Notes: a model not told the origin generated them from the sequence alone. A stretch of DNA of 62,865 nt, filler included, from Lenisia limosa (GCA_001655205.1; 8 parts of 8 records of this genome joined end to end with filler, not necessarily neighbours in it), one strand, 5' to 3'; counted from the whole stretch's first letter, positions 1 through 62,865 are shown. Made by a program: numbers and translations.

Positions 1-108
1 TCTCCTTGTTTCATTGAGCCAATAATATGCAAGTTGCTTAACACGAAAGAAGAGGTTGGGATTGTTCATCCATGCCTTATCGTGGGCGCGGGACATGACC
101 TGTTTCAA

Positions 109-1123
109 TCAGTGTACCAATGCATTCGATCTCAAGAAAGACGGCAGAATAACCGCCCACTTCATCAAGGTGGTTCTTCCATTTTTTATCTGAAGAGTTC
201 TGTAAGCCGCCAGTATAAGAGTGTTCAGCCTGCAAATATGAATATGATGCGGCACGATTAAAAGCCCAACCGATGATTGAGGCACGAGGAGGGTCGCGTC
301 TTCAATGTTAACATTACCAGGAAGGTCAGCTTGTGGTCTGGGAGGAGGCGATGAACCCGCACCGTCAGTGAACTCTTCAGCCCTGAGGGTCAGAATACCA
401 ATAAAATAATAATAATAAAAAAATACAGTGCACATAAAGAAAACAGCTACCCCCCCCCCCCGAACNNNNNNNNNNNNNNNNNNNNNNNNNNNNNNNNNNN
501 NNNNNNNNNNNNNNNNNNNNNNNNNNNNNNNNNNNNNNNNNNNNNNNNNNNNNNNNNNNNNNNNNGATAGTTTGAATCGTCTAAATCGTCACTTTAGCTC
601 GTATAAAATTAGAACGAAAGCCATTTTTATGGAGTAAGTACCTCAGTAAGTCAAGTCTAGAGATGAGAACATTCGCTCTCTCCTCTCTGGCTGCTGTAAT
701 GGCCTCCACAACTAACAGAGCAGTAGGGGAAGAAACCTGGATTATCAGGCATGAATCATAGATACTGATGTAGAAATGAGAAGTAATTGAGTTTACGTCA
801 TAATTGAGCTTGTTTGATGGAACCACTGCTCGAACACTGTTGATTTCAGCTACAAGAGCTCCCGCTTCTTTCATCTACAGGGTAACCGGAAACTTTTCTG
901 TATCAGCAAACCTGAATTTCCGCCAAGACTTCTCTGAGATTGTCCAAAGCTGGCATTCCTTTTGTGTTAGCCAACTCAACCGCATGAATTTCTTGATTGT
1001 TTCCCATTTCATAGATTTGTTCCTGGGAGGTTAGTGGTACTTGAAATAGATCTTTCTTACTGGATGACGGGGATCAATTTGCATTGCAATCATTGCAGCG
1101 CTGAGAGACGCGCGAACCGCCAT
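109..1123 (-). CDS. Hypothetical multi-exon protein (MAVRASLSAAMIAMQIDPRHPEQIYEMG...); 3' end uncertain
   Basis: Exons join in frame across GT-AG introns, one with a CACTAAC branch-like motif; one intron spans an N gap. No family recognised. Confidence 0.5.
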
Positions 1124-1174
1124 TTCATACTGAAAAGTAATAAACACAGCTTTTTGAAAGTGAGGAACGGCTCA

Positions 1175-4100
1175 TTAAGGTTCTTTAGGTTGTTGACCTT
1201 TGAATATGGCCTATGTACATAGTTTTTTTTGGTACATTTTCTTGTTCTTAAGCCTCCAAACGCACCTGGTCCGGCCTCAACTTATGTTCCATTGACTCCT
1301 TGTCTCTTTTCAACGACTCAGCCGCTGCAGCTGCGTGGCGTTGTGAGAATGCTTCCGCCTCAGTTGACAGTTGCTCGTGGGTGGGTCCCAGACTGGCTTG
1401 CCGCTATGTTGTGACTTTGAGCTCAAATGAGCAGAGCAGTGCACTATCCCATTTTAAAAAAAAGACTTAATATAGTATTATGGTACTCTCCCCCTATACT
1501 GCAAGAATAGCTGGCATTGTTCCGTCTCTTTTCCGAATATCATAGCCTCGATACCTGAATTGTAAACTAAAGGTTATAAACGTACCACTCCTCAAATGAA
1601 CACTAACCTGGATTGGATTCTGACAGCAGCTTCACTGCGTCGCTTGTTAGCCAAGGCCCGGGCTCGCTGACGATCTGCGAATCCCCTGAAGGCAGCCTAC
1701 ACTGTAACCAAATATTGAAAGTTCTACACAAATATTTAATACCAATATAGAATTCAGTAGATTTCACTATGACGAAATAAATCAAACCTGAAGAGTTCTT
1801 GCCGCCGCTTCTGCTTCTTGGGGGTCGGCTTCACCCTGGATATGTCATGACAAACTTATTCTTTCATGACTGAATGCAAACCGGCAATCCGTCAGCGTTC
1901 GCATTGATATCGAGTTCCTTCAAGGCATCAGATTCAGCGCGCAAAAGCTGAACAAGAAGAATAATCAGATTTTATTATAACCTCACCTTTTCAGCTTTAT
2001 CGGCATCCATATCAACACCGGACTCCTGAATTGCAACTCCTCCCTCCTAATCGTTGAATGTTAATGATAAGAAAGCGTGAACATACTCCAGATTTGACTT
2101 TTGCCTTAGAGGCAGCTTCACGGACAGCCTGACTTCTGGCCTCCTGAGCTTCCCGTTTCTCGGCTTCAACTGTAATGTAAGAAGAGCTAGCGCGGAAGGC
2201 AAAAGGGGATCTATCCGCAGACTTTTAGCAGCTTCAACGGATAGTCGTTGTCTCTCCTCTTCCTCTCGCCGGAGCCTTTCAGCCTCCTCAAATGCAGTCT
2301 TTTCAGCCTCCCTTCTCCGGAGATCCCTTTCAATTTGTTTACGCTATTCCTGTGAAATGGCAAAGCAACGAAGGAATAGCACAGAATCCTAAAAAGAATA
2401 CATACCGTTTCGAACTCTTGGCGCGCAATGTGACCTCGAAAAGCGGACTGAATTGCAGTTGCGGCTTTCTCTTCCTTTTCATTTCCAGTCTGGATCACCT
2501 CTCCATCCTCACCAATAACCAAGACTGATGTACCAAGCTGAAGAGTTAAACAAAAAAGCTTCGGTTTTTTTACACTGAACTGAAATTTGATTGGAAAGAA
2601 CTTTAAAAATGTGTCTGCATTATACATTTAGTGCTCAATCCCCACCCACTACGCTATCGTCACCGGCAACAGTATCTTTGTCTTCACTTGAGTCTACCTT
2701 ATTTTCGGCTCTTGGAGTCCCCCAACCCTGGATAGTCAAAGACATTACTACGAAGGCTTACCTGACCAGCCTTGGGAGGCCTATTGCTTGGGGTGCCTGA
2801 ACGGGAGGTCCGCACAGGCCGGCGGCCGGACGGCGGCCGTGGCTCCGACGGCTGTTTATGGTGAATTCCGATATCTGTCTGCACAAAAAAGTCACCAAGC
2901 ATAGTTATATTGCTTAATTCAAACATTCGATGAGAAAAGAGTGTAGTTTCATCATAACAATTTTTTTAATTTGTGATCCTTGAAAATTTGTGTAGTAATT
3001 TTTGAGATAGTATTATTGAGGGTTTTAAAATCATAAAAACCTCTTTGAAACCATAAAAGAATTGTTGAATAAGACCCCTCCCCCCTTCCTCCAATGAGTT
3101 CTCAACTTTGAACTTAAGATCATTTGTACGCTTTGAAGAAGCCCTTTCAGACACAACAGTGAAACATCCACGTCATACACACCTTTTTGGGTCCAGAATA
3201 TAGTTTATCCGCCTCCTCCATTGTCCACTCCAGCGGGGAAGTGCGGCCGTGTGGTGGTACCGGCTGTCCTGAACTGAGAGGCCGCCGTCGAACTGAAGAA
3301 GGGGCAGAGGCTGGGAAGTAAGATGTCATACGGATATATTCTTCTAATTGAAAAAAACAAAGAGAAGTGACGGGGTGGGGGGGACAAACAATATCCCAAA
3401 AGAGAGCACCCACGTTTAGCTTTGAAGGAAGAAGATCTACGTGGGGGCTTCGCTGAGACTGGTGGGCGTGCTTGGGATGAGGATGGGAGACTACAGCGTA
3501 AGAGCCAAGCAAGAATTCAGCTCACCCTTGAGGTACAGGGAGGGCTTCAAGCTGGATTCGACGACCTACAGGCGCCGTATTAAGGTTGGGTGAAATATCC
3601 CCGGAGGATGTTTGAGAAGCTGCACGGACATAATTCGAGTCGAGCGGGTCAAGGTTTCTTGAGTTACTTCTCTTCTGAGGTTGGCTGATGGGCCGAATTT
3701 CACTCAGATCGGCAACTGACCCTGGACGAAGCTGCGACTCCGCCCTCTCAAGAGCACGTTCAATGGACACTGTTGTGAGATGCACAGGACCAAGGTGGCG
3801 ACTGGCAACGTGATGGGCGCGAGCATACGCCTCAACAGCCTCATCTTGCCGGCCAAGGAACTCAAGCTCAACTGCAGCATTGTGGTAGGCGATAGTCAAT
3901 AGACCAAGAGACTCGTTGTCAGGGTCTTGTGAAAGGTCCACATCTGGGTTGGCCTCCAACCATGCATCTTCCGTGGCGAGGGTGGAAATAGCCGTTTCAA
4001 GACTATCAAGAGCTGCCGGATGCCTTGGAGGTTAATTTGGGTTTGTCTTGTCTGCATAATTATCCTATCCTATGTACTATGTAAAAATGAAAACTAAAAG

Positions 4101-5307
4101 GCAGTTCGACACCGTGATAGCACCATAAATAATTTGATGCACAAGAAGACTGTTATGAATTGACCTTAACTTGCCCCTAGCTAATTCGTTGCATTTTTAA
4201 GCAATTTTTACTGGTAAAATAACCCATATCCACAATTAACATTTGAAGAGCAAAAAAATAGGCCTAATTAAAGGAAATAATAATACTATGCTAAGTATGA
4301 TATCATATCATATCAAATCAAAAATTATTCTCATTAATCTCTATTTCTGATGAAATTCTAGACTGTTTTCAAATTAAAAGGGAAACCTCTCACTTTTCAG
4401 CTTCAGTTAACAGAGCAGCAAGAGAAAGTTGTGTTGAAGCAACTCTTGTGGGGTCGACTGGCGAAGGGTCTTGCGCATCCAGTGATGCAGCTCGTTCTGC
4501 AACAGGTTATTCGAAGCACCATACGAAAACAAAATAGTTAGGAAAAATGCCGACCAAAGTAGTGAAGAGCCGTATGAAGCTTGTTTGTTTGCGCGCATAA
4601 CGAACCAAAACTGTTGAAAACTGAAGCTCTGTAGATATGAGTTTAAACTTCAATGACAACACCCAGAACTTCAAAACCAACCTCAATCGTTTCCTTGTTA
4701 CAGCATCACCAGGAAATTCGTTAGTGGAAGTCCACTTTTCACCTTTTTTTAAGAGTGCTGCAGCACTGGCTGTGTCACCTAAGAAGCAATGAAGGAAGCC
4801 CAGGCAAATGCTAAAGAAGAAATGCAAACCTTCTTCAGTAAGCTGCGCGGCAACTCTTGTCATTGCCTTCACCAAATCACTAGCAGCTCTGGGAACACGA
4901 GGATCATGAGGACCCCAGAGGTCTCGGACCATCCAAACAGCTCTTTCACGTAACTTAACCGCCGTAACAACATCTCCCTAAAAACACAAATTAGATCATA
5001 TTGTTTGGACATACGGTTTGTTCTGCTCTTTCAACTGAATCCAGCAGATCATCTAAAAGAGTTTGATTTGCCTGAATTATGAGAGGAAAAACAAAGAAGA
5101 CGCCATAACTGAATACAACACACTAACTTCTTCATCCTTGGGGTGAATGAAGCTTCTAGAGGCCGGATCTTGCTGACTTTTTGCTTTCCCATAACTAGGA
5201 ACTTTGTTTCGCATCACAACTCCTGTCTCTGGGGCAACTTCGCCCCATACTGACTTCTCTGGCCCATATGAACGAGTTTTTGCAGTCAAAGGTTGTTTAC
5301 TGGCCAT
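1175..5307 (-). CDS. TPR-repeat and multi-IQ-motif protein
   Basis: Spliced exons give TPR-like helices (FNSFGSLCAQTNKLHTALHYFERA; AYHNAAVELEFLGRQDEAVEAYARA..LGPVH) and IQ motifs (IQSAFRGHIARQ, LQAAFRGFADRQ, IQSRYRGYDIRK). ATG at 5307, TAA at 1175-1177; a few central junctions unresolved. Confidence 0.7.
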
Positions 5308-5601
5308 TTTTTTAGATGATTATCCACATCAGACAGCCAAGTGTCGTCTATACTGGCTAGTACATATTAGCAACAATACTAATCTCTCAAAATGCTGTTA
5401 TAATCAAACAAACAATATAATAAAATAGTGACAAAGTGACAACAACAGAAAAACAGGGAAAACAAATCAAGGAATAAGGAAATGAGAACAAAACTATATT
5501 TACGAAATTAAGATTAAGTGAACTGAACTGACCTCATCCATTTATTTTTTACCTTGAGTTTCTAATTTCTCTATCTCTTTAAACTCGTGGATCCAAGCAA
5601 A

Positions 5602-6555
5602 ATGGCTGACGTGAGTGCTGCTCGTAAGATTTTCAAGTCCAAGGTAAGGCTATTATTTGGAATGGATTTCAATATATTTTTTATATTATTTTCGCCTCAC
5701 TAGTGTTCTCCAGCTTCTTCTCACTTTTTAGGACGAGACCGTCTCTCCCCTTGAGAACGAAGTTGCTGGCCACCTCCTCAACTTTGAGAAGGCTTGCACC
5801 AAGGTTTGTTTCCTCAAGGTATTGTGCTATTAAGCCACATAGATCTCTTCTAAGGACCTCTACATCGTTGGTGCTCGTGAGTTCGACCACGAGGGCAAGA
5901 AGGCCGTCGTTGTTTTCACTCCCGTTCCTCTCACCCAGAAGTTCAACAAGTAGGTGCTTCCAGATGATTTTTTTTAAAATAATAATTTCTTGTTTCGTTT
6001 CTTTTGATTTTTTTGGGTTCGCTTGTGGGAGTTATTGCGGTTGTGTTTGCTGAGAAACCCTTAATATTTTAGGATCCACGCTGACCTTGTTTCTGACCTC
6101 GAGAAGAAGCTCGGCAAGTCTGTCATGCTCATCTCTAAGGTTTGTACATGGGAGTCTTTGGTGTTTTTTGACTTTTTAGAGACGCATCGTCCCCAAGCCT
6201 TCTTCCAAGAACCGCACTGGCCGTGTCATCCGCCCCAGAACTCGTTCTCTTGTTGGTTAACTCAAATTGTTGTTTTCCTTAACTTTTTAGACCTCCGTTC
6301 ATGAGGCTCTCCTTGACGATCTCTGCTACCCCCATCAAGTCCTTGGCAAGTCTACTCGTTACTCCACTGATGGTTCTCGCCTCCTCAAGGTTAAGGTTGA
6401 GGGTGTTCCCCGCCTGAAGGACAACGAGAAGCTCCTCCGCGCTGTGTACAGAAAGATGACCAGTTGGTTTTTTTTCTTATTTTTTGTGTTTAACATTTTC
6501 AGGCAAGGACATCGCTTTCGACTTCCAGCAGTCCATTAAGAAAAAGAGAGACTAA
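5602..6555 (+). CDS. RPS7: 40S ribosomal protein S7 (eS7)
   Basis: Seven exons splice to MADVSAARKIFKSK...KAVVVFTPVP...RRIVPKP...RPRTRSLTSVHEALLDDLCYP...GKSTRY..DGSRLLKV; strong codon bias. Confidence 0.95.
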
Positions 6556-6908
6556 GTTATTGTCTTTCTGTTTGGGTGATAGATTACGAGCACTCCATGG
6601 GTCGTGCATTGAGTAATAGTATTAGAACAATAGAAACCATTATACTCCTGATATTATTTTCTTGGCCGTATACCTTACTCTGGGTTTCTGGATTCTCTGT
6701 CACAGTAATCTCTTCCTGACTCTCCACTGGTGTATTGCACTGCAAGCAGTGAAATCTCGAAAATCTTGAATCTCTTTCATCCCCATGATTTTCATAAAAT
6801 AAAAAAAACTATCATTTTTCTTGAGTTCTTTTGGTCAACAACTTGCCAACTTGAATACACACGTGCAAACGCTGCAGTAAAACGTTGGGCTGATCTTGCA
6901 AAGGCAAA

Positions 6909-7819
6909 ATGTCGATGATGCAGAGAAAATCAGAATTTGGTTTCACTCCCAGACGTCCTCGTCGTCGTCAAAGGCCAGAATTATCTGAAGAGCAAGCACA
7001 GGAAATTAAAGAAGCGTTTGAACTCTTTGATACCGACAAGAATGGAGCTATTGGTTCGCAACGTTTTTTGTTTTCTCACCCTCTTGATACTTTCATGACC
7101 TTTTTCATTATTTTAGACTACCATGAGTTGAAGGTACTGCACAACGGTTTGATCTTTGCCCTCCTCGCTTTTCAATTTCTTTTTTTCATCATCCTAGGTT
7201 GCTATGCGTGCGCTTGGTTTTGACGTTAAGAAGAAAGATGTTTTAAAAATTCTGTCAGACTTAGACAAGGATGAAACTGGCCAGGTTGACTACAAAGAGT
7301 TCTCTGATATCAGTGAGGCTTTCCCCTTTTGTTCCCCTTTTTGTTGTTTTTTTTTTTGTTTTCTTGTCTCCGTGTTTTCTACTCCCCCCCCCCCTTTTTT
7401 TTTGGAATAACTGCTTAGTGACGGAAAGAATTGCTGAGAGGGACCCTATGGAGGAAATTTTAAAAGCCTTCCATCTCTTCGATGATGATGAAACTGGTAT
7501 GNNNNNNNNNNNNNNNNNNNNNNNNNNTGTTGTGTCTTTGCTTTGTAATTTAACAATCACATTTCTTACCCCCACTTTTTTTTTTTTTAGGCAAAATCAC
7601 TGTCAAGAACCTTAAACGAGTAGCGCGTGAACTTGGTGAAAACTTAAACGATGATGAGCTTCAGGTAGGAGGTATTTTAGCGGTTCAAAAATAATTCCAC
7701 TAGTTTGCCTTTTATTTTACTTTTTTTAGGCTCTTATTGATGAGTTTGATATTAATGGAGACGGTGCTATTGATGAGTCTGAGTTCCAGGCAATTATGAC
7801 CCAGTCAGCTTTTGACTAA
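6909..7819 (+). CDS. CETN3: Centrin, CETN3/Cdc31 type
   Basis: QEIKEAFELFDTDK..IDYHELKVAMRALGFDVKK...ERDPMEEILKAFHLFDDDETGKI..KNLKRVARELGENL; four EF-hands; canonical introns. Confidence 0.92.
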
Positions 7820-8014
7820 AGTTGTATGTTTCTAGTTGTTCTATTTAATTGTATAGTGTAATAGGTCTGTCTGATGTATAATGTTTCATTATTGATCAAT
7901 ACCATTTGAACAAGCACAACCAACAAAACTCAGTGGGCGATACTAAAATATTGTATCATAATCCAACTTAACCACTAAACTAAATTGGAAGAAACATTGA
8001 CCGAAGAAAAACAA

Positions 8015-8856
8015 TTAAAAAGAGGGCTTGCTCTGAAGATGGTCAAAATGAAGGGGGAAAATGGTGACAGTGTGATGACAAAAAGCACTTACATCAAAGA
8101 AGATTCTGATGGCAAAGATCTGAGAGCCGCAAAGAACAACATATAACATCAATTCCACAATACTCCACCACATAATTCGGGAGTTGGTGTCCTCAGCAGC
8201 TATAATGTAAAAAAGAAGCAAAAAGAAAGAAGACATACTGTTTCTATGGGTTCTTTCACGTCCGCGAAGGTATCTTTGCTGAGACTCAACGTTGGCCAAG
8301 ACATCAGAAATTCGACGAACGTTCAGTTCCAAATCACTGACAGTTTCTAGAGGTATTAGCCAATGCATTGAAGGAGGGGGAGCAGGGTGAGGGTCAAACC
8401 TGGCGTGGCAACAGCCTTGGCATCAACACCTCCAATATCAAGTGTCCAAGAAACAGTTTTGGCAGCAAAGGTTGAGATACGGTTGGAGAAGCAGAATTTA
8501 TAGGTTCCTGTGTTTCCAGTTTTAAAAGAATAGCGGCTGGCCTTTTCGCGATTTCCGTTAAAGAGAAGGTCTCCCGAAGGAGAATGAATCTAAATGTCAG
8601 AAAAGAGCTCATGGAGAAGCTTTCAAACTGTAGCATCAATATCAAGAAGACCGCCTGCAGTTACTTGGAAGACAAGGGTCACTGATGTATCTTCTAAACC
8701 TGTGAAACGCAACAGAGACAAAACAATAAAAACAAAGATTCTTCACAAACCTCTAATGTCCTCATAGAAGCATTGTTCCCTATGAGCATCCAAAATAATA
8801 GAAAAGGAGTGCACACTGAATGCACAAATGGCAAGAAGGAAGAAGAGAATCTTCAT
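8015..8856 (-). CDS. TMED2: p24/emp24 GOLD-domain cargo receptor
   Basis: Signal peptide, EQCFYE, YKFCFSNRISTFAAKTV, RGRERTHRN..EDTNSRIMWWSIVE, C-terminal TM segment with FF motif. Confidence 0.88.
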
Positions 8857-8990
8857 CTCAAGTCTCAATGAAATATTTTACTCTACTTAACTGTTCTTCT
8901 GTTCAAATTTGATGTGATCTTATACGCACGCAAGGCACAGGCAGCACAGGAAAAGTAAGGGGCCCAGCCACAGACCTTGGGGATTTTGAA

Positions 8991-9045
8991 GATCCCCAGA
9001 TCTCTGACAGATCTCCGACAGATCTCCAGATCTCTGACAGTCTCT
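8991..9045. repeat. Short tandem array of CAGATCTCYGA in a divergent intergenic region
   Basis: About five copies of cagatctc(t/c)ga read directly. Confidence 0.7.
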
Positions 9046-9207
9046 GTTTTTTGTTTGTTTTTTGCATTTTTTGTTTGTCTTTTCTGAGAGTCTCTTGATT
9101 TCTTATGATCTCTGTTGTATGATTTTCTTCTTCTCAATCTTCTTGTAGGATTTTGTTTAGTTGGAAACTGCAAAGAAATGTGAACTGTCCGATATATACT
9201 TTGAAAT

Positions 9208-10743
9208 ATGAAGTTTTGGCTCCTAATTTCTATTTTTTTAAACTTGTTCTGTGCAATATCAGCGTCTCATTTTAAGTTCCTTCTCTCCCCAGGTAGAAAA
9301 ACTTCTTTGGAAAGCCCCTTTTACTCTTCTTAGCACTTGATGGTGCTATTGTAGTAGATGCTCCGTCGTTTTGGTCCGCAGTTTCTTTCAGGCTGAAGTC
9401 CCTTCCAAGTATGGCAATAGTTTATCACTTATTCATTTCGTCACAGTACTCATTATTATTTATTATTTTCATCATCAAGTAGTAGATCTAGCAACAAATA
9501 ACAAAATAAGAAGCAATTAACTTTTAAAATCATGTTTATTTCCGCATTGAAGTTTTTCACAATATAGAAGAGTCTGTGCACGACTTACCGACCTTCTCAG
9601 TCTATTTTGTTGAGGAGAACTCAATTGATTCTATTCTGGACCAAACTCACGGCTTAGTGACATTCAACTCAATAAGGTGATGGGTTTGATGGAGCTTTGG
9701 GCGTATTTCTGTTGCTTTTTTTTTTTTTTTTTTTTTTTTTNNNNNNNNNNNNNNNNNNNNNNNNNNNNNNNNNNNNNNNNNNNNNNNNNNNNNNNNNNNN
9801 NNNNTACCAAACCCAGATTCTTCAAAATCCTGGTTGGTAGTTTTTCTAAGGAGATTTTTTTTCTGAAATTCTGTCATTATGATTCATATCACATTCATAT
9901 GCTATGTCGGTATGGGACAACAAATAACGATGCTAATTTTATTATATTATATAGTATATGATTTCTATCTTATGAGAAAATTTAAACCAGTTTCCCCTTC
10001 TAAAGCAAGTCTTTGTTGCCGATTGTCTATGCCGTTACTTTTTGGGAATTGCTCAGTCGAATACTCTACCATTTATTATATTATTCATTACGACCTAAAC
10101 ACATTTTATTACTACTAAACTAAATTATCATTCCTTTATATTTTAGGTCCTTTTTAGTAGTCTCTGACGAGCTATATGACATTGAAATTGAAGGTGACTT
10201 TTCCTGGCAGGTATGGAAGAGAAAGCCAAATTGAAGGTCAACTCTCAACTCTCAAAGAGATTGTTTTACTTGTCCAGATATCGCCATACACATATGCTCT
10301 CGGGCTTACACTGATCATAATGGTGAGTCGGGTTTGAAGCTGTTGTTTGTTTTTAACTTTGTAAGATGATTGGCGTCCTTCTGCTGATCACGTGCTTGTG
10401 CAACCAAGTCAGACAAAATCGCATCAATTCTGTACGCTTCATTTATCAGCTCGTCAGCTCATTCTATAGAATCCTTTTTCTGGTAATCCGAGTGGAAGTG
10501 GTTGGCTTCAACCAGCTGCTGCTGCAGATGTTCCGAATATGCAAAAAACAGGTCCGCCAAGTGTGCAACCGGGGTGGGGATGGCCGTCGGATCATAGCTA
10601 TCCTGGAGTCCCACAATGGGTCCCACCCAAAGTTCCGTCTTTTGCCCGGCAATACCCGACTTATGCTTCGGTGAGTCTTGTCTTTTTGTTAGCAACAACT
10701 CACTTTACAGTCCCGTCAATGGGAGACCAAAACTATGGTGTAG
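9208..10743 (+). CDS. Hypothetical type I membrane protein with Pro/Gly/Trp-rich cytoplasmic tail
   Basis: N-terminal signal peptide MKFWLLISIFLNLFCAISAS, TM segment YALGLTLIIMMIGVLLLITCLC, tail PSVQPGWGWPSDHSYPGVPQWVPP; GT-AG introns, one with an N gap. Confidence 0.6.
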
Positions 10744-10873
10744 TTTATTTATGTTTCTTTCTTTTTGCTTTTGTTTCTGATTTCTTTCTTAATGCAACAA
10801 CACACACCCTGTGAAGAATTTTTTTTTATTGGCTTTCCCCATCTGAAACAGAAGAAACTTCATTCAAACAAAG

Positions 10874-13800
10874 TTAGGCCTTACGACCAGTTGATAAAAT
10901 AACGTCAAATGCCTGGAAAATGTTAATATAAATATCACAACAAAGAAGACGCAGATGGGGAGGACTAACTTGTGGAGTGTTGGCCTTAATTGCTGCTCTA
11001 CACGCAGCAACCAGTTCCGCCTTTGCTGGTCCGACTAGATTTTCAGGGGGTTTGTAGGCACACAAACCAACCTCTTAATCGGGCTGATCTTTGGATCACC
11101 TGGTTAATCTCCTGGAAGAGTGAATGGTGTCAGAAAAAAAAGTCACATGCATAGGAACAACCTTCAAAGATGCTGTCAAGGACTCTTGGTTGTGAGCCCT
11201 TTTTCCATACTCATCCCCCAAGTGTCTGTTCAGTCGTTGAACTTCCAGATAAGCTTCAATCATCCCTTCCCTAAAATATGAAACTCAGCTGATGATTTTG
11301 TTACTTACATATGCATGCACATTCTTGCATCCTCTGCCTTGACCACTTCGGTTTTGACCGAACCGCTACTTTCTGCAATACCAAGTGTAAGGCTTAACCG
11401 TACTAGAAAAGTAAGAAATAGAAATGATTACAACTAAAAATGCCCACCAGAGGTTGTTTGTTCAACAGTAGTCAACGCATTTTTGATGGTTTGGGCTTCA
11501 AGTGGAAAGTCTGCTACTGATGACAGAGTTGAGATCTATAAAATTGATTTCTTTGAAAAGAAGTAATTGTCTCTGTTGAAACGAGCCAAAGCCGTCACAC
11601 CATCACATTTATAAAGGATAAGGGGAATAAATATTTACGTAGTATTTCTGATATGTAATGTATATCATATGACATATTATAGTATAGTATATGATAGTAG
11701 ATCCGAAATATACTATCATATACTATACATATGACTATATATAATATATATTGAGAGAGAGAGATCCGAAATAAAAATAGCTGGTGTCTGGCAGAAGCCG
11801 TCTGCACCTTGAAAACGATTATTCCACCTTGTATTATACAGAGATTGTGTGCTTTCCCTCCAACATACTTTCAAATACTCCGCCATATCTTGGATGATGT
11901 CTCCCGCCAATGCGGGTTCGTCAGTCCAGATACAAACCTAAATGGTAAAGGTAATTCAAGTCAATGATATACATGTATGTATATACTCCATAGCTACCTT
12001 TCCATCAGTGAAGAACTCCATTCTGAGAGGGCTATTGTCACGTTGATTAATGAATTGAAGTGTGAGTGCTTGGTCGGGCTGTACAGAAAAGGATCCGAGG
12101 AAACAACTTTGTAGCCATCCTATGATCTGCAGTTTAAGCCAAGGGAGGAGCTGAATATTTACCTCTTGCAAATGAGATGAGACCTTGAAAGAAACGTGAC
12201 CTGAAGGCGCCTTTACAGTACCCTTGATAAGAAGGAAAGACGAGAACTACAGCCATAAGAAAAAGCAGACACTCAACCACCAAACATATTTCCACCAACC
12301 TTTGGAAGACGATGGTTCAGCTCAAAGACATGAAGCTGAGTTCTGAAGAGATAACCATACAACACAGAGTGGTGAACAAGGCGCACTAATGCCATCCTCC
12401 ATACCCGTTTGGGAGTCCAACCATGACCTTAATAAACATGTCAGCCGCGATGTTGCGGGACGGAGAAAGGGTTATTCGACCTTCATTGGTGGGCTTATCT
12501 GGGTAAACAACATGCGACTCTCCTAAACAATAATAAAGTATGTTGTTAGATATAACTCACCTTCGAAAAGGCCCTCAGCAAGCAGAACAACACATCGAAT
12601 GACAGCGCTATTGTTTGTAGATACAACCTTGGAATGAGTCCAAGAATCAAAAACAAAGATCTCCTACCAGGTCAAGAGATCCATGACTTAAGTCGAATCG
12701 TGATGAAAGCTGAGTATCCGCGGGAACAAGCCCAGGGCCATTTGACTGAGTTGGTCAATGAGTTAAAAAAAAAAAAACAGTTATTATACTGTTTCCACCA
12801 CCGAAAAACAGTCCCCTCCCCCATCGTTATAATACCCATTCCGACTTTATCTTTGATAGCTTTGGCATTTTCATCGATGAGGCGAAGTTCCGCCAGAAGT
12901 TCCTACAGAATAAGTATAAAGGCAGTCAAAAAACGAACCTGCTTTGTTTGCGACACTTCCGCCAGTCGACTCTGGAAGAGTTAGTAAAGCAGATGAGGAA
13001 TATATAGCAATGAGATATAAAAAACAAGGTTGTATCTGACCGAAGCCGTCCACATCATCACGCTTATAAGAGATGTTGAATTATAGTGTTTAGAACTCTA
13101 TACAAACAGCTTTCTGGGTGCTTCCCCGTTTCATCTCACCTCAACTGCTTCTACCTCAGCGGCTGACACCACATTGGTTTGTTGGGGGGTTGAAAGAGGC
13201 TTCATTTCAATTTGGTCAATTCCAATAACTATATGTTTGAATATTCAAACAAACAGAAATGACGAGAGAAGAAAATCATAGTATCCCCCCTCCCCCCATA
13301 GCATACTTGTTCCAGAGGTAAAGGCAACAACCACTAGGTCTCCAGAACTCCCAGTTTTTTTGAGACGAATGTCAGTTGTCAAAACCCCTGCAACGCAACT
13401 GTCACCTTTGTACTTCGCTAACAATGTTCCAAGACTTTGATGACGGATCTGAAATCGTAACAACACCGACTCACTAGCAATAGAATATGAACCCTCTTCC
13501 TCTTACCTCAACCCTTCCACTTGCATATCCTATCACCAAATGATTGGTTTTTTCATTGAGATAGTTAAAACTAAATTCATTAAGATAATAGTTTATAATC
13601 AGAATCAAACCTTGCAAGCTCAACAACGTTACTTTTGCTCTTCATCCTCCAGAGAATGTTACCGCCGGGTCCGTAGACTCCCACTGTTCCATTGGCTAAT
13701 CCAAACCTGGATAGTCACAAGTAGAATGGAATATATACATGCTACAGCAGAACCCCTACCCATAGTTTCCACGGTCGAGGTTGACCAGACTGCATGTTGC

Positions 13801-14904
13801 ATCGGCTTCAGAGAGCTCCAACACAACTTCTTCATCCTGGTGCATGATTCATTGATTTTTTATTTGAAAGTTATATTGAAAGCAATGAATAGTTAAAAAT
13901 GAACTCACTCACTTCAAACACACGGGTTTCACAATCTTCAGAGCCAACAACTAAGCCATATCCATGTTCTCTTGACACGAGAGCCATTGCTGATACCTCA
14001 TCACCTACACAATCAGCAGCTGGCACCATATATATAGTGTTACCTGTAACTGTCCAAAACTCCTCTTCTCCTGTGTATGAAAATCCCTAAAGTAAGAAGA
14101 TGAAAATCCCAAAACTAAAGAAGAAGTAGAATTGCCTACCTGGATAGTGCAATTTCCACCGACAATAACCAGGCCCTCTTTGTGACCTATCATCGGACCA
14201 ACAACCATGGCTCCAATTCCTTGGAAGAATTATATTCCCACAGAGCAATTCATAAACCAATCAAACAACCAACCATCATGGACATCTTTGAAGAAAATGT
14301 CTCGGTTCTCATGTGCGTCATAGGCTCTAGGAAAGAAGGTCAGAGGGAAGTTGAAACTACTTCAAAAGGAAATAGATAAGCCCTTTCAAACCTCAAGCAT
14401 GATCTTGTTGCAATAAGAATGGCATCACGACCTGATTCAGCATTCGGCATTGTCTTCAACGAAGTAACACGCTGATTAATGGAAAGCGTTCTACAAGGAG
14501 GTAAAAAGTAAAAACAGGAACTGGGTATCAAATTTCCCTTCATGAAAGGGGTGAAATCTTTCTGGACATTTTCTAAAATTTGCTATCCAGCTTTTCCAAG
14601 GGGTATCAAGCAGGGAGAGATACACTGACCTGAAAGTTGGTTCACCATCCGGAAGTGGGTGGGGTGAGAGAAGGGCTAGTTTTCCTCCAGTTGTTGCCCA
14701 GCAGAAAGAAGGATGCTCTCCATCATATTTACCTGATATCGTTAGCACTGGAAAACAACTTTAGAATTCTTTCATTTGCAAAAGAGTTTATGAATTTTAT
14801 GAAAATTAAAGATTCCTTCAAAGTTACTTTATACCTGTTGTAACAAGTCCTTCAAGGATCTTGTTGGGCGACTTGAATGTGAAACTTGGCACAATCGCCT
14901 GCAT
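10874..14904 (-). CDS. BBS2: BBSome subunit BBS2
   Basis: [112 protein letters not shown] match the BBS2 N- and C-terminal motifs. Confidence 0.93.
13001..13086 (-). repeat. Interspersed repeat family B, copy in a BBS2 intron
   Basis: aaggttgtatctgaccgaagccgtccacatcatcacgcttataagagatgttgaattata recurs at about 38339, 45988 (two units), 48546, 49774, 53163, 54390, 59091, 59304 and 60168. Confidence 0.85.
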
Positions 14905-15272
14905 CCTTTTTAATATATATTATAATTATAGTACCACTTCAAAAAAAGACAGGAGGGGAGGTGAGGAAGAAGGTGGTTTTTACATTACCCGTTTTCTCCA
15001 GGATTCATCTAATCCTTAATATTTTTTTTCAAGTGGTTCTGCAAGCGGTTTTTTTAGTTTTTGCTCAGAATCTATACGAGTTCAGAGCAGTAGGGGAGGA
15101 AAGCGATTGGAGAGCGGAGGAGTGGCTAATTTTTCCTGCATTCTCCTCGGCTCCGTCAGGCTCAATTTCCAAGCCAAAATTCGAAAAACAACTCGCGAAC
15201 AAAAGAAATATATATCATTTTTACAGTTCGAATAGTCATGTTGATACTGTGATTATTGAATTCAAAAGAGAT

Positions 15273-17130
15273 ATGGCTAATTCTACTCCTCCTCATTCTC
15301 ATATTCTTATGGATGAGTTTAGTTTAGGGGAAGAAGCGTGCTCTGAGGAACCACTTGTGGATGCAGAGTATTCTGACGAAGAATATTGGAGTGAATATGA
15401 AAGCACTGACGAAGATGAATATGAACCTCTCAACAACTGTGAACTAGAGGCTCTTGCTCTTATAACTGACTGGGTTGAGAACAATGTTGACAGTTTTTCC
15501 AATAAGGAAGCAAAACGTTGGTTGCCAAATCACTCTCTTCTCTTATTGTCAATCTATGCTATTCGCTAATCCCTTTAGTTGAGTATTTTTTTTTTACATT
15601 GTTCTGTTTTCAACAGGATGTACCCTAAATCTTTCCTTTCATTGACCCACCAGTTCGTCTTGGCCCTGCTCTTGATAACAGAATGGAGTGGGATACCCTT
15701 GTTGATCGTGGGGTAATTCATGGAGATAACAGGCAATCTAACTCGTAAGGGGGGGGGGGGATCAATTCTTTGAAAGACCAGGTCGTTGTGTGTTCTTGAT
15801 ACATGTTTTTGAGTTATTCTAACTTTTACTGATAGACTCGTGAACGAAGCCTCAAAGCAGCTTGCAACTCTTTCTTTGAGACCAAGTCGAGCACAGATGG
15901 AGTCTAGCCACATTCTTCAAACGAGTATGCCGAAAACCATCTTTTCGTTGAATATAATAATTGAGGTGGCTACGGGCGGAGGGTTGTCATTTAACGTGTA
16001 TGGCAAGTTAGAAGAGTTAACTATATTTCCGTTGTATCATGCCTCATTTCATTGGGGATATTTCACTTCGGCAGATTCGTCAGTTTCGCCAAAAATTGCA
16101 GCCAGCATTCTTTCCATTGCATTTCAGAATGTGAGGCTCTCGGTCGCTTCGCAGCTCAAAGCCAGACCAGGCAAAGAATCATTGCCCACAACTATTATTG
16201 ATGGTAAGTTGAGAAAATGGAACTCTCAAGTGAATATCTTATGTTTTGTTAAATTACCCCTTGTAAGCATTGTGTCCATGCTTGGTCCGCTGCCAATCGG
16301 CAAAACTATGTTTTGTCAATCTAAGTTGATAGTGATAATTTTCCACTTGGCTTGTTTCAGGATGGAGTATATATAGTTTTTGCACAAGTAATATTCATTG
16401 TTCCTCTTCCCCTTCCGCAACTGAGGTGCGTTTTGTAACCCTATAGCCAACTCGCACCGTGTGTCGCCAACTTACCTCGAGGCACGAAGACAGCTTCATG
16501 CCAAGCGCACAACAAAGCACTTAGCACTAAGACTGAAGTCGAGGGATTACAAGGCACTCAAGGACAAAAACATTATCAAAGGTAGCAACAATTGTTCTTA
16601 TATCGCTGTTTTGATTCCCAATTTTATTTTGAAAAGGGACAAACCAAAACGTTTCCAACATGAAGCGAAGTCTTGATCGCCACACCACCGCCACAGTTGT
16701 TGCAACAAATTTAATGCACCGACAACCTCCAGGGGCGTTGGTCAAGAAAAACGTTCTCCGGAGTGGGAGGGGGTTATTGTCTGGGGAGTCTCTATTGTCC
16801 GAACTGGCAAAATCTCTCTTGCTTTTGCAATTAAGTGGGGTATTAAAGCTGATTAAAAAAGTCACAAGTAACACCCTTTAGAAGAAGACCTTTTGTTCAA
16901 CCCCCCATCCCCGGAAATCCAGCCCATTCNNNNNNNNNNNNNNNNNNNNNNNNNNNNNNNNNNNNNNNNNNNNNNNNNNNNNNNNNNNNNNNNNNNNNNN
17001 NNNNCTTGACAGGCGACAGCCCTCCCGAATTCTCCGTCGGAACAATATCGTACGAGGAAATGCTCTCTCATTGTCATGTTTTACATCTTTCTTCAAGTAC
17101 AATAGCTTGAAGAATATCAAGTACTAACAT
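15273..17130 (+). CDS. Hypothetical protein with acidic N-terminus and 2-3 C-terminal RPEL-like repeats
   Basis: SLDRHTTATVVATNLMHRQPPGALVKKNVL aligns without gaps to the RPEL pattern (L..R...A..L...I..R..P..LV.KNIL); a second copy QLHAKRTTKHLALRLKSRDYKALKDKNII; exon structure only partly resolved. Confidence 0.5.
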
Positions 17131-17804
17131 ACTGACTGTGTAAAAATGAGAAATAATAAAGGGGCTATCTGGTCAAAACCGTCGTCTACACCATCACATT
17201 TCGAAGAGATTGATACTGACTAATTCCCAATCATTTACTCCGGCATACTCAGGTTTATGAATAAGAGAGCGTTTATGCAAGCACGTAGAAGTACTAATTG
17301 GATAACTCTTTCTGTCTTTTTGTTGAAGACGGGTTTTATGTTGGTGATAAATAAATAAGCATATTAAAGTTATTGTACATGGGAATCCGTCTTAAGAATA
17401 GTTAGACGTAAGACGTAGGATTTACCCCATTTCTTACGTGCTTTTCCAAAAGTTATTAGTATTTTTCAACAGCGCTTATCTGTTGCAGTATTTACTTAAT
17501 ATATACAGCTCATCTTTTCAAAACGGTAAAGCAAGGTTTTGAGAAAAAAATCATGTTTTGCATTAACGCTCTGCTTGGAATTCCTTGTTTGCTTACGAAT
17601 ATGCTCTTTTCAAGAACGCTTTCTCAAAAATATATGATTTATTTAGGAGTCACAACCTCCGATTCTTGGTTTTTTGTCCTCTCTTGAAGAAAAGGTAAAG
17701 GGAAATGCTTTTTTTCCCCTCCTGATGTGTTGTATTTGATACCCTGTTACGTTTTTAGCTTTCCCATCGGTCAACCTTGGAAAACCTTCTCTCAAGGAAT
17801 ATTC

Positions 17805-19490
17805 TTAAGGACAAACGAATGGCTCATATCCTTCAACCTCTTGCTTTGCAGCTTGTTGCCCACCAGAAAAAGGACAAAGCAAAACGACAAGTTGAAGGAG
17901 GTTTGAGGCAGAAATGACAGTTGTTCTTGGAATGGGGTGGGGTGGGGGCGTTGACATAAATAATAACTCTATTAGTGTACCCTCTCTCCTCAAGCAATAG
18001 ATCAAGTACAAGCAGTCTCCCTTCTTAATCCCACGCATTACAAATCAATCATGGTACACCAAGAGCATCCTATTTGCATTGCAGGGCTCAATTTCTTATT
18101 CTATTATGTCTGTTTTTTCATGTTCGTTTCCAATGCTCTATTTGTTTGTATTACTGTTTAATACACATAATTATTTATTATGTTTTGAATGATTCCATAC
18201 AGGCCTGCCACAGCAACATTATTAAAAAAAAAACACGGTTAGTTGAGACTATAACTGACTTGATTCTCTTCCCGTGTCGATCTCAAGATCTGCTTCAACA
18301 TCCGCAACGCTTGGGACATAGTCTAAGAGAATGGGTGATGTGTAAATATGGCTGGCAATATACTCCACCAACGTAATCCTTGGCGAACGCAAGAGGCTAA
18401 ATGGGATATTTCGCGACGAAGTGACGGATTAATGGGATTCCTCCCAAGGTGTACTTCCTATTTGTTAGGAACCAACATAAGCACCAAACCTTTATTGTGC
18501 TGTTCGTTCGAAGTCCATCCCTAATGTGATGACAATCAACGGAAAAGGGGCTCAAAGAAACCAAACCAACAAAATATAGTGAGCACCTTCGTCAGTTATG
18601 TCATTCTCATCGAGGTACAGAACTGAGAGACTTCGATTATAACGCATCTGAAGATAAAACAAAATACTAATTATACACTATTATTAACTATATGATAGGC
18701 AGAGAGGCCCTGAACATTGATAATACCAAAGAGATAACATGTAACATAGTGTATATGATATCATATACATAATATATTATAGCTAGCTATATGTATATAT
18801 CATATATCATATGTATTATGTAGTATGTTTATATCAAGCGTCTTTCAACTAAATTTTAATTCTGATATGCGACAATAATCGATAAAAAGTAGTCCTACCG
18901 CTGAACTAATAGCTTTTGCACCTTCATCACCAAGACGATTTTTGTAGAGGTTCAAAGTGCGTATAGTTTTGTTGAATTTTAACATTGACGCCATTGCATG
19001 GCTTCCAGTAATGCCAATGTTATTTCCCGACTATCCAATGAGAAAAGAAAACATATGAGTAATAGGATGCATTGAATATATTGATTTTGAAGCACGGGGA
19101 GAATACAGATTTTTTTAATTATGATTCCATCTTACCAAGTCCACTAGAATGATGCTGGTGTTGGATTGAAGGGTTTTAGCAAGCATTTGTGCACCAGCGA
19201 TATCAATATCATTGAATCCAAGATGTAGTTCCGTCTATTTGCTGTAAGTGGTATAGAACTACTCTGCGTCCTACCATGCTGGCATATTTTTCTTGAATTT
19301 TAGCACGCTGGTGAACATTATCCATATTGCTTGGTTCACAAGTATTCAGTCCTAAAAGATTCACAAACTAATACAACTGTATGAAGACTATTTCCTCCAG
19401 GTGAAGATAGTAGCAATGTTTTCATGGAATGCTGGGATAGAAAACGGTGAGATGGTAACTCACTAAAGACAAGGATGATAACAGCCCCCA
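17805..19490 (-). CDS. Ribonuclease-inhibitor-type (NLRC3-like) leucine-rich repeat protein, 5' truncated
   Basis: Exons TELHLGFNDIDIAGAQMLAKTLQSNTSI, SGNNIGITGSHAMASMLKFNKTIRTLNLYKNRLGDEGAKAIS, YNRSLSVLYLDENDITDEGA; cut by the contig linker; 3' end uncertain. Confidence 0.8.
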
Positions 19491-19551
19491 AGGCACACCC
19501 CCTCCCCNNNNNNNNNNNNNNNNNNNNNNNNNNNNNNNNNNNNNNNNNNNN

Positions 19552-19563
19552 TTAATTAATTAA
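19552..19563. other. Artificial contig linker TTAATTAATTAA between N runs
   Basis: Identical 12-mer with stops in all six frames, also at 32226, 46696, 48881, 55240, 59248 and 61282, always embedded in similar-length N runs. Confidence 0.95.
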
Positions 19564-19779
19564 NNNNNNNNNNNNNNNNNNNNNNNNNNNNNNNNNNNNN
19601 NNNNNNNGTTTCCAACACCAACCTATATTATGTATAGATATAGTATATATATTGTCAAAATCTTGAATATTTCGAAAGTATTACTATATTGACTATTTAG
19701 GCGTTTACGTTATCAAGCTCACAAAATCACACTGTACAGTCACTCATCTCGTTCGCTATCGGGCATTCAATGTCCAAGC

Positions 19780-20430
19780 TGAACCTTCCAGGGGCTGAAG
19801 ACACTATCAGTGAGTTTGGAGGGGTATTCTGACTTTGTCATCCCTGCGCTTGAGTATTTTTTTAAAATAATCGCTGATATTCTAGAATCTGCATACCAAC
19901 CAATCCCCGACTTATCCAAGTCCACCACTGTCACTAGAGTGATGCCTCTCATCCGATCTGGAAATACTGCCTTATTTCAAATTGCAATGAAGTATTTTGT
20001 ACCTCTCTTTGCTGGGCTGAGAAAGTTGAATAGTATTTATTTATTTGGCACGTCAACGTCAATCTCTGTTTGAAAACTTTGATTGGTTTGAAACGTTCTT
20101 CGCCAAAGGAGGTTGCATTGCTGTTGGCCTCAATGACCATTCAGCTGGCATCTGGTTTATTTGCTTCGTATTAACAAACAGGGATTTGCATTGCAACAGA
20201 CAGCTTCGTGGAGTTTAATTATGATTTCATGAAGTCTCTTGCATCATCATTTTCTGGTGTGAGGGATAAATTGGCCACACCTGTTGGAATATATTACTCC
20301 TGCATGGCAGATATTTGTGGTCTTGCATAGGGACTTGCTTGCTATTGTGGCAAGGTAAGGTTCTTGATGGATTGCAAGGCGAATGGGTTGAAGGCTGACG
20401 ATGATTTTGTTGAGCTCAGTGAATAAAAGA
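19780..20430 (+). CDS. Hypothetical protein fragment (helical)
   Basis: 87-aa open frame plus downstream exons bounded by short GT-AG introns; no family recognised. Confidence 0.35.
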
Positions 20431-20789
20431 TGTTGGGTAGAGTCTTTCTTTTTTTTTCCTGAAAAGGTTTCAATGAAAAGTTCTTTTCAGCCACCATTTG
20501 TCCAATTTCTGACTAACCATTATTGTATTATATGAATACTTAGAGCTATAATAAGTATGATATATATTATTATACTATTTAAAATGGAAGACAAAATTCA
20601 TGTGTATGTCGTGGTGGTGTAACTATAATGTAGCATTGAAATATTATTCATTACATTTACTATGTTGTAGGTAAATATGGCACTTACCAAACATTAAACT
20701 CCAGAATTTGTTTAACAAAAACCATAAATATTGAAAGTGCTTCAGGAGGTCAATAATGTACCTCAAAAAACAAAAGGAAACACGAGGCA

Positions 20790-21113
20790 ATGGCACAGCC
20801 AGACCTTTATCGAATAACAGCCACTGAAACAACCCGCAACACAACACGTAGGCTAGGAGTCAAAGCTCGATTTGCTAGCGAATATCTCCGTTGTTTTTCC
20901 TGTCTTTTCCAACGCCCACAACTTATTTACCCCCCTCAAGATGCTGAGGCTGAGATCACCGTCTAAGATGACCCCGAGGTTAATAAGGAGTTCACCGCTC
21001 AAGAAGTGTTCGACATCACCAAGACCGCTCTTATTGTTGATGCTGAGAAGCGGGAAGAAAAGGAGGCTGAGTTTGGCACCTACCACTGTTGGACGATGAC
21101 ACGGATTGGTTAA
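20790..21113 (+). pseudogene. Codon-biased ORF interrupted by one in-frame TAA (20964-20966)
   Basis: ...DAEAEITV*DDPEVNKEFTAQEVFDITKTALIVDAEKREEKEAEFGTYHCW; the codon bias resembles RPS7 on both sides of the stop. Confidence 0.4.
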
Positions 21114-21299
21114 TGGTAGTTTATTTCTTATGTTTATTTCTTATGTTTGTTTCTTTTTATTTCTGATTTCAAATAATAGAACATTTCATTGTCCCTGATT
21201 TCATAAAGGTATCCGCAATGATTAGTTGAGAAAGGCTGCATTTAGCAAAAAGTTTGTCTGACATAAGCAGTCACAGACGAAGGAAGAACCTTTTTACCC

Positions 21300-22100
21300 A
21301 AAATACCAAAGTACAGAAGTGTAAGCAGGCGTAAATTGTGGCAGTGAAAACTTCCCCGGTCCAACCGAGAAAGCGGATAAGTGAACTAGAGTAGCTCATC
21401 AAGTCACTCCAAGAAAGTTTCGTTGATATTGGATCATTTATGTCTTACATTAACGCAAACAAAGTTCCATTAGGGGTTGTTTACCTTGGTATCAGAGAAA
21501 GGAGGTAACATCTCGAAATGTGTCATTATCTGTCATGTATAAGATGTTGAAATATAAATAAATCATTCAATTGAGATAAAAAGTCACCACAAACCAGTAA
21601 TAGTATCGAACTCGAGGTCAAAAAGGGCAAAATAATGTAAAGTTCGAGCACATTGTTAGTTGGTGCTGTATACAAAAGCCAATCATTCTCTCAGCGAGTC
21701 AGTAATGGCTTTGATGACAAACCGTTTGGACACATACCTAGACACGAGGAGCAGTTTCACGTGTGAAATGGTCATGCTTCCTCCCAACTCCCTGTATCCT
21801 CTTCAGATACCCCCACATGTAATTAGGGCTTCACTTCGGTTCGAAAAGTCCGGAAAATATCGATACAAGGATTTATCGAGAACGTATACAGACTTGGCAA
21901 GCTGAGGGTATTCCCTCACAAACTCGCGGATGGGGAACTTTGTTTGAGAGGCTGGCAAGAACACTAACCATTGAATACGATATGTACTTTAAAATGTATT
22001 AAAAACCCGCAAGCAAACCGAGTAGCAATTGTCCACCTAAACTGGACCTTCCGAGCTTCCGTTAACTGTCCGTAATACTGTTCTTAGTGAAAAAAAAACA
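21300..22100 (-). CDS. Hypothetical multi-exon protein with a C-terminal hydrophobic segment
   Basis: Exons YYGQLTEARKVQFRWTIATR, TYRIQWLVFLPASQTKFPIREFVREYPQLAK and ...FTATIYACLHFCTLVFWVKRFF; one intron holds a MITE-A fragment. Confidence 0.45.
21824..21890. mobile_element. MITE-A, 5' half
   Basis: tagggcttcacttcggttcgaaaag...ggatttatcgagaa; truncated. Confidence 0.8.
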
Positions 22101-22183
22101 GTCAATCGCGCCTTCGACACAACATTTGACACAACATGTTTGTCAAATAAAGGAATTAATTGCTCTAAATGCATTAATGAAGT

Positions 22184-22865
22184 TCAATGACCAGAAGGGT
22201 CGGCCATCCTCTCAATAGTGTATTTGTGATTTTGAATTGATAAAATGGGAACACCAGGGATCTAAATCATTACAAACTCAGTCACTTTTCTTAATCTTCT
22301 TTTTAATTCCCGATCACATGTTGCCACAATAAAGCATCTAAACTGTGATTGTTGTTTGTAAGCCCGTAAGTAACTCCTACCGCAGAAACTCTTTCAATAA
22401 GACAATCATCAGCATAAGTGCCAGGGTGACAACATGCAAGGCGTGTGAATCTTGGATCTTTTGCAACTCAAATTAGTTTTTTTAAAAAAAACCTTAAAGC
22501 AATTTTAAATTGCCTTCCTAGTTTTTCTAATTCAGCAAGAACACAGTCAGTGATACAAGGTATACCTGAAGTTACAATAAACAAGCAACATTGTGCAACA
22601 AGGCAATCCATACAACTCTGAACAATTTCAAGTTTAGATTTTAACGAAAAATTAATGAAATTAGTATCGATTAAAATGCGATAAGGTGGACCCAGAGCGG
22701 AATTATACTTAAAGAATAAGGATGAATTGGCTTGTTGACACGATTGATATAAAGAAAGTACTTATAAGAGAGTTTTAATGCCAAAATAGGTGTGCTGACT
22801 TTTTTTGATTGAATTGACAAAAATTTTTTCTGAACAAATTTTCTGGTTTTTTTGACTTTTGTCAT
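22184..22865 (-). CDS. FCF1: rRNA-processing PIN nuclease Fcf1/Utp24
   Basis: [92 protein letters not shown]. Confidence 0.95.
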
Positions 22866-23804
22866 GCTGCAACTGGAATTCTTGAGGAACAAACAAGGAA
22901 CAAAGGAACAAATTTTGGAACAAAGCTGGATATGACCCTGGTGCCGGGCTGGCGTCGAAAATGATCGGGGCACCTCAAATAGACATGGGGGGTCTATACA
23001 ACGTTTTTAGAATAATAAAGAAGCTAAGAACATAGGGAAGCCCCTTTCTGAGAACATCACTTGAACCTCTCAGTGATTAAGCCCTTCTTTCGCAGTTCCT
23101 TGTCGATAGACTCCAGATGTACATAACATCCGGGAATTCCAACGTTTTCAGAATCCCAAATCATTGCGCCGTAGAGATGCCCCTAAAGGAATTACCTTTT
23201 TCAAGATAGGTTTGCTGTTGATAATGTTCACAGAGCTTCTTTTACAAATCGAGGTTTTTCGTTTTTTCGAATTGTGACCGAAAGTGAAGCTACCCAGGTT
23301 CTGAGAGTCAATTGGGGTATCGATGAAACGTTACAGTAGTAAATGAGAAAGTGATGGAGATTACNNNNNNNNNNGACTACAGTTCTTCTAGACGTTTTGT
23401 TACCAAACTGTTATTAAATATCATAGATACATATGAGTAATGAAAACGATTCAGTGGCATTTACGAACTTTCTATTATCGATTTGAATAATAACTACAAC
23501 CATAGCAACATAAATAGTTAGTTTTTGAGGCTTCTTTCACTTCTTCCATTCTGCCTCCATCACCACCTGTTGATTTATGAGTGCCTTTTCAGAAAAAAAT
23601 CTCTGAGCAGGTTTTTTTTTGAAGATGGTTTTCACTACCTAATCGTATGNNNNNNNNNNAAAAAATTCCGCCATTGCTACTTGCGGTTTTTTGTTATTAG
23701 GTTTTTTGCTACTTGCGGTTTTTCGTTATTGGGTTTGTTCATCCGCGGGCGGGACCCTTTGGTCTAATGACTTTGGGGATGACTACATGGGGTTGTTTTG
23801 GTAG

Positions 23805-23911
23805 ACAAATCAACCAGTTCACTTACCGCCCAAGATTGGAAGACTGTACGTGTGTTTGTGTCGTCAACCTTCACAGACATGCATTCTGAGAGAGAAATCT
23901 TGCTGAAAACA
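23805..23911 (+). CDS. Isolated DUF4062-like exon (TEP1/NWD-type N-terminal domain)
   Basis: WKTVRVFVSSTFTDMHSEREILLKT bounded by AG and GT; a G run and 10-N gap follow, with no continuation seen. Confidence 0.6.
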
Positions 23912-24290
23912 GTGGGGAGGGGGGGGGGGGTNNNNNNNNNNTAGGTCGAAAGACTTGCTTATGTGTGAAGACCGCTGATGAGAAGACTCAACTATCTGTG
24001 AATTTTCATCCTTTGCATTCTCTTCCACTTAATTTCCTTTTTATTCACCTATTCACTTTATCTAGTTGTGTTTAAGCAAGGAGAAGGGACGAAGGCTGGG
24101 ACGGAAGAAGAAACGCCAAGAATCCAAGGCGGCTAGAATCCCCATGTTACCATCATTTAAAAGGTAAAACGCAAAATAACCAAATAACCCGGTAATAACC
24201 CTATTTTGTTTATTTTTATTATATATTGTGCTGGTAAAGTGCTGCTGTGCTGGTGAGTGAACAAGAGCCTTCTCAAACAAAAACGGGTTT

Positions 24291-25052
24291 ATGGGACTAT
24301 TTGGTAAAAGTTCCGAAGAAAAGAAGCAGAAGAAACTTAAGAAGAAGAAAGTCAAAGAAGAGAAGAAACAAGAGAAGAAGGAGGCCAAGGAAGAGAAACT
24401 TGGTTGTGGAAGCAGCAAGAACAAATCCTCACAGTCTGCCAATGTCAATGAGCTCCAAAAACTTGGAGAACCTGTGGTGGATGAAACAAAGCCAACTACA
24501 AAGCCTGAAGCCGAAAAGCCAAAGCAGGCAGCCAAGCCAGCCGTTACCCTCGCTGCTGTCGCTGCCGGTTTGTGTTTAATGTTGGTGAACAAAACAATCA
24601 AAATTTCCTACTACCACCGTTTTAAAAAATTCTCGTAATGTTTAAACATCTTTTCCGCTGAACTTTTCTTGAAGCAACATGGCCACGTAGGTCATTTCAA
24701 GAAAATGCCTATGGGTTTGTTGAACAATTGAGTCAGAATATTTTGTGGCTTTTGGAAAAGAAAACAAGAGCCCCGTTGAATTGCTTAAAATAAAGGGATC
24801 CCACTAATAGGAGTTCGAATCTGAATTAGCCGAGCTTAAGAAGGCGAACTGTGCTGAAGAGGAGAGGAAGGCTAAGTCGAATGCTGTGAAGAGCGACATG
24901 GGACTGAAGCTGTTCGAAGCTGTCGAGGAGAGTATGAGGAGGTGCATGTCGATGGAGGAGGGAGGAGGTAAGAGCTGCTCTGAGCGTCAAACAGAACGTA
25001 GGAAAACGGGAGCGGTTGCAGAAGTGGCCAGTGTCCTGGAAAGCCTACACTA
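24291..25052 (+). CDS. Hypothetical Lys/Glu-rich protein
   Basis: First exon MGLFGKSSEEKKQKK...LGCGSSKNKSS...; downstream exons are tentative. Confidence 0.45.
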
Positions 25053-25979
25053 ACAACTGACTGACCCCGCCCCCAGCCTGTGTAAGGGGAAAAGTGCAAC
25101 AGGAGTCAAAGCTCGACGAGGGAGTCGGAGTAGCTCTACAAGTGATCAGTGTCCTGAAAGGCCAGGTACACTATTACCTCCACTCTCTCTCTTTCTCGCA
25201 CGCAGAAGTGCCCTAGGCCCCCTCCCCGCAACCCTAAAACCCCTCCATCTCGCGATCCCCAATAACCTCCTCGGTCAAGCGAGCCCAAGACAGATAGGGA
25301 TAAAAGTTCCATATGCGGGCACCTGGAGACAAAATGAGCTAGTCCGACTCTGCTAAAAAAGCTCTATCAACAGATAGGGGCAGCATTTAGAGTGGCAACC
25401 GACCTGACCAATGGAATGGTCCGTTTGGGAAACAGATACTTCGGACCGGGACTAGACTCTATGAAAAGAGGACGAGACGGTCCATGCTATAGCGAAATGC
25501 GCAAGAGAAGAACGAAGATTAGAAAAAGGGCAGAGAACGACGTACGAATGATCCTGGAGAACTCTAAGTCGAAGGAAACCAAGCCCGAAGAACTTGGTTT
25601 CTCAGTGTAGACTGGCCATTCTGGGAAGTCCCCCCGGAAGAGAGCTCGAGCAGTGACGCCCCCCAAGAGAGACAAAAAGTTCAGCTTTTCAAAAGAAATG
25701 AACAGCATCACTCTCAGTGCCGGAATTGTAGCTGACCTGAACCCTAGTTTAAAATTGAGAGAAAAAGCCCTTAAAGACATCCCAAAGGTACTCCTAAGGA
25801 TGTCAAAGGAGATGTGGGAGGGGGCTCAGAGAGAGGACACCACCAGAGAAACGTACTGCATCGTTAGGATGAGCAGCAGCATCCAACGACTCCTAAAGCA
25901 TGCAACTGAGATGGCAAGCGAAATGAACAGAGACGAAGAAGACAAGAAGGAGGAGGAAGAGGGAACAGGCTTCCCTTAA
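25050..25979 (+). pseudogene. Degenerate intronless purine-rich ORF, possibly a decayed mobile-element ORF
   Basis: ORFs 25392-25610 and 25653-25979 share a frame, separated by one TAG; upstream frames stay open past isolated stops; no splice signals; higher GC than the flanks. Confidence 0.4.
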
Positions 25980-26865
25980 ACGCCACTACAGATGCTTTCG
26001 GCAGCAACAGGAAAACACAGGGTGAGGAAATCCCCCCTCCCTCCAAAGAACAGCGAGAAAAAGACAAAGAAAAACTAAGTAAAACACTGGTTGGTTAAGC
26101 CTAAAGTAAGCACGAATACCACTAGCATAGCAAGAGCACAGCAATAACTCAGTAGATGCATAGTGGACNNNNNNNNNNNNNNNNNNNNNNNNNNNNNNNN
26201 NNNNNNNNNNNNNNNNNNNNNNNNNNNNNNNNNGGCACGGGGGGTGCTGGTGGCGTTGGGAGAGTGGATGAAGGATGGTAGTGTACCAGACTGTTGTAGA
26301 CACTGATCACTAAGAAGACCTTCAAAATAACTATCTCCTCCACTTGGCTACACCACCTATCTACTATGGCACAAATTTATGCACTTTGTTATTTATTGAT
26401 AATGTCCTACCTACACCACTTCCGGGCTTGAGCTTGCCTACGTCGATGGATAGTGACGATAGTGACCCCCTTCTTCCTTCTTTTGTAGCTAAGGCGGGGT
26501 TGAGACGTTACAACTTTGCCCTCCTCAAATAGGAAAGACTCGTCAAGAGAGACCAGCGCTTGAGACCTTGGAGATATTTGATGTACCATACATGTTTCTT
26601 ACTGCGCGCTGTGCAGGGTTAACACCGATTTAGAAAATGGACTATTCAGAGATTTCCATGTGTTTTATTCCTATGTACTTATTTGTTTCCCTAGATATTA
26701 TTTCTCTTCAATTTTTTTTTTTTTTTATGTTAGACCCCTAGACTCCCGCTGTGTGCAGGTTGTGTGTAAACCAGGTTGTAAACACCCAACAAAACACCAG
26801 TCCTTTCCACCTCCTAGTTAATTTAGTTGAGAGACAGAGACATAGATCAGCACATCAGAATCGAA

Positions 26866-28431
26866 ATGTCTCAGATTTTGTTCAACAGCAATCTTGTTAC
26901 TCAATCAGGAGAGGGCTATTCACAACTTGATGCAGTTCATGGTTTTTTTTTTTTTTTTTTTTCATTCAGGTTTTCTCAACCTAGATTATCTTTCTGAGTT
27001 ATTTTNNNNNNNNNNNNNNNNNNNNNNNNNNNNNNNNNNNNNNNNNNNNNNNNNNNNNNNNNNNNNNNNCTGGTTTTTTTTTTTTAGATTTCTATTAATA
27101 AGGGAGTGAGTTATTTTGTTTTTCCAGGTGCTTCTCACAACCGTTTTGAGCATTCTTGCGGTGTATCATTTTTAAGTGGAGGATGGATTGAAAGTTTACG
27201 TTCAAGACAGGTGGAATTAGAAATTACCTCTAGGGAAGTACAAATTGTTAAACTTGCAGGCTTACTGCATGACATTGGACATGGTCCTTTTAGTCATGTT
27301 TTTGATGGAATGTTCATGAAAAGAAAGTATCTCCTAAACAATAATTTGAAATATTGACTGGACCCATGAAAGTGGTAGCCTGATGATGATTGACCATATG
27401 GTGGATACTAATCACATTGAAATTGATAACTGGGATTTAAAAATGATAAAGGATTTAATTGTTGGGGAACGGTATTTGAAGTTTTGTTGTTATTGTTATT
27501 TTTAAGTAAATATAAAGGATCCCAGTTTTTGTTTGACATAGTTGCAAACAGTAGAAACGGTATTGATGTGGATAAGTTTGACTACATTGCAAGGGATTCT
27601 TTGAATGTTAGTGTCCCACTTAGCTATAATAGTCAACGGTTTATTTTTTTGTTTGTTTTGATTACTGTCTTCTCAATCATAGTAAAGTTTTAAATGACAC
27701 CATATGTTTTCATAAAAGTGAAGTTTATAATATTTATCAATTATTTCACACAAGATTCTCACTATTCAAAACAGTGTTTTGTTTCGTTTTGACAGGTATA
27801 TTCACATCACGAAGGAAAAGCCATTGAATTAATGATAACTGATGCTCTTCTTGCAGCAGATTCCTTTTTGAGTATTTCAAACTCGGTATATAATGTTGAA
27901 GAGTTTAGGTCTGGGCTATTTCTTAAATAGCTTATTAACTGATAATATATTTTGGGATATTTGGAAATCTGATTGTTCTGAACTGCAAGAATCCAAAAAT
28001 ATTGTAAGACGAATTATGAATCGAGATTTCTACCTCCTAATTGGAGAAATACTAACCACACATGCTCCAGAACTCAATCATGTTTGTACTGCTTATATAA
28101 TTTGTGTTGTGCAGAAACCATCGTTTCCCATCAAAGTCATTCACTTAACCAATTGAGGCCTTGTGATATTATTGTCTATTTTCAAAAATTGAACTACGGA
28201 AAGGGTTCACTTAACCCTGTTGATAGTGTTGAATTCTTTGGGCTTTCTGACGGTTGGAAATCTGTCTCTTAATGTGAACCTTTTAATATTTCGGCATCAG
28301 AGGTCTCTTTGCTTCTTCCCAAAAAATTTGAAGAAGTATGCTTGAGAGTGTACATAAAATCAGAGGAATTAAAAGCTTCAGCTACTTTTGCCTATCAAGA
28401 GTATTTACGCTCTCTCAGGCTTACCTTTTAA
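26866..28431 (+). CDS. SAMHD1: SAMHD1-like HD-domain dNTP triphosphohydrolase, no attached SAM domain
   Basis: DAVHG, GVSYFVFPGASHNRFEHSCGV, AGLLHDIGHGPFSHVFD, WTHE, NGIDVDKFDYIARDS, FHTR, NYGKG.LNPVD, VSLLLPKKFEE. Confidence 0.92.
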
Positions 28432-28448
28432 TTGTTTGAGATGTTTCA

Positions 28449-28715
28449 TTGGGATATTGTCAATCTAGGGGTATAAATAGAATCAAGTTTAGACTGTGGC
28501 TCTTGTTCAAAACAAAAAAAAAGTCAAAAGATGATTCATTGGACCACCACTTTGATGAAGATGAAGAATGGTATGTGGTAAAAGTGTTGAAATCCCCCTG
28601 GATTCATCCAATCACTCAAACTATATTAGGGAGAATATTATGGGAGGGTAAGATGTATACCCCCGCCTGTTCAGTTCATTTATCGGCCAATTTTGAGAAT
28701 AGTTCATCCTTGTAA
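28449..28715 (+). CDS. Possible degenerate chromodomain-like ORF
   Basis: DEDEEWYVVKVLKS...GRILWEG...ANFENSSSL loosely follows the chromodomain spacing. Confidence 0.25.
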   Translation: MGYCQSRGINRIKFRLWLLFKTKKKSKDDSLDHHFDEDEEWYVVKVLKSPWIHPITQTILGRILWEGKMYTPACSVHLSANFENSSSL

Positions 28716-29704
28716 AAACGGAGGAAAAAGTGATAGCGGCGTTCCAATATTATTAAGTTCTTCTCTCAGCCCATAAAACTAGGGAGGAGAAAGGTAAACT
28801 TGGCAATGACCTTATCTAAACCGCCCCATAAAATTTCTATTAATTCCCCTTGAACTATTAATATCCTCTCGTTTAAAGCGGGTCAAAAGCAAAAGGGCTT
28901 TTTGGATTTTTCTCGCTGTTTTATTTTTTTATCAAAAGGATCGCTGAGAAGGAAAAAAAGGGGGAGGGGTTGAACAAATCAAAGGAGAATGATTTTCCTA
29001 GTGCATCTTTCGGTTTGATTGTTGAAAAACTGAATAAAAGTTGTAAGTGTAGGTTAGGATTGACAACAAAATGAAAAAGAAGGGTCATCATTAAATAAAA
29101 AAAGAGAATTTTAAAACAATAAAGTCTTATGTAAAACACATTTTCAACCCTAAACTTCCTATCCTACTTCGAGTCTTCCTTTTGTCCCAATAAACCCATT
29201 CCCCCTGACCTTGAGTCGACATAACACGAGGCTATTTATTACTCCAAACAACTCCCTCCATCGAGCCCAAAACCCGAGGAGTCCACCCAATGTTGATGCC
29301 CCACACCCTGGGTATAAAGTTAAGCCTGAGGATTTCGAATGCCAAAAACCTGGATATTTTTATTGGCTATTATTACGGAGTACTGAAGGAGCGCTACTTA
29401 ATTAGGTCTTAAGAAGACAGGGTGCGTAGCTCATTTTGCATGCTTTCTAGAGACTAAGGCCTTGGAGGGTGGGGACTGAAGGTCCCGATTGTGTCTATCC
29501 TTAAATAGGTTATGCGAAGATTTCCTCCCCAACTCTTTACCATTTATACATAATGTTGTTTTCCTGGATACAAGATTTGATTGATTATCCGCGAATAGAG
29601 ACTTGTAGAAGAGGAGAGTAGATATTGTGACAGAGGAAGAACACTTGTTGAGTTGGAAATGCGGATGTCGTTGTCACTTCTCTTTTTACTGCTTCTAAAT
29701 CCCA

Positions 29705-29910
29705 GTGTGAATGGAGATAAAGTGTTGTAAATGAAGATAAGGTGGTGTGAATGGAGATAAAGTGGTGTGAATGGAGATAAAGTGTTGTGAATGGAGAGGA
29801 GATAAAGTGGTGTGAATGGAAATATAGTGGTGTGGATGAAGATAAACTGTTGTGAATGGAGAGGAGGTGTTGTGAAGGTAGCTGAAGCGGTATAAAGTGT
29901 GAATGGAGAT
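29705..29910. repeat. Minisatellite, about 20-bp unit TGTGAATGGAGATAAAGTG(G/T), about 9 imperfect copies
   Basis: Read directly. Confidence 0.85.
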
Positions 29911-30449
29911 TGATAATATAGAATGTGGTAAGAAAATGGGATTACGAAATACAGAATAAAATCAGGTACATTATAATGAGGTTACATTAAGTAAGAGGAA
30001 GGAGTCTCAATATTCGGTTTGGATATATGAACACAACAATAGGTAAGAGCTAAAAATACATAATTTGAAATTTAAATAAAAGAGAACTAGAAAAGAAAAA
30101 AAATTCATAAAATTGAGCCAATGCGATAAAACACTGGAGCAAAATGGCATAAATGTCAGCTGGAGAAACTGTCTCAGAAAGTAAGAACCGGTTATTCTGT
30201 GACGCCAAAGCAATTCCAATAGCTCTGAGGTAGATATTGGCATTTCTCCAGGAGTTTTTGTAAACCTCACTGAGAGAATATGTATAATTTGCTAGAGAGA
30301 TTTTTAACACTCCCTCGCCAGATTAGGATTGCGGCCACATATTCAAAAGCTGGGGGGGGGGGTAAGCTGTGAAAATATGTAGTATTTCTATTTAAATATT
30401 GATTAGTATATGATATCAGGCATACTTGGGAAGACATCTTCTTCGACAA

Positions 30450-32160
30450 TTGTATTTTGTAAAAAATGACGTATGGTTCCAGTTTTGTTTTTTGTTTGCA
30501 ATGAAACGTGAACCACATCAATCTAGGTGTTTGTTATTCCTTACATATGAAGACATACCTTTCCTGAAGAGGTTTCAAAAATTACCGTTTGGTTGGTGAT
30601 TCGGGAGTTAATTTCTCCAATGATTTCCTGAAAATTATTATAACAGGGCCCACTTCATCGGTGAGAACTGTGATTGACGTTGAAGAGCCTCGCTTTCTAA
30701 TAAACGTTTGGAGTCGATGTTGAGGTTGAAGAGCCAAAGAATGGAAGAGAAAAGAGGGCTACATTATAAAATCGTACATGAAAAAGCTACCGTGACAGTT
30801 TGTTTTAATACATCTTTGGGTTTGATACATAAAAATTCTAAAAGGTTATATTAATGACAAAACTCTTACCGAGGGAAGACAAACTGTCACTGAGGATATC
30901 GGTTGGAAGCTTCCTGTCCCAAGTATCAATAGCCTTCGAAAGAAGTGCCACGTCAGGAAAAGCAATCACCTAAAAAATAACCAGAAACAATAAATAGCAA
31001 ACTTCCGAAATTTTCCTTTTGGTTATTAACTTGGTAATGTCACGGTATCTCAAGGAAGCCGAACAATGTTATTGGACTGAATAACGCTATTTAATTCTTC
31101 CGTTTTCACAATATGTTGAACTATTGATTGATACCTTTACCAGATCTGTGTTTGTCCAATCAGCAATGACAAAAAATAAGACAACCTGGGAATCCATGTG
31201 GAAAATGACACCATAGTAAATTAGAAGCACTGAATAATTGCATTTGAGTTTCTTCAAACGAAAGGTCTTATGAGCACAAATAACAAACCAAGGCATACAT
31301 CAGCGAGCTCGCACAGATCCACATTCCTTGATAACTATGCCCACTGTCGTGTAGGTAGAAAGGCAATCGGTACACTTGGAGACGCTTGGTTACCAGTCTA
31401 GCCTGTATAGTTAAACTATTCCGTAGCCATACCATGTATCTCTGAATCCTATCAATGGCTAAAGAATGCTCCGCATAACTCCAGAAATCTGGCCCACGGC
31501 AATCCAAATTGGTCGAATAAACAGAAGAAGGTGGCTTTTCTTGAAAATGTTAGTCACAGCAAATAAACATACATTTACACATTGCCAGAGTGTCGTAAAA
31601 CAGCTCTCTCAACGCTCCAACAGACGCAGAATTCATAAAGCCGGTTTGGGGTTGTAACCTGTGACAAACAGTTGCAAGCAAGCTTGCTGCTGCCTGTCCA
31701 ACCAACTCACACCTCACACTGGTTTGCATACTGATGCTTCCTTCCGGATTCACAGAGACAAAAATGAAAGGGGTAACACACTCGCCTTTGATTGCTTGAC
31801 CAATGTTATTATGTAATATAATTTTGAAAAACTGTGAAAGCAGCCGTTTCCTGGGCTTAAATGTTGCCTTGAAGGATGTTTTCCTTGTTGAGGCAGAACG
31901 GTTGAGCATGCCTTTTCTTCAACAAATTTTGGTTGCTTTGGGCAAATAAAGAATCTGGTGAGTGAATATGAACACCAAGCTCTAAATTGTAAGTTTTAAG
32001 TAACTCTCACGATCTTTCATTTGTGTTGTCAAATGCTTCCCTGTAGATTGTCAAATTTTCTAAATGAACTTACCAAGAGTTCCAATTGCATCAACTTTCT
32101 TCATTGTTTTGGAGAGTAGTGAGAGGCTTCATGCCATTCTAAAACGTAAACACTGTATTC
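30450..32160 (-). CDS. Hypothetical multi-exon protein, 5' truncated
   Basis: Several ORF-track segments bounded by GT-AG introns (e.g. EKPPSSVYSTNLDCRGPDFWSYAEHS...ARLVTKRLQVYRLPFYLHDSG); no family recognised. Confidence 0.5.
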
Positions 32161-32281
32161 AAGAAATATAAACTCCCCTACNNNNNNNNNNNNNNNNNNN
32201 NNNNNNNNNNNNNNNNNNNNNNNNNTTAATTAATTAANNNNNNNNNNNNNNNNNNNNNNNNNNNNNNNNNNNNNNNNNNNN

Positions 32282-34100
32282 CCCCGAACCTGAAGCCAAC
32301 CGTCTGTCCATTCTCCTTGACCACAAGGACGCCTTCAAGGAAATATTTTGCATTATTGCCAAGGTAGGACGGCATCTGTCGGCATTGGAACTCACCATGG
32401 TAGACATTGGATGTCGTGTGGCACGCAATGAATGCCCGTTATATGGACTTCAAGAACGTTTCCACCAGTGTTACCAACATGATTTCTGACGTGCTTGTTT
32501 CCGAACCCAAATCAGTGGGTAGTGTACCTAATAATCACATATTCTTATCGGATGCCAACTTGTCTCACCATCAGATTGAAAACTTCCGCAAGATGGCTGA
32601 GATGAAATCGAAATTGGACAAGAAGGGTGGAGGAGTGCTCTCCATCGAAGAGGATTTAACCACCGCAGAGGCCCAACTAATTCTGGTTGGAGACTTGGCA
32701 AAGACACTCCCACCTCCCCTTTTTTTTGCATTTTACTCCACTTGCTTTTACTATTTGATTGGACCAACATCCCAGGCCAGTGCCACAGAGGAGAAGGAAG
32801 CGGTTGTACTGCAGCAAAGGAAACAGTCGGTTCAGATCCCACGATCTTTTGTGATTAGTGGTAACCGAACAAAAGAACGGTATGATATATGCATATGATA
32901 TAATAATTACCATATCCAAATCTCCGTAGTTACTCACGAAATTAGAACAATGCGTGTTAACGCCGACGGTACTCATCTGGAATATTCCCAGGTTCTTCCC
33001 ATCGGCAACCCCGGACCGGTTTCTTTTGATTTCTCTAGTAGGCCCTTGAGCTTGATATTATTTTTTTCTTTGGAGCTGATATATTGGTTCTGGAACCATT
33101 GACTTCCCCTTCATTTTTGATATCCTCGCAGTTGCGCTGTCCTCGATTGAACTCATCTCAATGGGGCCTGCTGAAGCTTCCTCCCAAGTCTCAAAAAAGG
33201 ACAAGAGAAAGACTGCTGCTCTCAAGGTATGAGGGAGGGGGTTGGAATTGTGGTTTCGTATTTGTGGCATGGAGGCAAAAATAAACTTTGTATGTGGGTC
33301 ATTTTTGGTCAGATCCTATTTACGATATTACTTTTCCTCCTTGGTGTGGTGTGCGTGTNNNNNNNNNNNNNNNNNNNNNNNNNNNNNNNNNNNNNNNNNN
33401 NNNNNNNNNNNNNNNNNNNNNNNNNNNNGCGCTTGTCTTCACACTTCAACTGAAGGATGATGGTATGCTGAAATGGCATTTACACCTTCTCATTGTTTGT
33501 AAGTTCTTGTAATAGTAGTACAAACCAAGATCGCAATGGGTACATTCCAAAAAGATATGTGTGTATCTGATCTTCAAAATGTATAATGATTTACTTCCCT
33601 CAGCCACAGACCCAGACTCTGGAAGCCCATTCATCGAGGTCATGTGTCCAGATGAATATGTTCTGTCGGAGTGGAGTGGTGGGCTACGTTTTTAGTGAGT
33701 ATACTGGTTTCATTGTATGACAAATATGACCACCACCTTCCAGATGGTCTACGTGCGCACTTAGATCTACCAATGGAAACTGCTCACACCAAAACCTTCA
33801 TTTCTGCCCTCTCTGATTTCAAAGTGGGTCTTAATTCTCATATTTTTGCCTGTTATGACAATGGGATACAACCTTGTTTTATTTAATATCTCTATATAGA
33901 GATCAGAGCCACACCACTTGAAATGTTGACCAATTGGGTGACCCCTAGAAAGCATGAAACACATTACGGAATCTCACCTCTTCAGACCCGACTTGAGCTG
34001 ATAGAAAAGCATCAGCCGACTCCCCCAAAACTTCCAGTGAGCTGGTCTTTCCGCCTTCTTCTTATTGCTCTCCTAACCATTCTAGTATCCACTCCCTGAA
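32282..34100 (+). CDS. ELMO/CED-12-like protein (ELMO domain C-terminus, PH-like region, Pro-rich tail), 5' truncated
   Basis: FKEIFCIIAKTLDVVWHAMNARYMDFKNV resembles the ELMO domain end; later DGLRAHLDLPM...KIRATPLEML..QPTPPKLP parallels the ELMO1 PH and PxP tail. Confidence 0.72.
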
Positions 34101-34398
34101 GAAATTCTTAACAAAATTGACCTGTAATTTTTCCTTATTGTATTCTGTATAACTGTTTCTTATTCTATGTATCTATTTTGGTTTGCAAGTGGTTTTGCTC
34201 ATTTGGACATCTGTACATAATTTGGCAATGGGCAATTTGGACATTTGGACAAAGTTACACAGGGCTCCAGTTTGGACATTTGTTCAGGCAGTCAGTTTTG
34301 GCTTGGTTTTGGCGTTACCCCAGAAAATCTCTATATCTGCATTCCTCTTCTGGTCTTTCGTGAGTTCTTGAGACTTTCTCTTCGTCTCCCTGCACATA

Positions 34399-35899
34399 AT
34401 GAACTATTTTGACGAAGGAGTTAACTTTGTCAACGAAATGGTAAGGTTCCTCTTTTTTTTTCATCCTGGGCAAACCCGTTATTCTGTTGAATGGCATCTG
34501 ATGATGTCTAGATTGACAGAATTGACCCTGTCTATCTTCCCGCGACCACTTCAACTCTGGTTTCAGCCGCAGTTCTTTTTGCAATGACTTTCCTTGTTGC
34601 CCATAGACTTATTATCGGAATTGTTAGACCCATTTTGATGAAAATCCTTTCTTGTGAGGCGGGGATTTCCGTTTCTAAGATTAACGACTTGCTCTCCTGT
34701 CACAATTTTTACTGAAATTGTTCGTTACGTTTGTCTTCTATATCTCCACTTCGCCATACCTTGACTTATTCCCCAGGCTTCCCCAACTTCATCCTGATTC
34801 TTGTCCGTCTGTTCCTGAATACTCTTGTACCTCACATTGCTGGAGGCTTCGTCATCCTTAACCTCTATTTTCTCAACACTGGTTCCTGCTTCCTTCGGTT
34901 TGCCGTGCTATTTACTACCTTCAGATCCGTACATTTGTTAGATATATATTATATATGTATATGTATCTATATCTGTATCTGTACCTATATACCATAGATA
35001 TAGCTCTCTGATAGGAAAGATATTCTACAATATCCCAAGTATATGATCTGAACCTTACTATTCTCATTTTGCACTTATATATTTATTTTTTTTTGGAAGG
35101 AGGGAGTTCGTACACCCACTTTTATCGTCTCCTTATTCTTGGTGTTCCAAATTATGTCCGGAGGCCAGATGGTTGACACAATAGTGATGTGCTGAAGCCC
35201 CATTGCCCAGCCCTCCTTGAGCACTACAACGCCATCCCCTATCCGGAAGTCACCACCTTCCTTAGTATGACTGAGAACTCTCTTTTTTTCTTGCATTGTA
35301 TCCTAACCAGTCAGCTGATAACACCCCTGCTATCCCTCATGCCATTGCCAACTGCGAGTCTGTAATCCTCTCTGATAATGGCATTCTGCTGAGTAGGGGG
35401 ATTTTTTGACCAAAATGATTATTACAGGGGTGGGGGTATGGTACTTTTATAGTCTATCAACAAATCAGATTCAAAGTCCTGGAATTCTCCCCGAACCCTC
35501 ACCCTGTAGTCAAGGCCATTGCTGGGCTCTTCATCTTTGTCGTCTTGGGCTTCGTACAGTCCATGCTCGCGTCATGCCTCATGTCAAAGAAGACCATCAA
35601 CAAGGTTGCCCTCTTCATATTTTATTCTAATGCGTGTTAAATATCCTTGTCTCTCTGCTATATGATATGCATATAAAACTTTCTTGAGTTTCTTGGATCT
35701 GACAATGCAGAAGAAGCAAGCCAAAAAGGCCCAAAAGAAGCAAGCAGAGAAGAAGAAGGCTGACAAGGCAGAGGCAGAAAAGAAAGCTGCTGCCAAGAAG
35801 GAAGCTGCCAAGAAACCAGTGAAGCCTGTTGAGAAGAAGGAAGAGAAGAAGGTTTCTCCTCCTCCTGAGAAGAAGAAGGGCAAGAAGGGCAAGAAGTAA
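34399..35899 (+). CDS. Hypothetical multi-pass membrane protein with a Lys/Ala-rich C-terminal tail
   Basis: Hydrophobic exons (VSAAVLFAMTFLVAHRLIIG; AIAGLFIFVVLGFVQSMLA) and a terminal exon ending ...EKKKGKKGKK*; start uncertain, may extend to about 34230. Confidence 0.55.
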
Positions 35900-36130
35900 G
35901 TGTCTTAATTGTACTGATTTAATAAAATTGATGTAACTTGTTTCATAACCCCAGTCTCTCTCTGGTTGTAAATGGGAAATACACAACTGGAATAAATAAT
36001 TAAATGATGACAGGATCTGCCTGCGCTGATGATGAAACCTTCAACTATGTATAAAAGAAAAGCATGTATCAATCTAACATGAAAACCGAAAGAGTCTTGT
36101 GAGTCGGTGAAAAAGTAAGTTACCATAGAT

Positions 36131-37412
36131 CTATTCGTCATCCTCTTCAGAGATCTCATCGTAAGACTCCTGACCCTCAGCCTCAGCCTCGTCATCTTCG
36201 GAATCCATTTTCGATGCTGCCTGCGGGAGGTCAATCATGTCAAAAACGGCTATTTGAACAGCAAAACAGAGACCAGGTCAGTCGCTTTTGCATCAAAGCA
36301 TAACACCAGGGAGGGGGATGGATTATGAAATCAAAAAAATAACAAGATATTAACCCTGTTTTACAGGGGGAAAAGAAAAACAAAGCCCGTGTGGCACAGC
36401 ACCCCATTACTCCCGAACAGAAATACCCAACGGTACAACCCGACTGACCTTTTCGGCTTGCTGACGTTTGAACTCCGCTTCAACATCGGCAACCTCCTTG
36501 ATGATCTTCTCACGGTTCGGGTCGCGGGCAAGCATGACCTTGTGCTTCTCAAGATGACTCTTAGCGGATTTGATGCGTTGTGGCATGGCTGCCTCCATAC
36601 TGCAAACAGTCAAAAACAACCCATGAAGAAATAAAGGCACAAGATATAAAAAAGGAGGAGCTGATACTACTACTTTTCTGTCCCATCCTCTCACCGCTTG
36701 GCATAATGCTGGACAGCATTGTGTGTTCTGACTTCCTGGACCTTTTTGATCTTCTCGATAGTCTTCTCCCAGAGCTCCTTGCTGTAACGGACCGGTCTGT
36801 TGCGACGTTTCTCCATCTCAAAGGTGGCATCCTGTTTGATCAGTTAATTGGCCTCCTTTCGTATTAATGATAATGACAATAAAGAGTGAAGACAAAGAGT
36901 ACAATCAAAAGAGTGGAATAATGTACTCTCAAACATTACGAGAAACTACCAAAATAAAATATATAGAAACTCCCTGGAAATTCAGAAATACGGACAAAAG
37001 CCTTCCAAGGTGACCAATACACCAAAAAGAAAAGAAGAAGACGGTAGGGCCGTGTTATAATTGAGCCCTTTGAGAAATACCACCATATGTCACTTATAAA
37101 AACGGATATAGAGTATTGACAGCAGCATACCCAGGCCATTTCCTTTCCATTGGCACGACGGAATGCCTTGGTCCATTTGATCTTACGAGGGTTCCTCTTC
37201 TGCTTGAACTAAACAGTCAGCAACGCCAAACCTAAAGATTATTCCTAACCAAGCGATGGCACTTTGAACGACAGAACATGAAGGTCTAAAGAAGGGAGTA
37301 AGAGGAGTAGAGAGAAAAAGACGAGGCTGACCTTGCAGTCGTTTCTTACAAACATGGTTCCATGACCAGGATAGACTGTACTAGAACAAAAGTAGCACTT
37401 CTGAAGCCTCAT
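36131..37412 (-). CDS. RSL24D1: Ribosome biogenesis protein Rlp24
   Basis: [56 protein letters not shown]...[21 protein letters not shown]; acidic C-terminal tail. Confidence 0.95.
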
Positions 37413-37736
37413 TGTGTTATTCTAATCAGAGAACAGCGGATAAAATGCTCAGTGTTTTAAAGTGATACTAAATTAGGTTCTTTTAAGAAATGTATTCACA
37501 GTACTGTAACACAAAACTACAGAACTGCTTTAAAAATAAAAAAGAACACTTGAAAGGTAGCAAACCAATAAATAGCCACATGTAGGCTTTATACATTATC
37601 CTTTTCACCCAAAATAGTGGCCTTTTCTTAACCTTTTAACTAGAATTTAGCATAAAAAGATTGTAGGAACATATTGATTTGCTTTTTGTCGGGATTTGCT
37701 ACATACCTCTCCTCCCCACCCAACAAAGAAACCAGT

Positions 37737-39722
37737 ATGATCAAGCATCACAAAGCGCCAAAGTTACTGCCTTCTGGACATTTTTTACAAAGCGACAAGG
37801 CCCGTGTTGGAGGCGAGGGGGAGAGAGAATTGAATTATTTTGATTTTTTTTTTTTTGTGTGTGTGTGTGTGCGTTTGTGAACGAAGTTTCCCCCTGCCCT
37901 TTTTAGCAAGTCTAATACACAGGTGTACTACTATGAGACACCAAGAAAGGCTTCAGCACCATCTCCCGAGAAATGTTTTGTGTTTATCCATGGTGCACGT
38001 AAGTCCCAGATTGTGGAATTTCTTACCCCTTCACACTTCAGCTGGCAACATCAACAGTTTTAAGGAAATTGTAAGTCCAGCTTTGTTGGTTGTCAAACTT
38101 ATTTACTCAGATTCCGAAGGCCGAGAGAACTCTCCCTGCAATCGCGGTCAACCTTCCGGGTTGTGGACGTGAGGAATGGGTAGTAGAATTGGTTAAAAAT
38201 GTGATATGAGGGTTTGAATATTAAATAATGTACGTTTTGGAGCCATTCTATCGGGTAGCTGTGTGTAATCTTGAAATCTCTGTAATATATGATACTTATT
38301 TATATAGTATACATAGAGTATAAGTATATAATAGATACTATAATTCAATATCTCTTATAAGCTTGATGTTGTGGACAGACTTGTTTGAGGAAATCATGCT
38401 TTATAATGGCCTTTACCTATTTTTTAGGGAGATTTTAGGTAATAATAGAGAGGCTTTGGAAAGCCTAAAAGCTTTGAAGAAGGGGGGGGGGGGGNNNNNN
38501 NNNNNNNNNNNNNNNNNNNNNNNNNNNNNNNNNNNNNNNNNNNNNNNNNNNNNNNNNNNNNNNNNNNNNNNNNNNNNNNNNNNNNNNNNGCTCGAAGCAT
38601 GGAACAACATTTCCTCAGAAGATTTCCGATATGGCTGCGACAGTTATTGAGACAATGGTTAAATTGAACTGCAAAAAGTGTGTGCTTGTCGGCCATAGCT
38701 ACGGCTGTCTAATTGCTGTAAGCGAGACTCCATATTAAATAAGTAGATAATCTATTTGGATTTGGATTATATGCTCCTCAACTTGGACAACCCCTAACCT
38801 ACCCCATTGCCCAGATGGAGATGGTGGACCAGGCACCCGATATGATGGACCACATTGTGCTTATGTCACCAGTTGGTGTAACTCCTCATAGACTGTAAGC
38901 AGAATTGAAACTATGCTTGCTCCTCAGCGTTTCTTCGAGAGTCCTTTGTTTTCGCAAGGCGTATGCTAGTTTGAGATGGTATTGATATCTCAGGACGGGA
39001 CCATCGTTCTTCAGGATCAATGCCCAATTTATGTACATTGCACTTTCTTTTCTTCTTCAAATACCACTAATTGGAAGAAGTCTCCTTCTGCCCTTACTCT
39101 ATGTTGGTTGGTTACTGTTGCCTTTCTTTCCGGGAAACAATAATCCCTTCTTGTTACTGTAATGAAGCTTCTTATACAAGATGTGACAATACAGAGATAC
39201 CTTCTGTGGCTTGGGCTGTTTTCCAAGTCCTACACTGAACGTTCCATGGAATTCGCTATCCATGCTCTTGCACATTACAATTTCCCGAAGTCAGGATATC
39301 AGCTTCTTTTTTAATCACTTTTTTTATGTGCTCTTTTACCCTAAATGCAATATCCCGTCTTGTTGTAATATGAAATTTCATACTTATATATATTATATGC
39401 ATGATAAGATTACAGTAAATACACTATCAGTAACTCTTTAGACACAAGCTCAACTGTGAAATGTGCCAAAAGCCAGTCAGCATTATTCACTCTGAGGTGG
39501 GTTATACCTTTATCAATATTATTCTATAATTGATAAGCAGCGTATACGATGTACCCAATTTTGTAATATTTCCAGGATGACGATATTATTCCTGTTTCAA
39601 GAGGAAGGGAGCTTCACCAGCTGATCCCCGGATCCGATCTTTTAATCTGTCAGAATGGGGCTCATCAACCCCAAACTGAACCAAGTCGAGTATTGCCCAC
39701 CTTACAAGAGGCGGCTACCTAA
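37737..39722 (+). CDS. Alpha/beta-hydrolase fold protein
   Basis: FVFIHG, NLPGCGR, nucleophile elbow VLVGHSYG, IVLMSP, DDIIP...GAHQP catalytic-triad-like motifs; start uncertain. Confidence 0.8.
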
Positions 39723-39837
39723 GTCACCTGCCCTATTATTTATTTTGTAATTCTTCCACAATGCATATTGTTTTTAAAAAATCCATGCACTGTTGACAGA
39801 AACAAGCAATATATATCGAAACCATGAAAACAAGAAA

Positions 39838-42800
39838 TTAGAAAACAGTGAGGGTTTGGTCGGCCTTAAGGCAGGAAGTAAGGTTCTTGGTGCCAACAAT
39901 ACGCTCTAACAAGGTAAACAATTAAAAGGTGAACAACTGGTTACTGTCACTTCTCTAAAAAAAAATGCAAGCAAATACTCACCAAGTTCAGGAACATCAT
40001 ACTGACAGAAATACGCATGGGTCTGAAGGCTCTTGTGTCCTGAAAGTGAGATGACGACCACAAAGCAGAAGCAACCAACCTAATAAGGAGGCCAGCTCGG
40101 CGTAATATTCCGAATGGGCTGGAAGGCCGTAGAAGATCACTCGCTTCACACCCCGAATCCGTGTCCTATGAAGTCAGAGGGAAAACTCAATACTAAGGGC
40201 TTCACTTCGATTTGAAAAAGTTTTCGAGGATTTATCAAGAAATGCAGTCTTTTTTTTTTGAACCGAAGTCAAGGGTATACTCATTACGGGTGCAAGATAC
40301 AGCCAATCATTGACGAAACCTCAAGATACCTTTGGTAGAAATAGAAGCGCTCGGACATCAGAATATGGCGGTACTGCCCCTTTTGGAAAAAGGTTCGCAC
40401 TCGCGAGATTTCATCACGCTCCATGTACCTGGGGGTGGGGGGGAACGTTGATCATAACTCCAATACTCATGCTACGTAGTCTGTAACCTCTTTTGCCCGA
40501 AAAATAATCCTTTCATTCTCAGACCCCCCCAAACTCAGAAAGAAGACCATGGTTGATTTCGGCCTCTCGTAAAAGTTTTCGGAGCTGCAGGTAGTCGTAG
40601 TATGTGGGGGTGACAATGAGAGTACCATCAACACTCTTTCCTGCTCTCAGGGTAGGGATGACCTGGTGAATCAATAGAAATGAGAGAAACGTGTGTGCAG
40701 AGTTGTTTCCGACCTGGTCCTTGAAAATCGCGAGACGCTTGTCAGCAATGTTCTTGGGGTACTTTACCTAGAGAAATGAGGGCCTAGTGGGAATGGACAC
40801 TAGCGCTGTGGACAAATGCGGACCTTGAAGCGATGGAAATGCTGTTGGGGGCGGATGACAGGTACATTGATGACGGCGTTGTAAGATGTGGGCATGGCAC
40901 GGAGCAAGCCGCGGAAGTCTGAAATATCAGGGGTGTGGGGATAGAAATACAAAGATGAAACAAATTAGCTCCATTTGATAATTGAAAAAGGCTATCTCAA
41001 AAGTCCTTCAAAGCACAAAACAGACTCTTGAGATGAGTTCGTGCAAGGACGTTGAGGTCAGTGAAGGGGTACTGCGAAGTCACAATCGTCTGACGGACTT
41101 GGCCGGCCCTGTAAGGTTACGTCAAACATTGAAACACGGGGTACTCAGTGATTCAGACGTGACATTGCCCCTCACACCATCCCTCGGTAACCCAGTTCTT
41201 GAGCCTTGAGAAGTCTGTGTCACGCATGGCATTGGGCTGAAGATTGGTATGTCGAACAACATGTTCCAAATGATCCCATGACTGCATTGAAATCACGTCA
41301 GCTCTGGGGGAGGGTTATGGGAAAGTAAAATTTCTTGTAAAAACTTCCCAATTCACATGTCGAAAGAAAATAACACCCACATCACCAACCTATCAATGAA
41401 CATCATTTCGATTGAGGAAAGGAAATCAAAATCACGCTTCTTGTCACTACAGTATGAGATATCTTATGGGGCTAGCGCTGACTTCAAACAGCAGTTTCCC
41501 ATCAAATGAGAGGGTACAATGAAAAATGTGAAAATTTTCTATTATTAGAAATTATTGTCAAAGACAGCCCCTCCCCCCACTCGTCGTTACCGATGAGCAT
41601 TCGGAGGCCAAGAGGAGAGGCCACAATCAGATCAGCAGCGTAGAAGGGAACAAACAAACCTGGGGGATGGGTGTAAGAAGCACCCACCATCAATCTACAT
41701 GTACAAGAGATTCCAAGAGCATACCGACACGCTTCCGAGAGAGCTGGATGCCGACCCTGAACGTGTCGTCGGTGTTCCCATCGAAGTCGTGGTACCACGA
41801 TTCTGGACGGTCAATGTGGACACAAGAAATATAAAGGGGACTGCATCAAAAACGTGAAAGGCAAACCAGGCTTTTTGAGGAAATGGCTGTCTTTGCTGCT
41901 TTCAACATCTACTTTGATTAGCATCAGGGAACTGCTGAGGAATAGCACAGCATGTCATGATAAGTGCAGCATCAAGGACACCCCTCACGATATTGCGACT
42001 CAAATCTATCAAAGTTGGCAACAGTGCCCTTCTCTCCCCTCTTGCACAGTGCAACCACGGTCTTAACAAACTCGTAGGCTGAATGGTTAGAAGCGTGCTA
42101 CACTCTTAGAAAAGAATAACAGTACCACATTCAAAACAAATATGGCTGTTACATAATACAAGTGGTTCAGGTAGTGTGGGCCGCTTATGGCGTTATTCAC
42201 AATCATTATAGCATGCACATAATTACCTCTTTCTCTGTAGGGGCAAATAACAACAGCTACAGGACGAGTGAAACCCTAAATAGTAACAAACACGGGTGGA
42301 GAAAATTGAAAGCGAATGAGACCTCAAAACCCTACCTGATCTTGGTAGGAACCCTCTTCTTCCTTCTCTCCATCCACAACATTCAGTCTCTCCTTCGCCT
42401 CATGAATGCGCTTCTTCGTTGTGTTCTTCTCCACCTAAAAGATGTGGTGAGAATGGCAAGATGTTCCTGCAACCGCACATGTAATAATGGAATAGTCTAT
42501 TGTTGTTATCATACCACCAACCTTGGTGCGATGCCTCAGGACGTGATTTACGATATGCGCGGCCGTGACATCTCTAATCTCGTCATCGTGGGGGGCCGAC
42601 ACCACGTCAGTCATGACAACGTCCTTGAACGTCGACATCAGCGATAGCGCCTCGGACTGAATGGCCGTCATTTCACCATCAGATTATTGCAGCATCAGAT
42701 TATTGCTTAAAGCAAGAGGCTTGCTCCATCTCGAACCTGTTTCTCGGAAAGGTCCTTTTTGCCATTGATGAGGTTCCATTGGGTTTTGATGCGACCAACA

Positions 42801-44856
42801 AACTAAAAGGTTCAGTAACCGAAACCGTTTTTCACAAAACAACAATAAAAAAAGGCACAATCTTAAATCATGCAGTATCCATAGTACTATGTGTGTAGAT
42901 GTTAGAATGTCATTCCTTCGTAGCATTTCACCCCCCCACTTTGGCGGATTCAAATGACGCTGTCGGAGAAGGAGCATTGCCTTGTGAACAGATAACAGTC
43001 TAATGGATGAGCCATTATGAAGTGGCTCAGACTTACCTCAAGGTTCGGGAATGTGTTTGTGCTTTCAACCTGCGAGTGGCTTCCAGGTGTAGTCTAAGTT
43101 GTCACGAAAGAAACGAATAATTGAAATCAGGGGATTTCATTTTCCTTTTCGTAGATCCTTCATTTCACCTGATACATGCCTCCACCCACCCCGTTGAAAA
43201 CCCCATCCGCGAATGCAGCCATGGAAGGCGCCTGTTCCTCGTCCATCACGTCAATATCTGCCTCGCCTATTGCTGTCAATTTATCTGTTTGAACTTTCGC
43301 CCGAAGTAACAACATACTACAATGACAAGAATGGTGGGAAGTCCAACTTTGAGCCACGATCCTTGCCTCAACATACCCTTCTCTTCCTCTTCCTCCTCTT
43401 CCTTTCCAAGAGACTCGTCAATAACGTCAAGCTCTTCTTCTTGTTCTTCCTCTTCCTCAATTTCTTCCTGAAAGGTGTTGTTAATAAAAATGTATGAAAG
43501 AACCATCAGATCAGCCAAGGAACACTCAAACGAGATTCATCTGGACCCNNNNNNNNNNNNNNNNNNNNNNNNNNNNNNNNNNNNNNNNNNNNNNNNNNNN
43601 NNNNNNNNNCATGATGTAGTCCGACACTAAAACGTGAGAAATGAGGCGACTGACACCGAGCCAAAACCCTATTAACTTGCTTATGATAAGTATATCCACC
43701 CAGGAAGATACCCACAGTCGGCATCAATGTCATCATCGGGATTGTCCAGTGGTTCCTCAGCCTCAACCACATCCGCCTTTGTGCCAACCAGGGTGCTTTC
43801 GCCAGTCACCATCTGATGGTCGTCTTGCTCTTCGGCACTCAAACCGAGCTTGTCTGGGGGTGAGATAAATACTAGAGCAAAGAAGAAACTATTTAGTTTA
43901 AAAAAAACGCTCCCACGCACTTGATGTGAAATCCTTCATCATTGACGCATATCTGATTTTCCTGGCAGCGATGATTGGGTCTACCTGCTCCACAATATCT
44001 TCCTATCAAAGGTCAACTACATCTCGGAAGAAAAACAAACAAAAAAAAAAGCAGATGTCTACACATTAAGAGGGCTTCAAAAAACAAAAACAAAAACAAA
44101 AATTCAAATCCAATAGGCTTTGGTGTGAATCAAAGTACAGATAATAAAAAGATAGTTGCCAAACAACACCAAAGAACAGTCATATCAAAACAGCAAGGTC
44201 ATTTCACAATGATATTGTCCCCACCTCTTCATCACTGAACACAATATCGGCCTTCTCCTCTCTTTCCGCCTTGAATTCTTCTACAGATGATTAGGCAGAG
44301 CAAATAAGATGTAGAAATGAGAAGGAAAAAAGGAGAATTTGATCAAAGCCGCTCACCATCACGTGTATAATCGAGCATAATATTATTTCACCAATCATTT
44401 ACCTTTCTACTCGTACCCAGCTTTCTGCTTGTCTCCCCAACATAATACAGTAAAGAATATATCAAACATCTTTTCAGAGGATGAAGATGGCTTTCCTGGG
44501 GTTTTTTTTAACTTTGTATTTTAGCATATATTTAAAAAAAAAATAGAAGATATAAAAAAAAGAATACTTTGTGTCACGGTATCCAAAACATCTTTGAGGA
44601 CAAAACACACCTTCAGTGAAAGAGTAGGTCTTCGCGCTCTGGGCATCCCCAAGCGCTTCACCGGTGGAAAACTCATCCCAACCTTCTCCAACATTATACC
44701 TGTGAAGGGAGGGTAAAGGGGGGGCTCAAAAACAAGGAGATCAGCATACTTAGTTGTGTTCTTCGGCCCTCTGGCTTCTAAGACCTTTGATGCCACCTTA
44801 ACTCCATCTTGTTGCACTGGTTGAACCTTCTTCTTCTTGGCCCCACGTCTCACCAT
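39838..44856 (-). CDS. UTP25: U3 snoRNA-associated protein 25 (DIEXF)
   Basis: DFDGNTDDTFRVGI, PFYAADLIVASPLGLR, RTRIRGVKRVIFYGLPAHSEYYAEL, acidic N-terminal region; ATG at 44856. Confidence 0.9.
40195..40278. mobile_element. MITE-A, degenerate, in a UTP25 intron
   Basis: agggcttcacttcgatttg...gaaccgaagtcaag terminal inverted repeats. Confidence 0.75.
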
Positions 44857-45049
44857 GGTGATTACCTCGGTATGACCACACTATAAACTACGTCTCCCCA
44901 GCCAAATAAGATATTTAAATAATAAAAGCGACAATTAGGCCACACAAGAATCTAAAAAGGGGCTGAAAAATCAAAATCCAAACTTATAATCTGTGCGCCA
45001 CGTCTACGTAGCTTGCCTAAGGTTTAAGTTCCTTCTTTTCGTTTTCCTG

Positions 45050-46640
45050 CTTTCCTCCCTGTTTCCTCTGGCAATCTTGGGTTCCTCCACGGAAATCAGA
45101 AGACTGCATACTACCGCTGACCCGAAACAATGAATTACAGTGGGCTCCGTACTCACTCCCCTCTGGTCAACCATTGTTTATCTGTATATATTGATAACAT
45201 AACCAATAAATAACTTCAACTCATGTCGTACTATGAAAGTAATGGGCAAGATTGTATTGACCAAATTGGTACAATTGCATTCCCCTTTTCACACCTAAGG
45301 TGGCCTGCCCGAGTTCAGCCTCCTCCCCATTGAGATCTTCCTACAGTTCACTCTTCGCTCTACGTGGGGGGGGGGGGCTGGTCTNNNNNNNNNNNNNNNN
45401 NNNNNNNNNNNNNNNNNNNNNNNNNNNNNNNNNAATACTGGAGACATTTTGTGATTGAAGTCTGTAATCAAGGAAGAATTTTGACGATGTAGAAAGGCCC
45501 GTGGGTTCACCAAAGCCAAGGTCACCGTCCATTGTCTGGGTAAGTCAAGAATCCGTCTTTGTAACCCATCAGAAAAGGTTACGTTCACCGACACGGTTCC
45601 TCTCCACGGTCGCTACCACGCCGCCGAGGCCCGTAAGAGGAATGCTATGTTTTAGTCCATTTGTACTGCAAACGTTGATCTGGAATATTAATTATTTAGC
45701 CCTTGTGGTGACTTGTGATAGTGACATTGCTGAACAGTCCTTTGTTACCATAACCGTAAGCCATGGTGGTTCGAAATTACCAAATGCGCTCGACCTTCCA
45801 CCATTTGCTCGGTTTCTCCATTGTTTCTTCCCTTCCACCACTTGCTCGGTTGTTTCTTCCCCCTTGGGCCTTCTGACTCTGTAGGGTGTCAACGCCAAAG
45901 ATGAAGTAGGGGGCTTCATGGATGTCATAATGGATACTTGGGGTGGAGGAGTTGGCTAGTGTGGAATCTTGTAGATAAAAAACCAACTATTAATCCAGTA
46001 TCTCTTGTAAGCGTGATGGTGTGGACGGCTTTGGCCAGATACTATAATCCAATATCTCTTGTATGGAGTGGACAGCTTTGGCCAGATACAACCTTGTTAT
46101 ATTATTCATCTCTATGTATATATGATATATACTATTACTATATGAAGTTGTATAGATTTATGAAGATATACTAATATGTCGTACATATCATATCATATAG
46201 TATAGTATATATTATGCACACTTCAAATGAGAAAAACCATTTGCCTGTCACGTCTTTGGACTAATTAGAGTTTAGGCCACTTTTGAAGGTAAAGTGTCCT
46301 TTGCAGACATGTTGAAAAACAAAAAACTGGAGGTCAACATGAACCAGTAAGCTCAATGAGTAATCGGCAACTAACACCCTGTAGCTTCGGTAAAGCAACT
46401 TTCCCCCGAGCCCCCATTGTGATGTCCGTGTATCCTTCTCGTAGCACACCCACAGCAACCCTGATTTCAACGAAGTTTTCTTGCTCAGGCCTCCTCAAAA
46501 TGGACAAAATGTCCAAGTCAGGTGGGTTTCGTCATACAGGATGACAACCTTGTGTACATTTGCTTTCGCATTTTTTTAAGTACAAAGACTATACAGCCAT
46601 TTATTTTAGTTCTGTTGTTAAGTTTACAGCCAACAGAGTT
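45050..46640 (-). CDS. Hypothetical multi-exon protein, 5' truncated
   Basis: Exon DILSILRRPEQENFVEIRVAVGVLREGYTDITMGARGKVALPKLQ with a GT donor and further spliceable segments; no family recognised. Confidence 0.4.
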
Positions 46641-46929
46641 GATTTGGGCTTNNNNNNNNNNNNNNNNNNNNNNNNNNNNNNNNNNNNNNNNNNNNTTAAT
46701 TAATTAANNNNNNNNNNNNNNNNNNNNNNNNNNNNNNNNNNNNNNNNNNNNTCCTCCACAATAGTCTTTGACACAGGCAACACGAGGGCAGGACGAAGAA
46801 TCCTGAACGGTTAGAACTCACGATTTAAATTGCTGTATATGTATATGATTTAATTGCTGCGTATGGTTTAAATTGCTGTGTGGCCTTGACCCCTCCCCCC
46901 ACTTATAAAGGGCAAGCCGAGTAACGCTG

Positions 46930-48110
46930 TCGATAGCGTTCCAGTGGCCAGGTAGATCTACGTTCGTATTGTTTGCTGAACAGGGAAGTTAATAGGGAAA
47001 GTGCAAGACGGTCCAATTGTTCTAACATCACCCCCACGTTTTAGTGTTTCTACAGACAAACAAATATAACGATGTATTGTATTGATACTATGTCTCTGGT
47101 TTGATTTCGCTTCTTCAAAAAAAATAAAAATAAAAAATAATAAGAAAAATAAGCTAACAAGCAACGCCCCTCCCCTCCCACGTTTTAGCGTTTCAATCCA
47201 TTCGCGGTCCTCGACTACTACCCTCGTGATATCTTCCATGCCAGGAATCTGGGCAAGCTCTTGGAGCTACGGGGGGGGGGGGGNNNNNNNNNNNNNNNNN
47301 NNNNNNNNNNNNNNNNNNNNNNNNNNNNNNNNNNNNNNNNNNNNNNNNNNNNNNNNNNNNNNNNNNNNNNNNNNNNNNNNNNNNNNNNNNNNNNNNNNNN
47401 NNNNNNNNNNNNNNNNNNNNNNNNNNNNNNNNNNNNNNNNNNNNNNNNNNNNNNNNNNNNNNNNNNNNNNNNNNNNNNNNNNNNNNNNNNNNNNNNNNNN
47501 NNNNNNNNNNNNNNNNNNNNNNNNNNNNNNNNNNNNNNNNNNNNNNAGAGCATTGGTCAATCCGACCGGTTTTAGTAGGACTTCCAAGAGCTCCGCTGAA
47601 AGCTGGTGCTTGTCCTTGAGCAGACTCAGCGATATATGAAGACCCTGCGAGGGAGTAAAAAACAGGGGGGGAGCGGGAGAGAGTAAAATGGAAGTTTTAT
47701 GAAAAAAAAAAAACAAAAAAAAAAAANNNNNNNNNNNNNNNNNNNNNNNNNNNNNNNNNNNNNNNNNNNNNNNNNNNNNNNNNNNNNNNNNNNNNNNNNN
47801 NNNNNNNNNNNNNNACTGAAACATACAAACAAACTAACAAATAAAATACAAAACCCGGAATCAGCGTGTCTGTGTGACCTCCGGGTTTCACATATCACTG
47901 CTAAATTTTGAACCCCCCACCAAGGCAAGTCTTTGGTTATCATTGAGAGCAAGCCCCGCTGAAATGAAGACTTCCTTGGTTGCTGTTTCTACTAAATTGG
48001 CAACTCGGATTTCGAGGACGTCGTTTGGTTTGGAGTTATTGACACCCACGAAGAAGGCCTGGAATTGGTGACGTTAATAGTTGACTTGGACTTCTCTCAC
48101 ACGTCCTTAA
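46930..48110 (-). CDS. Exon fragments of an unknown gene
   Basis: LQELAQIPGMEDITRVVVEDREWIETLK and GLHISLSLLKDKHQLSAELLEVLLKPVG with plausible splice sites between N gaps. Confidence 0.35.
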
Positions 48111-49057
48111 GAAAATCCGAGTTAACTAACAGGGTAATTTTTCTTTCTCCTCTCCTATACTATATATAATCATACCTCCCCCCCCCCCCCCNNNNNNNNN
48201 NNNNNNNNNNNNNNNNNNNNNNNNNNNNNNNNNNNNNNNNNNNNNNNNNNNNNNNNNNNNNNNNNNNNNNNNNNNNNNNNNNNNNNNNNNNNNNGGAGGG
48301 GGTGGGAGGTGAAAAGAAGGAAATTTCGATGAAGATTATTAGCGTAAAGGTACTAATCGCGAACCGAATAATCTGAAACACCAAACAAAAAACAAAATAC
48401 AAGAAAAAGCAAACACAGACAAAAACAAAAACACACACACACAAAACAAAAACAACAAGCCTCCAGCCTGGGAGGGAGTAAAAAGAAAGGTCTATGGTTT
48501 GGGGACATAATTTCCCAAAAATACAGATTGTTATGATTGTAGATTACACAATCACGCTTTATGAGAGATATTGAATTATAGTATAATAATATTTCACTCA
48601 ATCATTTGCCTTACAACTCTGTGCACAGAGCTTTCTGCGTGCCTCAGTTAATAATATTAATAATATTAATAATATTAATAATAATAATAATAAAAAAAAT
48701 AATAATAAAACTATAATTCCCCTTTACCTCTTTGCGCCACATCCAGGTATTGCGCGCGAGTGGCGTCAATTTCCTGTTCGGTCGCCTCAGCTGCCAGCAT
48801 TCTGAGGGGTGAATGTAATCCTCAAAAAAAAAAAAGNNNNNNNNNNNNNNNNNNNNNNNNNNNNNNNNNNNNNNNNNNNNTTAATTAATTAANNNNNNNN
48901 NNNNNNNNNNNNNNNNNNNNNNNNNNNNNNNNNNNNGACCACTTATCTTGGTCACTGTATATGATATGGTATGGTTACGATGACCACTTATCCCGGTCAC
49001 TGTATATATTGCCGTACTTTTTCGAACCGAAGTGAAGCCCTATTCGTGACCCCTTAC

Positions 49058-52000
49058 CTCCTCTCCGGTGTTAAAGAGGAAGATCGCATCGGAAGCAAGA
49101 TCGGCCGAATTTCCGCTCAGAAGGGCCCTGATCACTTCCATCATTGTTGGCTGCGAATACTGGGGGGAGTAAAACGAAGGAAATTTCGATGAAGAANNNN
49201 NNNNNNNNNNNNNNNNNNNNNNNNNNNNNNNNNNNNNNNNNNNNNNNNNNNNNNNNNNNNNNNNNNNNNNNNNNNNNNNNNNNNNNNNNNNNNNNNNNNN
49301 NNNNNNNNNNNNNNNNNNNNNNNNNNNNNNNNNNNNNNNNNNNNNNNNNNNNNNNNNNNNNNNNNNNNNNNNNNNNNNNNNNNNNNNNNNNNNNNNNNNN
49401 GAGCCCAAAATCAACACTACTGGCTGACAACAGAAACCAAGCCCAGACCAGTCGCTTCTGCAGCACCGCATCCCATCACTCCCGTAATAAAGGAAAACTG
49501 TACACACACACACGCCAATCTCCCCCTCCAACACCATCATCCGAGGCACCCGGGGATTCTATGACGGAATCGAAGTGGCCGCTGACCAAAATGGCGCGGT
49601 CGTGGGCTGCGTAGTGATGCGGGGAGTAAAGATATATTTAGGAACCGAAATGTGATTAAATAATTGGAAAATTTATGAAACAAAAAAAAACCCAAAATCA
49701 AATTCAACTATGTACAATATATGACATGTCTCCCCTCCTGCAAAAATCCATTTGTAAACCACCTACATTATTGGAAGAGATATTGAATTATAAAAATATT
49801 AATTCACCCAATCATTTGCCTTACAACTCTGTGCACATAGCTTTCTGCGTGCCTTCCCAGGATACTATGATATACATATTGGCGATGGGTATATTGTGGA
49901 ATGGGGGCTGTGTAGATTATAAACAATATGTGCAAAAATTCAAAAGAAAAAAGTTCAAAAAACAGTGCAAACCCGATTTTTTGGCACTGACTCGCACAAC
50001 AATCTGGTGAATGTCCGTGTACGTCTCATATACTCCGCCTAAACAATAAGACGTAGGGTCACGAAGATGTTTAAGTGTATATTTATGGATCTATTCTATC
50101 ATACATTTAGTATACCTTTTGTATTTTTCTGTTTGTTCTTGCATATGATCATCAACATATATTATGTATAACATGAGTGAACAGTGGAAAATATTTGTGG
50201 ACCAAATTTGACTCAATAAAAGCCATTTCTGTTTCCCGATATTTCTTCAAAATACCCTTCTTTTACCACGAGGGCTTCACTCTGGTCCGAAAAAGCCCAG
50301 TAAAATATTGATAGTTTTCGAGGATTAATCAAAAATTCAGTCTACGTTCGAACCGAAGTGAAGAAATATATAGGTGCCCCACATACCATGTCGAATATAG
50401 AAGCAACCGCCTGAACCAGTTATATGTAAAAAAAAAAGAGCACAACAAATGATGGGGGGGGGGGGGGNNNNNNNNNNNNNNNNNNNNNNNNNNNNNNNNN
50501 NNNNNNNNNNNNNNNNNNNNNNNNNNNNNNNNNNNNNNNNNNNNNNNNNNAACAGTAACCGTGATAAGTCCTAAAATGATTGACTAAAGATAAAGCTCAA
50601 TATATTTTGTTTATGTAATCCTTATGTAATTTTTTTATTTATAATTATTTCATTAACTGAAGAATCTACATATCACCCACCACACCCCCCATTACCATCT
50701 TGGGTGTAACTTTCTTGTACTTCGAGCGTCAAGTCAGAGTCAATATCCTGTCGGGGTTATATATGGTTTCCCTACGGTCCCAAAATAGACGGAATTGCTC
50801 GATAAATCCTCGAAAATTATCGATATTTTAACGGACAGGAAAGCCCTAGTTATATCATGCTTGTATATATTATTACGTATCGATGTTACTCTCATCTCTA
50901 CATCATATACTACTGTAACATTATACCCTATGTATTGGAGGTAGGGCTTCACTTTGGTTCAAAAAAGACCGGCAAAATATCGATAGTTTTCGAAGATTTA
51001 TCGAGAAATTCAGTCAAAGTCTGTCATTGTGAAACATGGCTAGTATTGCGTGGAAAACAAAGGGGGCAAACTTGAAACTTGTTGAGCTCCTTAAGAATGT
51101 AAAGTCGAGCATCTTCACAGGCAACAGATCTAATTGATGGTAAGAACAAGAAAATATTTTAAATAAAATCTAGGGACTCTGGCCTCCTTCCAATGGTCTT
51201 AACCTCTACCTACGGCTTCACTTCGGTTCAAAAAAGACCGGTAAAATATCGATAGTTTTCGAGGATTTATCGATCAATTCAGTCTTTTTTTTTCGAACCG
51301 AAGTGAAGCCCTCCTCTACTCCAATACCCCCCTCCCTACACCGATTGCAGTTGAAAATAATACCATCAAAAATTCCAGATCTGCGCCCCCCCCCCCACCC
51401 CTGTGGTCTATCTCCTATATTGTCGGCAAGATGCTTCAAATGTNNNNNNNNNNNNNNNNNNNNNNNNNNNNNNNNNNNNNNNNNNNNNNNNNNNNNNNNN
51501 NNNNNNNNNNNNNNNNNNNNNNNNNNNNNNNNNNNNNNNNNNNNNNNNNNNNNNNNNNNNNNNNNNNNNNNNNNNNAAAATATATCTGGGCACAATAACC
51601 AAAGCAGGTTTCAATCACCGTTTTTTAAATGGGTATAAATTGGAGCATGTGCCCCCTAACAAGTCCAAATCAGCCGCCTTGCCGGGGGCAGGCAGAACGT
51701 AGGGCATGTAGAAGTGGGCCATCATTACCATGGCCAGTGCCAGGATGACAAAGAACATCGCAAATGACGTCACCCCAGACCGGGAGCGTTTTTCGCCCCT
51801 ACGGTGTCAAAAAAATAGCATGTTCCAGAAGATTATCTGAGTAATGGATAATAATAAGGGCTTCCACGGTCCGAAAAAGACCCAATCGTTTTCGAGGATT
51901 TATCGAGAAATTCAGTCTTTTTTGGGACCGTAGGGAAGCCAGCAATATCATTATTGTTGATGTTACCCCGCTCCTGTAGTGTCTATATGAAGGGCTGAGC

Positions 52001-52100
52001 ATAACAGACCCCTCACGGAGAGACGTGACCATCGCCCATGGAAGTTACCTCCATTATCTCAATGGATTCATCAAGTTCCCTACAACAATGATAAGAGCTG
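49058..52100 (-). CDS. ERMP1: ERMP1-like M28 metallopeptidase, partial
   Basis: TM segment, HLKHLADNIGDRPQG, AILVSGHFDSVIESPGASDDG, MMEVIRAL....DAIFLFNTGEE (M28 zinc-binding motifs); truncated by the contig end. Confidence 0.88.
50270..50363. mobile_element. MITE-A copy in an ERMP1 intron
   Basis: Family A terminal inverted repeats; right end clipped. Further copies at 49017-49042, 50762-50848, 50942-51017 and 51856-51941. Confidence 0.8.
51211..51312. mobile_element. MITE-A, near full length, 8-bp TSD CCTCTACC/CCTCTACT
   Basis: About 25-bp TIRs; flanking 8-mers match at 7 of 8 positions. Confidence 0.9.
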
Positions 52101-52449
52101 TCAAGGACGTCACAATGAAGGTTGGATTATACACAGTTACCGGGATAAGCCTTTACCGATTTGCTGTGTGATTTCCCAAGGACAATTGGTCAAAACTTAT
52201 CTAGGTCACTGTATCTAAATTGCGACTTACCCCGGTCACTGTACGTACATAATGTACTAGTATAAAGGCATTTATAATAATAATCAGACAATGGTTCCCA
52301 ATGTACTACAAAAATAATAGTATCAATTGTTGAAATGCTACAGCCATATAGAACCCCCCCTCCTTTGAAAGAAGTACCATGGAGGTAAATTTTACGAAAT
52401 TACTTTGCCTCCATCCCCCCCCCCCACACACACACACCACCATCATTCC

Positions 52450-52541
52450 AAGGGCTTCATTTCGGTTCGAAAAAAACCGGTAAAATATCGATAGTTTGAT
52501 TTATCGAGAAATTCAGTCCTTTTTTCCGAAGTGAAGCCCTA
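52450..52541. mobile_element. MITE-A with a perfect 8-bp TSD ATCATTCC (hAT-like)
   Basis: 52442-52449 and 52542-52549 both read atcattcc. Confidence 0.92.
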
Positions 52542-52611
52542 ATCATTCCCCTCAAAAAAAAACCCGTTACACTCTCACTCAGTACAAAGTATCACAATAC
52601 AAACGTAAAAT

Positions 52612-52704
52612 TAGGGCTTCACATCGGTTCAAAAAGACTGAATTTTCGATAAATCGTCGAAAACAATCGATATTTGGTCTGTTTCGAACCGAAGTGAAGC
52701 CCTA
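52612..52704. mobile_element. MITE-A, full length, inverted internal orientation
   Basis: TAGGGC...GCCCTA ends; flanks cgtaaaat and cgtacact (6 of 8 match). Confidence 0.9.
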
Positions 52705-53834
52705 CGTACACTTTAAAAAAATCTGAATAAAATACCACCACTCCTCTCAAAAAAACCCCTATCTTACCCCTCATTTGGCACAAGGAGGCTAGAGTGTTCG
52801 TTTACTCCCATCTAAATGGTTGGAGCTGCGATGGGGGGGAGGGGCTTTAATAAGAACAACTATGTTTGAAAAAAATGTTTGAAAATACAATGTTTGTGCG
52901 ATATTTTAAAATACGATGTTTGTGCGATGTTTGAAAATACGATGTTTGAAAGTGTGGCAGTTTAAGAAAATGTGATCTTTTCTGGAAATACAAAACAACC
53001 AATGTTTCGGTAAGAACAGCACTAGAATATAAAATGGTTGATAATTATTCATCCGACTATCTTGGCTAGAGGGCCACTTGTCAGATCTCTCAAAAACCAA
53101 AGGTGACAAATAAGTCTCGCCAGCAAAGGAATGAACCAATGAACCAACACAAAAAAGACAAAGATATAGCAATGAGAAATCAAAAATAAGGTTGTATCTG
53201 GCCGANNNNNNNNNNNNNNNNNNNNNNNNNNNNNNNNNNNNNNNNNNNNNNNNNNNNNTTCACCCAATCATTTGCCTTACAACTCTGTGAACAGAGCTTT
53301 AAAAACAGACTAATACTAATACAGACTCTTACGTAAAGCGAGTCACCCATAGGCCTACCCTCTCAATACCCTCTCATTCAAAATCTTCCCGGTGACAAAC
53401 CTTAATCGAAGAAAAGACAGCAGAAACGTGTTATTCGTCGAGGTTTGTATTCTCTTTCTGTCAAGCAAAGTGTTCCCTGGCTTCCTTCCTCCTTTCGCCG
53501 GATTATTGGAATATTAATGATAATAATAATGCTACTTTCTGCAAGAAAGGGCTCTGGAGGGGTGGTGCAGGTGGTGTCGCCAGTGCAGTATAAAGTTACA
53601 TTTGTAGCATTACTTACAGTTTTCTTGCTCTGACCAAAAAATGCTATCGTAACAACAGTTGTATAAATATTTATATTAGAGAGCACATTTACACCGGGTT
53701 AGCAGGGGGCTAAAGAGGTATTGGAGAAGAAACTTTTTGCTGACATCATCATTCGACCGACAGAAACGGCGTCTCCCCCATCTACCTCCCTTGAAAACAG
53801 TTGCTTAAGCTCGTTTAACGGGATTAAGACGGCA

Positions 53835-55125
53835 ATGACACCACTAGCCTTTGTCCTTGTGTCAGCTTTGCTTGTTGTCGCAATCACCGCTTCCGCGATC
53901 CCAGCTCACCAAGACGACAACAAGAAGGACTTGGTCGTGCTTCAACTGACGGACATCCATCTTGACCACAGCTACGAGGACCGCTGCCGTAACGCGAAGC
54001 ACAACGCTTTCGGGAGCAGCGGCTGTGATGCGCCTTGGATCTTGGTTAAAACTAGGTGAGCATTGAATCATTGAATCTTTTTTTTCTTTTTTTTTTCCTC
54101 CTTTTTTGCAGAAAAGTCTCTATTGAAACTAAGACCATACAGATCGGGCGGTTGAACTAGATATACAGAAACAACCCACAGAAAATCATGTACAGTGACC
54201 GCGAAGTCTTGATAATATTAACTAAAGATAAAGCTAAGTATCCGTGTCAGGACTTATCGCGGTCAGTGTATTTGGACATAATTTCTTAGCCAAAACAAGT
54301 TATGTGCTATGTGAATATTATGGGTCAATGTATGTATGTATACTGTATTGCGATATATCTTGTATGTATCTTACCAAACTAGATTTTATCAGATGAGAAA
54401 TAAATCAAGGTTGTATCTGGCGCCGGCCACACCATCAATCTTATAAGAGATATTGGATTATTATAATAGTATCATCATCTCTACATACGTGTATATATAT
54501 ATATATATATATCGTATATTACTGGCTATATATTACTTGTCAAATTCATGTGGATGATGCCTTGTCAAAATTAGGACTTGGATAGTGTTTTTATCAAATC
54601 AAGAGTAATAGTATATTACAGAGAATAAATTTTGGTCAAAACAAGGGAGCTTGCGGATATAATGACTGCTAAAATTAAGATTGCGATATAATATCCTGGT
54701 CAGAACGAGAGCGATTGATTTCGCTTGAATTAAGATATTTTTTCCATTTTAAGCCCATGGAGAAACAAAATAGCATAAAAACAAATTAACATGTTCTCGC
54801 ACCCACGCAGTACTTTAATCAATATCCCTTTAAAACGTGGTGAAGTTCCCCATCCTTGATCATTCGGTTCTTGATTAGTACCTTTTGTTCGTTTGGGGTT
54901 TCAGATAATTCGGTTATTGATTAGTACCTTTTGTTTGTTTGGGGTTTCAGATTATTCTGTTCGTGACTAGTACCTTTTGTTTGTTTGGGGTTTCAGATTA
55001 TTCGGTTCGTGATTAGTACCTTTACGCCCAAATTCTTCTTCAAAATTTCCTTCGTTTTACTCTCCCAGCCTTGACAAAATGAAAAAGGAGTTTCCCCACC
55101 CAGATGCTATCATGATGTTTGCGGG
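53835..55125 (+). CDS. Acid-sphingomyelinase-like (SMPDL3-type) metallophosphoesterase, first two exons
   Basis: Signal peptide, VLQLTDIHLDHSY, GSSGCDAPWILVKTS spliced to LDKMKKEFPHPDAIMMFAG across a 1-kb intron; truncated at the linker. Confidence 0.85.
54193..54268. mobile_element. Tc1/mariner-like MITE (76 bp)
   Basis: TA|CAGTGACCGCGAAGTCTTGA...TCAGGACTTATCGCGGTCAGTG|TA; fragments at about 48937-49010, 50552-50610, 52190-52245 and 60926-60987. Confidence 0.85.
54858..55068 (+). repeat. Repeat family C: about 3.6 tandem 46-bp units followed by the family end, which forms the 3' splice site
   Basis: Unit gattattcggttcgtgattagtaccttttgtttgtttggggtttca; end aaatttccttcgttttactctcccAG. Related copies at 48295-48395 (-), 49160-49196 (-) and 62466-62545 (+). 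Confidence 0.85.
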
Positions 55126-55295
55126 GTACCCTGAGGATTGAGGGGTGTGTGGGGAACTCTAGATTGTGGTTGGAGTTTCAGATATTCTTCATCAANNNNN
55201 NNNNNNNNNNNNNNNNNNNNNNNNNNNNNNNNNNNNNNNTTAATTAATTAANNNNNNNNNNNNNNNNNNNNNNNNNNNNNNNNNNNNNNNNNNNN

Positions 55296-55680
55296 TGACG
55301 GCTTCGACGATATGGGCTTTGGCGACTACGTCAGCCTCGATATCCCGGAACCAAAACCAGTATGTTACACGGTTGCTCCTTTTGCTCCCTCACAATGTAA
55401 TGCTCCTGACTTCCAGCCAATGATAGCACAAAAAGCCCCAAATGGTTGTTTTATTGACCCCCCCTCCAGGCTGTGTCCCACGCGGAACCGGATGTTCCCA
55501 TGGAGAAAAAGAAAGCTGGCAAGAAGAAGGTGGTGAGGAAGGTCATCAAGAGGAGAGTTGTCAAGAAGGTGAAAAAGGTGAGGGGTATTGAGCTGTACGC
55601 TTTAAACCATTGGTTTTCCTTTCCGATAGTGTTTGACTACTCTAGGACTGAGCAGTGACGAAAGCCCCCAGTCGTAAACT
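55296..55680 (+). CDS. 3' fragment of a gene with a basic C-terminal region
   Basis: DGFDDMGFGDYVSLDIPEPKP ... MEKKKAGKKKVVRKVIKRRVVKKVKK, with GT-AG introns. Confidence 0.45.
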
Positions 55681-58600
55681 CAAGATGTTGACTTTGTTTA
55701 AATGTTGTTATTGCACTAGCTTAGTAGATACAGTTTGATTCCATTACATAGTAACACATAAGTAACACACATATCATCAACGTAACAACAAGTTTTTGTT
55801 TTTTATTTGGGCTCTTTGACTTTCAACCTGATTGTTCTTGTTGGCAGTCTCATTGCACCATTGTACCATGATAAGAACAAGTTGAGTGGTGATCTTTTTG
55901 ATCAAAAAAAAATAATATAAAAAAAAAACCACATGGATACTACGATTACTACTATTTGGATTGTGTCTGTCGTAACCAAATTAACCGTTAAAGACAACAT
56001 CATAGATAGCATAGAAAACCCCACCAGTGGCAACTCTAACGCTGAGAGTCCAAAAGCCGTAGCTGTTTTACTTAGAGCAGGAATCTTTAGGTTTACTTAT
56101 CACATGATTCACTATTAGAAACGAGTTTTCAGAACTAAATCCACCATGAACGGGTATGTTAGTTAATCCAGTGTTTTACTGAGGGCTACAACCTCTCCTT
56201 CCCCTCTCTTGGCTTTTCTCTTTGAAACAGCGTTAACAAAGCCATTTAGGACGCTCGATCCCTGCGATGCGGAAGTCTCAGGCATCGACGACAGGGCGAG
56301 CAACACAGATGACCCCATGTCTGTGGCTGATCTTCAGCCCAGCGCGAGGCAGGCTAGGAATGCCTCCAGGAAAGACAAGCGGTCTTCGTAGGCGGGTATT
56401 GGCAATCTTAATGGCCTGGCTCCTCTACCTGATTCCCTGATTCCTTCCTTGTTTTACCACCTCACCCTCTTCTTCCCTTGTTACATCACCTCCAGGTCAG
56501 CCCTTGGTGCACCTTCAAGAAACTCGGGTATGATGGAGTTTAACGTGGTGGTGGTGTTATAATGATGGGGTTGTTTGTTGCCATCTGGAAGACTTGACAA
56601 ACCATAAAGCCAGGGAAATATACTTGCATCGAACTATTTACAAGTAGTACAAACAAAGAATAATCGTAGGTTTGGTGGGGAGTTAAAAAACTTCATAAAG
56701 GAGATGCTCACCAAGCTTCTGATTGAGTTAGTTACTTCTCTCAGAGAAGCCTCATATTTTGTGATCCATGTCCCCTGACCCCCCCCCCCCCCNNNNNNNN
56801 NNNNNNNNNNNNNNNNNNNNNNNNNNNNNNNNNNNNNNNNNNNNNNNNNNNNNNNNNNNNNNNNNNNNNNNNNNNTCGCGTAGCAGCATGCAATACGCGA
56901 CCGGCAATAGCTGGGGGGGACTGAAGGTAGGCTGATGCTCATTGTTTCCGAATATTGCTTGTTTCTTCCATTTTTAAGTTGAGAAGGGAATAGCGTGTAG
57001 CGCTATTTGACACCTTTTAGAGCACTGGCAACCCCGGACAGTCACATTTCATATCCAACAAGAAAGGCGAGATGGTTGCTACCCCCAGGTTTGTAGTTCG
57101 GTATTGTTCTTATGATATTTTGTGTTTTTTTTCATATCCTGTGTTTAATTAGCCATCTCTACGTATGAAATACCTAGTTCTACAATTATGCAAGCTTAAT
57201 TCCATTCCAACCCCCCAGAACCAAGGCGTATAGAGACACACGTGAAAACACCTGGACAAACTCCGTACCGTCGTCCGTCAAGATCCCCCAGTATAACCCC
57301 TTGTATGTTGGAATCGAGCCGACCAGACCTCTCCAGCTTTGCCTTTGTCACACTAATGATTGTGACAACAATAGTTCGATGCTATTCATGGCTATCACAG
57401 TGTCCTTGTTGATATTTGTTGAAGAAAGGAAGGAAAATAGTAACTCAGCTTTATACACAATGAGACAGTGTAATATGTGGGAGTCTTTTGTTTTAGGTGC
57501 CGAAAATCCTCACCACATACACCATATTCCTTGGGTTTTGAATTTCAATGGACCACAGTAGTCTTTTACCCCCCCCCCNNNNNNNNNNNNNNNNNNNNNN
57601 NNNNNNNNNNNNNNNNNNNNNNNNNNNNNNNNNNNNNNNNNNNNNNNNNNNNNNNNNNNNNNNNNNNNNNNNNCACACCTGCAGCAAGTTGGACTGGTGG
57701 GGGTGGATCATTTGTCTTTTGCAAGAAAGTAAACTTCCATGCCCCATTATCCTAATAATACTGGGTGCCTTTGAGTTAATCTTAATTCGTACCTTTATTC
57801 CTACCTCACCCCCAGGCCGACCCACAGGGAAACATAACCGACAATCCCCAGTCCAACGCCCAGCTCAACATTATGGAGCAAGAAATCCGGAGGGCTGAGA
57901 AGATGGCCGAGCAGCGAGTGAAGGATTATGAGCAGTCCATGGTGGGGGGGAGGGGTGCATTCTACGTGAAACATGGAGGGAGTTGAGTCTATTGCTCTTA
58001 GGTTGTTGACTTTTCGTTGGCCTGTTTTTTTTTTTTGCTTTCTTTCGGGTTTTGTTCTTGGGGCTCTGTGCAGTTAGTATAGACCTAGTTGCTTTGAAAG
58101 AATAAGCGGTACAAAAGCAAAGAATTGGAGCAAGCATGCTTGCAGAGGGCTTTGACTGATGTCCCAACCCGGCTTCAATCGGAGCTGTGGACATCTTGGC
58201 TGTGGAAACAGAATTCAATTGTGTCAATTGGGGTGGGGTGAATTCTGTCTACCCCCACATTACCACAAAAATAATAGGGCCAGCGCAGGCCTCGGAGACT
58301 GGAAGGGTGTCAACTTCCCAAGCTTCTCAATTGCTACGCCAAGCTCACTCAGATCAACAGACCTGATAATCTAGAGAAAGTTAGAGACGAAACAAAACAA
58401 GCAAACTTCTCCCTTGTGGCACTTGTTTAACTTGAATAACTCTTCAAGTCGGGTCACAGCCCTGAACAGCCGGTTGGCATTACAACTTTAGAACTCATAC
58501 TCCCCTGTCATAGTCCTGTTGATGGATGAACTCAAAGACGAGTCGTGCTATCCCCACAACCTCATTGGACAGGTTGCTGTGAGTAGTGGCAAAGAACTTG

Positions 58601-59389
58601 GTGGCATTATCGTCTCTACCTACCTGGATGACATACCTCAGCAGCGTTTCCTCATATTGGTGTCCTACATAGCTAGGAAATAAGATCAGATATCACATTT
58701 GTGAGCAACATTTACTCTTCTTCAAGTCAAAGATACGTATAATCATTCCTACTGTGGCAGACAGCCGCAGGTTCGGTTCTGCGTGACAGATGACAGTGCT
58801 AAATAAGGTTATATCTGATGGGTACTTTTGGCCCTTTCCCAGGCATACGGGTCATGTCGTTGGAGGGGTTGTGGGGGCGGATGGGGGTTTGAAGAAGTGT
58901 CATTTGATCTTAAGAATAGGTGAAGATGGATGAATTGCATCAATCTCATTCAACATGCCTCTTCGATGACTTTTTGGACCTTTTTAGCCCGAGGTGTGAA
59001 GTCCACAGTCTACAAAATGAGATAAACACCTGAAAGGACACAAAGTGTCCTAGCTGCACGGAGTCCTCTTTTCAATGTCTCTTATTAACAGGATGGTGTG
59101 GACGGCTTCGGCAAGATAGTCCCCTTTTATTTCTCATTTCTATAAGTCTAGCATGAATTTCATTTCCTGATTGTGACCACTTTGAAGGTATCAGAACTTA
59201 TTGNNNNNNNNNNNNNNNNNNNNNNNNNNNNNNNNNNNNNNNNNNNNTTAATTAATTAANNNNNNNNNNNNNNNNNNNNNNNNNNNNNNNNNNNNNNNNN
59301 NNNGGCCAGATACAACCTTATTATTTATTTGCTATATACCCTCCCTCTCCCCTTATATCACCCCTCTTTCACTTAGTAGGCCCGGTGGT

Positions 59390-61165
59390 ACTCTCGCGCC
59401 CGTATATGCACTTTGAAAACGACTATGTTGAAGAGTCAATTCTTGGTGAAGGTTTGCTCTGGTGCTTGGGAATTTAATGCGAGTTTTTAAAGATTTTTTC
59501 AATTTAACTGTGATTTTTTTTTTTGAATTTTTGAATTTATATATGATACTTTAAAAAACCTACAACAACAAAAACACTTCCCATTTCTTTTTGATAGGGT
59601 TGATAAGAGTAGGTATTTTGAGTTACCGGGCTATTGAAGAAAGACCAGGTCGATATTCTCACTCTTTATTTAGGGGGTTTTGGCACAGTCGTTGCAGCGC
59701 GAAACAAACTTGATGGGAAAGTATACGCAATCAAAAGGGTAGGTGTTTTTGTTTAGAGGGGTACTTTTATATGATTAATCCCCCCCCCCCCCNNNNNNNN
59801 NNNNNNNNNNNNNNNNNNNNNNNNNNNNNNNNNNNNNNNNNNNNNNNAGCCAACAGTGTTGATTTTGGGCTTTTGTTTAAATTACCTCCGATTTACTCCC
59901 CTCTCAGATTCCGTTCCAGTCTTTGGATCCTGAGGAGTTCGACAAGATCAAGAGGGAAGTGACTTATTTGGCCAACCTTGAACACCCGAACATCGTGCGT
60001 TACTATCATGTAGGAGGGGGGTTGAGTAGAGCTTCACTTCGGTTCGACAAAAAACTGTTCCGATGAATCCTCGAAAACTATCGATGTTTTACCGGTATGT
60101 TTCGAACCGAAGTGAAGCTCTAGTATAAAGCTACATGTCATCTGTGCATATAGTATATATACAGCAGTGTGATGGTGTGGACGGCTTCGACCAGATAGTA
60201 CCATGTTTTAGTTCTAATCTCTAGATTTAATCTGATAGTATAGTATTACATATGGCGTGGAGGCAATAATTCGCGGCTGTTCTCGGATTTTTTAACCAGT
60301 AGTAAAGCAGACATGTTAATTCACAATTAACCACCCAGAGCTGGGTGGAGTATACCTCGATCAAGCCCAAGACCGTTTTTTCGGCTGCCAAAAAATCCTC
60401 AGTGGGAGGGGGAGATATGGTAAATTATTTATGGGGGTTGGGGGCTAGGGCTTCACTTCGGTTCGACAAAGACCGGTAAAATATCGAGAGTTTTCGAGGA
60501 TTTATCGAGAAATTAGTCTCTTTTTCGAACCGAAGTGAAGCTGTACTTGGGGTAATAAATAGTAATACATTCTTGAGAGCGGAGGGGGACATTAGCGATG
60601 TTTAATCGGGTTTATGTGCATCGTGTGACAAAATTGTATTATTTTTTTTTTTCTTCTCTAGCTTACCTTGGACAGGGACATTTAGCTCTAAAACACAAGG
60701 CAGATTCCAATGACGTTTCATCCGAATCAGATGATGTGAGCTGGTCTGATAAAGTGGTGTATTAGGGCAGGACTACTTATAAATGACACAGGACTTCGAT
60801 AAGTCCTGACAAGTCTTCACTTCAGAAATGGGGTTTAATTCAGCACGAAATAATTCAAAAACCATCGAAATATATCGTTATTTCTATGTTGCCCATTTCT
60901 GCCATTTAATTAATTGTTTTAACATACACTGACCACGATAAGTCCCTACAAGGATGTTAATCTTTTATTAGTTAACCGTGTCAGTTCTAGGGATTCACTT
61001 CGATTCGAAAAAGGCTGAATTTCTCGATAAATCTTCGAAAACTATCGATATTTTACCGGTCCTTTTCTAACCGTAGAAAAGCCCTAATTAGCACTTATGT
61101 ACCCAGGACCCTTTCAAAAGAGCACACCAAGAAGCGTGTAGCGATTCTGAAGAATGGTGGGTTAT
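59390..61165 (+). CDS. eIF2-alpha kinase (GCN2/PERK/HRI family), partial kinase domain
   Basis: [36 protein letters not shown]...REVTYLANLEHPNIVRYYHSWVE followed by a kinase insert. Confidence 0.9.
60027..60122. mobile_element. MITE-A with a symmetric TIR variant TAGAGC...GCTCTA
   Basis: Perfect 21-bp TIR carrying the same substitution at both ends. Further copies at 60446-60545 and 60988-61086. Confidence 0.9.
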
Positions 61166-61649
61166 ACATCCTCTCGTCTTTGTTCCCCTTCTCTATCCAT
61201 TTATTTGCCCTGAAGTGATATTCTATCTTGACCCCCTNNNNNNNNNNNNNNNNNNNNNNNNNNNNNNNNNNNNNNNNNNNNTTAATTAATTAANNNNNNN
61301 NNNNNNNNNNNNNNNNNNNNNNNNNNNNNNNNNNNNNGGGTCAGTGGTAACTAGGATAGTTGAGTCTCATATTCAAGGCAAAGAGTTATCCGCAATAAAT
61401 ATTGATATACTATGACCAGAAAAGGGAGACGAAGCGTATTGTCAGAGTTTACTCCAACAGAGCCAAACATTAAAAGCAACCAACAACAGCACTCACGGAT
61501 AATGTGATGGCAAGGGTTTGGAGAGTTTTGTTGGCAGCCTGGTAGGCCCTAACGGTGTGGGCACCAGTCCAACGCATCTGGGGAGGGAAGGGCTGTCCGG
61601 ACACTGGGAAGGGAGTCAGGATGGACCTTAGAAACACACTAAACTGCCA

Positions 61650-62440
61650 CCCCCATCTAAGAGAATCCGATTTTGACCAAGCCCGGTACCGTCAACAAAA
61701 TCCCAGCTCACTTGCTTGGCGACAGAGCAGTCCGATTACACTTAAAACGCGACTGCCTACAAATGGTCAATATGACGCAGATTTCGAAGTCAAAATGAGT
61801 TTATTTGAGAAACATTAATAAAATGTTGTACCTGACGCAGCTTTTAGAGTTAAAGAGGCCCCCCAACATGAGAGAGACACGGGGCGAGGTGTGACAGCGT
61901 GTAACTGCGGCGACGCAAGGGATGGGGCAATGAGAAGATTGAAGAGCAAGCATGATACAGCTGAAAAGTGTATTAATAGGGACTAACAGGACCTTGTAAA
62001 TAAAGGTCGTGAAAAGAGGTGAAACAGTACGCATGGAAAGTCGTCTTGGGAAAACATTAGTGCAGTCCCCTCACCTTCCTCAGGGCTGCAGGACGGGAAC
62101 CTTGACTCGAACGCAACCACAGCCATGCGGCAAAGGAGGAATATCGAACTAAATGATCAGATGCGCCTAGCTTTCATGGTCCCACAAAAGAGGGACTTCT
62201 TCCAACATAATCTGAGAAATATGTCGATACTCACCTAGGCAGGCGTCGCATTGATGCTTGTAAGTCTTCAGCCAGCTGCTTCAGAATATTGCCAAGTGCC
62301 TGTGGCGTCACAAATAAGGTCCTGTTTCGGTTTTCAAATGAGATAAAAGAGGTTCAATTACTTCCTATAGAATCTCCACGTGTCTGATCTTCACCGCTCG
62401 GCTGATGATACATTTGACATGGCATCTCTTGCCTTTCACG
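61650..62440 (-). CDS. Exon fragments of an unknown gene
   Basis: TLFVTPQALGNILKQLAEDLQASMRRLPR and neighbouring spliceable segments; no family recognised. Confidence 0.35.
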
Positions 62441-62865
62441 AATATACACATTTTAGCCGACTTCAACGATTATTCGATTCGTGATTAGTACCTTTACGCC
62501 AATATTCTTCATCGAAATTTGCTTCGTTTTACCCCCCCCCCCCCCNNNNNNNNNNNNNNNNNNNNNNNNNNNNNNNNNNNNNNNNNNNNNNNNNNNNNNN
62601 NNNNNNNNNNNNNNNNNNNNNNNNNNNNNNNNNNNNNNNNNNNNNNNNNNNNNNGACACCGTGTCTGGGTGGGGGTTAGGGCAGATTTATGGAAGACGTA
62701 GAGGTGAGAAACACAAAAACAAGCTGGCATCGCCGCCCAAACCAGCCATGAAATACTAACCCAAAAGTCATCAGTTAGTAAAAATACCTGGAAATATAAG
62801 AGGGCTTTACACAATAAAACAAACAATTCCCATCACATCCTACCCTCCCCCCCCCCCACCCCGGG

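Follow-up and report, generated by a model that had tools for sequence, protein, structure and literature searches.

Many introns of 22–29 bases in the breviate Lenisia limosa seem to leave the mRNA at a TG, rather than at the near-universal AG. We examined the window, i.e. a whole stretch of 62,865 nucleotides (filler included) joined from parts of the assembly GCA_001655205.1, and within it two unrelated genes, a SAMHD1-like gene and FCF1, which gave a sample of 14 introns. Five or six of the 14 end in TG. The TG introns are present in the genomic DNA and gone from the mature mRNA, and splicing at UG gives the conserved protein. The data support real micro-introns with TG as the productive acceptor, and we consider it very probable that the segments are genuine spliceosomal-type micro-introns (22–29 nt) with a GU start and a UG end.

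An earlier note on this DNA had described four segments that start with GT and end in TG, and their coordinates, lengths and ends were all borne out when the sequence was re-read. The FCF1 segment (22469–22492, minus strand, 24 nt) is GTTTTTTTTAAAAAAACTAATTTG, and those of SAMHD1 are GTATCTCCTAAACAATAATTTG (27327–27348, 22 nt), GTTTGTACTGCTTATATAATTTG (28082–28104, 23 nt) and GTTGGAAATCTGTCTCTTAATGTG (28253–28276, 24 nt). All four break the reading frame, two by a frameshift and two in frame with a stop (TGA in FCF1, TAA in SAMHD1). The proposed class of four holds for its members and was too small, as 27639–27667 is a confirmed further TG intron and 22739–22761 a probable one.

Introns of the SAMHD1-like gene

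The gene for the SAMHD1-like HD-domain dNTPase lies at 26866–28431 on the plus strand, with 10 exons and 9 introns. Along its whole length, its transcript-derived protein P0269 shows ~44% identity to SAMHD1 homologues of fungi. The model aligns with homologues over 368 residues and contains NRFEHS, LLHDIGHGPFSH and WTHE, corresponding to the H...HD...D metal ligands of the HD domain and the WxHE motif. The ENA ORF P0270 matched Pfam PF01966. With a query alignment that combined the window exons with a single full-length homologue, we found two Trinity/EukProt ORFs of Lenisia limosa, P0152 and P0269, which match the SAMHD1 exons exactly; the transcript-derived protein P0269 (438 aa) aligns without mismatch to all ten exons. 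A search with the exon 1 protein gave 150 homologues, and the organism's own protein was not among the matches listed.

Junctions were read from proteins predicted from transcripts for SAMHD1, and from homologues for FCF1, by enumerating every excision that reproduces the transcript protein in the former. Since this evidence is at the protein level, an ambiguity of one or two bases (e.g., TA..GA, TT..GA) applies at three SAMHD1 junctions and in FCF1. When P0269 was mapped to the gap-free contig L001, nine GT-start introns were obtained, five ending in AG and four in TG. The AG-ending introns are those at 26942–26969 (28 nt long in the window but 27 nt in L001, a difference in the length of a T-run), 27073–27102 (30 nt, with an unused internal AG at intron positions 14–15), 27481–27506 (26 nt, a single possible excision), and 27774–27795 and 27909–27930 (22 nt each, from transcript protein mapping), all on the plus strand.

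At all four TG junctions of this gene, no excision with an AG end gave the protein. The 22-nt intron at 27327–27348 (plus strand), ending ATAATTTG, is absent from both P0152 and P0269 (MFMKRK/NIDWTHE); only GT..TG and TA..GA excisions reproduced the protein here, and the first downstream AG, 24 nt away, falls within the codons of WTHE. At the 29-nt intron 27639–27667 (plus strand), ending GATTACTG, which the earlier note did not contain, both ORFs read SQR/LLNHS/KVLNDT, and the LLNHS residues after the junction align with LMTFS of the homologues. The possible excisions were GT..TG (giving the same mRNA as GG..CT) or TT..GT, and an in-frame AG at 27681–27682, 15 nt downstream, is unused. The 23-nt intron at 28082–28104 (plus strand), also ending ATAATTTG and absent from both ORFs, has a single excision that yields APELNH/CCAETIV, namely GT..TG, and leaves the AG at 28113–28114, 10 nt downstream, unused.

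The 24-nt intron at 28253–28276 (plus strand), ending TTAATGTG, is sometimes retained. It is spliced out in P0269 (GLSD/E/PFNIS), by GT..TG (the same mRNA as GG..GT) or CG..TG, with the nearest downstream AG 24 nt away; it is kept in P0152, whose sequence stops at the in-frame TAA after GWKSVS. The description of the segments as obligatory TG introns is too strong for this one, which the Trinity isoform P0152 retains. The proposal that excision at TG restores the conserved protein was supported by transcript-derived ORFs lacking three of the four segments first described, and for the FCF1 segment excision is required by homology.

Introns of the FCF1 gene

The FCF1/Utp24 gene, encoding a PIN-domain rRNA-processing protein, lies at 22184–22865 on the minus strand, and was modelled with six exons and 183 aa. 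The model is ~70% identical to homologues, and the human (FCF1) and yeast (Utp24) proteins were matched in the PDB (E = 1e-27 and 2e-10). It carries the acidic PIN residues in DTNF, AELE, YADD and TCD, and is colinear in an alignment with 108 homologues. No Lenisia FCF1 transcript ORF was among the matches listed in the search with a homologue-plus-exon alignment, where conserved homologues filled the list.

The 24-nt intron at 22469–22492 (minus strand) ends ACTAATTTG and contains an in-frame TGA. The stretch KIALRVAKDPRF, in which none of the 108 homologues has a gap, stays colinear only with a GT..TG excision (the same mRNA as GG..TT) or TT..GA; the only GY-AG alternatives would remove 6 or 13 conserved residues, and the next AG comes 2 nt after the TG. 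Colinearity with the homologues (108 of 108) requires a loss of exactly 24 nt, and the word share in the RNA run, described below, would also fit such an excision. A 23-nt GT...TG intron ending CAATCGTG is probable at 22739–22761 (minus strand), as judged from the frame: no GT-AG excision connects exons 1 and 2 in frame, and the short candidates were this segment and a 35-nt GC-AG excision. The GT-AG introns of the model, all on the minus strand, are at 22566–22589 (24 nt; if read through, it adds 8 residues that human FCF1 lacks), and at 22343–22380 (38 nt) and 22262–22285 (24 nt), both placed by frame and colinearity with homologues.

Genomic DNA, transcripts and rival explanations

Logan contigs of the DNA run X1 covered 22400–22980 and 27070–28399 at a depth of ~40, without differences, gaps or joints, and the ENA SPAdes contig L001 was 100% identical to the window over 27070–32176. 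The nearest assembly gap is more than 250 nt from each of the four segments. The gap within SAMHD1 (27006–27069) is bridged by L001, its true content being 41 nt, all exon, in frame with the transcript protein and encoding its LSTPEFQRMRQLKQ part. L001 also bridges the gap at 26169–26233, with 83 nt of GA/A-rich sequence, and a Logan contig crosses that at 23365–23374, leaving out 7 of the 10 N; the gaps at 23650–23659 and 23932–23941, between SAMHD1 and FCF1, have no bearing on the TG introns. A search of contigs for DNA encoding P0269 found none. Ten other open stretches of the same piece gave no Pfam match, and so no further conserved gene for a larger intron sample; neither Rfam nor tRNA scanning gave a hit on this piece.

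In the RNA run X2, the word share (the fraction of a gene's sampled words present in the run) was 0.63 for SAMHD1, against 0.70 for full splicing and 0.86 for retention of the TG introns, and 0.48 for FCF1, against 0.57 and 0.73, respectively. These values are compatible with full splicing, and not with retention of the TG introns. When the RNA contigs of X2 were compared with 22400–28399, none was placed on SAMHD1 or FCF1. An exact look-up of 20 window/contig ORFs gave one further transcript protein, P0493.

Several other explanations must be weighed against micro-introns spliced at TG. That the genome truly reads TAG and an A was dropped by sequencing or assembly is extremely improbable: one project's libraries are probably the source of the transcripts, the RNA run and the three DNA assemblies alike, but the assemblies, made with different software, have the same letters at the TG sites at depth 35–45. 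Moreover, TTTAG and AATAG intron ends in the same genes are intact, and the A would have had to be lost independently at each of five or six sites, in the contexts TTTG, GTG and CTG. Just as little credence can be given to pseudogenes whose transcripts come from intact paralogues elsewhere, which the broken frames, and nothing else, favor. P0269 is identical to all ten exons at every residue, each break is a GT-start segment of 22–29 nt, the size of ordinary introns here, and in X1 there is no sign of a second DNA copy or of a joint. Removal by something other than a spliceosome, either DNA elimination of the kind known for the internal eliminated sequences of ciliates or a distinct RNA-processing activity, is very unlikely, even though the size is near that of the shortest ciliate eliminated sequences and a non-AG end is odd for a spliceosome. 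The segments are carried in X1 at a depth of ~40 without joints, and are thus not absent from somatic DNA; that they start with GT, have this range of lengths and sit among GT-AG introns in the same genes argues for one machinery.

Two further possibilities accept the introns and concern their ends. The protein-level evidence would allow ends shifted by one or two bases, to TA..GA, TT..GA, CG..TG or TT..GT, at 27327–27348, 27639–27667, 28253–28276 and the FCF1 intron. We regard this as quite unlikely, as GT..TG is the sole solution at 28082–28104, all nine SAMHD1 junctions allow a GT start and, with the GT phase fixed, end only in AG or TG, and shifted ends would demand a different odd pair for each intron. 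Somewhat less improbable, though still unlikely, is that TG is only a minor acceptor, or an alternative one as in the TG-AG tandems of humans, with most molecules using a nearby AG or retaining the segment, and the Trinity ORFs being a favorable subset. The retention of 28253–28276 in one isoform, the position of the FCF1 AG only 2 nt past the TG, and the number of Trinity isoforms of the SAMHD1 gene (at least nine, of which two ORFs were examined) are in its favor. However, conserved full-length proteins come only from TG use, TG was used in both P0152 and P0269 at 27327–27348, 27639–27667 and 28082–28104, the closest downstream AG is 24 nt off at two introns, and the word share in X2 is compatible with removal.

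Splice signals and choice of the 3′ site

With GT..TG micro-introns as the preferred reading, the segments were compared with U2-type introns. A GT-start solution exists at all 9 of the 9 SAMHD1 junctions, and the FCF1 model likewise has GT starts. The 3′ AG is missing at 27327, 27639, 28082 and 28253, as found by excision enumeration, and in FCF1, as found by colinearity. The transcript ORFs lack the four SAMHD1 segments that the DNA carries, and for FCF1 the same is indicated by homology and word share. The TG introns share genes, size and a weak 5′ site with the GU-AG introns; the 5′ ends are GTATCT, GTTTAT, GTTTGT, GTTGGA, GTTTTT and GTACTT. Introns of 22–24 nt are too short for a classical polypyrimidine tract; 27639–27667 and the FCF1 intron are T-rich, and 28253–28276 has no such tract.

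The TAAT[TG]TG ending put forward in the earlier note is common, but does not define the class, as the additional TG introns end GATTACTG and CAATCGTG. The pattern GT-N(12-18)-TAATTTG was observed 4 times against 1.4 expected, a count reached in 3 of 100 shuffles, and TAATTTG alone was not enriched (5 against 4.4 expected). The case thus rests on the transcripts and reading frames, and not on these motif counts. Candidate branch-like motifs (TAAT, TTAC and CAAT) can be read off the sequence 3–5 nt before the TG. The 24-nt and 29-nt introns pass over a TG at positions 21–22, though 22-nt introns exist, which speaks against a pure length ruler as the means of setting the 3′ site, a model rejected here, and in favor of a signal close to the 3′ end.

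We propose that the same U2-type machinery would remove the AG- and UG-ending introns, with only the last intron base (G) fixed and the preceding base being A or U. The site used would be the first AG or UG at a distance of at least ~3 nt past a branch-like motif (YTRAY, often TAAT) near the 3′ end, and would be selected during the second catalytic step and not via early AG recognition. Such a placement by a putative branch motif fits all 14–15 introns, the same introns from which the rule was derived.

The intron-terminal AG is among the most constant signals of eukaryotic gene expression, and is read twice, early by U2AF35 and again by the catalytic core at exon ligation. U12-type (minor) introns tolerate non-AG ends, as do the TG introns of Lenisia; the latter differ in lacking the U12 5′ and branch consensus, and a U12 assignment was rejected, RTATCCTT and TCCTTAAC both being absent. 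A partial look-alike of the U12 5′ site, GTATCTCC, is present in 27327–27348 alone. Giardia and Trichomonas have a fused branch-point/3′ splice-site motif that is long, highly conserved and AG-ending. The Lenisia introns similarly have a putative branch motif a few bases from the 3′ site, so that the two signals would act as one, whereas their ends are short, degenerate, and AG or TG. Abundant non-canonical introns are found genome-wide in Oikopleura, Fritillaria, euglenids and dinoflagellates, where mainly the 5′ dinucleotide or both ends vary, or secondary structure replaces the signals. Lenisia seems to share the high-frequency departure from GT-AG, but keeps the 5′ GT and varies only at 3′ position -2 (A or T).

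Lenisia resembles the lineages with ultra-short introns (Paramecium, Stentor, chlorarachniophyte nucleomorphs, myxozoans and dicyemids) in intron lengths of about 15–30 nt, a 5′ site that is weak beyond GT, little or no polypyrimidine tract, A residues near the 3′ end, and introns that are mostly non-multiples of 3 or carry in-frame stops. The 3′ AG is kept and U2AF1 is present in Paramecium and nucleomorphs. The same holds for myxozoans and dicyemids (PMC13644364) and for Stentor (PMC9505925). In comparison with these lineages, Lenisia adds TG as a regular ending. As the earlier note had stated, UG acceptors elsewhere are rare alternatives beside an AG: human TG acceptors make up ~0.02% of sites, always in tandem with a nearby AG and with no constitutive case found (Szafranski et al. 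2007, PMC2374985). The alternative TG sites of human and Drosophila (PMC2374985) are like those of Lenisia in their U2-type GT start, splicing at TG and retained terminal G. In contrast, the Lenisia TG introns do not follow the human TG-AG tandem arrangement: they form 5–6 of 14 introns and give the sole productive mRNA, with the downstream AG 2 to 24 nt away and TG used in both ORFs at three junctions. A literature search that did not extend to the paper by Hamann et al. (2016) on the Lenisia genome, which possibly covers intron features, found no published precedent for such TG introns and no account of breviate intron ends.

UG thus seems to be a regular ending here, while other eukaryotes use it only as a rare exception. 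We give about even chances to a broader proposal, namely that genome-wide in Lenisia limosa, and perhaps in breviates generally, the spliceosome has no requirement for A at -2, that roughly a third or more of the introns end in UG, and that nothing but a terminal G, not far from the branch point, sets the 3′ site, with matching changes or losses in the AG readers (U2AF35; contacts of Prp8, Slu7 and Prp18, or the branch-A:A(-2) pairing of the catalytic core). Routine productive UG splicing, if true, would be a natural experiment on which reading of the AG, that by U2AF35 or that by the catalytic core, is dispensable, and would also show how a 3′ site is chosen with only 22–24 bases of room. The ENA ORF calls on contig L001 run into introns (P0270). 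AG-only gene finders and splice-aware aligners would mispredict a large share of Lenisia genes, and this would affect many phylogenomic and metabolic studies based on the Lenisia genome.

DNA sequence at the TG-ending segments

An earlier note had proposed as micro-introns four segments of 22-24 nt, starting with GT and ending with TG in DNA (UG in RNA), and their coordinates and sequences match the window exactly. They are located at 22469-22492 (minus strand, GTTTTTTTTAAAAAAACTAATTTG) in FCF1/Utp24 and, on the plus strand, at 27327-27348 (GTATCTCCTAAACAATAATTTG), 28082-28104 (GTTTGTACTGCTTATATAATTTG) and 28253-28276 (GTTGGAAATCTGTCTCTTAATGTG) in a gene encoding a SAMHD1-like HD-domain dNTPase. 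In the window sequence, two of the four segments (22 and 23 nt) shift the frame, and the other two are in frame, each with a stop inside.

It is very unlikely that the TG ends arose from a dropped A, i.e., from a TAG misread as TG, because the assemblies agree on the letters and the segments lie far from gaps. Logan contigs of the DNA run X1, at a word depth of ~40, showed zero differences, gaps or joints over 22400-22980 and 27070-28399. A SPAdes contig of the ENA assembly, L001 (7688 nt; window 24483-32176, reverse strand), was 100% identical to window 27070-32176. These contigs carry the segments unchanged, upholding the TG in the DNA, with all the DNA assemblies compared probably coming from common libraries. 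No assembly gap lies close to any of the four segments. The gap at 27006-27069, inside the SAMHD1-like gene, was filled in L001 by 41 nt, entirely exon and in frame, and that at 26169-26233 by 83 nt of low complexity, consisting of (GA)n and an A-run. In the first intron of the SAMHD1-like gene (26942-26969), the T-run of the ENA contig has one base fewer than that of the window, making the intron 27 rather than 28 nt long. Homopolymers and simple repeats at these two places probably caused the scaffold breaks.

Excision of TG introns from the SAMHD1-like gene and FCF1

To search for transcript proteins of the SAMHD1-like gene (26866-28431, plus strand), a fungal SAMHD1 homologue was aligned to the exons of the window and the alignment served as query. 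This search found P0152, an ORF derived from a Trinity transcript, whose cluster (source EukProt EP01086, the breviate Lenisia limosa) also contains another isoform, P0269, as well as P0270, an ORF from ENA genomic sequence. P0269 (438 aa) mapped to the gap-free L001 with zero mismatches and required nine introns. A GT start is possible for all nine; the 3' end is AG in five (27/28, 30, 26, 22 and 22 nt) and TG in four (22, 29, 23 and 24 nt). We enumerated all deletions, whatever their terminal bases, that yield the transcript protein. GT..TG was the sole such excision at 28082-28104, while the protein was obtained by GT..TG or TA..GA at 27327-27348, and by GT..TG (with an mRNA identical to that of GG..GT) or CG..TG at 28253-28276. 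Among all excisions enumerated at these three sites, none ending in AG gave the protein.

The transcript proteins revealed a further TG intron at 27639-27667 (plus strand, GTTTATTTTTTTGTTTGTTTTGATTACTG), absent from the earlier note. Across it they read SQR-LLNHS-KVLNDT, and therefore splicing skips an in-frame AG located 15 nt further downstream; the five residues thus kept, LLNHS, align to LMTFS of homologues. The use of TG had been proposed to be obligatory. P0152 keeps 28253-28276 and terminates at the in-frame TAA there, so that removal of this intron is not constant.

The exons of FCF1 (22184-22865, minus strand) match human FCF1 and yeast Utp24. Across the 22469-22492 junction, the model reads KIALRVAKDPRF, colinear with 108 homologues, none of which has a gap in this 31-residue stretch. 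Only three of 1190 stop-free in-frame deletions gave colinear solutions, namely GT..TG, the equivalent GG..TT, and TT..GA, and the sole GT-AG/GC-AG options cost 6 or 13 conserved residues. For the first FCF1 intron we found no GT-AG solution; a 23-nt GT..TG segment at 22739-22761 (minus strand), ending in CAATCGTG, fits, as does a 35-nt GC-AG excision. On these fits, 22739-22761 is probably a TG intron. A Lenisia FCF1 transcript ORF was not found among the matches listed in the protein searches. In the poly(A) RNA run X2, the fraction of sampled words present was 0.48 for FCF1 (expected 0.57 if fully spliced, 0.73 with two TG introns kept) and 0.63 for SAMHD1 (expected 0.70 and 0.86, respectively, the latter with the TG introns kept). 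For FCF1, this word share lends indirect support, at the RNA level, to removal of the TG introns.

Choice of the 3' site and other features of the window

The TG introns end in TAATTTG (three times), TAATGTG, ATTACTG and AATCGTG. Given this variety, the TAAT[TG]TG ending proposed earlier is common among them but not diagnostic of the class. TAATTTG alone showed no enrichment; with a GT 12-18 nt before it, it was found four times, three of them in the introns, against 1.4 expected. The fourth GT-N(12-18)-TAATTTG match in this piece, 30043-30067 (plus strand, GTAAGAGCTAAAAATACATAATTTG, 25 nt), has a strong GTAAGA start and could be one more TG intron, belonging to a plus-strand transcript that is not annotated.

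Each intron is spliced at the first AG or TG at least 3 nt past a YTRAY or TAAT branch-like motif near the 3' end, a rule derived from the same 14 introns it describes, with branch points that are putative and sequence-based. AGs and TGs before the motif go unused in these introns. A simple length ruler is ruled out, since the 24-nt and 29-nt introns pass over a TG at their positions 21-22 despite the 22-nt introns in the same gene. The first-AG/TG rule would fit a 3' site that is chosen in the second step of splicing; the terminal G would then be required, with either A or U accepted at position -2.

Another candidate intron lies in P0492, a 119-aa ORF (31550-31909, minus strand). Its transcript-derived counterpart, P0493, ends after residue 112 (..AMCK), exactly at a GT donor in P0492, and a 33-nt GT-AG intron (GTATGTTTATTTGCTGTGACTAACATTTTCAAG) with a textbook branch motif, TGACTAAC, could start there; a TAA stop would form across the junction. 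P0493 may also be just a truncated ORF. In the candidate intron, four TGs before the branch motif would stay unused, in agreement with the first-AG/TG rule. At 19810-19837 (plus strand), a putative 28-nt GT..TG intron, GTGAGTTTGGAGGGGTATTCTGACTTTG, ends in CTGACTTTG; its excision would put the ATG at 19770 in frame with a 96-codon open stretch (19783-20070), which gave no Pfam match.

At 23120-23517, an X1 contig with a depth of 124 against a local ~45 (~3x) omits 396 nt, with 8 different letters between, and several contigs have loose ends at ~23566-23649 and 23946; this region, adjoining three small assembly gaps, looks like a repeated element or structural variant. A tandem array at 29705-29866 repeats a 20-nt unit, GTGTGAATGGAGATAAAGTG, ~7.7 times and also shows a higher-order period of 65 nt. 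A 115-aa lysine-rich ORF, beginning MGLFGKSSEEKKQKK, occupies 24291-24635 (plus strand), and the GC-richer 24800-26100 holds several open frames of 70-120 codons; ORFs in both intervals lacked Pfam matches.

TG introns as a class

Taken together, the data support real micro-introns with TG as productive acceptor, numbering five well supported and one probable among 14 introns in two unrelated genes. All four segments proposed earlier stand, but that class was too narrow, having missed 27639-27667 and the probable 22739-22761. TG and AG introns share their size range and a weak 5' site, in which any of the four bases can come after GT and conservation is otherwise low, and are alike in having a length that is not a multiple of three or an in-frame stop.

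In human, TG acceptors make up ~0.02% of sites (PMC2374985). Myxozoans and dicyemids likewise have introns of ~22 nt, but retain AG and U2AF1/2 (PMC13644364); U2AF1 is also present in Stentor (PMC9505925). In the literature on GT-TG/GU-UG or breviate introns, we found no report of a lineage rich in TG ends; the Lenisia genome paper, which lay outside this search, may mention them. We regard the TG introns as a variant form of spliceosomal intron. Public ORF calls on L001, P0270, P0496 and P0497 (window 27106-27357, 27383-27505 and 27893-28156), are exon fragments running into micro-introns, and illustrate how gene callers mishandle the Lenisia genome.
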